This document shows, piece after piece, positions 1 to 47,412 of a DNA stretch of 47,412 nt. The notes beneath the pieces are model-generated. The model searched no databases, was not told the origin of the DNA, and worked only from the letters and a program-made list of their open reading frames with translations. The translations under genes and the position numbers were made by a program. The stretch comes from a virus. Lineage: Duplodnaviria; Caudoviricetes. The first letter of the stretch is position 1. Each line of letters begins with the position of its first letter. The DNA lies in IMG/VR virus record IMGVR_UViG_3300044847_000039, positions 1 through 47,412 of that record; one strand, given 5' to 3'.

Positions 1-126
1 ACGCCAATGTCCGGAGATACGGCGCTGTCTCGGCTCCTGGCCGCGCAAGGCCCGAGTGCCACGAGCGCGACCCTGCCGCCGCAGACGCTCGGTGGAGGCG
101 GCCCGTGAACGGCTACGCGCCCACCA
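1..126 (+). repeat. Terminal direct repeat, copy 1 (circular assembly overlap); contains the portal 3' end (stop at 106-108)
   Basis: 1-126 is identical to 47266-47391. Confidence 0.95.
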
Positions 127-299
127 CCACCTGCGTAGGCATGTGCCAACGGTGCCGGTCGCCGCTACTCGCGTCACTGGAAGTATGGAACGGCTTTCTC
201 GTCTGCTCCGAGTGCAAGTTCCAGATGCGGCTCGTCTACGCACACCCTGAGGTTCCGGAGACGCGGCCCGTGCAGAGCGTGGAGTGGATCAGGCGGTGA
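105..299 (+). CDS. Small Zn-ribbon protein
   Basis: CQRC...CSEC; GTGA overlap with the portal stop; synonymous-looking variant of its start at the contig end. Confidence 0.7.
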   Translation: MNGYAPTTTCVGMCQRCRSPLLASLEVWNGFLVCSECKFQMRLVYAHPEVPETRPVQSVEWIRR

Positions 300-628
300 C
301 CCAGGAAGAACTCTCCAAACTGAAGCAGGACACCGAGGAGCGACGCGACCGCCTCGCTCGGCAGTTTCATGACGACGTGGGCGCCGTGCTCGCCACTGGC
401 GGGGGACGTCGGCTCTGGGTGCTCATCCGCTACGAGTTCTGTGGACTCGACAACGCGCCGCTCGACCGCATTCCGGGACTACGTGCCGTGGCGACCGCCC
501 TAGACCGTGCCCTGCTCCCCTACCCGGAGATCGCCGCCTCAATCGTCGAGACGCGCGCCGACATCGACAAGTCCCAAGCCTTCTACCAGGCCGGAATGCA
601 CCGGCTGAAGGAGTCCATCAATGGCTGA
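296..628 (+). CDS. Bbp19-like head-module protein
   Basis: VLATGGGRRLW motif; lies between portal and scaffold; GTGA overlap with the upstream stop. Confidence 0.6.
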   Translation: MTQEELSKLKQDTEERRDRLARQFHDDVGAVLATGGGRRLWVLIRYEFCGLDNAPLDRIPGLRAVATALDRALLPYPEIAASIVETRADIDKSQAFYQAGMHRLKESING

Positions 629-1325
629 CCCGATTCCCTCCGCGACGCCCGGTGGCCCGATGCCTGGGCAGCCCGTGACCTCTCCGCCGCCCGCTCCTGC
701 TGACGGTGCGCCTCCCGCCGAAGCGAAGCCCAGTCCGGAAATGGCGGAGTTCCTCAAGACCGGCCTCGACGGCAAGCCGCCTGAGCCGGGAACAGAAATC
801 GACTTCACGGTGCCCGATTCTCTCAAGGAGTCGATGACCGACGACGTCAAGAAGGCGTTCATCAACCGCGCCAACGACATCGCCCGTCACGAGAACCTCA
901 AGCCCTCGCAGGTGAGGGCAGTTCTCCAGGGGCTCGTGGAGCTCCAAGGAGACCTCACCGCCTCGGCCAGTTCCGAGGCGAACACCGCAGCAGAACGAGA
1001 AGCAGAAGAGATGGTGCTGTCGTGGAAGCGCGAGATTGCGCAGGACCCCCAGCTCGGAGGCCAGCGATACACATCGTCGATGGTCCTTGCGGAGGATGGG
1101 GCGCGCAGGCTCGGTGGCCACGTTGGAGCAGTCGCGTTCCTTCGGCATCTACGCGGCGAGGAAGTGATCCCCGGTCCGCTCCTGGTCCGGATGTTTCACC
1201 TCGCGGCCGCAACGATGAAGGAAGACCGCATCGCTGGCCTCGTCATGAAGAAGGGTCCGGAGTCCAAGACCCTCGGCGAGGCCCTCTACGGAACCTCCAT
1301 GAAGCCGAAGAACGGCCAAAGGTAA
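621..1325 (+). CDS. Capsid scaffolding protein
   Basis: Pro/Ala-rich N-terminus, helical body, C-terminal LGEALYG motif, directly before the capsid gene. Confidence 0.75.
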   Translation: MADPIPSATPGGPMPGQPVTSPPPAPADGAPPAEAKPSPEMAEFLKTGLDGKPPEPGTEIDFTVPDSLKESMTDDVKKAFINRANDIARHENLKPSQVRAVLQGLVELQGDLTASASSEANTAAEREAEEMVLSWKREIAQDPQLGGQRYTSSMVLAEDGARRLGGHVGAVAFLRHLRGEEVIPGPLLVRMFHLAAATMKEDRIAGLVMKKGPESKTLGEALYGTSMKPKNGQR

Positions 1326-1328
1326 CCG

Positions 1329-2333
1329 ATGTCGACCCTCACCGATACCGCATTTCCGAACCTCCTGAACGTCGCGCGGCGACTCGATCCCGACGGATCG
1401 ATTGCCGCAATCGCCGAACTCCTGTCGAAGCTCGGCGACGATCTCGTCAACGACATTCCCTGGCAGGAGGGCAACCTCCCGACCGGGCACCGCATCACGG
1501 CGCGCACGGGCCTTCCCTCTCCGACGTGGCGCAAGCTCAACCAGGGTCTCGACCCCGTGAAGAGCACCACGACCCAGTATGACGAGACGTGCGGCATCCT
1601 CGAGGCCTGGTCCCGCGTCGATGTCGACGTGGCGAAGCTGAACGGCAACGAGGAAGCCTACCGCGCGTCGGAAGACCAGGCGTTCATCCAGTCCCTCCGT
1701 CAGCAGCTCGGCACGGCCTTCCTCTACGAGTCCGTGATCACGAACCCCGAGCGCATCCACGGTCTCACGCCGCGCTACGGCGGCACGACCGGCTACACGG
1801 CCTCCGGCTACACGCTCCGCCCGTTCGCGCAGTCCGGCGGCACGGCGGACAATCACTCGATCTGGCTCATCAACTGGGCTCCCCGCAAGGTCTACGGGAT
1901 CTATCCCCGCGGCTCCGGCGTCGGTCTCCAGTACGACAACCTCGGCCAGGTCCCGACTCGAGACGCGAACAACAAGGAGTTCCTCGCCTACGTCAGCCGC
2001 TTCCAGTGGAAGTGCGGCCTCGCCGTCGAGGACTACCGCTACACGGTCCGATACCAGTGGGATCCCTCGGACTCCACGAACTACCCGGACTCGGGCAAGA
2101 ACCTGTACTTGGGCCTCCAGCAGATGCTCGTCACCTGCTACGACATGGGCCAGGGTCAGGCGCGGTTCTACATGGACCGCACCTCGTTCGCGAAGCTCTC
2201 CGCCCAGCTCGCCTCGAACTCGGCGAACTTCCTCCAGTGGGTCACCACTGAGAGCGGCCGGCTCATTCCGGCCTTCCTCGGCGTTCCGATCCGGGTGACG
2301 GACCTGCTCGTCGCCGAATCGTTCATCTCGTAA
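1329..2333 (+). CDS. Major capsid protein (BPP-1 Bbp17-like, HK97 fold)
   Basis: DIPWQEGNLPTGHRITARTGLPSPTWRKLNQG, CGILEAWSRVD, FLGVPIRVTDLL; strongly GC3-biased codons. Confidence 0.93.
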   Translation: MSTLTDTAFPNLLNVARRLDPDGSIAAIAELLSKLGDDLVNDIPWQEGNLPTGHRITARTGLPSPTWRKLNQGLDPVKSTTTQYDETCGILEAWSRVDVDVAKLNGNEEAYRASEDQAFIQSLRQQLGTAFLYESVITNPERIHGLTPRYGGTTGYTASGYTLRPFAQSGGTADNHSIWLINWAPRKVYGIYPRGSGVGLQYDNLGQVPTRDANNKEFLAYVSRFQWKCGLAVEDYRYTVRYQWDPSDSTNYPDSGKNLYLGLQQMLVTCYDMGQGQARFYMDRTSFAKLSAQLASNSANFLQWVTTESGRLIPAFLGVPIRVTDLLVAESFIS

Positions 2334-2352
2334 CCGGAAAGGAACCGACCCA

Positions 2353-2811
2353 ATGGCCTTCATCGACAACCTGTTCGACTGGGGTTCGACGGCGATCTCG
2401 TCCTCGACTGCGGACACCGTGTCCGCGAACGTCATGGACTACGCCACGGCGTCCAACTACTTCGGCGGCCCCGTCTCGCTGAAGTTCAAGATCACCATGG
2501 CGCTCTCGGGCGCCACCGGTACCATCTCCGCTCGAGCGAGGTTCGTGGGCGCCGACAACGCGGCGCTCAGCACGAACCCTGAGATCCTCGCCGACACCGG
2601 CGTGGAGCTCAACCAGGACGACGGCGCCACGGCCCTCGTGGCGGCGAGCGTCGTCCGCCGGACGCTCATCCCCGGCGGCAGCATCGTGCCAAAGCGTTTC
2701 TATGGCTTCATCTTCACGCTCGGCGGCACGACTCCGTCGGCAACCTGCACGGTCGCCACCGTTCTCGACGACCAGACCTCCATGCCGTACGCGAAGGCGG
2801 CCACGCCGTAA
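2353..2811 (+). CDS. Capsid cement/decoration protein (Bbp16-like)
   Basis: Directly after the capsid gene; MAFIDN...SANVMD, beta-rich, KRFYG motif. Confidence 0.7.
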   Translation: MAFIDNLFDWGSTAISSSTADTVSANVMDYATASNYFGGPVSLKFKITMALSGATGTISARARFVGADNAALSTNPEILADTGVELNQDDGATALVAASVVRRTLIPGGSIVPKRFYGFIFTLGGTTPSATCTVATVLDDQTSMPYAKAATP

Positions 2812-2821
2812 GGAGAAACGA

Positions 2822-3184
2822 ATGCGCTTCCTGTGCAAGGAAAACCGCTTTCTGCGCCAGGCTCACCAAGAGTTCCCGGAGTACGTCCTGGCCGATCCGG
2901 ATCACCCCGCGCCCGTCGACATGCCTGACAACGTGAGGGTGTTCGATCACGCGCAGAAGAAGAAGGATCTCGAGGACGGCAAGGTCAAGGCGGACTCCGA
3001 CTACTGGAGGACCGTTCCCTTCTCAGATCCGCGGCTCATCCCGTACACGCCCGAGACCGAGGAGAGGCCGCACCTCATCCCGGCGCACGCGGACCTGAAG
3101 CAGGAGCCGGTCCCGTCGGCAGCGAGGCTCCAGGGCCCGACGCCGACGGCGCCAAAGAAGAGCGGCAGGCTCGCGGACGCCTGA
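2822..3184 (+). CDS. Hypothetical head-module protein
   Basis: AAGGAG RBS before ATG 2822; good codon bias. Confidence 0.7.
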   Translation: MRFLCKENRFLRQAHQEFPEYVLADPDHPAPVDMPDNVRVFDHAQKKKDLEDGKVKADSDYWRTVPFSDPRLIPYTPETEERPHLIPAHADLKQEPVPSAARLQGPTPTAPKKSGRLADA

Positions 3185-3194
3185 GCCGCGGCTC

Positions 3195-3250
3195 CCGGGA
3201 TTCGCCGCCGCAGAAGGCCACCTCCCTCCGACTGCGGCGGCGGGTCTCGG
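3195..3250 (+). other. Long GC-rich stem-loop after the capsid genes (attenuator or processing site)
   Basis: CCGGGATTCGCCGCCGCAG pairs with CTGCGGCGGCGGGTCTCGG (19 bp including G-U pairs); 18-nt loop; no U-tract. Confidence 0.6.
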
Positions 3251-3274
3251 TTCACAAAGTAGAGGGGAAACAAT

Positions 3275-3616
3275 ATGAGCCGCTCAGAGTACTGGCTGGA
3301 CACCTGGGTCACGCAACTTCAGGGCGCCACAAAGTGTTCGACGGACCGCGGCGACAACAGCGTGACTCTCGTTGCCGGCACTGACGCGGCGATCCAGAAG
3401 TTCGCGACCGCGCTTGGCGCCAATCGCACCATCACGCTCTCGAAGGCACAGGCGTGGGACGGGGCGACGTTCACCATCGTGCGCACCGGACTCGGTGCCT
3501 TTACGCTCGACGTCGGTGGCCTCAAGACGCTGCCCAGTGCCACGGCCGCATGGGCAGAAGTCGCCTTCGATGGCGTGGCGCAGGCCTGGTACCTCGTGTC
3601 CCAGGGAGTGCTGTAA
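3275..3616 (+). CDS. Small beta-rich virion/fibre-tip-like protein, paralog of 19009..19419
   Basis: ANRTITLS...VRTGLGAFTLDVGGLKT shared with the 19009 ORF. Confidence 0.75.
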   Translation: MSRSEYWLDTWVTQLQGATKCSTDRGDNSVTLVAGTDAAIQKFATALGANRTITLSKAQAWDGATFTIVRTGLGAFTLDVGGLKTLPSATAAWAEVAFDGVAQAWYLVSQGVL

Positions 3617-3760
3617 ATGTCCTCCAGTCCCAGAGACGTGACGCTTCTCGGCGACAGCTCCCGCGTGCCGGTCCGACCCCGTCCGAACCCTGCGTACTGG
3701 TTCAAGCACGGGACCTCGGGCGGGTTCGTCCTGCGGTTCTTCTGCCCCCTCGTGGGCTAA
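3617..3760 (+). CDS. 47-aa hypothetical protein
   Basis: ATG directly follows the upstream TAA and the ORF fills the gap (MSSSPRDVTLL...FFCPLVG). Confidence 0.5.
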   Translation: MSSSPRDVTLLGDSSRVPVRPRPNPAYWFKHGTSGGFVLRFFCPLVG

Positions 3761-3766
3761 GGATTC

Positions 3767-5476
3767 ATGGCCCTTCCCCTGCCCAGGACCGGTAACGCGC
3801 TGTCCCTGCCGGCCGGGGAAGACCCGCTCCATTACCTGTCATTCGCGGACTTCAACGCGGTCTTAGACGCGCTGGCGGGGACGAGCGTCACCGGAAGCCC
3901 TATCGGCCTCGATCCTGCCCTCGTCACCGCCACCGGCTCCACGACCGCGAGGGCGCTTCGGGACGTCGCGGCGGATGTGAACGCGGCGGCCGATCAGGTG
4001 CGGGGACTCACTTCTCGCATCCAGATCCCGGAACGGCTCAACTACCCTCCGGTAACCTCGGGTACGTTGGCGCAGGACTTCCGAAGCGGCACCTTCACGG
4101 CCGACACAAACAATCAGACGACCGGCCTGACCATTACGCGCGACGCGACTCGCGGGGCCGCCAAGATATCGTGGACGAGCGCCGCGAACGGACAGCAAGG
4201 CGGGTTGAAGGCGACCGGGTCCTGGGACTTCTCGGCATCAACGCTTTTCGCTCTTGATCTCGGAGTCGATGCGGGTGAGCAGTTCACGCGCGTGTCCGTC
4301 TACCTCGCCTTTGATGTGTCGGGGTTCACGAACTATGCGTGGCTCGATCTGCCGAGCGGCAATTGGCCGAAGCCCGCCCGCTTCACGATTCCCTGGCTCA
4401 GGTCGGCCATGGCGGTCGTCGGAACACCCGCCTGGAACGCCGTGCGACGCATCGAGATCAGGCTCTATCACCAGGCCACGAACGCCGGGGCGGACACGTT
4501 CTACCTCTATGGTTTCTGGAGCGGCGTCGCGGCCAAAACCAAGGTTCTGATCCAATTCGATGATGGCGTGTCCAGCCAATACACTGAAGCGTTTTCGCGG
4601 ATGAGTGCGGCTGGCATGGTGGGGTCTCTCAACGTGAACGGTAGTACCATCAACACGGCCAGCCATCTCACCCTATCCCAACTCTCGACGGTGTACGCCG
4701 CGGGCTGGGACATCGCGAACCACACCTGGGATCACATCAAGATGGCCCAGATGTTCACGGGCACCTACGGACCAACACAGACAGCGGGGGTCGCCACGGC
4801 GTCGGTGCCGGCGGCGGAGAGCCACGGACTCCTAGCAAACGGGAGCTTCACGCTCACCGACTGCGATTCTCCCGGCTGGAACGGGGTATGGACCGTGGCG
4901 ACGGTAACGAATCCCCAGACATTCACCTTCGCGGTGCCGGCCGGACTCGAACCGAACGCCGGTAGCCGATGCGCCATGAGACCGCCGGGCGTGACCCTCG
5001 ACGCGGTCCGGCAAAGCGTTCAGCTCCAAAAGGAATGGATGATCACGAACGGTTTCACGCGAGCCCTAGCGCACATGGCGTATCCGTACGGCTATAGCGA
5101 CAGCGCGACGCGATCGATCCTTCGGGATGAGAAGGGTTTCAAGACCGGCCGTGGGGTGTCTTCATGGCCCCTCGGGACGAACGATTACAGCGTTTCTCGG
5201 CTCACCGGGATCGATCAGTCACTCGCCTTTGAACTGCCGGTCGTGCCCATCGCCTCGCCAACTACCGCCGCCGCGGTTCTCGCCCTCGTGGACACCGCCA
5301 TTGCGAAGGGGAATGACGTCATTCTGCTCGGCCACAACATCACTTCTGGAGCGCCCACCGCGGGCTACGACATCACGACCACGGAATTCCAGTCGCTGAT
5401 CGACGGTCTCGTTACGCGGCGCGATGCGGGATCTGTCGAGGTTGTGACAGTCTCGGATTGGTACGGTCGCCTATGA
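3767..5476 (+). CDS. Polysaccharide deacetylase (CE4/NodB) domain protein, probably virion-associated
   Basis: IQFDDG, NHTWDH, AYPYG and LLGHNI CE4 motifs; N-terminal VTATGSTTAR tailspike-type motif. Confidence 0.85.
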   Translation: MALPLPRTGNALSLPAGEDPLHYLSFADFNAVLDALAGTSVTGSPIGLDPALVTATGSTTARALRDVAADVNAAADQVRGLTSRIQIPERLNYPPVTSGTLAQDFRSGTFTADTNNQTTGLTITRDATRGAAKISWTSAANGQQGGLKATGSWDFSASTLFALDLGVDAGEQFTRVSVYLAFDVSGFTNYAWLDLPSGNWPKPARFTIPWLRSAMAVVGTPAWNAVRRIEIRLYHQATNAGADTFYLYGFWSGVAAKTKVLIQFDDGVSSQYTEAFSRMSAAGMVGSLNVNGSTINTASHLTLSQLSTVYAAGWDIANHTWDHIKMAQMFTGTYGPTQTAGVATASVPAAESHGLLANGSFTLTDCDSPGWNGVWTVATVTNPQTFTFAVPAGLEPNAGSRCAMRPPGVTLDAVRQSVQLQKEWMITNGFTRALAHMAYPYGYSDSATRSILRDEKGFKTGRGVSSWPLGTNDYSVSRLTGIDQSLAFELPVVPIASPTTAAAVLALVDTAIAKGNDVILLGHNITSGAPTAGYDITTTEFQSLIDGLVTRRDAGSVEVVTVSDWYGRL

Positions 5477-5510
5477 TCGTCCTCCGCCACATCGAGCGGG
5501 AGCGCCCTGA

Positions 5511-6164
5511 ATGACCACTCCAGCCACCGACCTGGACCTAGTGAACACGGCCCTCGCGAACCTGGGTCACACGGTCTATGTGACCGACCTCACGAACGAC
5601 ACGACCGTGGAAGCCAAGGCCGCTCGTCTCATGCTCGACGGCGACCGCGACCAAGCCCTCGGCATCCTCGCTGGACCCGGTGCCGGCTGGAAATGGGCTC
5701 AGAGGCGGCAGGTGCTGACCGCGCTGGCTGGACAGACGCACGAACGCTGGACGCAGTTCTACACGCCTCCCACCGACTGGGTCCCCGGAACCGGCTGGTT
5801 CTACATGGGCCATCCGAACCCGAATCCTGACGCCTATCCGGAGTGGGAAGCGGTGATGACTGCGGCCGGCACGGGCCGCTGTATTGCCTGCAACATGGAG
5901 CCGCTCGGTTCGCCGCAGACCGATCCGGTGTTCATCTACACGGCCCGAATCACGAACGTCGCTCTCTATCCCCAGGCGTTCGTCAATTACCTCTGTTGGA
6001 TGCTGGCGGCGGACCTTGCCATGCCAGTGACGCGGGACCGAAAGCTACGGGAAAGCGCCATCAAGGAAACGGAACTCGCTCTCCGCGACGCCATCCGCTC
6101 CGAACTCGCAGGCATGCAGACCTACCAACCTCCACCGACGCCCTCAATCCGGGCGAGGAGATGA
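5511..6164 (+). CDS. Tail tubular protein A / adaptor (T7 gp11-like)
   Basis: LVNTALANLG, WKWAQRR, YTARITNVALYPQAFVNYLCWMLAADLAMPVT. Confidence 0.85.
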   Translation: MTTPATDLDLVNTALANLGHTVYVTDLTNDTTVEAKAARLMLDGDRDQALGILAGPGAGWKWAQRRQVLTALAGQTHERWTQFYTPPTDWVPGTGWFYMGHPNPNPDAYPEWEAVMTAAGTGRCIACNMEPLGSPQTDPVFIYTARITNVALYPQAFVNYLCWMLAADLAMPVTRDRKLRESAIKETELALRDAIRSELAGMQTYQPPPTPSIRARR

Positions 6165-6168
6165 ACCG

Positions 6169-6798
6169 ATGGAAGTCGAACCAAAGCGCCGTCTAGGTTC
6201 AGTGAGAAGTGATGGCTCGACCGCGGCGCGCAAGGAAGAAGCGCTCCCGGTCATTCACACCGCGTGTGACTGTCCGACATATACGCTGTCCTTCTCCGTT
6301 GCCGCAACGGCAGCACTCGACATCTTCTCGCTCGTCGCCGGCACGAATAAGGTGCTCCGAGTGCGTAAGATCGTTCTCGTGAATCCTGGTGCCGCTACGG
6401 GCGCCATCATTGTCGATCTTCAACTCGGCACTGCGGCTGCCGTGGGTTCTGCCGGCGCAGCCGGGACCCCACAGCCGGTAGATCCCGTTGCTCGTGTGGC
6501 TGGCGTATCGGGCGGGCCCGATGGCGCATTCTCTGGCATTTCCGGAGCGGCAGCCCGAACGGGCGACACAACGCAGGCGGGATCCTTCGTTGCAACGCAC
6601 GCGCCGCTCTGTAGCGTAAGCGTGCCAGCGGCCGCCGCCGGATTCACGCCACTTACCATTTACGATTCTCTCGACCCGACAGCGAAGGGACTAACGGTTG
6701 CCGGTGCTACCCAGCCTGCCGTTCTGAGAACCCCATCGGTCGGGGCCGGCGCGACTGGCCTTCGCGGCTACGTTCTGTTCACGGTTGATGACGCCTAG
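6169..6798 (+). CDS. Hypothetical beta-rich protein, probably structural
   Basis: GAGGAG RBS; Ala/Gly/Thr-rich; in the tail operon. Confidence 0.65.
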   Translation: MEVEPKRRLGSVRSDGSTAARKEEALPVIHTACDCPTYTLSFSVAATAALDIFSLVAGTNKVLRVRKIVLVNPGAATGAIIVDLQLGTAAAVGSAGAAGTPQPVDPVARVAGVSGGPDGAFSGISGAAARTGDTTQAGSFVATHAPLCSVSVPAAAAGFTPLTIYDSLDPTAKGLTVAGATQPAVLRTPSVGAGATGLRGYVLFTVDDA

Positions 6799-6813
6799 TG
6801 AGTGCGCGTTGAG

Positions 6814-7050
6814 TTACGGCGAGATTCCGAACACCCTGGCGAGCGTAAGCAGCACGGCGACCAGGACGGCGAAGAGGGCCACTGTGCCAGCGGCCTGCCT
6901 GAGGCCCGCCTTCCACGCCGGGGGACGGAGCTGCGGCGTCGCCTTAAGCACGGCCAACTCGCGTTTCGTCATCTCTAGCTCGATCGTCAGCCGCTCCACG
7001 TCTTTCCGCTCGTTCTCGAGCGCTTCCAACAGCGAGATCCCGGTCGTCAT
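6814..7050 (-). CDS. Coiled-coil protein with C-terminal TM helix (counter-oriented moron)
   Basis: AAGGAGG RBS on the minus strand; MTTGISLLEALENERK...VALFAVLVAVLLTLARVFG. Confidence 0.65.
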   Translation of the reverse strand: MTTGISLLEALENERKDVERLTIELEMTKRELAVLKATPQLRPPAWKAGLRQAAGTVALFAVLVAVLLTLARVFGISP

Positions 7051-7066
7051 AGCCTGGAGGCCCTCC

Positions 7067-7441
7067 TTACCAACCGAAACCGACGCCAAGGGCGAGATTA
7101 TGCCCGACGCTGTTGGCCTCGAATCCAATGCCGACAGCCTGCCAGATATGTCGGTACTCAGGTGGCAGGCCAAGTGCGCCCAAGAGATGAAGGCAGGCAG
7201 TGGCGACAAAAACGGAGTGGACAGTCAGCGCCTCTGGATGCTGGCCGAGTATTGGGTTGGTTTCGTACATCCTGGAGCCGCGAGTAGCAGCAAAGGTCTG
7301 CCGCCAGTCCATCGCAGTCAGGACAAGGAATGTACCCTCAAGCGCGGTGTCGCCCCAGGTCCACTGTTCTGGACCGTAGTTCTCGGCGCGTACGCTGAGC
7401 GGAATCGCAAGTACCAGCAGAATCACCAGAGCGGTTTTCAT
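7067..7441 (-). CDS. Signal-peptide membrane/secreted protein (counter-oriented moron)
   Basis: MKTALVILLVLAIPLSVRA signal peptide; DWRQT...ETNPILG motif; ends LGVGFGW. Confidence 0.75.
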   Translation of the reverse strand: MKTALVILLVLAIPLSVRAENYGPEQWTWGDTALEGTFLVLTAMDWRQTFAATRGSRMYETNPILGQHPEALTVHSVFVATACLHLLGALGLPPEYRHIWQAVGIGFEANSVGHNLALGVGFGW

Positions 7442-7460
7442 GCGCGGAGCGTAGCCTACA

Positions 7461-10400
7461 GTGCCTGACGTTCGCCAGCCCAGCTTTGCGAGCGGTGAGC
7501 TCAGCCCCAGCCTTTATGGGGCGAGTGATCTGCCCCAGTACGGGGCCGGCGCGCGAACTCTGAGGAATTTCCTCGTCTCCAAATATCGCACGGCACTGAA
7601 TCGTCCCGGGACCATCTTCCTGCATGAGGTCAAGGACTCGACGAAGCTGACACGGCTTCTCCCGTTCAACTTCTCGTCCGATCAGGCGTACGCGGTCGAG
7701 GTCGGGAATCTCAACTTCCGGTTCACCAGGAATGATGGGACCCAGCTTCCAGCAGCGGGCTTGATGGCGTTCGGCCAAGGCGGGGAGAGGGCCAAGTCCA
7801 CAGACAAGGGTACGACTTGGTCCACGCCGGGTGCCCTACCGTTTACGTTCGTAGCGGCAGCGTGCGAGGCGGCAAACGGCCGACTTATCATCGTCGGTAG
7901 TTCCGGAGGGTCGGGAGTCGCTGCCTACACCGACGATCTTGGCGTCACTTGGACCGGGCCCGTTTCCGTTCCGGTCAGTGCCGGCACGACCGTTTCAATG
8001 GTTGCGTATAATGGCAGGCGCGTCGTTGCCGGGTCGTTGTCGTCGATCGCCTATTCCGACGACAATGGGGTGACGTGGACGGCCGCTACTTCGCCTCCGG
8101 CCGCCATGAACCTTAGTTCCGTCGCGTGGGGTTTGGACCGTTGGGTTGTTGTCGGCTACAGCAGTCCCGGCACTCAGGCCCGTTACTCGTTTTCTTATGA
8201 CGGCAACACGTGGGGGACAACTACGGCGATCGGGGACCTAGATTCTACCTATCCGACTAGTTCTCTGCTCTCCGTGTGTTATTGCGCCGGCCAGTTCCTC
8301 GCCGCAGGGAGGACGATCACTGCGAGCGTCAACGCCCTTGTTTGCCAGATAGGCGTGCTGTCGGCTAATTGGAAGTGGTCGACGGTGCTGGCTGGGGCAA
8401 CCCTCTATGGAGTTGATACGGACGGAGTCACTGCCGTTGCGTCGGGGGGTAGCGGGACCTCAACTGGTATAGCCTATAAGTTCGATTCTGTTACCGCTGC
8501 CTGGTCCGCCGTACCTAGCGTTCCGGCTGGATACTCCTATTTCGCAGTGTCCTTCTCTAGGAACTATTGGGTGATGATCGGAGGCGACACCGGCGCTAAC
8601 CACCGAGTATCCCGATGGGATGGTGCAGCTTGGACGGCTGATTCGACGATTGGGGTAGGGGGCTGGGTGGTGTTGGCCCATGGCAAGGGAACCGAGACCC
8701 AGGAGGTAGCGAGTCCCTATCCTACGGACGTCGTACGGGAACTCGCTACCGCGCAGAGCGGCGACATCGATACCATCTTTCATCCGAAGTTCCCACCGAA
8801 GGAGCTGCGTCGTTACGGCGAGTACGACTGGCGCATCATCGAGTGGTACAAGGCTCCGCCCACACGAACGGTCCAAGGTCTCGTCTTCGTCGGCAGCATC
8901 GATCAGACCGGAGACGCGACTCATCCGCCCAAGGAGTGGCAGTGGGTTGTTACCTGGGAGGATGAGCAGACCGGGCGCGAGTCGCTGGTGTCCGCTGCGC
9001 TCACTCCAGGCGGCTCGACGAAGGTGGCGCTCTACCCCGACAAGCCCCTATCGATTCGCTGGAACGTGATCGAGAAGGCGAGACGCTATTTCGTCTATCG
9101 CGGCCGGAACGGGGAGTTCGGGTACGTGGGCACGGTAGCTCAGCCGGTACTAGCTGCTGGCGCCTCGCCAACCACGGTGGACTTCCGCGACGATGCGGGC
9201 ACACCCGTCTACACCGAGTCGCCTCCGCTCTGGACCAATCCCTTCCAGTCAGACCTCAGCTACCCGTCTTGCGGCTGCTACTTTGATGATCGGCTCGTGG
9301 TCGCGGGAAGCATGGTCCAGCCCAGCGCCATCAAGGGCTCGGCGGTCTCGGACTACTACAACTTCGACGACAAGTTCGTCACGACCGTCAACGACGCCTT
9401 CGAGTTCACCCTGGCAGCCCGGCGCTACGAGGAGACCCACTGGATCGTGCCTCACATGCAACTCGTGGTCGGCACCTCGGAGAGCGAGTGGATCGTGAGC
9501 GGCGCCGGAGGGGACGCGCTCTCCTCCGAGAGCGTCCTGGCGCGGTCGCGCTCGAACCTGGGTACGACCCGCGTTCAGCCGGTCGTGGTCGGGGACGGCA
9601 TCATCCACATCCAGAACGGCGGCCAGGTGGTCCGCGAACTCGCCTTCACGGCCCAGGCTTTCACGCTCGAGCAAGCGCTTGGATGGGGTGGCCGAGACCT
9701 CTCGATCCTCTCTCAGCACCTCCTAGAAGGCCTTTCCATCGTGGACATGGCCTACCAGAAGGCGCCGCTCTCGGTCGTGTGGCTGGTCCGCTCGGATGGC
9801 GCGCTCCTCTCCCTGACCGTGAACCGCGAAGGCCAGATGTCGGCCTGGGCGCGGCACGATACGGGCGGCGATGTGGTCGAGGCGGTCACCGTCATCCCGA
9901 ATGGCGCCGAAGATGTCCTCTTCCTCATCGTCAAACGGACCATTAACGGGGCCACGAAGCGCTACGTCGAGATGATGGCATCCCGGTTCCCGGCCTCGGT
10001 CTCGGTGGGCGTCTTCCTCGATTGCGCCAAGACTCAGACCATCGCGAGCTCCAACACCGTTTCCGGGCTCTCTCACCTCGAGGCTCGCACGGTGGGCGTC
10101 CTCGCCGATGGCACGTACCGGGGGACGTACACGGTCGCTTCCGGAGCGCTCACATTCACGGGGCCAGCGGCTACGATGGTGACGGTGGGTCTGCCGATCA
10201 CTGCCGACTTCGAATCGCTCGACTACCCCGAGGGCAGGACGGGAAAGAAGATCGTTTCTCAAGTGGGCGTCGAGTACCGCCTGATGCCCTCCTTCGCGGA
10301 CGCGAATCCGGTACCGACGGGCGTGACGGCTGCGGGAGTCCTAGCCGGCGGTGACCTCTCCCATCTCGGCGGCACTCGGAAGTTCTCGGACGCGCAAGAG

Positions 10401-10526
10401 AACGTCCTCTTCGTGCCGGTCGAATCGGGCTGGAACCCTGGGGGCCGCGTCACCATCCGCCACACTCAACCATTCCCGCTCGAAATCCGCGGGATCACGA
10501 GGGCGATCAGTGACTCGCGGTCCTGA
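7461..10526 (+). CDS. Tail tubular protein B / nozzle with inserted Asp-box beta-propeller
   Basis: QPSFASGELSPSLYG N-terminus, AQSGDI, YPSCGCYFDDRLVVAG, WARHDTGG, FLDC, GLSHLEARTV. Confidence 0.9.
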   Translation: MPDVRQPSFASGELSPSLYGASDLPQYGAGARTLRNFLVSKYRTALNRPGTIFLHEVKDSTKLTRLLPFNFSSDQAYAVEVGNLNFRFTRNDGTQLPAAGLMAFGQGGERAKSTDKGTTWSTPGALPFTFVAAACEAANGRLIIVGSSGGSGVAAYTDDLGVTWTGPVSVPVSAGTTVSMVAYNGRRVVAGSLSSIAYSDDNGVTWTAATSPPAAMNLSSVAWGLDRWVVVGYSSPGTQARYSFSYDGNTWGTTTAIGDLDSTYPTSSLLSVCYCAGQFLAAGRTITASVNALVCQIGVLSANWKWSTVLAGATLYGVDTDGVTAVASGGSGTSTGIAYKFDSVTAAWSAVPSVPAGYSYFAVSFSRNYWVMIGGDTGANHRVSRWDGAAWTADSTIGVGGWVVLAHGKGTETQEVASPYPTDVVRELATAQSGDIDTIFHPKFPPKELRRYGEYDWRIIEWYKAPPTRTVQGLVFVGSIDQTGDATHPPKEWQWVVTWEDEQTGRESLVSAALTPGGSTKVALYPDKPLSIRWNVIEKARRYFVYRGRNGEFGYVGTVAQPVLAAGASPTTVDFRDDAGTPVYTESPPLWTNPFQSDLSYPSCGCYFDDRLVVAGSMVQPSAIKGSAVSDYYNFDDKFVTTVNDAFEFTLAARRYEETHWIVPHMQLVVGTSESEWIVSGAGGDALSSESVLARSRSNLGTTRVQPVVVGDGIIHIQNGGQVVRELAFTAQAFTLEQALGWGGRDLSILSQHLLEGLSIVDMAYQKAPLSVVWLVRSDGALLSLTVNREGQMSAWARHDTGGDVVEAVTVIPNGAEDVLFLIVKRTINGATKRYVEMMASRFPASVSVGVFLDCAKTQTIASSNTVSGLSHLEARTVGVLADGTYRGTYTVASGALTFTGPAATMVTVGLPITADFESLDYPEGRTGKKIVSQVGVEYRLMPSFADANPVPTGVTAAGVLAGGDLSHLGGTRKFSDAQENVLFVPVESGWNPGGRVTIRHTQPFPLEIRGITRAISDSRS

Positions 10527-10758
10527 GATCCGAGCGACGCTGTACGATCGGGAGTCTACGGTCGGTCAGGCGTCGTGCCCACCTCGGCAAAGGGGCGTAG
10601 CCATCCCAGACCCCGACACGACCGCCGCACTGCGGACAGTAGTACGTGACGAACAGTCTCACCGCACCCGCGTGTCCCCGAAGAGCGCACCACACTCTCG
10701 TGAAGACGGGAGTCACAGGAACTTCCCAGTCGTATCGGCCCCACGTTGCCATGTCCAT
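10507..10758 (-). CDS. Small Zn-binding prophage protein (C-x3-GH...CxxCG), counter-oriented
   Basis: WCALRGH...YCPQCG; fills the gap between nozzle and GNAT genes; TATACT box upstream on the minus strand. Confidence 0.55.
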   Translation of the reverse strand: MDMATWGRYDWEVPVTPVFTRVWCALRGHAGAVRLFVTYYCPQCGGRVGVWDGYAPLPRWARRLTDRRLPIVQRRSDLRTASH

Positions 10759-10787
10759 CGTCCCCCAACGTCTGGGGAGTATAACGC

Positions 10788-11240
10788 ATGAGCGTCGAGA
10801 TCGTCCATGCCACGGCAGACCACGTGCGGGCGCTCTCCCTGCGCCCGATGGACGTCCAGACGTGCCGCCGGGCCGGGCACGTGGACGCAATGGGAGGCGT
10901 GCTCTGGTCGCTTGAACGCTCAGACGACGCCATCGCCTTCTTGGCGAACGATCGCGTCTTCTGTGTGGCGGGCGTGCTGACGATCGCGAACACGCCGCAT
11001 TTGGCCCAACTCTGGTGCGCTACGAGCCCGGAGGCGCGGCGCTACGCCAAGACCCTATGTATCGTGGGGCGCCGGATGATCTGGCGCTGGCTCAAGGATT
11101 ACGACGGCCTCATCGCCTGGGTCGACGCCCAGGACGAAGGGGCGCAGCGCTGGGTTCCGTGGCTGGGACTCGTCTTCGTTGAGGTCGAGTGGACCGCGCC
11201 CGGCGGAATCTTCCGCACTGCCGTCCTCGGGAGGGCCTGA
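10788..11240 (+). CDS. GNAT-fold internal virion/assembly protein (T7 gp13-like)
   Basis: Position after the nozzle; LRPMDVQ, QLWCAT, WVDAQDEGAQRWVPWLGL. Confidence 0.75.
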   Translation: MSVEIVHATADHVRALSLRPMDVQTCRRAGHVDAMGGVLWSLERSDDAIAFLANDRVFCVAGVLTIANTPHLAQLWCATSPEARRYAKTLCIVGRRMIWRWLKDYDGLIAWVDAQDEGAQRWVPWLGLVFVEVEWTAPGGIFRTAVLGRA

Positions 11241-11752
11241 TGCCGGCTGCCGCGGTCGTCGCTAGCGTCGGGATCCAGGCCTACTCGCAGTATGAGGCTG
11301 GGCAGGAGAACGCCGCTGCGGCTCGCCGTAACGCCCAGCTAGCCGAGAATGCCGCCGCCGATGCTCTCCAGCGCGGAGAGCAGAAGGTGTGGATGCGCCG
11401 CATGGTCGGGCAGCGACGCATCGCTGCCCAGACCGTTGCCTACGCGCATGCCGGCGTGGATGTGCAGAGCGGCACGCCAGCCAAAGCGATCTCCGACACG
11501 GCGATGGTCTCGGAGCTCGACGCCCAAACTGAGCGGAACAACGCCTATCGGACGGCCTGGGGCTACCGGATGCACGCCGCGGCGCTGCGGTCGGCGGCGA
11601 GTGCTTCCGAACGGGCCGGGAATCTGGCGGCCATCGGTGCCCTCATCGGCGGGGCCGGGAAGATCGCAGGCATGCAGTCGACCGGACCGGGGCCGGACGT
11701 CAACAGCGGTTACGACAGCAGCGGTTTCGGCGGAGCCGGGGAGCCGCCCTAG
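11240..11752 (+). CDS. Internal virion/ejection protein (T7 gp14-like)
   Basis: NAQLAENAAADALQRG, QTVAYAHAGVDVQSGTP, ELDAQTERNNA; TGATG overlap. Confidence 0.85.
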   Translation: MPAAAVVASVGIQAYSQYEAGQENAAAARRNAQLAENAAADALQRGEQKVWMRRMVGQRRIAAQTVAYAHAGVDVQSGTPAKAISDTAMVSELDAQTERNNAYRTAWGYRMHAAALRSAASASERAGNLAAIGALIGGAGKIAGMQSTGPGPDVNSGYDSSGFGGAGEPP

Positions 11753-13537
11753 ATGCCCGACGTTCCCGCCACTCCACTGCCCGAGGCCCAGACCGAGGCC
11801 CTTCCGACCCCGTACGACACCCGCACGAGGTCTCCGGAGGAGTTCGGCGCGGCACTCGCGCACGGCGGCGAGCAACTCGCTACAGGGCTTGAGCAGTACC
11901 AGCTCCACGCTGACACGGTCGCCGTTCAGGAGGCCCAGACCACCTACAACGAGCACGTCCTTAACAAGGTCCACGGTGCCGTCGATCCACGCACCGGCCA
12001 GTTTGTCCCGGGCTACCGGCAGAAGGTCGGGCACGACGCCATCGACGCGACGGGGGACGTGCTCCAAGACCTCGAAGCGAAACGCACCGAGATCGCCGGC
12101 ACGCTGAGCAACGGTCGACAGCAGAAGCTTTTCATGCAGCGCACCCGGCGGGACATGATCGGTGCGCAGCGAACGGTACTGGATCACGAAGGTCAGCAGA
12201 TCAACTTCGTCGCCGATCAGGCATTCAAGACTTCGATCCAGGTGGCGGGGCAGACGGCGCTCGCGGCGTACGCGGACCCCGTCGAGCGGCAGCGTCAGAT
12301 CGATGACATGGTCCCGTGGCTCAAGATCGAGGCCGAGCGGCGGGGCCTCAAGGGCACCGATGCGGGGGCCTTCGTCTCGAAGTGGCAGGGCGCCGTCGTC
12401 GAGGACGTGCTTAATCAGATCCTCGCCGACGAACAGCGGCCGGACCGCGCTGCCGATGCCAGGGCGTACTACGAGCAGAACAAGGGCCTTCTGCCTCCGG
12501 ACAAGGCCGGTCACTTCCTCAAGGCCGTGCAGGCAGCCGGTGTCAGTGACATCGCCCGAACGGAAGCCGACCGGATCTGGGACGAGGCGAACGGGGATCC
12601 AGCCAAGCTCGCCGCTGCGGCCCGCGGTATCAAGAATACGACGGTCTTTGACGCGGTGGATCGGCGCCTCAAGCAGCGCGTCGCCGAAGACCACGCCATG
12701 CGTGTGGCGGCCGACTCGCCGCACGAGGCGCGGCTCGAGACCACCATCTACCAGAGCGGTGGCCTCGACCGGAATGCGAACGATTACCAGGCGCTTTCGG
12801 ACGAGGGCAAGGCTCGCGTCGAGGCGAAGTACAGGGCCTCACTCCGGGCCGACAGTTCCGAGCAACGGCAGGCCGACCAAGAGGCTTACTGGACGTTCAA
12901 GGGCATGCCCCTTGGGAACCAGCAAGGTCAGGACCGCGTCTCCGTAGACGTCGACCACGATCCACGTTTCTCGGCCGTTTCACCGTCGATGCGCTCTCGA
13001 ATCAAGTACGAGCAAGCGCAGTCACAGGCAGAGTGGGCAAAGGACAACGGCGTTGGCCGTGAGGCGTTCAAGGCCAAGGCGCGCCAGGTCGCGGACGAGA
13101 TGGGCTGGCGAGGCTCGGAGGGCTTGGGAGCGGCGACGCCCCGAGCTCGGTTCATGCGCCAGATCGAGACGGCTTACGACTCATGGACCCAGGCGAACCC
13201 GGGGGCGAAGACCGTTCCTCCCGATGAGGCCGCGAAACTCGTCAGCAACGCTGTGCGCTACGGGGAAGTGCCTGGGATCGTCTTCTCCTCGAACAAGTAC
13301 GCATGGCAGGCGTCGCAGGCTGGCGAAGCGGCGAAGTTCCAGCCGAAGACGGAGGCTCCCGAGACGGCGAAGGGCACCGCAGCCGTGCGCCGCGCTTTCG
13401 GTGTTACGCAACCGACTCCGACACCGACGCAACGGTCCGAAGCCCCGACCCCAGTCCAGTCCCAGGCCGACTATGACGCGCTTCCTTCTGGCGCCCTGTA
13501 CGTGGGGCCGGACGGACAGACGCGGAGAAAGCGCTAG
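11753..13537 (+). CDS. Internal virion/ejection protein (gp15-like)
   Basis: 594-aa helical protein in the ejection cluster; C-terminal YDALPSGALYVGPDGQTRRKR motif. Confidence 0.75.
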   Translation: MPDVPATPLPEAQTEALPTPYDTRTRSPEEFGAALAHGGEQLATGLEQYQLHADTVAVQEAQTTYNEHVLNKVHGAVDPRTGQFVPGYRQKVGHDAIDATGDVLQDLEAKRTEIAGTLSNGRQQKLFMQRTRRDMIGAQRTVLDHEGQQINFVADQAFKTSIQVAGQTALAAYADPVERQRQIDDMVPWLKIEAERRGLKGTDAGAFVSKWQGAVVEDVLNQILADEQRPDRAADARAYYEQNKGLLPPDKAGHFLKAVQAAGVSDIARTEADRIWDEANGDPAKLAAAARGIKNTTVFDAVDRRLKQRVAEDHAMRVAADSPHEARLETTIYQSGGLDRNANDYQALSDEGKARVEAKYRASLRADSSEQRQADQEAYWTFKGMPLGNQQGQDRVSVDVDHDPRFSAVSPSMRSRIKYEQAQSQAEWAKDNGVGREAFKAKARQVADEMGWRGSEGLGAATPRARFMRQIETAYDSWTQANPGAKTVPPDEAAKLVSNAVRYGEVPGIVFSSNKYAWQASQAGEAAKFQPKTEAPETAKGTAAVRRAFGVTQPTPTPTQRSEAPTPVQSQADYDALPSGALYVGPDGQTRRKR

Positions 13538-16500
13538 ATGGCCGGCTGGCAAGACGATCCGGTTGTCGACGAGGCGCCCGACCCGGGTCCTGCCAAGCCG
13601 TCGTGGCAGGCCGATCCGGTCGTGTCTTCAGACCCGGCCTATCCCGGCGCCGACAACCTCGGCGTCTTCCCGATACCGCCGCCGAAGCCCACGGGAGATA
13701 CCCTCCGCGCCTCATACCGTGCCGTTCAGGACGTGAATCCGGACGAACAGGGCAAGGTCATCCGCATCTCGCGGGACACGGGCATCCCGCCGGCCATCGT
13801 CCAGGCTGACCCGGATGGCGCCGCCAAGTCCCGTCCGCCGACGCAGCTCGAACTCCTGCCGTCACATGCCCCCTCCCTCGCCGCCCACGTGCAGCAGCCA
13901 CAGAACATGGCGGCGGCGAAGGACGACCTCGCCAAGCTCTCGACGCTGGAATGGACCCTGACGGGCGGTCTCGTCACGGGCGCAGCCTGGGATGCGGAGC
14001 CGCTCAAGTATCAGCCTCCCGTCTGGCTCGAGGCGCTGCGGAAGGGCTGGTCGGGCGTTCGTCAAGGGCTTGAGAAGACGCGTCAGGAGCTCGGCCTTGA
14101 CCCGTCGTGGACGCAGATCCTTTACCCGTTCTCGACGTCGGATCTGAGCGAGGCGCAACGGGCCGAACGCGCGGCGCCCGACGTGGTAGCGGCGGCGCGC
14201 GACCTCCAGGCCAGGAGCACGCTGGCGAAAGCGTGGGTCGGCGGTTTCCAGGCCGCTCCCTTCCTCGTCGGGAACGTTGCCGCCGCGGCAGGCGGCGGAG
14301 TGCCGGGAATGGTCGCCTTCAACACGGCGACCGTCTACGGCGAGAACGTCGAGCAGATCGGTCAAATCCAGGGGCCTAAGGGCGAGAGCGGAGCGTCGCC
14401 CGGCGGCAGGGCGCTCGCGACGGCCCTGTCCGTTGGTGAGGGCGCCATCTACTCGATCGGCCTCGGTCGCTTGGGCAAGACGTTGGCTGGACCCGTAGCG
14501 AAGCGCATCCCAGGCGAGATCGTCAATCGAGTGATGAGTTCGCCCGAGCTGGCCAAGACGATCGGAAAACTCGTCCTTCGCTTCGGCGAGGCGGAAGTCG
14601 AGGGCGCCGCGACGATGGCGGCGGCCTCTGCACTCCAGTCCGCAGGGCAGGAATTCGCCAAATCTAGAGTCGACGAGAACCACGACTTCGACACGACACC
14701 AGTTGTTGACCAGGCCGAACGGGCCTTCAAGCAGGGCCTGACGGACTTCGCCCTCATCTCTGCTTTCGGCGCTGCCCGTCGAGGCTTCTACGACCTCGGC
14801 ATCTCACGGCTCTCAAGCCGTGAAGCGCAGACGCTCCGGGAGAGCGGCAAGGCGGTCAAGGACTCGAAGCTCGCGGATCGCGACCCGACCAGCGTCGAGG
14901 ATCTGATCGCGCAGACGGCGCCAGGCCAGTCAGTCCTCGTCGACCGCGACGTCTGGAACCAGTACTGGCGCGAGAAGGGCACCGACCCCAGGGCGAAGGC
15001 AGCCGAGGTGGCTGGCGACGATGGGGCTTCTTTCGACCTCTCCGAACGCACTCAGTACCTCGCCCTGCCTCTGTCCAAGGCGCTCGTTCGCCTCGGGAAG
15101 ACCGAGCACTGGCAAGCCCTTCTTCAGGACGCGAAACTCTCTCCGGAGGCGCGGACTCCGAATGAGGAGACCGCCGCACAGGCGGAGCGCAGCGCTCAAG
15201 CCACTTCATTGCCCGGGCAGATCCCAGAGGCGCCAGACTTCACCCTGTGGCGTCCCGGCGAAGGGCCTCCGCCGATTCCGCTAACGGAGCGTGAAGCTCC
15301 CAAGCCGCCTCTGGAGCCGCAGGGGCCGCACTCGGATCTCCCCAGTCCGCTAGCCCGTCAACTCTATCCCGAACTCTGGAAGGCCCCGGAGGAGAGCGCC
15401 CTCGTTCGGAAACTCTACCCCGACATTGATCGACGCGTGGCTCAGTCGGCAATCGCATACGCCGAGGCCACGGCTGGACTGGGAGAGCCGACGAAGGCCG
15501 TTCTAGCGGCGGCCGAACCCAAAGATCGAGAGCGCCTCGTCCAGGCCGAAGCGGACAAGTACCATGAGACGCTCCGCCGTACGCTCGTGACCGTGGCGAG
15601 CGACTCTTCTCCTCCGGATCGAGTGCGCGAGGCCGTCCGGAAGGAGATCGAGACGCAACTCGACGCTGAGCCCGTGCGGCGCCTCGCCGACTACCTCTCA
15701 CGACCGAAGGCCCCGGAGGCGGGGATCGTAGAGGCGTCACTCGGCCGGCTCGACCCGACGCTTCTCGATGAGCACGGCCAACCCTTCCGGCTCGACCGGA
15801 AGACGCTCGTTGAGGACTACGGACCGGACATTGTGAAGCAACTCCCGCGAGGCGCCACGGTCGAGAAGGGGGGCGCACCAGCGGATTTCCTCGCCAGCCG
15901 TTTCGGTTTCCCCGATGCCGCCTCGATGATCGACGCCCTGCGCACCATGGGCGATCGCGAGGCGACCGTCGAAGCTCGCGTTCAGGACCGGCTGCATGAA
16001 CTCTACCCCGCGGTAGCCGAGAATCCTGCGGCCGTGGTCCAGGCTGCCATCGACGCCGAGCATTCTCCGAAGGCAGTTGAGGCGGCGCTAGAGGGCGCTC
16101 GCCTCCTTGTTCGCCAGGTGGATCCTTCTCTCGGGGACCGTCTCAAGGTCATGGAGAACGCTGCGGTTCGCAAGCAGACCGCGGATCGGCTCATCTCCAC
16201 GAACCGTGTGGCCGATGCCCTGCCGGAGCGCTTCCTCCAGGCAGAGCGGAAGTACGCGAAGGAGGCCCTTGAACTCACCGCCAAGGCACTTGGCAAGAAT
16301 GAGGCTCGAGCGAAGGAGTACGCCGCGCAGGCCATGGACGCTCGCGACGCCCAACTCCTCAACATGGAACTGTATCGGGCGGCCCGTGACGCGAGGAAAG
16401 AGAGTGCTGGAGCCGTCGAATACCTAGCCTCAATGACGAGGTCCGATGCGCGCAAGGAGCTCGGGAAAGCGACATCCTCTGAAGTCGGCCCGGACGGCAA

Positions 16501-19012
16501 GACCTACGTCACACAGCCGTATCTCGACCGGATGGACGATCTTTTGGGTTGGATCGATCTCCGAAAGAGCGGCGCGCAGACGGACCGGGCCAAGCGGTTC
16601 GGTGAGTGGCTCGATGCCCAGCCTCCGGATGCACAGGAGGACATCAGGTCTCGCGTATCGCCCTCACTCATCGCCGGCCTCGACAAGACGACCAACTGGC
16701 GCGACCTCACGGTGCAGGATCTCCGGGACCTTCGCGCTGCGGCCGAAACGATCGAGGCGCAGGCCAAGCTCAAGTCGAAGTTGCGTTCCGGCGTCGAGGA
16801 ACGCGACCGGGAGATCGTGATCCACCAAGCCGTTTCGGAGATCCGGGCCCGATCGACGGGCGGCGAAGTCACCCGCTTGCCGCGCACCGAGGGCGTGCTC
16901 CCAAGGATCGGGGCCTTTGTCAGGGACGTCCGTGTGAAGTGGCTCCAGCGTCCCGAGGAGACCTACCGTCAACTTGGCCCGACCATGCAGAAGTACGGAT
17001 ACGACGCGATCTCGGACGCGGACGTGAAATACCGCCAATTAGTCCGCGACGTCACCGTTCCCATCATGAAGGAGATCGAGGGCCTCCCGCGTAGCGAAAG
17101 GAAGGCGTTGCGCCAGAAGATCACCATCGGGGATATGAGGCTCGATGGCGAAGCGGCTCTAGCTGTCGCCCTGCACCACGGGAATGAATCCAACGAGTAC
17201 AAGCTTCTCGCTGGCGAAGCGAAGATGGCGGGACGATTCGAGCGCGGCAACGGCCTCACGCCTGACGCTGTCGATCAGGTTCTCAAGTGGGTGGATCAGA
17301 AGCGATCGCGCTGGGAACTCGTTCAGCGCGTATGGAATCAGCTGTCCTCGAAGTGGCAAGAGATGGCGGACATCGAAAAGGCGCACACGGGTCTCGCGCC
17401 GCCCAAGATCGAGCCGAAGCCGTTTACGAGAACGCTTGCGGACGGAACGACCATCGACCTCCAAGGCGGCTACTACCCGATGGTCTACGACTTCCGGTTC
17501 TCGACCGCCGGACAGCGCACTGGCGAGGGCATCGAGTCGGGACTTCAGGCGATGGCCTTCCTCGGAGAGCGGGCCGTCACGCCTCAGGGCCATCTCCAGG
17601 CCCGCATCGAGACGTTTGCCCGTCCGGTGGACCTTTCTCTCGCTGCCCTTCCCCGCCATGTAACGGAATCAATGAAGGATCTCGCCATGCGGGACCTACT
17701 CATCTCCGTGCGGGACCTACTCACGGACGGACGGGTGCGGGACGCGATTCAAGACACACTGGGACCGGCGGCGTACAGCTCCCTGTTGCAACACTGGCGA
17801 GAGCGGGCGAACGAGGCGGCGATCGCTCGTGGCAATTGGCGCCTTCTCACCCGCGTTCGCTCGGCCGCGGCGGGTGGTTCCATCGCCTGGAACATCCCAG
17901 TTGCCGCACAGCACATCACCAACATCATTCCGACTTGGGACCGAGTGCCGGCGAAGTATCTTGCGCCCGCAATCGCTGAGTTCGGGGCGAAGCGCTGGAG
18001 CCTTCTCGAAGACACGATCTATCCGCTCTCGTCCTACATGTACGAACGGATCCATGAGGGCGATCCGACCATTCGTAGATCGCTCGCCGAGCTCACTGGC
18101 AAGCAGAGCAAGATCGAGAGCCTGTCCGAGGACATCCGCGAAGTAGGGATGCTCCCGATTCACATCATCACGGGCGCCTCTGCCGCAGCCGGCTGGAAGG
18201 GCGCCTATGACCACGCCATCGCGCCGAAGGAGCAGGGTGGCCTTGACCTCTTGGCCGGCAAGGACGGACCGGCCGCCCACTACGCTGACAGCATCGTGCG
18301 TCAGACGCAGACGTCGTACAGGTCGATGGATCGCTCTCTCGTCGAGCGGAACCCAATGACTAAGCCTTTCACGATGTTCTACGGGTTCATCTCGTCGCAG
18401 TTGAACATGCTTATCTCGGCGCACGCGGACGCCCGTCTCCAGTGGCACCAGGGGTTCCGCTCGGATGCCATCAGGCGGATCGCCAAGAGCTACGGCATCG
18501 TGATGGCGACGGGCGTGCTGGCGGAGGCGCTCGTCGGACAGGGACCGTCGCCGGACGAGGAAACGGGCGACGTCGGGCCTATGGACTGGGCCAAATGGGT
18601 TCCCGAATCGGCGCTCATGTACCTACCGTCGCTGCTGCCTTTCGGTCGCTCGGCAATGAACGCGGCCACTGGCAAGCAGGGCCGCGATATGTCCTTCACG
18701 CCCTGGATGCACGTTGGCCAAGCCGCGGTGAACACCGTACGCGATGTCAAGAAGGCCGCCTCTGATGAGGCGGTGGGCGACGAGGTCTACAAGGCCGGGC
18801 TCGAAGCGCTCTCCACCTTCGGTTGGTGGTACGGCCTGCCCGTCACGCAACTCCGACGCACCGGAGACTACTGGCTCGACATCTCGCCAGAGGGACCGAT
18901 TCAGTCCCAAGAGTCGGAACAGGCTAGCGCGCCTGAAGCCCTCTACGGCACGCTGTACGGTCCGAAGCGTCCTGGCCGAATGGGCGTCTCCATCTTCGGT
19001 CCTGAGCGATGA
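13538..19012 (+). CDS. Large internal virion/DNA ejection protein (gp16-like)
   Basis: 1824 aa, helical; GGYYPMVYD, KPFTMFYGF; last gene of the ejection cluster. Confidence 0.8.
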   Translation: MAGWQDDPVVDEAPDPGPAKPSWQADPVVSSDPAYPGADNLGVFPIPPPKPTGDTLRASYRAVQDVNPDEQGKVIRISRDTGIPPAIVQADPDGAAKSRPPTQLELLPSHAPSLAAHVQQPQNMAAAKDDLAKLSTLEWTLTGGLVTGAAWDAEPLKYQPPVWLEALRKGWSGVRQGLEKTRQELGLDPSWTQILYPFSTSDLSEAQRAERAAPDVVAAARDLQARSTLAKAWVGGFQAAPFLVGNVAAAAGGGVPGMVAFNTATVYGENVEQIGQIQGPKGESGASPGGRALATALSVGEGAIYSIGLGRLGKTLAGPVAKRIPGEIVNRVMSSPELAKTIGKLVLRFGEAEVEGAATMAAASALQSAGQEFAKSRVDENHDFDTTPVVDQAERAFKQGLTDFALISAFGAARRGFYDLGISRLSSREAQTLRESGKAVKDSKLADRDPTSVEDLIAQTAPGQSVLVDRDVWNQYWREKGTDPRAKAAEVAGDDGASFDLSERTQYLALPLSKALVRLGKTEHWQALLQDAKLSPEARTPNEETAAQAERSAQATSLPGQIPEAPDFTLWRPGEGPPPIPLTEREAPKPPLEPQGPHSDLPSPLARQLYPELWKAPEESALVRKLYPDIDRRVAQSAIAYAEATAGLGEPTKAVLAAAEPKDRERLVQAEADKYHETLRRTLVTVASDSSPPDRVREAVRKEIETQLDAEPVRRLADYLSRPKAPEAGIVEASLGRLDPTLLDEHGQPFRLDRKTLVEDYGPDIVKQLPRGATVEKGGAPADFLASRFGFPDAASMIDALRTMGDREATVEARVQDRLHELYPAVAENPAAVVQAAIDAEHSPKAVEAALEGARLLVRQVDPSLGDRLKVMENAAVRKQTADRLISTNRVADALPERFLQAERKYAKEALELTAKALGKNEARAKEYAAQAMDARDAQLLNMELYRAARDARKESAGAVEYLASMTRSDARKELGKATSSEVGPDGKTYVTQPYLDRMDDLLGWIDLRKSGAQTDRAKRFGEWLDAQPPDAQEDIRSRVSPSLIAGLDKTTNWRDLTVQDLRDLRAAAETIEAQAKLKSKLRSGVEERDREIVIHQAVSEIRARSTGGEVTRLPRTEGVLPRIGAFVRDVRVKWLQRPEETYRQLGPTMQKYGYDAISDADVKYRQLVRDVTVPIMKEIEGLPRSERKALRQKITIGDMRLDGEAALAVALHHGNESNEYKLLAGEAKMAGRFERGNGLTPDAVDQVLKWVDQKRSRWELVQRVWNQLSSKWQEMADIEKAHTGLAPPKIEPKPFTRTLADGTTIDLQGGYYPMVYDFRFSTAGQRTGEGIESGLQAMAFLGERAVTPQGHLQARIETFARPVDLSLAALPRHVTESMKDLAMRDLLISVRDLLTDGRVRDAIQDTLGPAAYSSLLQHWRERANEAAIARGNWRLLTRVRSAAAGGSIAWNIPVAAQHITNIIPTWDRVPAKYLAPAIAEFGAKRWSLLEDTIYPLSSYMYERIHEGDPTIRRSLAELTGKQSKIESLSEDIREVGMLPIHIITGASAAAGWKGAYDHAIAPKEQGGLDLLAGKDGPAAHYADSIVRQTQTSYRSMDRSLVERNPMTKPFTMFYGFISSQLNMLISAHADARLQWHQGFRSDAIRRIAKSYGIVMATGVLAEALVGQGPSPDEETGDVGPMDWAKWVPESALMYLPSLLPFGRSAMNAATGKQGRDMSFTPWMHVGQAAVNTVRDVKKAASDEAVGDEVYKAGLEALSTFGWWYGLPVTQLRRTGDYWLDISPEGPIQSQESEQASAPEALYGTLYGPKRPGRMGVSIFGPER

Positions 19013-19419
19013 GACGGCACCGGGACATATCGGCCCTCGCCACCATCTCGCCAGCGCGCAGTCGCGTCGAGGCGGCCGTGCGTCTCCAGAAACAGGCCGA
19101 AACCGATCTCCTCCAGTACCGGGTGTCTCGGTCCATTGTCCCTGTCTCGGCGGACCGGGGAGACAGCTCCCAGACATTGACGGTGGGGACTGACTCTCAG
19201 ATCCAACGCTGGGCTACGGCCCTGACGGCAAATCGCACAGTCACGCTCTCGACGACCGGAGCGACGAACGGGGATTGGTTTCGTGTTGTGCGAACGGGAC
19301 TTGGTGCTTTCACGCTGGACGTTGGGGGTCTCAAGACCATCCCCAACGCTACCGCTGCGGCCGTGGATGTCGCCTATGACGGTACCGCATGGAGACTCAC
19401 CGATTATGGCCTCCTATGA
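19009..19419 (+). CDS. Small beta-rich virion/fibre-tip-like protein, paralog of 3275..3616
   Basis: ALTANRTVTLS...VRTGLGAFTLDVGGLKT...YDGTAW. Confidence 0.75.
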   Translation: MRRHRDISALATISPARSRVEAAVRLQKQAETDLLQYRVSRSIVPVSADRGDSSQTLTVGTDSQIQRWATALTANRTVTLSTTGATNGDWFRVVRTGLGAFTLDVGGLKTIPNATAAAVDVAYDGTAWRLTDYGLL

Positions 19420-19703
19420 TTGACGGGCTCTTTCGTGCTGCCGGCACCTCGGCTGCCCTCATGGCTTCCTCCTTCGCGGCGCTGGAGCTCAGCCCGGAAG
19501 AACATGCCGGGAACATCTCGACGATTGTACTCGTGGCGGGGGGAGTAGGGGCCGTCATCGCAGGACTATCGTGGCTCGATCGGCGCATCGAAGGAAAGAT
19601 CAGGAAACACGCGGAGGAAGAGCAGCGGCTAGACGACCTACGCCAGAGAGAACTGCTCGCCCACGTCAGCCAGTTACTCGCAGAAAACAGGAGAGTCCCA
19701 TGA
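19416..19703 (+). CDS. Membrane protein, holin/antiholin candidate
   Basis: TM segment IVLVAGGVGAVIAGLSWL followed by a charged tail; ATGA overlap; upstream of the endolysin. Confidence 0.6.
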   Translation: MIDGLFRAAGTSAALMASSFAALELSPEEHAGNISTIVLVAGGVGAVIAGLSWLDRRIEGKIRKHAEEEQRLDDLRQRELLAHVSQLLAENRRVP

Positions 19704-19813
19704 AACTGCCCGCTTTCATGTCGCAGAAGGACGTCACGCTGAACGCCGGTTGGCTCTATCTCGGAGGCTTGGTCCTCTTCGTCCTCGGGGCGATCGTCGG
19801 TCGCGCACTCTAG
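19700..19813 (+). CDS. 37-aa single-TM protein in the lysis cassette
   Basis: AGGAG RBS, ATGA overlap; WLYLGGLVLFVLGAIVG. Confidence 0.6.
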   Translation: MKLPAFMSQKDVTLNAGWLYLGGLVLFVLGAIVGRAL

Positions 19814-20290
19814 GTGGCAACTATGATGCGCGCCTCTGAGCATTTCTCGTTCGCGGAACTCACCGTCACGGATCATCGTGAGTTTCTGATGGAGCAAGAC
19901 GCGGCCCCTCCGCAAATCCGCGCCAACCTTGTCCGGCTCGCGACGGATCTACTGGAGCCAGCACGGGGGTTCATCGGGCCGCTGCACGTCAATAGCGGAT
20001 ATCGATGCCCAGGCCTCAACACTGCAATCGGTGGCTCGAAGACGAGTGCTCACATGGAGGGGTTAGCGGCGGACGTACTCCCGCTGGATATGGATCTTCG
20101 GGATGCGTATCAACGGCTCGCCACCAGCGGCCTGCCGTTCGACCAACTGATCTTTGAGTTCTCTCGGTGGATTCATATCGGTGCGCCAACTCATGCGCAC
20201 GTGCCGCGGTTGCAGCGCTTGGCGATCTACGAACCGGGTCAGTACATCGTCTGGACCTCAGACGATCCCCGTTTCCGAGGTGTCGCATGA
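19814..20290 (+). CDS. Endolysin, peptidase M15A family
   Basis: SEHFSFAEL, NSGYRCPGLNTAIGGSKTSAHMEGLAAD, FDQLIFE, WIHI; start may be 19823 or 19826. Confidence 0.9.
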   Translation: MATMMRASEHFSFAELTVTDHREFLMEQDAAPPQIRANLVRLATDLLEPARGFIGPLHVNSGYRCPGLNTAIGGSKTSAHMEGLAADVLPLDMDLRDAYQRLATSGLPFDQLIFEFSRWIHIGAPTHAHVPRLQRLAIYEPGQYIVWTSDDPRFRGVA

Positions 20291-20622
20291 CCAGACTCTT
20301 CGTCGTTGCTGTGCTTCTCCTCGTCGGTGGCGCGAATGCCGCCGTTCCCTGCCCGAATCCATCGCGCTCCCAGGCCGCCGTGGACGCCTTCAAGGCCGCA
20401 TGGTCGGCTGCGCACGGCGCGCCTTGCCCGAGCACGTGCCGGACGTACATCCGCATGGGCCGCGCGTTCGTCATGTACGAGCGGTGCGGAGCCTGCGAGG
20501 TGGACCACTTGTGCCCGATCGCCTGCTGCGGCGCCGACACGCCCGCGAACATGCATTGGATGGATAAGAAGGCGAATCGCGCAAAGGGCGCGGACTGTAC
20601 GGCGTGCCCGGTGACTCCATGA
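20287..20622 (+). CDS. Signal-peptide-bearing HNH-like protein
   Basis: MTRLFVVAVLLLVGGANA signal; EVDHLCPIACCGADTPANMHW...NRAK. Confidence 0.75.
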   Translation: MTRLFVVAVLLLVGGANAAVPCPNPSRSQAAVDAFKAAWSAAHGAPCPSTCRTYIRMGRAFVMYERCGACEVDHLCPIACCGADTPANMHWMDKKANRAKGADCTACPVTP

Positions 20623-20879
20623 TCCCGCTCATCCGATCATTCGTTCTCGAACTTCTCTACTCGCCCGAGGCGGCGCGGGTGTGGTTTCGCTCCTTCCTTG
20701 CCTGGGCTTCCGGGGTCGGCGCACAGGTTGTGGCCGCTCCGCCCGGCGAGATCGCGAAGTGGACGCTCAAGGACTGGGTCATCCGTTGCGCCATCGCTGG
20801 CGTGCTCGGCTTTGCGCTCATGCTCAAGGCTGGCGAGAAGAACGCCAAGGGCGGCCTAACGCCACTGGAGCCGAAATGA
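20619..20879 (+). CDS. Holin-like membrane protein
   Basis: Two hydrophobic segments, basic C-terminus, lysis cassette, ATGA overlap. Confidence 0.55.
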   Translation: MIPLIRSFVLELLYSPEAARVWFRSFLAWASGVGAQVVAAPPGEIAKWTLKDWVIRCAIAGVLGFALMLKAGEKNAKGGLTPLEPK

Positions 20880-21412
20880 CGCGCTACCTGTACGAAGCAG
20901 GTGCAGTGCTCGCCGCGCTCGTCGTGGGGACGGTGGGCGGCCGCTTCTCCGCTCCAATCAAGACCGTCGAGAAGACCATCACTATCGAGAAGACGGTCCG
21001 CGACGAGGAGGCCATCGCTCGGGCCGTGGCTGACGCGAGGGCTCAATGGTCGAAGGAAGTGCAGGACCACACGGTCACTCGCACCATCTACAAGGAAGGC
21101 AAGATCGTCGAGAAGGTCGTCTTTGTGGACCGCGACACGAGGTCCGAAGGATCAAAGACGACCACGAGCGAGGTCGATACCAAGATCACGACCCACGAGG
21201 AAGCGACCAAGACCGTGGAGAAGGAAAAGGTCACCGAGACCGGCCGTCCGCGCCTCGCCGTGGGCGCTTCCCTTCCTCCCCGCTACCCTGTGTCACTCAA
21301 GGCCGTAGCACCGGAGCTGGATGTGCGTCTCCTCGGGTCCGTGTGGCTCGGGGCGCGCTACGTCCACACCGACGAGACACCATTCCGTGTCGCGCTGCGC
21401 TTCGAGTTCTGA
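20876..21412 (+). CDS. Spanin-like protein: N-terminal TM, T/E/K-rich stalk, C-terminal beta-strands ending in Phe
   Basis: AGAVLAALVVGTVGG; KTVEKTITIEK-type segments; ...VWLGARY...FRVALRFEF. Confidence 0.6.
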   Translation: MTRYLYEAGAVLAALVVGTVGGRFSAPIKTVEKTITIEKTVRDEEAIARAVADARAQWSKEVQDHTVTRTIYKEGKIVEKVVFVDRDTRSEGSKTTTSEVDTKITTHEEATKTVEKEKVTETGRPRLAVGASLPPRYPVSLKAVAPELDVRLLGSVWLGARYVHTDETPFRVALRFEF

Positions 21413-22809
21413 TGCCTCGCCAGTACAACATCCCGGCCCCGCGTCGCCAGGCACTCCGTACCGAGCTAGGCCGCGGCACGGACGAATCGCTCGGCTACTG
21501 GGCCAGGGCCGTAGGAGACACGATGCTCGTCACTGCTTCCGGAAGCACGACGCAGCGCCAACTCAACGACCGTTTCGCCGACGTGGTGAACGTCAAGGAC
21601 TACGGGGCCATGGCAGACGGCGTCACCGACGACAGGGCGGCGATTGCCGCGGCCATCGCGGTGGCGTCCGCTTCGGGCGGCCGGGTCTACTTCCCGCCCG
21701 GCACCTATCTCGTGGGCTCTGCCTTTACGATCCCGTCGAGTGTGATCCTCCAGGGCGCAGGGAAGGAGCGAACGACGCTCAAGCGTGGCTTTACCGGCGA
21801 CCTCATCACGTCTCAGGCGTCGTTCTCCGCCCTCTACGACCTCACGATCGACGGGGATACGGCGACGCGGGGCGCGGGGCGCGGAATCATCGTTGCCGCC
21901 TCGTCGTCCTCGCAGGCGCACGTCAACGTGGTGGTGAAGAACTTCGTAGAGGCGGCGCTTGAGTTCGGTACGGACGGCGGTAGCAACTTCGTCTCTCTCG
22001 CGTCGAAATACTACACTACCGGAACCGTGGGCGTGGTCGCGGCCGTGAAAGGCGGCGCGACGACCAGCGCCGTTCCCCGTTCATTCTTCGGTACAGCCTC
22101 GGATGGCTGCACCCTCTTCGACTTCGGGCAGGCGAATCATTGGTACGCGTCGGGCTTCTTCACGAACGGGCTCATCTTCTCCGACAATACGGCATTCAAC
22201 GTGGAGCTGCGCCAGTTCCGGGCCGGGAGTCTCGGGGGGACGATCACCGTCAAGGGAAACTCGCATTATTTCTCGGGCGTCTCGTCCGTTGCGTGGATCC
22301 TCGACTCGTCGGTTACCGCCTCGTTCGTGGACGTGCAGGCGCCGAATTGGGACATCACCGACAACGGCACGAACAACAGCGTCTCTCAAATCACGGGTGG
22401 CGGCGGGTGGACCCCGACCTGGACCGCGGCAACGAGCGGTACGCCCGCGGTGGGCACCGGAGGCTCGCTCACTGGTCGTTACTCACGGCGCGGCGCCTGG
22501 GTGCGGATAGAGATCGCCCTCTCTCTCGGTACTGGTTTCGCCACGGGGACCGGGTCGTGGGAGTTCTCGATTCCGGCGGCGGCACACAGTGTCAACCCGG
22601 TCCAGGTGTGCGGTACGGCCTACATGGCCAACGCCGCTGGCAAGGGGGCGGTGGGGGCAGTTCAGATCGCGACCGGCGCGTCGGTGTTACGGGTCAAGAC
22701 GGCGCTGACGGACGGCACGTTCGGCACCGTCGATGCTGGCTCGTTCGGTCCCTTCACCTGGGACGCTGGCTCGACGCTGCGGCTCTCGTGCGAGTACCGC
22801 GTGCCGTGA
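21412..22809 (+). CDS. Tailspike / depolymerase with pectate-lyase-like beta-helix
   Basis: DRFADVVNVKDYGAMADGVTDDRAAI...VYFPPGTYLV; C-terminal WTPTWT...GRYSRRG fibre domain. Confidence 0.88.
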   Translation: MPRQYNIPAPRRQALRTELGRGTDESLGYWARAVGDTMLVTASGSTTQRQLNDRFADVVNVKDYGAMADGVTDDRAAIAAAIAVASASGGRVYFPPGTYLVGSAFTIPSSVILQGAGKERTTLKRGFTGDLITSQASFSALYDLTIDGDTATRGAGRGIIVAASSSSQAHVNVVVKNFVEAALEFGTDGGSNFVSLASKYYTTGTVGVVAAVKGGATTSAVPRSFFGTASDGCTLFDFGQANHWYASGFFTNGLIFSDNTAFNVELRQFRAGSLGGTITVKGNSHYFSGVSSVAWILDSSVTASFVDVQAPNWDITDNGTNNSVSQITGGGGWTPTWTAATSGTPAVGTGGSLTGRYSRRGAWVRIEIALSLGTGFATGTGSWEFSIPAAAHSVNPVQVCGTAYMANAAGKGAVGAVQIATGASVLRVKTALTDGTFGTVDAGSFGPFTWDAGSTLRLSCEYRVP

Positions 22810-23117
22810 CCCGCCTCCCCATCCCCCGCCGCCTCCGCATCCGCGGCCGCGTGTGGAGGGTCGAGATCGTCCCCGAGCCGCCTACCATCCGCGGCGTGCC
22901 CCACGCGGGCACCTGTGACCACCGGAGGCGTCGCATCGAGGTCTGGCGCGGTCTCCCTCGCTTCGAGCGCGAGGTCACCTTCGCCCATGAGCTCGGCCAC
23001 GCACTCGTGGGACGGCCTCGGCCCGGGCAGCGCTCGGCCGAGGAGCGGGTGGTGGAGCGGCTGGCGGGGCCGCTGAGGGAGATGCTGTCACAACGGGGCG
23101 AGGCGTTAGGTGTCTAG
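22806..23117 (+). CDS. Small HExxH zinc metallopeptidase (ImmA/IrrE-like)
   Basis: GTCDHRRRRIEV...TFAHELGHAL...EERVV; GTGA overlap. Confidence 0.75.
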   Translation: MTRLPIPRRLRIRGRVWRVEIVPEPPTIRGVPHAGTCDHRRRRIEVWRGLPRFEREVTFAHELGHALVGRPRPGQRSAEERVVERLAGPLREMLSQRGEALGV

Positions 23118-23149
23118 GCCGTGTCAGTGGTGTGCACTAGACTCTGCCT

Positions 23150-23716
23150 ATGGTCAAGCGTGTGTTCACGAATATCCCCTGGAAAATACGTGGCCGGACG
23201 GTCGGTTACATACGCGGCGGCACCTACTACATCTGGCGTACGGTTGCCGGTCGTCGCGTACGGTTGACCACGAGCTGCGTGACTGAGCAGGCCGCCCGGG
23301 CGGAGTACGAACGCTTCGAACTGAGTCCCAGTACCTATGTGAACCGGCTTGGCCGGCGGGCACTGCCGCTAGGATCGGATCCAGCACGTGCGGTCCAGCT
23401 CCGAAATAACCGTCTCGCTTTACGCTACAAGCTCACGTCCACCGACTACGATGCCCTTTTGGCGCTCCAGGACGGCCGGTGTGCCATCTGCGGCGCGCGG
23501 CCGACCGAAACCAAGCGCGGAGGCCTGGAGGTGGACCATTGCCACGCTACGGGCGTTGTGCGCGGTTTACTCTGCGGGCCATGCAACCGGGGTATCGGGA
23601 ACCTTGGCGATTCACTTGACTTGCTCCGGAAAGCCGTGGCTTACATGGAGGCTGGACAGAGCAAGGGAGACACACTGATTCAGGGTGGGGGCAGACATCG
23701 AACAGTAAGGGGTTGA
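23150..23716 (+). CDS. Endonuclease VII-family nuclease with integrase-arm-like N-terminal domain
   Basis: YKLTSTDYDALLALQDGRCAIC...VDHCHATGVVRGLLCGPCNRGIG. Confidence 0.88.
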   Translation: MVKRVFTNIPWKIRGRTVGYIRGGTYYIWRTVAGRRVRLTTSCVTEQAARAEYERFELSPSTYVNRLGRRALPLGSDPARAVQLRNNRLALRYKLTSTDYDALLALQDGRCAICGARPTETKRGGLEVDHCHATGVVRGLLCGPCNRGIGNLGDSLDLLRKAVAYMEAGQSKGDTLIQGGGRHRTVRG

Positions 23717-23728
23717 TATCACGAACCT

Positions 23729-23768
23729 TGGGGGATCGTCTAACGGCAGGACGCCAGACTCTGGATCT
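23729..23768 (+). mobile_element. attP: attP core: 5' half of tRNA-Gln(CUG)
   Basis: TGGGGGA-TC-GTC TAACGGCAG GAC-G-CCAGA CTCTGGA TCT gives acceptor 5' strand, D arm and anticodon arm; no T arm; 12 bp from the int stop. Confidence 0.85.
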
Positions 23769-23780
23769 TGTGACCATTAG

Positions 23781-24878
23781 CTAACCACACGTGGGATCTC
23801 GCTTGTCCTTCGTGTGGTTGTCTCCGCTTCGCTCAGTATTCTTCTCCGATGGGCTGGCTTCCGACACACCCGGCGCACACTGGGCATCGATGAACGGTCG
23901 CATGCCCTCGGCCTCAGGGTGGACGTAGCGGGCCGACTCGTCTCCGGCCCAGCCGGCCATGCCGCGGAGGTCGTGGGCCTTCACGCCGGCACGGGCAGCC
24001 CGCGTCAGGGCGTAGTGGCGTTGGTCGCGCCAAGTAAAATATGCAAGTTTAGCTTGTACCTGAGCCGCCCGGATGGCCTTGCGTGTGTTCTTGGGGAGGA
24101 GGGTGAATACGTCCTCGCCCTGGGCGGCGAGCGCCTCGCGGGCTCTGGGCGTGAGGAGCAGCCAGCGCTCGCGCTTGTTCTTCGTGAGCCCCCGGCCGTA
24201 GGAGCTGACGACGTGGAGAAGGTTGCCGCGGATGTCCTCGGGCCGGATCCTGCGAACCTCGGAGAGGCGGAGCCCAGTGTCAAGGCTCAGGGCCGCAGCT
24301 CGGCGGATCGTTTCGTTCGGGATCGCGGCGAGGAAGCGGACTAGGTCTTGGTCCGAGACCGGCGGCGGCGTCGCTCGGACTTCGGCGAAGCGCTTGAGGC
24401 GGGAGAAGGGGTTTTCAAGGGCATACCGACGATCAGGGTCCGATGCCCAACGGAAAAACCCCGAAGCCACCGCGCACAGTCGATTGACGGTGGGAGGAGC
24501 CAAGTCCCGATGTAACCACGCTCGTCGGCAAGCGTCAGCCCGATCTCGGTCAACTTGATCGACCCCCGTTTCAGCCCCGCCCAGATCCAGGATGATACGA
24601 CTCCGGAACCAATGACCGCATGTGTAGTGCCACTTCTCTGACCAGACTGGCGGCCTGTGGGCGTCGAGGTACTGCGCGATCGCGTCGGCAAGGGCGATCC
24701 TCCTAGCTACGGGGAGTCCAGCTGATTCCTTGATCGCTTCGGCTTCTCGGGCGGAGAGGAAGAGCGTAGCCACTCGGCGGTCACTCGACTTGGTAGACTC
24801 GCGACGGAGCTCGCCACCGGCGTCGTGCCAGCGCGCCCACCAGTACGGGGACCCTTCGCGGCGGTAGAGTTTCCCCAC
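23781..24878 (-). CDS. int: Tyrosine integrase
   Basis: Arm domain LYRREGSPYWWARW...RESTK; DTGLRLSEV, TKNKRER, RDQRH, AGW, RYVH. Confidence 0.93.
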   Translation of the reverse strand: MGKLYRREGSPYWWARWHDAGGELRRESTKSSDRRVATLFLSAREAEAIKESAGLPVARRIALADAIAQYLDAHRPPVWSEKWHYTCGHWFRSRIILDLGGAETGVDQVDRDRADACRRAWLHRDLAPPTVNRLCAVASGFFRWASDPDRRYALENPFSRLKRFAEVRATPPPVSDQDLVRFLAAIPNETIRRAAALSLDTGLRLSEVRRIRPEDIRGNLLHVVSSYGRGLTKNKRERWLLLTPRAREALAAQGEDVFTLLPKNTRKAIRAAQVQAKLAYFTWRDQRHYALTRAARAGVKAHDLRGMAGWAGDESARYVHPEAEGMRPFIDAQCAPGVSEASPSEKNTERSGDNHTKDKRDPTCG

Positions 24879-25078
24879 TTGCCCTGTCCCTCGTTGCTCC
24901 GGATCCAGCCCTGCACCGTCTCAGGGTCCCAGCGCGGGAACATGCCCGGTGGGGTGGCTCGAGGGATGCGGCGTCCGAGACGGTAGGCTTGCGCCCGGGA
25001 TACCTTGAAGTGGCGGGCCAGATCAAGGATGTCCCAGAGACCGCCGCTCGGCTCGGGCTGGAGGGCCGGGGAGGGCAT
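24707..25078 (-). CDS. xis: Excisionase / AlpA-like HTH overlapping the int 5' end
   Basis: LWDILDLARHFKVSRAQAYRL...PRWDPETVQGW. Confidence 0.75.
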   Translation of the reverse strand: MPSPALQPEPSGGLWDILDLARHFKVSRAQAYRLGRRIPRATPPGMFPRWDPETVQGWIRSNEGQGKWGNSTAAKGPRTGGRAGTTPVASSVASLPSRVTAEWLRSSSPPEKPKRSRNQLDSP

Positions 25079-25081
25079 CGC

Positions 25082-25300
25082 CTACTCGCGCGTCCTCGTG
25101 GACCGCCCGTGCGCCGTCCGACGCTTCGTCCGCCTCTCATCGCGCAGTGCGTCGGTGAGCCGCTCCGCCTCCATGATGAGACAGTCCTCCCAGCGGCGGT
25201 GCATGCCACAGGGCGAGGCCGTTTCGGGGTTGGCGCGGTGCACGTCGATGATGTTCGCGATCCTGATGGCTGACGCCTGGGACTCTCTCATCCGGCTCAC
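25082..25300 (-). CDS. Hypothetical protein
   Basis: GGAGG RBS; tiles the operon. Confidence 0.55.
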   Translation of the reverse strand: MSRMRESQASAIRIANIIDVHRANPETASPCGMHRRWEDCLIMEAERLTDALRDERRTKRRTAHGRSTRTRE

Positions 25301-25422
25301 GGCCGTCCCCTCCTTCCGGTGCGCCGCGCCCTCCGGTCCGCAAGTGCGAATGGTAGGGCAACAAGGAAAAGGAGAAGGCCCACGGCGCCGAGAACCAGTA
25401 CGAATGCCCGCCCGTCTGTCAT
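25297..25422 (-). CDS. 41-aa single-TM protein
   Basis: MTDGRAFVLVLGAVGLLLFLVALPFALADRRARR...; 4-nt overlaps at both ends. Confidence 0.6.
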   Translation of the reverse strand: MTDGRAFVLVLGAVGLLLFLVALPFALADRRARRTGRRGRP

Positions 25423-25694
25423 CGCTTCCCTCCTCGCGCCGCGCGCCCTCGCCGTTCGATGGCGCGCAGCAGCGATTCTCGGGCCCCCGCTTCGACGGCT
25501 CGGGGGTCTGCCCTCTGTTTCGGGATCTCTAATCCGGCGTTCATCAGGACAGTGTGCGCCGCGTAGAGATCATCTTGGTATCGCCGGATGGCGAGCCGCA
25601 TATCATCCACGAGGCGCTCCCTGCTTCGTTGCCCGGCGCGAAATCCACGCTGATATGCGGTCGAACTGGAAACCGTCTTGCGGGTCTTCGTCAT
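25419..25694 (-). CDS. Hypothetical protein
   Basis: MTKTRK...AYQRGFRAG; ATGA overlap. Confidence 0.6.
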   Translation of the reverse strand: MTKTRKTVSSSTAYQRGFRAGQRSRERLVDDMRLAIRRYQDDLYAAHTVLMNAGLEIPKQRADPRAVEAGARESLLRAIERRGRAARGGKR

Positions 25695-25900
25695 TGCCGT
25701 CTCCGCGCATTCCGTTTCTGCGCCTTCGAGATCACGTAGGCCGTCGCCTGGGCGTGCAGCTCCGCGTCGGCCATGTGACGCGCGGCCAGGAGGTCGACGC
25801 GGGGCGCCAGCGCCGCGGCAGGTCCGAGCGCGTCCGGCACTGGCGGGCGAGGCTCCGGCGCGCAGGCCACGAGGAGGGCGAGGGCGGCGGCGCGGGTCAC
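25691..25900 (-). CDS. Small putative lipoprotein
   Basis: MTRAAALALLVAC lipobox; GTGA overlap. Confidence 0.55.
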   Translation of the reverse strand: MTRAAALALLVACAPEPRPPVPDALGPAAALAPRVDLLAARHMADAELHAQATAYVISKAQKRNARRRQ

Positions 25901-26202
25901 TTCGGAGTCCATCGGAGCCCCTTCGGCGTGAGGCGGTAGGGCGCCTGCGCACTCCGTCCCGAGAGGCGCTCCAGGCGCGAGTAGGCGCGCATCAGAGCCT
26001 TGTCGGTCGGCGCCGCAAACTCGGGTGGCATCGCTTCGTTGAGCCACACGAGATGACGCCCCACCGCCTTCGCCATGGCGAGGAGGGCGCGCAGCCGCTC
26101 ACGCGCGCGCCGGTAATTCGGAGGCGGAAGACGATCCTGCTGCGCTCCGGTCTCCCCGAACACGAGCCGCATCAGGTCGTCGTCCATCACTCCGCGCTTC
26201 AC
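25897..26202 (-). CDS. Hypothetical protein
   Basis: Tiles the operon with 4-nt overlaps. Confidence 0.55.
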   Translation of the reverse strand: MKRGVMDDDLMRLVFGETGAQQDRLPPPNYRRARERLRALLAMAKAVGRHLVWLNEAMPPEFAAPTDKALMRAYSRLERLSGRSAQAPYRLTPKGLRWTPK

Positions 26203-27140
26203 GGCGTCTCCCCCTTCGTCGGCGTAGGCGTCGAGGATCCCGGGTCATCGGCGGAGGACGAGAGCGAGGTGTCGCCGCTCCTGACCCCTAGCCGCCGAGT
26301 CGCCACCGCCTTGCGCGCCGCCATAGACCGCCGCAGGGCGGCAAGCCGGTCCGCCGGGCAGTCGTACATCGACATGACCTCCTGCTGAGTGAGCGCGGCC
26401 TCGAAATCGTCCGGCCCTACGATTTCCACGCTTACATCCGAGTTGCGTCCGAGCTTCTTGGAGAGAACGAGGGACAGCATCGGCATGTTCGCGCCCTGGT
26501 AGGTGAGCACGGAACGCAGATAGTCGACGTTGGATCCGAGGAGATAGGTGACGCGAGCGGCAACGGGCGGCGGCATACTTTTTAGCAACTCATCGCGGCG
26601 CGCCGAACGCCGCTGCGCGTCCGTTCCGTTCGATGTCCACCACCTTGCGCGTGTCGACGCCGCCTCCTGTCGAATGAATTCCACGACCTCGCGACCATAG
26701 GAGACAGTCACGATGAGGACGCTCGCCAGATCGAGATAGCAAGGAAGTCCGCGGACAAGTTGCGGAGTGATCGAATTGCAAAGGTCCATGGCGAAGGCAT
26801 CGAACGAGCGCCCCTCCAGCGCGGACGCGGGCTTAGAATCGGACTTGTTGGCGGCGATCCGATCCCAGAGATCGCACACGAAGGCGTCGTCCGCGCCGGC
26901 CGTGCGAGCAGCATCGACGCACGAAGGGTCGAGGTCCACCGCGGTAATGTGAGACTTCGGCATGAGGCCGCGGATCGCCCCAATTTCACCCGCGGGTGCC
27001 CCTCCCGCGATCATGAGGATCTTCCACGGCGCGTGATGCACGCGGTCCCGTGCTCGGAGAAGAGAGCGGATCAGAAGCCAATGCTCGCCGCGTGCGACGC
27101 GCTTGCCGTCCGAAACGGTCGATGCGGTGAATGCTGCCAT
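26199..27140 (-). CDS. Class I SAM-dependent methyltransferase-like protein
   Basis: ILMIAGGAPAGE, ITAVDLDP, VCDL, FDAFAMDLC Rossmann motifs. Confidence 0.7.
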   Translation of the reverse strand: MAAFTASTVSDGKRVARGEHWLLIRSLLRARDRVHHAPWKILMIAGGAPAGEIGAIRGLMPKSHITAVDLDPSCVDAARTAGADDAFVCDLWDRIAANKSDSKPASALEGRSFDAFAMDLCNSITPQLVRGLPCYLDLASVLIVTVSYGREVVEFIRQEAASTRARWWTSNGTDAQRRSARRDELLKSMPPPVAARVTYLLGSNVDYLRSVLTYQGANMPMLSLVLSKKLGRNSDVSVEIVGPDDFEAALTQQEVMSMYDCPADRLAALRRSMAARKAVATRRLGVRSGDTSLSSSADDPGSSTPTPTKGETP

Positions 27141-27988
27141 CAGTTCTCTCCTCTCTCGTTGCCCCCGTCGTGCGTCGGGGGCGCGGACGCCAGCGGGTGG
27201 CTGCACCCGCAGATGCCCTCCTGCACGCTGCCCTCGTTGATGAGGACGGGGCAGCAGTGCGGGTGCCCAGGGTGCTGGGGATGCTCGCATTGGGGACACA
27301 GCACACGCGGGGGCGCGGACGCCGGCACGGGGGCGGCGAACGGTGGCGAGGAGGCCCACGAACGTAGGAGCACGACTTCGGCGTACTGCTCGATCTCGGA
27401 TCGGGGCGGTCCTTGGTCGCCGTCGGCCCACGCGCCGATGAGCACTTCGGCCGCTTGCCGGAGACCCGCCCTCCACCCCTCCTCGAAGCGGTCCGTCGCC
27501 TGCGCGTCCGGTGACGGCACGGGGGCAGCCGGACGCGTCATGTCCACGATGTCGAGCGCGATGGCGAGGCGCTGCACTACGTCCTGCCCGTGGAGCCGCT
27601 TCGCCAGCGCAGCCGCTTCGATGCGTAGTCCCTCCAGCGCGGCCAGCCTTGGCTCCGTCGCCTGCGCGTCTCGTGACGCCAGGGGGGCGGACGGGGCAGC
27701 GAGGGCGAGCAGCGCGTTCCCGGTTCGGCGCTCGAATTCGTCCGGTGAGATCGTCGCAGTCTGCCGCGCCTTCCATGCGCTCTGCACCTCATGAAGCGCC
27801 GAGAACACGCGATCGGCGGGCGCGTCCCGTGATGCTCGGGAGGCGCGCGCGGCTCGGACCTCGGAGATGAGGGCGTCGAAGTCGTCCGGGCTCACGTGCA
27901 CCATCGCGCCACCGAACCTCGGTTCCCCCGCGATCCACTCTGCAAGTCCCGCGAGCCGTGCGTCCGTCAGTCGCCTATCGTCCGCCAT
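27140..27988 (-). CDS. Mosaic hypothetical protein with repeated ASRDA/DAQAT linkers and a Cys/His tail
   Basis: Starts MADDRRL; CPQCEHPQH...C...CGC. Confidence 0.65.
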   Translation of the reverse strand: MADDRRLTDARLAGLAEWIAGEPRFGGAMVHVSPDDFDALISEVRAARASRASRDAPADRVFSALHEVQSAWKARQTATISPDEFERRTGNALLALAAPSAPLASRDAQATEPRLAALEGLRIEAAALAKRLHGQDVVQRLAIALDIVDMTRPAAPVPSPDAQATDRFEEGWRAGLRQAAEVLIGAWADGDQGPPRSEIEQYAEVVLLRSWASSPPFAAPVPASAPPRVLCPQCEHPQHPGHPHCCPVLINEGSVQEGICGCSHPLASAPPTHDGGNERGEN

Positions 27989-28382
27989 GGTCGTCCCCCT
28001 TCGCTCCGCCGCCGTCGCCCCCGCCCGCGATGACCCTGAGGCGAGGGCGCGGCTTCTTCCTCGGCGGGCGCCCTTGCTCCATCGGCTGGAACCCGTGCCG
28101 CTCCGCGAAGCCGATGGCCCACGCGCGGGCCTCGGCGAGCGTCGCCACGTGCGGGGCGGAATCACGCGAGTCGCAGGTCAGGTTGAGCCACAGACGCCCG
28201 ACGTTGAGACCGATCTCCCAGCCCCACGCGCCGTCGCGCCTGCGGCGACGGAACGTGAATGACTTGGGGGCGTTCCAGTCCACGGGCGGCAAGCCGAATG
28301 CACTCGCGACTTGGCCGAATGAGCGAGCGTGGTCCGCCAGCGTGGCGCCGAGCCCGCGGGGACCGAGGTTGCGGATCGTCAC
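27975..28382 (-). CDS. Hypothetical protein
   Basis: GTGA overlap; C-terminal LRVIAGG motif. Confidence 0.55.
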   Translation of the reverse strand: MTIRNLGPRGLGATLADHARSFGQVASAFGLPPVDWNAPKSFTFRRRRRDGAWGWEIGLNVGRLWLNLTCDSRDSAPHVATLAEARAWAIGFAERHGFQPMEQGRPPRKKPRPRLRVIAGGGDGGGAKGDDHGGR

Positions 28383-28552
28383 GTCTCGTCGCCCCCGCCC
28401 TGCGCCGCGCTCCGGGAGGCGGTCGATGAGCATTCATTCGGGCAAAAACACGTCAAGCACAGCACGCGCCTGCACCAGGGGCACCGTGTCACTGCCCGTA
28501 ACGGCACCGGCTTGCCGCACACGACGCAGGGAGGACCCTTGGCTCTGCTCAT
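28379..28552 (-). CDS. 57-aa Cys-rich Zn-finger protein
   Basis: CVVC..CPWC..CLTCFC..C; GAGGAG RBS; overlaps at both ends. Confidence 0.65.
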   Translation of the reverse strand: MSRAKGPPCVVCGKPVPLRAVTRCPWCRRVLCLTCFCPNECSSTASRSAAQGGGDET

Positions 28553-29643
28553 GGCTTCTCCTCGCTCTCCGCGCTCCGGGAGGCGGGGCTCGTCTCCGGG
28601 GCGGATGCGGGCCAGCGCGCCAACAGACTGCCAGCACCGGAAACGGAGACGTGCTCTCCGGCGTGGCCCGGTGTCCGACAGCAGTGATGTTCACCATCGG
28701 GGCTGGCGTGCAGGCAAAGGGCGTCGAGGATAGAAGTAGTCCGCGCGTCCTCCAAGGCCACATCGCCCCCGCCCCTGGCCGTCGCGGGGCTCGTCTCCGG
28801 GGAGGCGGGCTCTGCCAGACGGAAGAACACGGGGATGCGCCAGTCGTCGGGGATGCTCACGCCCTCGCGCGACAAACAACCATCGGCGTCCACGCACAAC
28901 GCACACGGGTCCTTCCCGTGATAAAGGCGATGCCAGGCGCGCATGGACGCGAGGGAGGAGAGGGCGCGTGCGAGTCGAGCGCGGAGATCCACCTCCGGGT
29001 CCCCGGGCGCCGCGTCTCCGGACGGGGGAGCGGCGAGGGCGGTGAGCGCATCACGGGCGCCCGTACACCAGCCGCAGCGACAGGGCGGCATGCCGGGGAG
29101 GACGTGCTGTTCCGCTGTCTGCTCGACGACGCGCCGCAGCCGCTCCTCCCGGGCCCGCGCCGACGCCAGGGCGGTCTCGGCGGACTCGGCAGCCCCGGAT
29201 AAGCAGGCAATGCATTCACCGCAGCCCGTATCCGGTCCTCGTTGCTGGCAATCGCGCGCCTCGTCCCTCTCCCTCTCCGCCTTCTCGGCTCGCTCGCGGA
29301 GGGCCCGCACGATCTCCTCGGTGTCCTCCGGGCGCTTCTCGTCGTTGCCGAGAGCGGCCTGCCGGATCCTCACCGCCTGGGCGGCAAGATCGCGCTGACC
29401 TTGGAGTACCTCCTCCACTCTCCGCTCGGCGGTCTCGGCGCGCTTGCGCCACTCCTCTCGCCTTGTAGCGGCCTGAGCGTGGCGCTTGTGAGAGCGCCGG
29501 AGCTCTCGCGCGAGGCGGTCGCGCTCCGACTCGGCGGCCTCGGCGCGGGACCGCTCCTCGTTGGCGACGGTCTTGAGAATCTCCTGTGTCTCGTCGAGCC
29601 TCGCGTACTCCGGGGGCGGCGTCGCCTTCGGGGCGTCACTCAT
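28549..29643 (-). CDS. Mosaic coiled-coil protein with Cys/His mini-domains
   Basis: MSDAP start; RAEKAERERD coils; CGEC, CRCGWC, CCRTPGHAGEH; PETSPA linkers. Confidence 0.7.
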   Translation of the reverse strand: MSDAPKATPPPEYARLDETQEILKTVANEERSRAEAAESERDRLARELRRSHKRHAQAATRREEWRKRAETAERRVEEVLQGQRDLAAQAVRIRQAALGNDEKRPEDTEEIVRALRERAEKAERERDEARDCQQRGPDTGCGECIACLSGAAESAETALASARAREERLRRVVEQTAEQHVLPGMPPCRCGWCTGARDALTALAAPPSGDAAPGDPEVDLRARLARALSSLASMRAWHRLYHGKDPCALCVDADGCLSREGVSIPDDWRIPVFFRLAEPASPETSPATARGGGDVALEDARTTSILDALCLHASPDGEHHCCRTPGHAGEHVSVSGAGSLLARWPASAPETSPASRSAESEEKP

Positions 29644-30538
29644 GGTCGGGTTCCTTAGTAGTGACCGGGGAGGCGAGAGCGCTTCGAAGGAGGGCGACTC
29701 GAAGTCTGTGACCGATATCCGCGAAGATGAATCGCTGATCGGCCTCCGCTTCACTTTCAGGATCCAGCGGCGGGTGATAGCCCTTCCGTTCGCAATCCAC
29801 CGCGATTCGTTCGATCTCTTCCCAGAGGGCGCGTCGCCCCTCCTCGCGGGCCAGGGCGGCGCGGTTCCGGTGGAACTCCAGGGCCGCGCGGAGGTCGGAG
29901 AGGCGGGCAAGGAGGGCGGCGCGACGGCTACGATTTCCGTCCCCCGGAAACTTCGCTTCGTCGAGTGCAGCATCGACGAGGTCCGCGTCGCTCGGCTCCG
30001 CGGGGGCGGGGGGCGCGGGGGCGGCGAACCGATACTCACGCTCCATGCACCCCCAGCACAGTCCCGTAGGGAGCATCAGGAACGTCTGACCGCAGCCGCG
30101 ACAGATCGGGTTGGGGTAGGGCGTCTCCGGCGCGGGCGCGGCAGCGGCGGGCGCCTGAAGCGGGCAATCCACGCCACCGTCCCGGTCGCGGCACTCCGGG
30201 CACGAGCACCACCACGCGATCTCCTCACCCTCCGGGCCGGTCGAGTGCAGGAGGCGATGTGGAGCCTTCCGGTCGCAGCGGTAGACGTGCGGATCGTCTT
30301 CGTCCGGGCCCATCGTCGCGGTGCAGGGTGCGGCGCGGGGCGTCTCCGGCGCGGGCGCGGCAACGCGCCGCTTTCGCACGATCTCGTCAACGCGCCGGTC
30401 CGCTTCTTCGTCTTCCCGGGGCGCCGCCGCGACGGGCGCAGCCCGCCGAGCCGTCGCCGCATTGGACTCGCATTCGAGGCACCACAGCGCTTCCTCACCG
30501 GTCAGGCCGTGAGGGCAGGTCTCGGGGGCGTCGCTCAT
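29636..30538 (-). CDS. Mosaic protein with several Cys/His mini-domains
   Basis: MSDAP start; CPHG..CLEC, C..CDRKAPH, CRGC..CWGC; AAPAPETP linkers. Confidence 0.7.
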   Translation of the reverse strand: MSDAPETCPHGLTGEEALWCLECESNAATARRAAPVAAAPREDEEADRRVDEIVRKRRVAAPAPETPRAAPCTATMGPDEDDPHVYRCDRKAPHRLLHSTGPEGEEIAWWCSCPECRDRDGGVDCPLQAPAAAAPAPETPYPNPICRGCGQTFLMLPTGLCWGCMEREYRFAAPAPPAPAEPSDADLVDAALDEAKFPGDGNRSRRAALLARLSDLRAALEFHRNRAALAREEGRRALWEEIERIAVDCERKGYHPPLDPESEAEADQRFIFADIGHRLRVALLRSALASPVTTKEPDHE

Positions 30539-30547
30539 CGGGGCTCC

Positions 30548-30823
30548 TCAGTATTCGATGGTGCAGAGAAAACCGCGACCACGCGCAGCGGCCCACTCGG
30601 CGGCGGTCTTGGTGGTCTCTCCAGCGTCATCGTCGCTGCCGGGTTCGGTGGGATTGCCCTGCACGTCGCAGTGGATGGAGATCGTTCCGGCCTCGTCCAC
30701 CGGGGCCCACGCCTCGGGGTCCTGCTCGCCCATCCCGTACTCGTCCATGGCTTGCATCGCGTCTTCGATGCTCACCGCCACGCACCAATCGCTATCGTTC
30801 GTGAAGACGCGGAGGTCGCTCAT
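30548..30823 (-). CDS. Acidic hypothetical protein
   Basis: MSDLRVF...TAAEWAAARGRGFLCTIEY; strong codon bias. Confidence 0.7.
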   Translation of the reverse strand: MSDLRVFTNDSDWCVAVSIEDAMQAMDEYGMGEQDPEAWAPVDEAGTISIHCDVQGNPTEPGSDDDAGETTKTAAEWAAARGRGFLCTIEY

Positions 30824-31131
30824 CGGGGCTCCGGGGTCACGGGAGAGAGAAGGGCACGCGCAACGCGGATCGACCTCGCCCACTCGCATTCGCCGTAGCA
30901 GCAGCAATCACTGTTGCCGGGGTGGTCCTCCTCCAGGCAGATCGTCACGTCCTCCATGGCCGAGGCGAGCTCAATGTTGCGGGCCACGGAGCCGCGAAAG
31001 CGCTCCTCGGCGGCGTCTCGCTCGGCGCGCAGTCTCGCCACCTCCGCGGTCAGCGCGTCAATCTTGTCGCAGAGGGGGTGATTGCACGCCGAGCACCCGA
31101 CCGTCTCATTCCTGCATGCGCAACCATTCAT
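30820..31131 (-). CDS. Cys-rich coiled-coil protein
   Basis: CAC..CSAC, AEVARLRAERD, CCCYGEC. Confidence 0.65.
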   Translation of the reverse strand: MNGCACRNETVGCSACNHPLCDKIDALTAEVARLRAERDAAEERFRGSVARNIELASAMEDVTICLEEDHPGNSDCCCYGECEWARSIRVARALLSPVTPEPR

Positions 31132-31607
31132 GGTCTCGTCCCCTCCGCCACGCGCTCCCCGCGGACCGCTCGCGCCTCTTCCACCTTCGCGATCTTGCGC
31201 TCTACCGCTTTCCGTGCCTCGGCATCGAGGGTAGAGGCCTGGGCGATCTGGGCGAGGGTGCCGAGGTCTCCCCGGTGCGCTCTCCTGTGGCAGTCCCAGC
31301 ACAGCGGGAGAACGTTCCCCATTCGTTGGTGAGAGCGGCGCAGGCCGGCCCCCTCGACGTGGTGGAACTCCCAGGCGTTCCCAAGGTCCATCTTGCACGC
31401 GGCGCAGTGGCCCTCGTACTCGACGAAGACCGCCACGCGGAGCTTGGCGGTCCTATTGACGTGCTCCGCTCTGCTCTCCGCCTTGGCCCTCTTGCCCTCC
31501 CTGCGCTTCGGAGCGGTGCGCAGCAACTTCTTCCTGCGGACCTCCTCCTGGCGCGCCTGCTCCACGAGGAGCTGGGCGGGGGAGAGTCGGAGCTCGCGCG
31601 CGTTCAT
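31128..31607 (-). CDS. HNH endonuclease
   Basis: CAAC..EFHHV..NVLPLCWDCHRRAH. Confidence 0.85.
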   Translation of the reverse strand: MNARELRLSPAQLLVEQARQEEVRRKKLLRTAPKRREGKRAKAESRAEHVNRTAKLRVAVFVEYEGHCAACKMDLGNAWEFHHVEGAGLRRSHQRMGNVLPLCWDCHRRAHRGDLGTLAQIAQASTLDAEARKAVERKIAKVEEARAVRGERVAEGTRP

Positions 31608-31777
31608 GCGGCCCTCCGGTTCGACTCAGGAACCCTCATGGCGCTCCACATCGCCGCCTCGTCCTTGATGTCCGCCTTGACCCAGCGTGCGTACTTCTTC
31701 GACCCCATCTCCTGCCTGGCCCTACAGCAGCACTCGAAGGGGCGCCGACCGGCGAAACCGCAGTGAGGGCAGGTCAT
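31604..31777 (-). CDS. Small Cys-rich protein
   Basis: MTCPHCG..CCC; AAGGAG RBS. Confidence 0.55.
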   Translation of the reverse strand: MTCPHCGFAGRRPFECCCRARQEMGSKKYARWVKADIKDEAAMWSAMRVPESNRRAA

Positions 31778-31796
31778 GCGATCTCCTTCGGATCCC

Positions 31797-32549
31797 TCAG
31801 AACGTGATGTCCTGGGGCCACAGCGCATCCTCGACCTTTCGGGCTTCCTCTGGAGTCCACGTATGCGAGGGCTTCGGGAAACCGAAGATGCCGAGGACGG
31901 CGTTGTCCCACTTGCCCTTGGCTTCATGTATCCAGTCCGCCCACGCGCGGGCCCAGAGAACGGCGACATAGGGAGGCGGCACGGTAGGAGCGGGGGGCGA
32001 GGGGACGGCGAACGGCGCATCGGCATCACCTCCTCGTTGCTGCGTGTGAATCTCTGCGGCCGGGATTGACTCCACTTCGGTCTCGTCCAGCATTCCGAGG
32101 CCACAAAGAGAGAGCACCGCACGCCGCTTCGCCTTGGTGACGCACTTCATGAGCGCATTCGAGAGCGGTTCGCCAGCGAGGCCCTTGACCGGGAGCGCAC
32201 CGATTTCCTCGGTCATCCGCCCGTCCTTCGCTTCCGCTCGAACGGTCACCACGCGGATCCCGTCCTCGGTGGCCTGCGAGACGATCGTCATGCGCACGCC
32301 ATGCTTGGCCGCCAGTTGGTCGCTCGCCGCCTTCTGGGCGTATAGGACTTCCTTTCCATTGAGTCGCATGAAAGCGAAGGGCTGCGCACGAGGATCGAGA
32401 CCCGCCGCCTCGCACCGCGCTTGGTAGTAAGCGACCTTCTGGGCCGGCGTGAGGCGCGAGCAATCACCGCCAGCGATGAGTTGCTGCATCGTCTCGGCAT
32501 CGAGCGATGCGAGAGAGCCCGTCGGCGCCTGAATTGCTGCCACGGTCAT
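31797..32549 (-). CDS. Single-strand annealing recombinase (RecT/Red-beta-like)
   Basis: YYQARCEAAGLDP, NALMKCVTKAKRRAVLSLCGLGMLDETEVESIP. Confidence 0.85.
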   Translation of the reverse strand: MTVAAIQAPTGSLASLDAETMQQLIAGGDCSRLTPAQKVAYYQARCEAAGLDPRAQPFAFMRLNGKEVLYAQKAASDQLAAKHGVRMTIVSQATEDGIRVVTVRAEAKDGRMTEEIGALPVKGLAGEPLSNALMKCVTKAKRRAVLSLCGLGMLDETEVESIPAAEIHTQQRGGDADAPFAVPSPPAPTVPPPYVAVLWARAWADWIHEAKGKWDNAVLGIFGFPKPSHTWTPEEARKVEDALWPQDITF

Positions 32550-33169
32550 GGCTTCACCAATCCTTCCTCCGGCACTTCCACCTTCACATAGGGCTCATCG
32601 ATGTCTGGCTCCGCATCGCAGCCGGGCGGACATTCGCCGTGTTCTTTGAAGCGCCGCTGGAGTTCGACCATTTCAGGCTCGACCTTCATGCGGTAGAGGC
32701 CACTTTCGACAGGCTGGGTCACGAGCCACGCCCGGAGCGCATCAGGTTCCTTCACCACGAGTTTGCCGCCTCTGCGTCTCCATCCCAACGTTCCGTGCAG
32801 AAATGTTCGGGACTTCTTCTTGCCACCACCGAGCAATGTCGCCTTGTGTGTCTCGGCGTACTCAAGGAGTTTGTACCGGAAGTACCCGAGTCCCCGCGCG
32901 ATGCGTTCCTTGAGTGAGGCAGCGCGCGCGTCAATTCGTTCCTTCGCCTTCTGGGCTTGCTCGTCGATGCTATCCGCTTCCGCCTGGAGCTCGGCCATGC
33001 GCGCGAGGGCCCAGTCCGCTGACGTAATGGTCTCGATCTTCCAGGGGCCGCGGACCTCGGGATTCTCCGTGTCCTCGTAACTGTCGAGGTCGGGCGGAGG
33101 CGGTCCTGCCCTGAGAGGCGAAGCCGGGGCCAGCGCTTCGGCCGTGGCGATGATCTTGTTTATGTCCAT
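32546..33169 (-). CDS. gam: Mu Gam-like host-nuclease inhibitor
   Basis: WKIETITSADWAL, coiled coil, KKKSRTFLHGTLGWRR. Confidence 0.82.
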   Translation of the reverse strand: MDINKIIATAEALAPASPLRAGPPPPDLDSYEDTENPEVRGPWKIETITSADWALARMAELQAEADSIDEQAQKAKERIDARAASLKERIARGLGYFRYKLLEYAETHKATLLGGGKKKSRTFLHGTLGWRRRGGKLVVKEPDALRAWLVTQPVESGLYRMKVEPEMVELQRRFKEHGECPPGCDAEPDIDEPYVKVEVPEEGLVKP

Positions 33170-33239
33170 GGCATTCTCCTCATCCATCCCGGCCGCAGAT
33201 CCCCTCGGAGCCAATCCCCGAGGGGACCCGCAGGCCGTC

Positions 33240-33524
33240 TCAGCCCTGATCGCCATCGGGCTGAGGGATCCGTTCGCGTCGCACGCTGCAAATGTCCCTG
33301 CGCCACAGGTAGAGCGATCTCCCCGGCTCCTCGAGCTCGACACGGACGCCCCTCGGGTCCACCTGCACTGAGTGGATGCGCCCGCTGCTATCGGTCGTGA
33401 CGGTCCACTCGAGGACGTCTCCGGGCTGGAGGTCTTCGGCGAGGAGGGTGCGCGATTCGGTGGACATGGGCGGCTCCCAGGGACGGAGGGCTTGGCGCAT
33501 GAGGGGGTGGAGGTGCGAGTTCAA
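33240..33524 (-). CDS. Hypothetical protein
   Basis: AEDLQPGDVL SH3/KOW-like motif. Confidence 0.55.
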   Translation of the reverse strand: MNSHLHPLMRQALRPWEPPMSTESRTLLAEDLQPGDVLEWTVTTDSSGRIHSVQVDPRGVRVELEEPGRSLYLWRRDICSVRRERIPQPDGDQG

Positions 33525-33709
33525 GGCGCCTTCTCCGCGGGTTCGGACGAGTACCGAGTGGAGAAGCGTTCCAAGTCCATGTTGCGGAGGAGGCCGATGT
33601 CGATCTTGTCGATCTGGGACTCCGGGCGTCCCTCGACATTGATCCGCTTCACGATCTTACCTGTCGCGATCTCCACGACCTCAATGCTCCGGATCTTCAT
33701 CCCCTTCAT
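33521..33709 (-). CDS. Hypothetical protein
   Basis: GGAGG RBS; IEVVEIATGKIVKRI...GLLRNMD. Confidence 0.65.
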   Translation of the reverse strand: MKGMKIRSIEVVEIATGKIVKRINVEGRPESQIDKIDIGLLRNMDLERFSTRYSSEPAEKAP

Positions 33710-33966
33710 GGCCCCTCCCGGTCCTTCCACTCCTGGTAACGTCGATCCCCGACCTCGTCGTCCATGCGCTCCTCATCCTCCTCGTCGTCCTCGTACTTCG
33801 CCGAGCATGTCGCGCAGCCGCTCCGGTACTTTCCCCCGAGGAGCATGATGGTCTCGTCATCGCCGCAAGACTTCCCGCACTCGAAGCAGGGGACGGCGTC
33901 CGGCAGCCGCTCCACCGCGGCGCGCATCAGTGAGACGGCGGCGTGCATGCGGGTGAGGGTGGTCAC
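33706..33966 (-). CDS. Zn-finger protein with acidic tail
   Basis: CFEC..CATC; DDEVGDRRYQEWKD. Confidence 0.65.
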   Translation of the reverse strand: MTTLTRMHAAVSLMRAAVERLPDAVPCFECGKSCGDDETIMLLGGKYRSGCATCSAKYEDDEEDEERMDDEVGDRRYQEWKDREGP

Positions 33967-34268
33967 GGCGTCACCGCCTTCGCCAGCGCGGCGCGGGCGG
34001 CGTCCATCTTCGGAAGCTTCACCGTCCCGAGGGCGTCGATGCTCTCGACGAGGGCGGAGAGGGCTTCATAGAGCGGTTTCGCGGCAACGAACAGGCGGGC
34101 ATTCGCGGTCGCTTCTTCCGGCTTCCCTCTTGGCGCCGGGATGCGGGCCAACACGATGCGGCGACCCCTCGGAGTCACGGTCTCGATCTCGTAGTGGTAG
34201 GCATTGGAGTGCTGCCCGTCTCCGATCCGCCACTCGCCAGGCGTCCACTTCGTCTCGGGCGCGCTCAC
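33963..34268 (-). CDS. Conserved phage early protein (TPGxW...ANARL family)
   Basis: KWTPGEW...EATANARLFVAAKPLYEAL. Confidence 0.75.
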   Translation of the reverse strand: MSAPETKWTPGEWRIGDGQHSNAYHYEIETVTPRGRRIVLARIPAPRGKPEEATANARLFVAAKPLYEALSALVESIDALGTVKLPKMDAARAALAKAVTP

Positions 34269-34506
34269 AGGGCCACCCATACCGAGAGGATCGCCATGAC
34301 GACGAGCCCGCACACGACCGCGATCCTGAAAGCCTGCTCCTCACTCACGAGCCCCGGCTTCCGGTACAGCACCGGCTCCGGCAGCCTCGCGAAGAGCACG
34401 TCCATCACCTGCTGCTCGGTGCCGACGATCGTCACGCTGCCGTCCGAGTAGCGGATGACCTGCCTGTCGCCGCGCGACTCCACCGACACGGTCTCTTCGT
34501 ATGCGC

Positions 34507-34510
<4 letters not shown>
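34265..34510 (-). CDS. Protein with C-terminal TM helix
   Basis: IAVVCGLVVMAILSVWVAL. Confidence 0.6.
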
Positions 34511-35159
<649 letters not shown>

Positions 35160-35163
<4 letters not shown>

Positions 35164-35408
35164 GGTCCAGTCCTCATGTCGTGATAGATGGCTGGCAGCC
35201 CGCAGTGGCGACAGGTGACGGACGAAATGCATCCGTCCTCGGAGCGGTACTCGGGCCCCGTAAAGTCGTGGCCGCAGTCCTTCGTGAAATGCCCCTCGGG
35301 CTGGGCGAGGCAATCGAACGGCTCGAGCTTGCAGTGGCCCGGACCTCCGCATCGGTAGCCACAATTGCACCGACAGCCGGCGCGGACGGATTCCGAGGGG
35401 GCGGTCAC
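35160..35408 (-). CDS. Cys/His-rich small protein
   Basis: CRCNC..C..C..C..CGHDFTGP..CRHCG. Confidence 0.65.
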
Positions 35409-35593
35409 GCGGCCCTCGGTTCCGGCTCCGCGAGGATTTCCTTCTCGGCTGCGAGGTAGCGTCGGAACAGCCGCCCATCGGTGTCGAGATACACGTCCCA
35501 TGGCGTGTTCCTGTCGATGCGCTGCGAGGCGGCGCGGTAGTCCGCCCACGCCAGCGCGATCGCTGCCCTCTTCTGCTCCTTCGTCATCGGCAT
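35405..35593 (-). CDS. First gene of the leftward early operon, hypothetical
   Basis: GGAGG RBS; downstream of PL. Confidence 0.65.
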   Translation of the reverse strand: MPMTKEQKRAAIALAWADYRAASQRIDRNTPWDVYLDTDGRLFRRYLAAEKEILAEPEPRAA

Positions 35594-35698
35594 TGCGTCC
35601 TCCGTCGCTCCGTCAGTTCCCCTTGCTGCGGTTCCCGTCGCACTGGGCGGGTCACAGGGCCTCTTGGTCTCCCCGATGCCGCAGCGGCTACGGACGGC

Positions 35699-35733
35699 AT
35701 CCTATGCGAGTGCAAAGACAGTTGCAAGTGCAA
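35699..35733 (-). promoter_or_regulatory. PL promoter with two operators
   Basis: TTGCAA-N17-TAGGAT on the minus strand; operators ATGCGAGTGCAA (35704) and TTGCAAGTGCAA (35722). Confidence 0.8.
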
Positions 35734-35788
35734 AGTGCTCCGCCAGCGTAGGGGCCCTACGCCTGGGGCATCGAAGAGAGGGGAGGAG

Positions 35789-35929
35789 CTACGGCGAGAG
35801 CTTCAGGTCGATGCTCTCGAGCCGCCAGACGACGTACACCGTCAAGGCCGCCAGCCAGGACTCAGGCAGAGAGCGATCAAGGAACCAGTGTAGTGCGGCA
35901 AAAAGAGCTACCGCTGCGAAGAAGGGCAT
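35789..35929 (-). CDS. 46-aa two-TM protein downstream of the repressor
   Basis: MPFFAAVALFAALHWFLDRSLPESWLAALTVYVVWRLESIDLKLSP. Confidence 0.5.
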   Translation of the reverse strand: MPFFAAVALFAALHWFLDRSLPESWLAALTVYVVWRLESIDLKLSP

Positions 35930-36011
35930 GGTTTACCCAGGGACTCGCGGTACCCAGCTAGGTCGATAACGACCCCCCACTGGGTCGCCGTACTATTAGT
36001 AACATCACATC

Positions 36012-36389
36012 TTACGGCCCTCCGCCCCCCGTTCTCCGCCTCCCCGGCTTGGCGGCCGACGGGGAGGCTGGGGCGGGGAGCGATGGTGGCTCTATCCCTG
36101 TCTCCAGGTCCTCGGGGTCGTCTTTGGTGATTCTGTTTATCTCGATGTGGAACAACGCGGAGAGCTTCTCGGCTACGTCCCAGCCGGGAGTCCGCTTCCT
36201 ATTTAGGATATTCGATAGATGTGACGCGGAGATACCGATATAGTCAGCGAACGCCTTATTCTGCGGGTAGCGTCGGGCGTACCTCTTCCGGTAGTACCTG
36301 ACCCACTCCGCGATCTTGGCGCGGACTGCCTCCTGTTCACGGTTCAGTCGGGACACTGCCCCATGCTGTAGCTCAGTCGGAGTATGCAT
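36012..36389 (-). CDS. cI: CI-like XRE repressor (start uncertain)
   Basis: NKAFADYIGISASHLSNILNRKRTPG HTH; divergent from cro. Confidence 0.85.
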   Translation of the reverse strand: MHTPTELQHGAVSRLNREQEAVRAKIAEWVRYYRKRYARRYPQNKAFADYIGISASHLSNILNRKRTPGWDVAEKLSALFHIEINRITKDDPEDLETGIEPPSLPAPASPSAAKPGRRRTGGGGP

Positions 36390-36430
36390 GTGCGAAACTC
36401 GTTGCACGTGCAAATTGCATGTGCTAATCA
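36384..36430 (+). promoter_or_regulatory. OR operators and PR promoter
   Basis: ATGCATGTGCGA (36384), TTGCACGTGCAA (36402), TTGCATGTGCTA (36415); TTGCAC-N17-TAATCA preceded by TG. Confidence 0.75.
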
Positions 36431-36439
36431 TGGCGTGCG

Positions 36440-36688
36440 ATGACCTTGGACGCCTATCTCCGCGTCAACAGCCTGTCTCAGTCCGAGTTCGCAGCACGCG
36501 CCCGCGTCCCCGAATCTCAGGTGTCCCTGTGGCGCCGACGCGAGCGCCGCCCCGATACGGACAACCGCCTTCGGATCCAGAAGGCCACCGATGGCGCCGT
36601 CACGATCAACGCTGCGGATTGGCCGAAGCCTAAGCCTGAGCGGCGGCCCCTGCGCCTCGCACGCTCTGTCGCATCGGACCGAGAGTGA
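36440..36688 (+). CDS. cro: Cro-like HTH regulator
   Basis: MTLDAYL..SQSEFAARARVPESQVSLWRRRERRP..IQKATDGAVT. Confidence 0.88.
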   Translation: MTLDAYLRVNSLSQSEFAARARVPESQVSLWRRRERRPDTDNRLRIQKATDGAVTINAADWPKPKPERRPLRLARSVASDRE

Positions 36689-36959
36689 CATGTCCCGAGG
36701 CTACTCATACCCAGAGCGATATCGTCAACCTAGACACACGTTGCGTGAACACGTGTGCGTGGCGAAGCGGCTGGGGGTGAGGACGTGATCCCCGCCTCCC
36801 CCGACCTCCAGGCGGCCCAGGCCCTAGCCCTCACGGAAGAGGTCGAGGCCCTGGAAGAGCTGCACCGAGCTCTGGAACGAGTGGGGACGGCCATGGCCCG
36901 GCGGGAGTGGATCGACCGGAAGCTCAACCCGCAGTCAAACACAACGAAAGGAGTAATGA

Positions 36960-37247
36960 ATGGAACCGAGATACGACCGAATGGAGACGTACAACATGGC
37001 AGCAACGACGGTGGGCGCCCCTCCGAGCGACGCGCAGAGCGCAGCGACGGCATGGTGGACGGCGCGCGACCGCTACCACGAGGCGCTACGGGCACACGGG
37101 GAGGCGCAGAAGCAGCTGGAGGCGGCGCGGCAAGAGGAGCAGAAGGCGTGGATCGCGTTGGAGCACGTGGCGAAGCAGGACGCCAAGATCGGGACGGCGA
37201 CGGCGACACAGATCCCGCAGATCCCGGACCCGTTCCGCAGGTTTTAG
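36960..37247 (+). CDS. Hypothetical coiled-coil protein nested in a longer ORF
   Basis: AAGGAG RBS; protein-like composition. Confidence 0.55.
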   Translation: MEPRYDRMETYNMAATTVGAPPSDAQSAATAWWTARDRYHEALRAHGEAQKQLEAARQEEQKAWIALEHVAKQDAKIGTATATQIPQIPDPFRRF

Positions 37248-37308
37248 CCGCTCCGGTGCTGGCGGGGAGGACGCGGCCCTCGCTCCCCTCTCTCGACGGG
37301 AGGGAGAA

Positions 37309-38052
37309 GTGAACGAGCAGCTTCAACTCCCGGCGCAGTATGTGGCCTTTTCGGGTGGCAAGGACTCGACTGCCATGGCGTATCGGATGGCGGAGATGAA
37401 AGAGGCGTTCGCGTTGCTCTATACGCCGACGGGCAACGAGCTGCCTGAGTTGGACGCGCACATCCGGCGCGTCGTTGCGGACCTCGGCGTTCCTCTCGCG
37501 ACTCCCCGCAACCACGACCTGGAGTTTTGGATCCGTGAGTATGAGGCGCTTCCGAATAATCGACAGCGCTGGTGTACGCGCCAGCTCAAGGTCGAGGTCT
37601 GCGCGGCATACCTCAGCCTACGGCCCGGCTCGACGCTATGTGTGGGCCTCCGCGCCGACGAGATGGAGCGCAAGGGCGCAGCGTACTCCGGGATCACCTA
37701 CCGCTGCCCCATGCAGGAGTGGGGCTGGAAGCTTGCAGACGTGACCGACTACCTTGCGGCCAAGGGCATCACCGTCCCTCGCCGCACTGATTGCGCCTGG
37801 TGCTACGACCAGCGCCTCGGGGAATGGTGGCGTCTTTGGAAAAACCACCCAGACGTATGGCGTCGCGGCGAAAGCCTCGAGGCAGAGATCTCCCTGGCGC
37901 GAGGCGAGCGCCGCTCCTTCCGCTCCCCTAGCCGCGACACATGGCCTGCCCCACTCATTGATCTTCGCCGTCGCTTTGAGGCCGGCGAGCGCCCCCGTGG
38001 TTCTGATGATGCCGATGCCGAAACGACCCGCTGCCGGGAGTGCACCCTGTGA
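37309..38052 (+). CDS. PAPS-reductase-family (PP-loop) protein
   Basis: VAFSGGKDSTAM, RWCTRQLK, VGLRADE, RTDCAWC, CREC. Confidence 0.88.
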   Translation: MNEQLQLPAQYVAFSGGKDSTAMAYRMAEMKEAFALLYTPTGNELPELDAHIRRVVADLGVPLATPRNHDLEFWIREYEALPNNRQRWCTRQLKVEVCAAYLSLRPGSTLCVGLRADEMERKGAAYSGITYRCPMQEWGWKLADVTDYLAAKGITVPRRTDCAWCYDQRLGEWWRLWKNHPDVWRRGESLEAEISLARGERRSFRSPSRDTWPAPLIDLRRRFEAGERPRGSDDADAETTRCRECTL

Positions 38053-38089
38053 CCTCCTCTCTCTCGCCCGCGGGCTCCCCGGGGGATCG

Positions 38090-38272
38090 ATGATCCTCAC
38101 AGCCTTGCCCGAACTTGACAGCGACGAGCGGCGCCTACTGCTTCGGATAGTCGAGGAAGCGCTCCTTAATAGTCGGCTCAGCCTCCACGGGATGAACTCG
38201 CGCTGGACGTTCTATGGTCCCGTCCAGTTCGAGATCCGTACGCTTGAAAAGATCCGCGAGGTGCTCCTGTGA
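38090..38272 (+). CDS. 60-aa hypothetical protein bracketed by direct repeats
   Basis: GGGGGA RBS; MILTALPELDSDERR. Confidence 0.5.
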   Translation: MILTALPELDSDERRLLLRIVEEALLNSRLSLHGMNSRWTFYGPVQFEIRTLEKIREVLL

Positions 38273-38372
38273 CCGTCGCGGGCTCCCGGGGGACGCGCCC
38301 GTGACGCGCGGCGTTTCGGGGGTGAGGGATGACACGGCGAGGCAAAATACGCGCAATAAGGGAGGCAAAGAA

Positions 38373-39332
38373 GTGACGAAACTAGCAAGGCGATCGCGAC
38401 TCGAAGTGACGGTCCCATCTCCGGCAGACGTCCTCGCCATGGCGCGCCAGGTGGCAGCCGACTGTGAAGATCCACTCATTTTGAAGGAGGCGCGGGATCA
38501 AACCAAACACATCGCCGAATGGTATCATGAGCGCGGTGCGAAACTTGAGGCACAGAATCAGATCGCGGAAGGTCGACTGCGTCTGGAACGCAAACTTGGG
38601 GCCGTCTGTCGGGACATGGAGAAGAACGTCGGAGGACGTCCACCCAAAGTGGAAACCGATGATCTCGTAGCATCGGTTTCCACTTTGGGTGACGTTGGCA
38701 TCACGGGCCGCCAATCCTCTATCTGGCAGAAGGTCGCCAAACTACAGCAAAAACTCTTCGATGATCGCGTAGCGGAAGCCCAGGAGAATGGTCTAGAACT
38801 CACGACAACCTACGTGCTGCGGGGCAAGGAGCCCGGCCAACCCATCAACTGGGCTAGCGAGTCTGTCGAATGGTACACACCCAAGGAGTACATCGAGGCG
38901 GCTAGATCTGCGCTTGGCGCCATCGATCTCGATCCAGCCAGCAATAAGCACGCGAACAAGACCGTTCGGGCTGCAAAGTTTTTCGCGCGCGAAGACAATG
39001 GCCTTGAACAGCCCTGGCCCGGCCGTGTGTGGCTGAATCCGCCCTATGGTGAAGAGGGAACGGATCGATGGGTGATCAAACTCATTGAGGAATACACAGC
39101 CGGCAGGACAGCGGCCGCCATTCTACTCGTCAATGCCGTGACCGATCGAAAGTGGTTTGCGCCGCTCTTCGAGCAGGCCATCTGTTTCACAGATCACCGC
39201 ATCGAATTTTACACACCTGAAGGCGAGCCCCAGTCACCCGTCAGCGGCAATGCTTTCGTCTACTTTGGTTCGGAACGTAAGGCCTTCAAGGAACACTTCA
39301 CGAAATTCGGTGCGGTGGTGGTGCGCCTATGA
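38373..39332 (+). CDS. DNA N6-adenine methyltransferase (phage Dam-type) with N-terminal extension
   Basis: EWYTP, IDLDPAS, VWLNPPY, RIEF; GGAGG RBS. Confidence 0.9.
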   Translation: MTKLARRSRLEVTVPSPADVLAMARQVAADCEDPLILKEARDQTKHIAEWYHERGAKLEAQNQIAEGRLRLERKLGAVCRDMEKNVGGRPPKVETDDLVASVSTLGDVGITGRQSSIWQKVAKLQQKLFDDRVAEAQENGLELTTTYVLRGKEPGQPINWASESVEWYTPKEYIEAARSALGAIDLDPASNKHANKTVRAAKFFAREDNGLEQPWPGRVWLNPPYGEEGTDRWVIKLIEEYTAGRTAAAILLVNAVTDRKWFAPLFEQAICFTDHRIEFYTPEGEPQSPVSGNAFVYFGSERKAFKEHFTKFGAVVVRL

Positions 39333-39745
39333 GAAGCAAGGACAAGATCGACGTCAGGGTGGAGTGGATAGACGTCGGCGATGGCGAGAAGAAGCTTTGG
39401 GCAATTGTCCGCGACACAAGAACAGGCAAAGACGTTCTCGTGCCATCGTTCGAGGATCTGTTCCGGATACTTCTCGCGATCGTCTACTGCGAAAACAGGA
39501 AGTATCAGACACTGCCCTGGCCCGCCTCAGACATGGTGAAGCGTTTTCTGGTGCGGTGCATTCAAGAGGCCCAGGCAGGAGACCTGCCGCTGCCGGCGGA
39601 AGCCTATGAAGCGGCATGGGTCCGACTCGACGCTGAGTTCAAAATCTCGGCGGCGCGGACGTCATCCATCGAGAACGCTCAAATTATCTGCGGCCCGGGT
39701 TGCATGTGCGAGTTGTGCAAGGAATGGCCAATCGCGAGGACGTGA
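39329..39745 (+). CDS. Hypothetical protein coupled to the methyltransferase
   Basis: ATGA overlap; same lower-GC composition. Confidence 0.7.
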   Translation: MRSKDKIDVRVEWIDVGDGEKKLWAIVRDTRTGKDVLVPSFEDLFRILLAIVYCENRKYQTLPWPASDMVKRFLVRCIQEAQAGDLPLPAEAYEAAWVRLDAEFKISAARTSSIENAQIICGPGCMCELCKEWPIART

Positions 39746-39746
39746 A

Positions 39747-40556
39747 ATGACGATGCGCTGGGAGGACGAGAGGTACGTCCGGATCTACACGCGCGACACC
39801 GTCGACTGGCTCGGCCTGTCGTTTCTCGCGCAAGGCCTCTTCTGCCTCCTCCTCCGCAAGGTGGACCGCGCCGGGATCCTGCCGCTCGGGAAGCACGGAA
39901 AGAAGTCGGTAGCCGTCGCCATCGGGCACGGCCACCAGTGGGGAATGCTTGCCGAGCCGCTCGAGGAACTCCTCCACGACGGGTGCGTGCGGATCGACGA
40001 GGACCATCTCCTCGTCCCCAACTTCATCGAGGCCCAGGAGGCGATCCAATCCGACGCCGCGCGCAAGAGGGCGCAGCGGGAGAGGGCGCGGGCGAGCGTC
40101 ACAAAATGTGACGGGGGTGGGACAACGGGTGGGGGGCCGCGTGACATTGAGTCACGTAACGGGACGGAGAGTCACAAAACCGGGACAGAATGTCACGCGG
40201 TCACGGACGCTGTCCCAAGTGTCACGCCAGCGGTCACCCCTAGCCAGCCTAGCCGTGCCGTGCCGTACCGTGCCGAACCTAGCCAGCCAGCCAACGGGCA
40301 GGCTGGCGACGAATGGCTTGGTAGCTTCCGGCAGAAGCTAGCCGCCCGCCTCAGCCTCGACGCCATCGACATCGGCAAGGACCGGAAGGCGGTGCTGGAC
40401 CTCTTCCGCTCCCAGCTCGCTTCAGTGGGCGAGGAACAACTCCTCACCGAGTGCTGCGACCTCGCCGCGAAGTCGACGTCAGGCACTCCCTCGTCGCTAG
40501 CGTTTTTCGTGAAGTGGCTTCAGCGGCTACCGGTATCGGAGGCGAGGCCCCAGTGA
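39747..40556 (+). CDS. Replication initiator (lambda O-like organisation)
   Basis: N-terminal wHTH-like region, DAARKRAQRER, iteron-containing linker. Confidence 0.75.
   Translation: MTMRWEDERYVRIYTRDTVDWLGLSFLAQGLFCLLLRKVDRAGILPLGKHGKKSVAVAIGHGHQWGMLAEPLEELLHDGCVRIDEDHLLVPNFIEAQEAIQSDAARKRAQRERARASVTKCDGGGTTGGGPRDIESRNGTESHKTGTECHAVTDAVPSVTPAVTPSQPSRAVPYRAEPSQPANGQAGDEWLGSFRQKLAARLSLDAIDIGKDRKAVLDLFRSQLASVGEEQLLTECCDLAAKSTSGTPSSLAFFVKWLQRLPVSEARPQ
40097..40238. repeat. Replication origin iterons
   Basis: G(T/G)GAC-N5-GTCAC at 40141, 40161 and 40182; palindrome CGTCACAAAATGTGACG at 40097; further GTCAC copies. Confidence 0.75.
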
Positions 40557-40825
40557 CCCGCGAAGAGCTCGACGCCCGCATGGCGAAGTCAGCGGAAGAC
40601 GTGAAGCGGATCCGCGAGGAGTGGGAGAAGGCGGCCGCGGCCGGAGACGTGAAGGCGAAGCAATGCCTCCGGGAATGCTTTGGGCCGCCAGCGATCAGGC
40701 AACTCGTGAACGTTCCGACCGTGGTCGTGCCAACCACGTTATCAGCAGCTTCATCAGCGGCGGAAAGCGCAGCAGTCATACCGCCAATGCACTGGAGCGA
40801 ACACGAGCTCGACGAGGAGGGGTGA
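40553..40825 (+). CDS. Hypothetical protein
   Basis: GTGA overlap with the initiator. Confidence 0.6.
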   Translation: MTREELDARMAKSAEDVKRIREEWEKAAAAGDVKAKQCLRECFGPPAIRQLVNVPTVVVPTTLSAASSAAESAAVIPPMHWSEHELDEEG

Positions 40826-41241
40826 TGGATCTCGAGGCGTTGGCGTGCGTGAGAGCCGAGGAGCAGCTCGAGGCTGGAGCCTGGAAACGGCGGGAGCGCG
40901 ACGAGACACCCTGCCCAATCCTGCTCTCATGCGCTGTGCCCGGTTGCGATGGGCCGGTGTTCGGCGGGACGAGGCGCAGGATCTGCGAACAATGCGCGGC
41001 GAAGGGCCTTGTCGCTCCGCCGTGTCTCGGATGCGGCGGGCCGTTGCGCCGGAAGGACCAGACGCTCAACACGAAGGAGCGCCGCGGTTACTGCCAGACG
41101 TGCCGCGCCGACATGTGTAGCACCAAGAACGACGAGGCGTTCCGGGTTACTCGGCGCTTGGCGGAGCGGAGGCGGAGGGCCTCGAGGGCGGAGGTCGAGA
41201 GCGCCCGCCGTCGTCTCGCCGTGAGGGGGATTGCCGTATGA
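40825..41241 (+). CDS. Double Zn-finger protein
   Basis: CAVPGC, CEQC, CLGC, CQTC. Confidence 0.7.
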   Translation: MDLEALACVRAEEQLEAGAWKRRERDETPCPILLSCAVPGCDGPVFGGTRRRICEQCAAKGLVAPPCLGCGGPLRRKDQTLNTKERRGYCQTCRADMCSTKNDEAFRVTRRLAERRRRASRAEVESARRRLAVRGIAV

Positions 41242-41372
41242 GGCGCGCCCTACGGGTCCTGTCCGCGCCGGTCCGCTTCGCCGTGGCCTTTGGTTACGGA
41301 GGGTACGTGTTCGCAGAGATCATGTGGTCGCTGGCGATGCTGACGCTATTCCCGCCGAAGGAGAGGCGATGA
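41238..41372 (+). CDS. 44-aa hydrophobic protein
   Basis: ATGA overlaps at both ends. Confidence 0.5.
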   Translation: MRRALRVLSAPVRFAVAFGYGGYVFAEIMWSLAMLTLFPPKERR

Positions 41373-41728
41373 GTCCAGAAGAGAGAGCGCATCGGTTAGC
41401 GAAGGCGCTGGCCCATGACTGGCAGGCTATCGGCGAAGTGGACGCCTCGCTGCTCGTCGATGCCATCGGCGCCGCCGAGCAGGATGCCGCGGCGGACCTG
41501 GAGTTCTACCGAGAACGCGAGAAGCACATCGCGAAGCTACTCGGGGTAGCAGACGGAGGTCAGTACCGGGCCGATTGGGACGGAGCGGTCGAGCGGCTCA
41601 AGCGCGAGGCCGCGGACGAAGCGCTGGAGAGGGCGGGGGAAGCCTGCGACCGGATCTATTTACCCACCGCGGCCAACGTGGTGCGCTCCCTCAAGTCCCG
41701 GTCCCCGTCGAGCACGGAGGGGCGATGA
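41369..41728 (+). CDS. Hypothetical protein
   Basis: AAGGAG RBS; MSPEERA; GVADGGQYRADW. Confidence 0.65.
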   Translation: MSPEERAHRLAKALAHDWQAIGEVDASLLVDAIGAAEQDAAADLEFYREREKHIAKLLGVADGGQYRADWDGAVERLKREAADEALERAGEACDRIYLPTAANVVRSLKSRSPSSTEGR

Positions 41729-42138
41729 GCGACGGGACCAAACGCAACTCTACCAGCCGTCCGGTTCGATCGAACGGCTGGAGTTCTCGTCATGTCGGTC
41801 GCCGTGACGCTGTCGAGCCCTCCGTCGTCGAGGCATTCGAGGCGGGCGGCGCGACCGTCGAGCGCCTTCCGGGAGGCGGGGGTCGTCCGGATCTCGCCGT
41901 CGGCTTTCTTGGCCTCACTCATTTCGTCGAGGTCAAGTGCGACCGGCAGGGATTGAGTTCGGCGCAGGTTGAGTGGTCTCGGACCTGGGCAGGAGAGCCT
42001 CCCAGAATCGCCAGGACGCCCGCACAGGCTCGCAAGCTCCTCCGCCAATGGAGAGACGGCGCCCCCACCCTAACTCACGTCCTAAGGGCAGCGGCTGCGT
42101 CCAGTGGGTATGTCCCGGATCAGGAGGACAGTGCATGA
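41725..42138 (+). CDS. VRR-NUC / PD-(D/E)xK resolvase-like nuclease
   Basis: RRDAVE..GRPDLAVGF..FVEVK..LSSAQVEW. Confidence 0.82.
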   Translation: MSDGTKRNSTSRPVRSNGWSSRHVGRRDAVEPSVVEAFEAGGATVERLPGGGGRPDLAVGFLGLTHFVEVKCDRQGLSSAQVEWSRTWAGEPPRIARTPAQARKLLRQWRDGAPTLTHVLRAAAASSGYVPDQEDSA

Positions 42139-42356
42139 AGCTCGCCCCCGGCACCCTCCACGTCCGCAAGCACCACAAGGTGAACCGGCAACTCTGGGTC
42201 TGCGTCGGGTGCGGGAAGACGAGAGCTCACGCCAGGCGCACCTACTGTGAGGTCTGCAAGGAGCGGCTGGCCGGCGGGGGGTCCGTGGATGTGGACGACT
42301 TCCCGACGTGGCGGGAGCTCTTGAGGCTACGGAGGGTGTTAAGGTGCCTTCCGTGA
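42135..42356 (+). CDS. Zn-ribbon protein
   Basis: CVGC..YCEVC; AGGAGG RBS. Confidence 0.65.
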   Translation: MKLAPGTLHVRKHHKVNRQLWVCVGCGKTRAHARRTYCEVCKERLAGGGSVDVDDFPTWRELLRLRRVLRCLP

Positions 42357-42661
42357 CAGAAATAGGGAGATGGTCGGCAAGGCTAGCCCGTGCCCAAGAG
42401 CGGAAGGCGTCGTCCCCGTGGGCGACGCGTGTGCTGGAATACTTGTCCGTCACTGAGCGGGGTCATGGGCGTATTTTGGGAAGAACCGGTTGGTCGCGCG
42501 CATCCGAGGCCGCCCTGTCACGATCCTTATGGGCGTTCGATGCGCGCCAAAGAGGGTTGACGCTTCGCAGTATTGGTGTCGCCCTTGGTGTTGGAGTGCA
42601 GAGAGCGTCCGTAATCACCGAGCGAGGCAGGCTATTTGTAAGTAGCCTTGATGGCGGCTAG
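42344..42661 (+). CDS. HTH protein (sigma-region-4-like), possible late regulator
   Basis: RQRGLTLRSIGVALGVGVQRAS; directly before the terminase genes. Confidence 0.55.
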   Translation: MPSVTEIGRWSARLARAQERKASSPWATRVLEYLSVTERGHGRILGRTGWSRASEAALSRSLWAFDARQRGLTLRSIGVALGVGVQRASVITERGRLFVSSLDGG

Positions 42662-42695
42662 CGCGCCCCCCATCTGCCACGCGTAATGCTGGCAG

Positions 42696-43013
42696 GTGCT
42701 GCCATCGGGGAAAGGGGTCCGGGTAGCCCGGTACTCGAAGCGCCCGACTACACGGGCTCCTCGAGGCTCGCGCGCCGCTGAGGCTCTCCTCTCCGAAGCG
42801 GAAGTCCTAGAGCAGCTCCGGCTCGACCCTGACGCGCTCGCCGCTCTCCGCGCTTGTTGCAGCCTCAGCCCGCCGCGCAACGCGGCGGCGATCGTCTCGG
42901 CCATTCGGGCGCGGCTGGAGTTTTCGCAGCCGAAGCCGACGCAGCGGTCTGAGGTTGAGGTCTCCGGCAAGATCGAGGTGGTCAACCCCTACGCGAAGCC
43001 GGGGGCCGAGTGA
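42696..43013 (+). CDS. terS: Terminase small subunit (putative)
   Basis: Position; C-terminal EVEVSGKIEVV beta segment. Confidence 0.6.
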   Translation: MLPSGKGVRVARYSKRPTTRAPRGSRAAEALLSEAEVLEQLRLDPDALAALRACCSLSPPRNAAAIVSAIRARLEFSQPKPTQRSEVEVSGKIEVVNPYAKPGAE

Positions 43014-44308
43014 TCACGCTCCCCTTCACGCCCTGGGCGCACCAGCGCGACGCGCACGAGAAGCGCAAGCGGTTCACGGTGCTTGTGTGGCACCGTCGCG
43101 CCGGCAAGACGGTCTTTGCCGTCCTCGAGGCGATCCTCGCGGCGCTGGACAGCAGGGTAGACCGAGCCCGGTTCGCCTACGTCGCGCCTTTCTATCGGCA
43201 GGCCAAGGCGGTGGCCTGGGAGTACCTGAAGCACTACGCGCGGCCGGTCCCTGGCACGGAGATTCTAGAAGCGGAGCTCACGGTCAGGTTCGCGAACGGG
43301 GCGAGTGTTCGTCTCTTCGGCGCCGACAACCCCGATTCTCTTCGAGGGCTGTATTTCGATGGCGTCGTCCTCGATGAAGTGGCGGACATGCGCTCTGAAG
43401 TATGGGGCGAGATCATCCGTCCGGCGCTGACGGACAGGCAAGGCTGGGCGCTCTTCATTGGCACGCCCAAGGGCATCAACCTCTTCTCGGACCTGTATCA
43501 GCGGGCCTCAGTGGACGAGGGCTGGTACTCCGATCTGCGCCGCGCTTCGGACACGGGTTCGATTCCCATCGAGGAGCTCGAGCGCGCCCGCCGTGAGATG
43601 TCTCCTGCTCAGTACGCACAGGAGATGGACTGCGACTTCTCCGCGGCCGTCGTCAACGCCCTTGTGCCGCTTGAACTGGCCCTGGCCGCTACGAAGCGGG
43701 ACGTCAATGCAGCGGTGATCATCCAGGCGCCGAAGGTGATGGGCGTGGACGTGGCGCGCTACGGCGACGACCGCAGCGTCATCGCCAAGCGCCAGGGCCA
43801 GGTCGCCTTCCAACTCCAGACCTGTCGCAACCTCGACACGATGGAGTTTGCCGGGCAGGTGGCGCGTGTCGCGACCGAGTGGAAGCCGGACGCGATCTTC
43901 GTGGACGAGGGCGGCATCGGCGCTGGCGTCTACGACCGGCTGGCCCAACTTGGCTATCCCGTCCTTGCGGTCTCCTTCGGCTCCAAGGCCATCGACGACC
44001 GCTACGAGAACAAACGGATGGAGATGTGGGCGCTCATGGCCGAATGGCTGCGCCTCGGATGCCTGCCGGATGATCACGAGCTCGTCCGAGAGCTAACCGC
44101 GCCCACATTCTCCTATGCCAACGCGCGGGGACGTCAGCAGCTCGAGTCGAAGGACGACCTACGCGAGCGGCTGAAGTGTAGCCCGGACAAGGCCGATGCG
44201 TTGGCCCTGACCTTCGCGTCGCCGGTGTCTCCCGCTCCCCGCGACGACTGGGGCATGCCAATGCAGCGGCAGACCCGCCACGAGAAGACCTGGCAGGAGG
44301 CGCGGTGA
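43010..44308 (+). CDS. terL: Terminase large subunit
   Basis: HRRAGKT Walker A, GVVLDE Walker B, IGTPKG, GVDVARYGDD, SPDKADAL. Confidence 0.96.
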   Translation: MITLPFTPWAHQRDAHEKRKRFTVLVWHRRAGKTVFAVLEAILAALDSRVDRARFAYVAPFYRQAKAVAWEYLKHYARPVPGTEILEAELTVRFANGASVRLFGADNPDSLRGLYFDGVVLDEVADMRSEVWGEIIRPALTDRQGWALFIGTPKGINLFSDLYQRASVDEGWYSDLRRASDTGSIPIEELERARREMSPAQYAQEMDCDFSAAVVNALVPLELALAATKRDVNAAVIIQAPKVMGVDVARYGDDRSVIAKRQGQVAFQLQTCRNLDTMEFAGQVARVATEWKPDAIFVDEGGIGAGVYDRLAQLGYPVLAVSFGSKAIDDRYENKRMEMWALMAEWLRLGCLPDDHELVRELTAPTFSYANARGRQQLESKDDLRERLKCSPDKADALALTFASPVSPAPRDDWGMPMQRQTRHEKTWQEAR

Positions 44309-44493
44309 TGATGGAAGTCATTCCACTCAAAGATCAGAACGGGCGCACTCGCTACTGGGCTGAGGATAGGGCGCTGAAATGCAGCGCGTGCGGCCGCATC
44401 CCGGCGATCGTGGGGCTGACCGAGACTGAGGCTAGAGATAACTTTCGTCGCTGGCTTCCATTGACGCATTGCCAGCACGGAGAGGACCTATGA
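44305..44493 (+). CDS. Small Zn-binding protein
   Basis: CSAC..HCQH. Confidence 0.5.
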   Translation: MMMEVIPLKDQNGRTRYWAEDRALKCSACGRIPAIVGLTETEARDNFRRWLPLTHCQHGEDL

Positions 44494-44651
44494 AGCCCAA
44501 ACTCGGTAGCGGCGCTCGCTTCGCAGCCCTCAAGTCGAAGCTCGGCAAGCGCAAGGGTGTCACCAATCCGGCGGCACTCGCCGCCTTTATTGGACGTAAG
44601 AAGTACGGGGCCAAGAAGATGGCCGCCATGGCAGCCAAGGGGAGGAAGTGA
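44490..44651 (+). CDS. 53-aa highly basic protein
   Basis: MKPKLGSGARFAALKSKL...ALAAFIGRKKYGAKKM. Confidence 0.75.
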   Translation: MKPKLGSGARFAALKSKLGKRKGVTNPAALAAFIGRKKYGAKKMAAMAAKGRK

Positions 44652-44926
44652 ACATGACGCTCGAGGAGAAGCTTCTCACGGCTCTACAGGTCGCGGGCAC
44701 CATCGTCATCTCGGAAAACCAAGATGTTGTGTGCTCAATCAAGATCGCCGACTTCACAGAACACCACACCGCGACAGGCGCGACACCCGAGAAGGCGTTG
44801 ACGAGCTTTCTTGGATTGGTCCGCTCCGATCTCGTCAAGCTTGCCGAACATCACGAAGCGAAGGCCATCGCCCACTCGGAAGACGCTGCCAAGGCCAAGC
44901 ACCGGGCAGCGCAGATCGAGAAGTGA
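44648..44926 (+). CDS. Hypothetical protein
   Basis: GGAGG RBS; tiles the operon. Confidence 0.6.
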   Translation: MNMTLEEKLLTALQVAGTIVISENQDVVCSIKIADFTEHHTATGATPEKALTSFLGLVRSDLVKLAEHHEAKAIAHSEDAAKAKHRAAQIEK

Positions 44927-44938
44927 AAGGAGAAGGCA

Positions 44939-45172
44939 ATGGCGTCTCGACATTTCCCGCATCGCCCGGCCGGCGGCACGGAGAGTTCCAGGTTGTCTCC
45001 GATGGCCAAGTCGGGCCAGCGCTCCGGTAATCAGGGCGTGTCCCCCAGCGCAAGTCGGATGATGTCAAAGCAGGAGATCGCTTCGGCCTGCACGCCGGCC
45101 GGCACCGCAGGCGGGCCGATGCACGCCGAATCGACCGGCAAGGCCGGGACCGAGTCGACGGAAGCGGACTAG
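44939..45172 (+). CDS. Small disordered protein
   Basis: AAGGAG RBS. Confidence 0.55.
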   Translation: MASRHFPHRPAGGTESSRLSPMAKSGQRSGNQGVSPSASRMMSKQEIASACTPAGTAGGPMHAESTGKAGTESTEAD

Positions 45173-45574
45173 ATGGCTGACCTCTCGCCAGCGATCAGGC
45201 AGTTCCTCGACGCGGTGGCTCCGGGCGCGTTCCCGAAGCCTCCGGGCCCAGGTCCTGATCTCACTGACGAGGCGATCATCCAGCGGCAACTCCAACAGAA
45301 ACAGCGGCTAGCCTCCATGCAGGGCCGCAGCGCGACGTTCCTGACCGGACCGATGGGACTGGGCGGGCCGAGTTCGGAGCTCGCTACGGCTTTCCTGCGA
45401 GCGAAGCTTGACGAGAACCCGCTCGGCAACCTGCCGACCACGGATAAGACGACGCTCTCGCCTCCGCCTCCCGGCTTTGCCCCTCGTCCTAAGGTGCCGC
45501 CGGGAACGCCGCCCGGTCAATCCGTCCCCGCCGGCAGCTTCGGTGCCATGGGCTCGCTCTGGAAGGGCATCTAA
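45173..45574 (+). CDS. Pre-portal virion protein
   Basis: GRSATFLTGPMGL motif typical of the gene before the portal in BPP-1/T7-like phages. Confidence 0.65.
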   Translation: MADLSPAIRQFLDAVAPGAFPKPPGPGPDLTDEAIIQRQLQQKQRLASMQGRSATFLTGPMGLGGPSSELATAFLRAKLDENPLGNLPTTDKTTLSPPPPGFAPRPKVPPGTPPGQSVPAGSFGAMGSLWKGI

Positions 45575-47373
45575 TGGCGAACGAAGCCACAAGCGCGCCC
45601 TACGAGAGCGTCCGGCAGCGCGTGTTGCGCTTCTGGCGCGGCATGAAGGCGGAGCGCGACTTCTATCTGCCGACCTGGCGTGACATCGCCTCGTACGTGC
45701 TGCCCCAGGCCGCCCGCTTCATGCCCGGCGACACCAGGGCGAACGACACGCGTCGCGGCCAATCGCAGATGGACCTCATCCTGAACAACGCGGCTGGGCA
45801 CTCGCTCGAGACCGGCTCGGCCGGCATGGCGTCGTCGCTCACCAATCCGGCGCGACCTTGGTTCCGCATCACGACCGCGGATCCAATGCTGGCCGAGTCC
45901 TACTCGGTGCGCGGCTACTGCTTCCAGGTCGAGCGGCTCGTTCAGTGGGTCTTTGCGCGCTCCAACATCCACGGTGTCCTCGTGTCCCTCTACCGGAACG
46001 CAATGGCGTTCGGCACGGCGCCGATGTGGATCGACGAGGACGAGAAGGAAGTCATCCGGGCCTACACGCTCCCTATCGGCCAATTCGCCCTCGCGGCCAG
46101 CTACCAAGGCCGCATCGACACGGTGGCACGCGAATTCCCGATGACCGTGCGCCAACTCCTCCAACGCTTCGGTGAAGACAACGAGGGGTTTTCGACCGGG
46201 ACGAAGCGTCTCATCGAGCGGAGGGAATGGAATCAGCAAGTTCCCGGCGGCGTGCTGCACATCGTCTGTCCAAACGAAGACCTCGATGCCGGCGCTCTCG
46301 ATGGCCGGCAGATGAAGTCCCAATCCATCTGGATGGAGCTCGGGGCTGAGGACAACGTCCCGCCGCTCAAGGTCTCCGGGTACCGCGAGTTCCCGGTCAT
46401 GACGGCGCGCTGGGAAGTGAACGGGACCGACGACGTGTACGGGACCGGGCCAGTTCATCGCGCCCTGCCCGACATCAAACAGTTGCAGCACACCGAGGAG
46501 CAGAAGTTGAACCTTCTCGACAAACTCGTCTCGCCGCCCCTGAACTACGCCGGCAGCCTGCGCGGCGACTTCCCCAGCATCATGGCTGGCGCGCTCAACG
46601 TCGTGCCCGGCGACGGAAGCGGCAAAGTCGAGCCCACCTACGCCCCCGACGTGAAGGGCTACGAACTCGCGGCCGGCCAATGCGAGGTGCTCGAACAGCG
46701 CATCCGCAAGGCCCTCCATGAAGACCTGTGGCGGATGCTGACGGACCTGTCGGCGGACAACCGGCCGGCGGGCATGACCGCGACCGAGGTGGTCGAGCGC
46801 CACGAGGAGAAGTTGATCCTCCTCGGACCAGTCGTCGACCGCTTCCACAACGAAGTGCTGTCGCCGCTCATTAAGCGGACCGTGTCGGTGCTGGCCGAGC
46901 GGCGGATGCTCCCTCCACCTCCCGACGAGCTCGTGCAGGCCCTCATGCGCGGTGAGGACGTGCGCATTGAGTACATTTCCACCCTCGCTCAGGCGCAACG
47001 CATCCTCGGTATCGGTAGTCTCGAGCGCTTCGGCTCCATCGTCCGCCAGATCGCCGAGACCGATCCGACCGGCGCGGTCATGGACAAGGTCGACCGCGAC
47101 GAGGTCATCGACCAGGCCGCGGACATGCTCGGCATTCCGCCCAACATCGTCCGTGCCGACGATGCCGTAGCCGAGATGCGGATCTCTCGCGCTCGCAACG
47201 CCGCGGCTCAGCAGCAGATGCAATGGACCACTGCGGCCGCTCAGCAAGCGGCGGCGCTCGCCAAGACGCCAATGTCCGGAGATACGGCGCTGTCTCGGCT
47301 CCTGGCCGCGCAAGGCCCGAGTGCCACGAGCGCGACCCTGCCGCCGCAGACGCTCGGTGGAGGCGGCCCGTGA
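45574..47373 (+). CDS. Portal protein (head-to-tail connector, Bbp21/T7 gp8-like)
   Basis: LTNPARPWF, AFGTA, RW..DVYGTGP..ALPDIKQLQ, MTATEVVERHEEKLILLGPV, YISTLAQAQR. Confidence 0.96.
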   Translation: MANEATSAPYESVRQRVLRFWRGMKAERDFYLPTWRDIASYVLPQAARFMPGDTRANDTRRGQSQMDLILNNAAGHSLETGSAGMASSLTNPARPWFRITTADPMLAESYSVRGYCFQVERLVQWVFARSNIHGVLVSLYRNAMAFGTAPMWIDEDEKEVIRAYTLPIGQFALAASYQGRIDTVAREFPMTVRQLLQRFGEDNEGFSTGTKRLIERREWNQQVPGGVLHIVCPNEDLDAGALDGRQMKSQSIWMELGAEDNVPPLKVSGYREFPVMTARWEVNGTDDVYGTGPVHRALPDIKQLQHTEEQKLNLLDKLVSPPLNYAGSLRGDFPSIMAGALNVVPGDGSGKVEPTYAPDVKGYELAAGQCEVLEQRIRKALHEDLWRMLTDLSADNRPAGMTATEVVERHEEKLILLGPVVDRFHNEVLSPLIKRTVSVLAERRMLPPPPDELVQALMRGEDVRIEYISTLAQAQRILGIGSLERFGSIVRQIAETDPTGAVMDKVDRDEVIDQAADMLGIPPNIVRADDAVAEMRISRARNAAAQQQMQWTTAAAQQAAALAKTPMSGDTALSRLLAAQGPSATSATLPPQTLGGGGP

Positions 47374-47391
47374 ACGGCTACGCGCCCACCA
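47266..47391 (+). repeat. Terminal direct repeat, copy 2
   Basis: Identical to 1-126; the following 21 nt diverge. Confidence 0.95.
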
Positions 47392-47412
47392 ATTGCGTCG
47401 GTATGTGCCAGC

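Follow-up and report, generated by a model that had tools for sequence, protein, structure and literature searches.

The predicted attachment locus of this phage raises the question of which half of a host tRNA gene it carries and, if it is the 5' half, what would transcribe the tRNA that integration rebuilds. The window, that is, the whole stretch of DNA that was analysed, is a viral record of 47,412 bases (65% G+C); its first 147 bases are repeated at its end, and it therefore reads as a circle. The record is a circular temperate phage: among the 19 proteins scanned, PHROGs names were obtained for a terminase, a major head protein, a head-tail adaptor, tail proteins, endolysins, a Gam-like protein and an integrase, and the att locus lies at the junction between the plus-strand structural genes and the minus-strand genes. 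The integrase is at most 26–32% identical to those of GenBank phages (best match 26%), and the attP site is a new example in a phage group without a close GenBank relative. The central features of the locus are as follows.

23150..23716, plus strand: ORF of 188 aa with an integrase arm-binding-like N-terminus and endonuclease VII (PF02945, E 2.6e-25), stopping 12 nt before the tRNA half
23729..23768, plus strand: block of identity in the predicted attP, corresponding to nt 1–40 of the tRNA-Gln(CTG) gene of the host (34 intact tRNA-Gln(ctg) genes match it exactly)
23754..23770, plus strand: predicted crossover core, consisting of the 7-nt anticodon loop (23759–23765) and the palindromic anticodon stem strands (Rfam alignment; reverse-complement comparison of the arm)
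23781..24878, minus strand: tyrosine integrase (int) of 365 aa (PF00589, E 1.5e-7; phrog_1, E 1.9e-37), convergent on the att core

The earlier note had taken 23729–23768 for the 5' part of a bacterial tRNA-Gln, and the database match bore this out: in 34 of 34 GTDB matches the segment equals nt 1–40 of a complete tRNA-Gln(ctg) gene, with the identity between host and phage ending at nt 40 in every case and reaching just 0–6 nt upstream of the gene. Judged by sequence, an exact match of 40 nt is far beyond chance. The arms that had been named (acceptor 5' strand, D arm and anticodon arm) are all covered by the Rfam alignment, at 16.4 bits and thus below the cut-off of 29, but the isolated 40-mer does not fold into these arms of the cloverleaf (z 0.08), and the proof is therefore identity, not folding. 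ARAGORN, run on the whole window, reported 0 tRNA genes. As had also been proposed, the tRNA breaks off just past the anticodon loop and has no T arm: the break lies 3 nt after the loop (CTG at 23761–23763), inside the 3' strand of the anticodon stem, and the longest exact match to nt 41–74 in the whole phage is 10 nt. The fragment is separated by 12 nt from the stop codon of the upstream ORF and, on its other side, by 12 nt from the stop of the convergent int, the latter as originally described. By title, the 34 matches comprise 16 Anaeromyxobacter/Anaeromyxobacteraceae, 9 uncultured delta proteobacteria, 4 Myxococcales, 1 Myxococcaceae, 1 Polyangiaceae, 1 Proteobacteria and 2 WOR-3 genomes. 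With the two WOR-3 genomes among the exact matches, the 40-mer does not point to a single host group; the host is probably an Anaeromyxobacter-like member of the Myxococcota.

When the phage was joined in silico with one host locus inside the 40-mer, ARAGORN found a tRNA-Gln at attR and none at attL or attP. Since the fragment starts at tRNA nt 1, the 3' half is absent and the tRNA appears at attR only, the polarity is that of 5' restoration, and the site most likely belongs, on sequence grounds, to the attP sites that restore the 5' end, a minority class already known. The proposal that attP carries the 5' half of the gene is thereby upheld. We infer integration itself, the crossover point in the anticodon loop, IHF binding at 23706–23718 and the transcription source. 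In the proposed mechanism, the integrase would cross over within the anticodon loop in reverse polarity, attL would keep a dead 5' fragment, and attR would hold the rebuilt tRNA, transcribed from the phage side; the supply of tRNA would come from read-through of the arm-domain/endonuclease VII gene, which is likelier than a promoter touching the tRNA. The tRNA-Gln of the lysogen would then most likely depend on phage-side transcription. We consider the combined model, namely an attP made of the 5' half of tRNA-Gln(CTG), a loop crossover of reverse polarity and an attR tRNA rebuilt under phage-side transcription, to be probable.

The attL and attR junctions for which the earlier note had suggested looking did not turn up in window type: a window-type attL, and with it an integrated copy, was present in 0 of 363 Myxococcales genomes and absent from the 244 loci fetched, and assemblies break at the repeat. 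The same kind of integration was met in other phages. Sixty-four IMG/VR loci have the tRNA-Gln 5' motif, 53 as part of a whole tRNA and 11 not, and an integrase is found in the locus in four of these 11 (L185, L187, L195 and L232). Further, in a 56-kb viral record one end carries a 5' fragment (L176) and the opposite end has int with a whole tRNA behind it (L188), so that both ends of an unrelated 5'-restoring tRNA-Gln prophage are seen. The integrases of these 5'-half loci are unrelated to that of the window, and 5' restoration at tRNA-Gln therefore recurs. Several core matches in G066 and G067 were rejected as att fragments, both holding whole tRNAs; L144, L145 and L147 were set aside as tRNAs of other organisms and L150 as a core match without context. 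A 3' fragment is present in L149, a locus with no integrase match.

Reads come from one public run that holds the stretch; it is a possible source of the record and is not independent of the window. In that run, the unitigs on the endonuclease side (23043–23757, depth 17) and on the int side (23739–24857, depth 18.6) both end inside the tRNA repeat. At least seven contigs go from 23768 into a tRNA 3' half and at least three enter 23729 from other sequence; the 3' halves hanging off 23768 place a matching host tRNA in the sample. None of the contigs listed bridges the repeat, so that attP, attL plus attR, and a collapsed repeat are indistinguishable here. The unitig ends and the lack of a bridge among the contigs listed favour the idea that the junction is a product of assembly, either because the phage in fact carries the whole tRNA or has the 5' half twice, or because the 41-nt repeat led to the joining of two elements. 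We nevertheless hold this to be improbable: depth is alike not only on both sides but across 22000–26000, the contig closes as a circle, and both flanking genes are tied to the same tRNA site elsewhere (int in L046, the endonuclease gene in L035). Moreover, a free circle and a prophage give the same geometry, with the endonuclease side entering at nt 1 and the int side leaving at nt 40, so that a lysogen read as attL plus attR would yield the junction as well.

If the locus is a genuine 5'-restoring attP, the rebuilt tRNA has to be transcribed. It had been assumed that integration displaces a host promoter adjacent to the tRNA; the host loci contradict this: of 44 loci, 38 have a promoter-like site 351–423 nt upstream of tRNA-Gln and none has one within 80 nt, and in 28 of 34 the tRNA starts 0–15 nt past the stop codon of one and the same small CDS. 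The phage layout of ORF, 12 nt and tRNA half mirrors that of the host, and a scan of 22800–25300 found no U-tailed or intrinsic terminator between the endonuclease ORF and the tRNA half. This shared gene-plus-tRNA layout without a terminator makes read-through the likelier supply, and a transcript of the endonuclease ORF that reads through and undergoes normal 5' processing would be the likeliest source of the tRNA. Read-through is the weakest step of the model. The earlier claim that the restored tRNA would be expressed from a phage promoter thus stands as far as the need for phage-side transcription goes and fails for the specific promoter at 23714–23722, which falls short on the host matrix (see below). 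For the endonuclease ORF itself, one weak candidate was found.

23115..23143, plus strand: leaderless promoter candidate of the endonuclease ORF, with the -10-like TAGACT 6 nt before the ATG

Its score of -5.4 is in the top 1.4% of scored positions and under every host site. L035 has this spacing too, together with a similar motif upstream, and the -10-like hexamer before the ATG in both suggests a leaderless start. One awkward point, which counts against the model, is that the lysogen would depend on the transcript of a nuclease gene for a tRNA. The highest-scoring host-like site on the phage plus strand (15.0, at 21959) is inside the tail-spike gene and may be chance.

Endonuclease VII makes up the C-terminal part of the 188-aa ORF. 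Residues 1–70 gave language-model features of 0.91 to PF02920 clusters and predicted-structure matches to integrase clusters, all below the naming bar; we treat these as leads that the N-terminus may resemble integrase arm-binding domains. The N-terminus has a 37% match to a stop-interrupted stretch of Anaeromyxobacter oryzae, no longer homolog was found, and a comparison with the phage's own integrase family gave no detectable relation (probability 7%). A 54% identical homolog of the ORF (L035, in record G001) points at nt 1–45 of the same tRNA-Gln, followed by a scrambled 3' part. Apart from this ORF, an endolysin is all that G001 has in common with the window, and its 37 kb (80% complete) gave no integrase match; no tRNA-Gln half was found at 80 endonuclease VII loci. 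Overall, the ORF has the appearance of a module linked to att; it may be an older integrase gene into which a homing nuclease has moved.

A different source of the tRNA had been put forward, in which a dedicated extended -10 promoter just before the fragment drives the tRNA, while host transcription arriving at attL silences int by antisense and stabilises the prophage. The two features concerned overlap each other.

23714..23722, plus strand: TGATATCAC, the extended -10 candidate, 6 nt ahead of the fragment; promoter role not supported
23706..23718, minus strand: exact IHF consensus, the sole exact match in 47 kb, overlapping the extended -10 candidate

We scored the candidate with a matrix built from 33 host tRNA-Glu promoter-like sites, in which the host scores are self-scores and the loci are related and so not independent. 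Of 34 distinct spacers before tRNA-Glu, 33 contain a TTGAC-type -35 separated by 17–18 nt from a -10 that begins with TA, and the end of the -10 lies 12–14 nt from the tRNA in 32 of 33 sites. Compared with these host sites, which score 12.9–22.2 on their own matrix, the candidate scores -13.6 to -17.1; a -35 is missing, 6 nt separate the end of its -10 from nt 1, which would leave no leader before the U-starting tRNA, and its TG(A) is the stop codon of the upstream ORF. A host-type housekeeping promoter, with a -35 16–18 nt upstream and a -10 12–14 nt before nt 1, was thus not found at 23714–23722, and the host-derived matrix gave no convincing host-like promoter near the fragment. Similarly, a sigma-70 and terminator scan of 22800–25300 gave 0 sites, and the three matches to an extended -10 pattern in the window are not near att. 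On the other side, the -10-like string does exist, and host -10 boxes often lack the final T, TATCAG being found among them. The earlier reading therefore survives as to the string and not as to a promoter.

The overlapping motif offers another explanation of this patch. The consensus that we take to be that of IHF matches once in the window against 0.14 matches expected, and 13 of 100 shuffles had at least one match anywhere in 47 kb. The site is about 40 nt from the anticodon loop, and a like motif in the same orientation lies 17–38 nt upstream in four of five unrelated integrase-flanked 5' halves (one exact, three with one mismatch; absent in L185). Given the IHF overlap and the poor promoter score, the AT-rich patch is better read as an attP bending site, and 23706–23718 is likely such a putative site.

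The antisense part of the proposal has to account for a stem-loop that lies in the path of any transcript running from the fragment into int.

23782..23820, plus strand: stem-loop over the last int codons (inverted repeat I7), 13 nt past the tRNA fragment

The structure has a predicted energy of -21.9 kcal/mol (z -4.5 against shuffles, in a window picked after seeing it), and 26% of 237 sampled 61-mers of this GC-rich phage genome fold as well; it has no U tract. It is possibly a terminator, a pause or a processing site and could stop read-through into int. Silencing of int finds some support in the convergent geometry itself, in the host promoter-like site 351–423 nt upstream, which would face int once the phage is integrated, in a plus strand without a U-tailed terminator, and in L195, where the same geometry recurs with an unrelated integrase. 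L195 is, however, the only one of five unrelated integrase-flanked 5' halves in viral records to be convergent; in the other four int lies upstream in sense and no antisense arises. A convergent int is also the layout of ordinary 3'-type sites (L186, L194 and P0013), and the endonuclease transcript of the free phage would overlap int too, so that the effect would not be specific to integration. Some antisense RNA at the 3' end of int is possible after integration, and we regard a dedicated promoter coupled to antisense silencing of int as improbable.

The 40-mer is single-copy in 36 of the 38 Anaeromyxobacteraceae genomes with a match, and all 16 Gln codons of four host genes nearby are CAG (a small sample); the lysogen would place an apparently single-copy host tRNA under phage control. 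The weakest alternative, that only the loop core is used, the expression of the restored gene being dispensable through another host tRNA-Gln and the 5' half a recent capture by imprecise excision, draws on the lack of a clear phage promoter, on relatives such as L046 that show just the core on the int side and on the scrambling of the L035 3' part after nt 45, but a copy that begins at nt 1, is perfect over 40 nt and carries at most 6 nt of host leader, together with the single-copy tRNA and the CAG usage just described, makes it very improbable.

In the integrase, the catalytic residues R204, K233, R287 and Y318 are invariant among 24 homologs, and the first His of HxxR is Arg in 7 of the 24, the window included. 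Two further features, both uncertain, accompany the gene.

24707..25078, minus strand: small DNA-binding ORF, possible excisionase, overlapping the int start (phrog_597, E 4.4e-6; HTH_28 weak, E 0.04)
23864..23880, minus strand: direct repeat, tentatively an arm-type site of the integrase (from a list of motifs and the comparison with L046)

The excisionase role is possible, as judged from position, and arm-type motifs flanking the core are predicted and tentative only. A GGAGACA motif is found inverted on both arms, at 23666 and 23825, and occurs 9 times in the genome.

The close integrase family comprises 26 proteins (P0001–P0026) that are 47–78% identical to the window integrase. DNA is available for the relative L046, whose int is 65% identical: after int come 25 nt and then the core, which runs in sense until the contig stops. 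Nothing but the core is common to the window and L046, and the loop runs opposite ways in the two, between nearly the same half-sites; relative to the host, one of five bases differs in the right half-site of the window. Because near-identical half-sites are presented in both directions, relatives could meet the loop the opposite way round: with a palindromic anticodon stem, the same integrase half-sites would serve either loop polarity, and the orientation of integration would be set by the 7-bp overlap alone. Further cases came from C-terminal 5-mers matching translations of tRNA-Gln, which were found in five of 175 proteins, four of them in the 26-protein family; P0165, a low-complexity match outside the family, was dropped. 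The C-termini of P0010 and P0011 read through the tRNA 3' half in sense, that of P0013 ends in the antisense tRNA 3' end, and that of P0026 reads the 5' half in sense and then exits the tRNA. For these four the geometry comes from peptides and not from DNA; attR junctions could account for P0010 and P0011, and P0026 is a fragment on a long branch.

The loop thus runs antisense to int in two cases (the window and P0013) and in the sense direction in four (L046, P0010, P0011 and P0026). Integrases that are 53–65% identical apparently meet the same palindromic anticodon arm in both polarities and with either half. In the tree, geometry is known for 6 of 27 rows, too few to count flips. Elsewhere, close relatives were scarce: IMG/VR held none, with 10 loci at 23–28% identity, one of 13 metagenome integrase loci was close, and two sets of 363 and 401 genomes gave three distant integrases each, none above about 30–36% identity and none of the loci examined holding a tRNA-Gln piece. 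A literature search, with most subscription journals outside its coverage, returned nothing on this phage family, on polarity switching within a family or on tRNA-derived antisense control of int. It is conceivable, although we would put it forward as a doubtful extension, that the four combinations of polarity and half (the window; P0013; P0010/P0011; P0026) arose by repeated flips of the core, and that the att-linked arm-domain/endonuclease VII gene copies the host operon and makes the CAG tRNA hostage to a prophage transcript. If true, the family would be a natural series for the evolution of integrase-site orientation. We see the most interesting lead in the apparent switch of polarity among members of one integrase family.

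How does this site compare with known systems? The closest is the class of elements that restore the 5' end of a tRNA gene, to which the reverse-orientation element reported, as it is said, by Zhao and Williams 2002 (J Bacteriol 184:859) would belong. As in that element and in the 5' class of Islander, a tyrosine integrase adjoins a tRNA 5' fragment and the element restores the front of the gene: the fragment begins at tRNA nt 1 and the element has no 3' half. Unlike them, the present element is an entire tailed phage whose host is probably a member of the Myxococcota; it is seen as a circle and not integrated, and has an int that is convergent on the 3' side and close relatives with the opposite loop polarity. 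Consistent with the earlier statement that 5'-restoring elements are the rarer kind, of the 3919 islands in Table 1 of the Islander paper, 159 have a 5' fragment and 3760 a 3' fragment, and the paper also counts 2083 islands at site A, the anticodon-loop site (PMC4383910). Such integration is therefore rare (~4% of Islander islands) but described, and passages in two other papers call it infrequent, citing Zhao and Williams 2002 or Williams 2002 (PMC6563490, PMC8371274).

The pTN3-like integrases of Thermococcales (PMC8371274) likewise have the 5' half of a tRNA gene as attB, the restored tRNA being expressed from the integrase promoter. In those elements, however, att lies within int, which is split on integration, whereas in the window att is outside int, which stays whole and ends 12 nt outside the fragment; and where the integrase promoter drives the tRNA in the pTN3-like case, the convergent int of the window faces the tRNA from the far side and cannot drive it. 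In mycobacteriophage tRNA-dependent lysogeny, the phage shares about 10 bp with attB and carries a whole spare tRNA (PMC10865867). There too the lysogen relies on the phage for the tRNA hit by integration, but the window shares 40 bp and has no whole tRNA.

Finally, ordinary 3'-restoring tRNA att sites use the loop and the palindromic stem as core (PMC8371274), and P0010, P0011 and P0013 apparently belong to this kind. The window resembles them in its 7-nt loop set in the inverted repeat of the stem, its adjacent tyrosine integrase and its candidate IHF-like site, and it has what marks an anticodon-loop attP of a tyrosine integrase, namely an adjacent integrase gene and a host-identical fragment that includes the 7-nt loop and the stem half-sites. 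It differs in carrying the 5' half, so that the host promoter would be cut off from the restored gene. Overall, the 5'-restoring class itself is known; what is new here is that both polarities of one loop apparently occur within one integrase family.

A gene in which endonuclease VII is fused to an N-terminus resembling integrase arm-binding domains is oriented toward the same tRNA-Gln site in the window and in L035, a locus of viral record G001, and the two phages are mostly unrelated apart from this gene and the site.

23150-23716, plus strand, window: fusion gene directed at the tRNA-Gln site
95-622, minus strand, L035: fusion gene directed at the same site

An additional homolog of the fusion protein, P0177, matches at 73% across the N-terminus. 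At the start of G001 (L035 1-80), tRNA-Gln nt 1-45 are followed by a scrambled 3' part in which the acceptor-pairing heptamer is retained and the T arm is absent; this arrangement is possibly an intermediate between 3' and 5' restoration.

Fragments of the 5' part of tRNA-Gln were also found in unrelated elements (L176/L188, L185, L187, L195, L218, and L232), most of them adjoined by an integrase; L176 and L188 belong to a single IMG/VR record of 56,037 bases in which both prophage ends are visible. A 3' fragment was found in a 39.8-kb viral record, with no integrase match near it in the fetched flank.

1863-1905, L149: 3' fragment, its tRNA-Gln type being that of the window

In the viral loci L172 and L217, the 5' part of tRNA-Gln ends after the D arm. 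Because a T-arm-like 3' part resumes ∼90 nt beyond that break in L172, its layout suggests an interrupted tRNA gene.

In the hosts, tRNA-Gln(CTG) forms the transcript tail behind a gene for a conserved, possibly secreted small protein (L033 3046-3426, minus strand, and 27 further host loci), and tRNA-Glu, 60 nt downstream, has a separate promoter-like site of its own. The top plus-strand match to host-like promoters in the window (score 15.0) is directed toward att.

21959-21986, plus strand: host-like promoter match inside the tail-spike gene

The copies of the window's terminal repeat (1-147 and 47266-47412) differ over their last ∼20 bases, which may reflect strain variation where the circle closes. 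Residue 284 of the window integrase corresponds to the first His of HxxR; 7 of 24 family members, the window included, carry Arg at this position of the motif.
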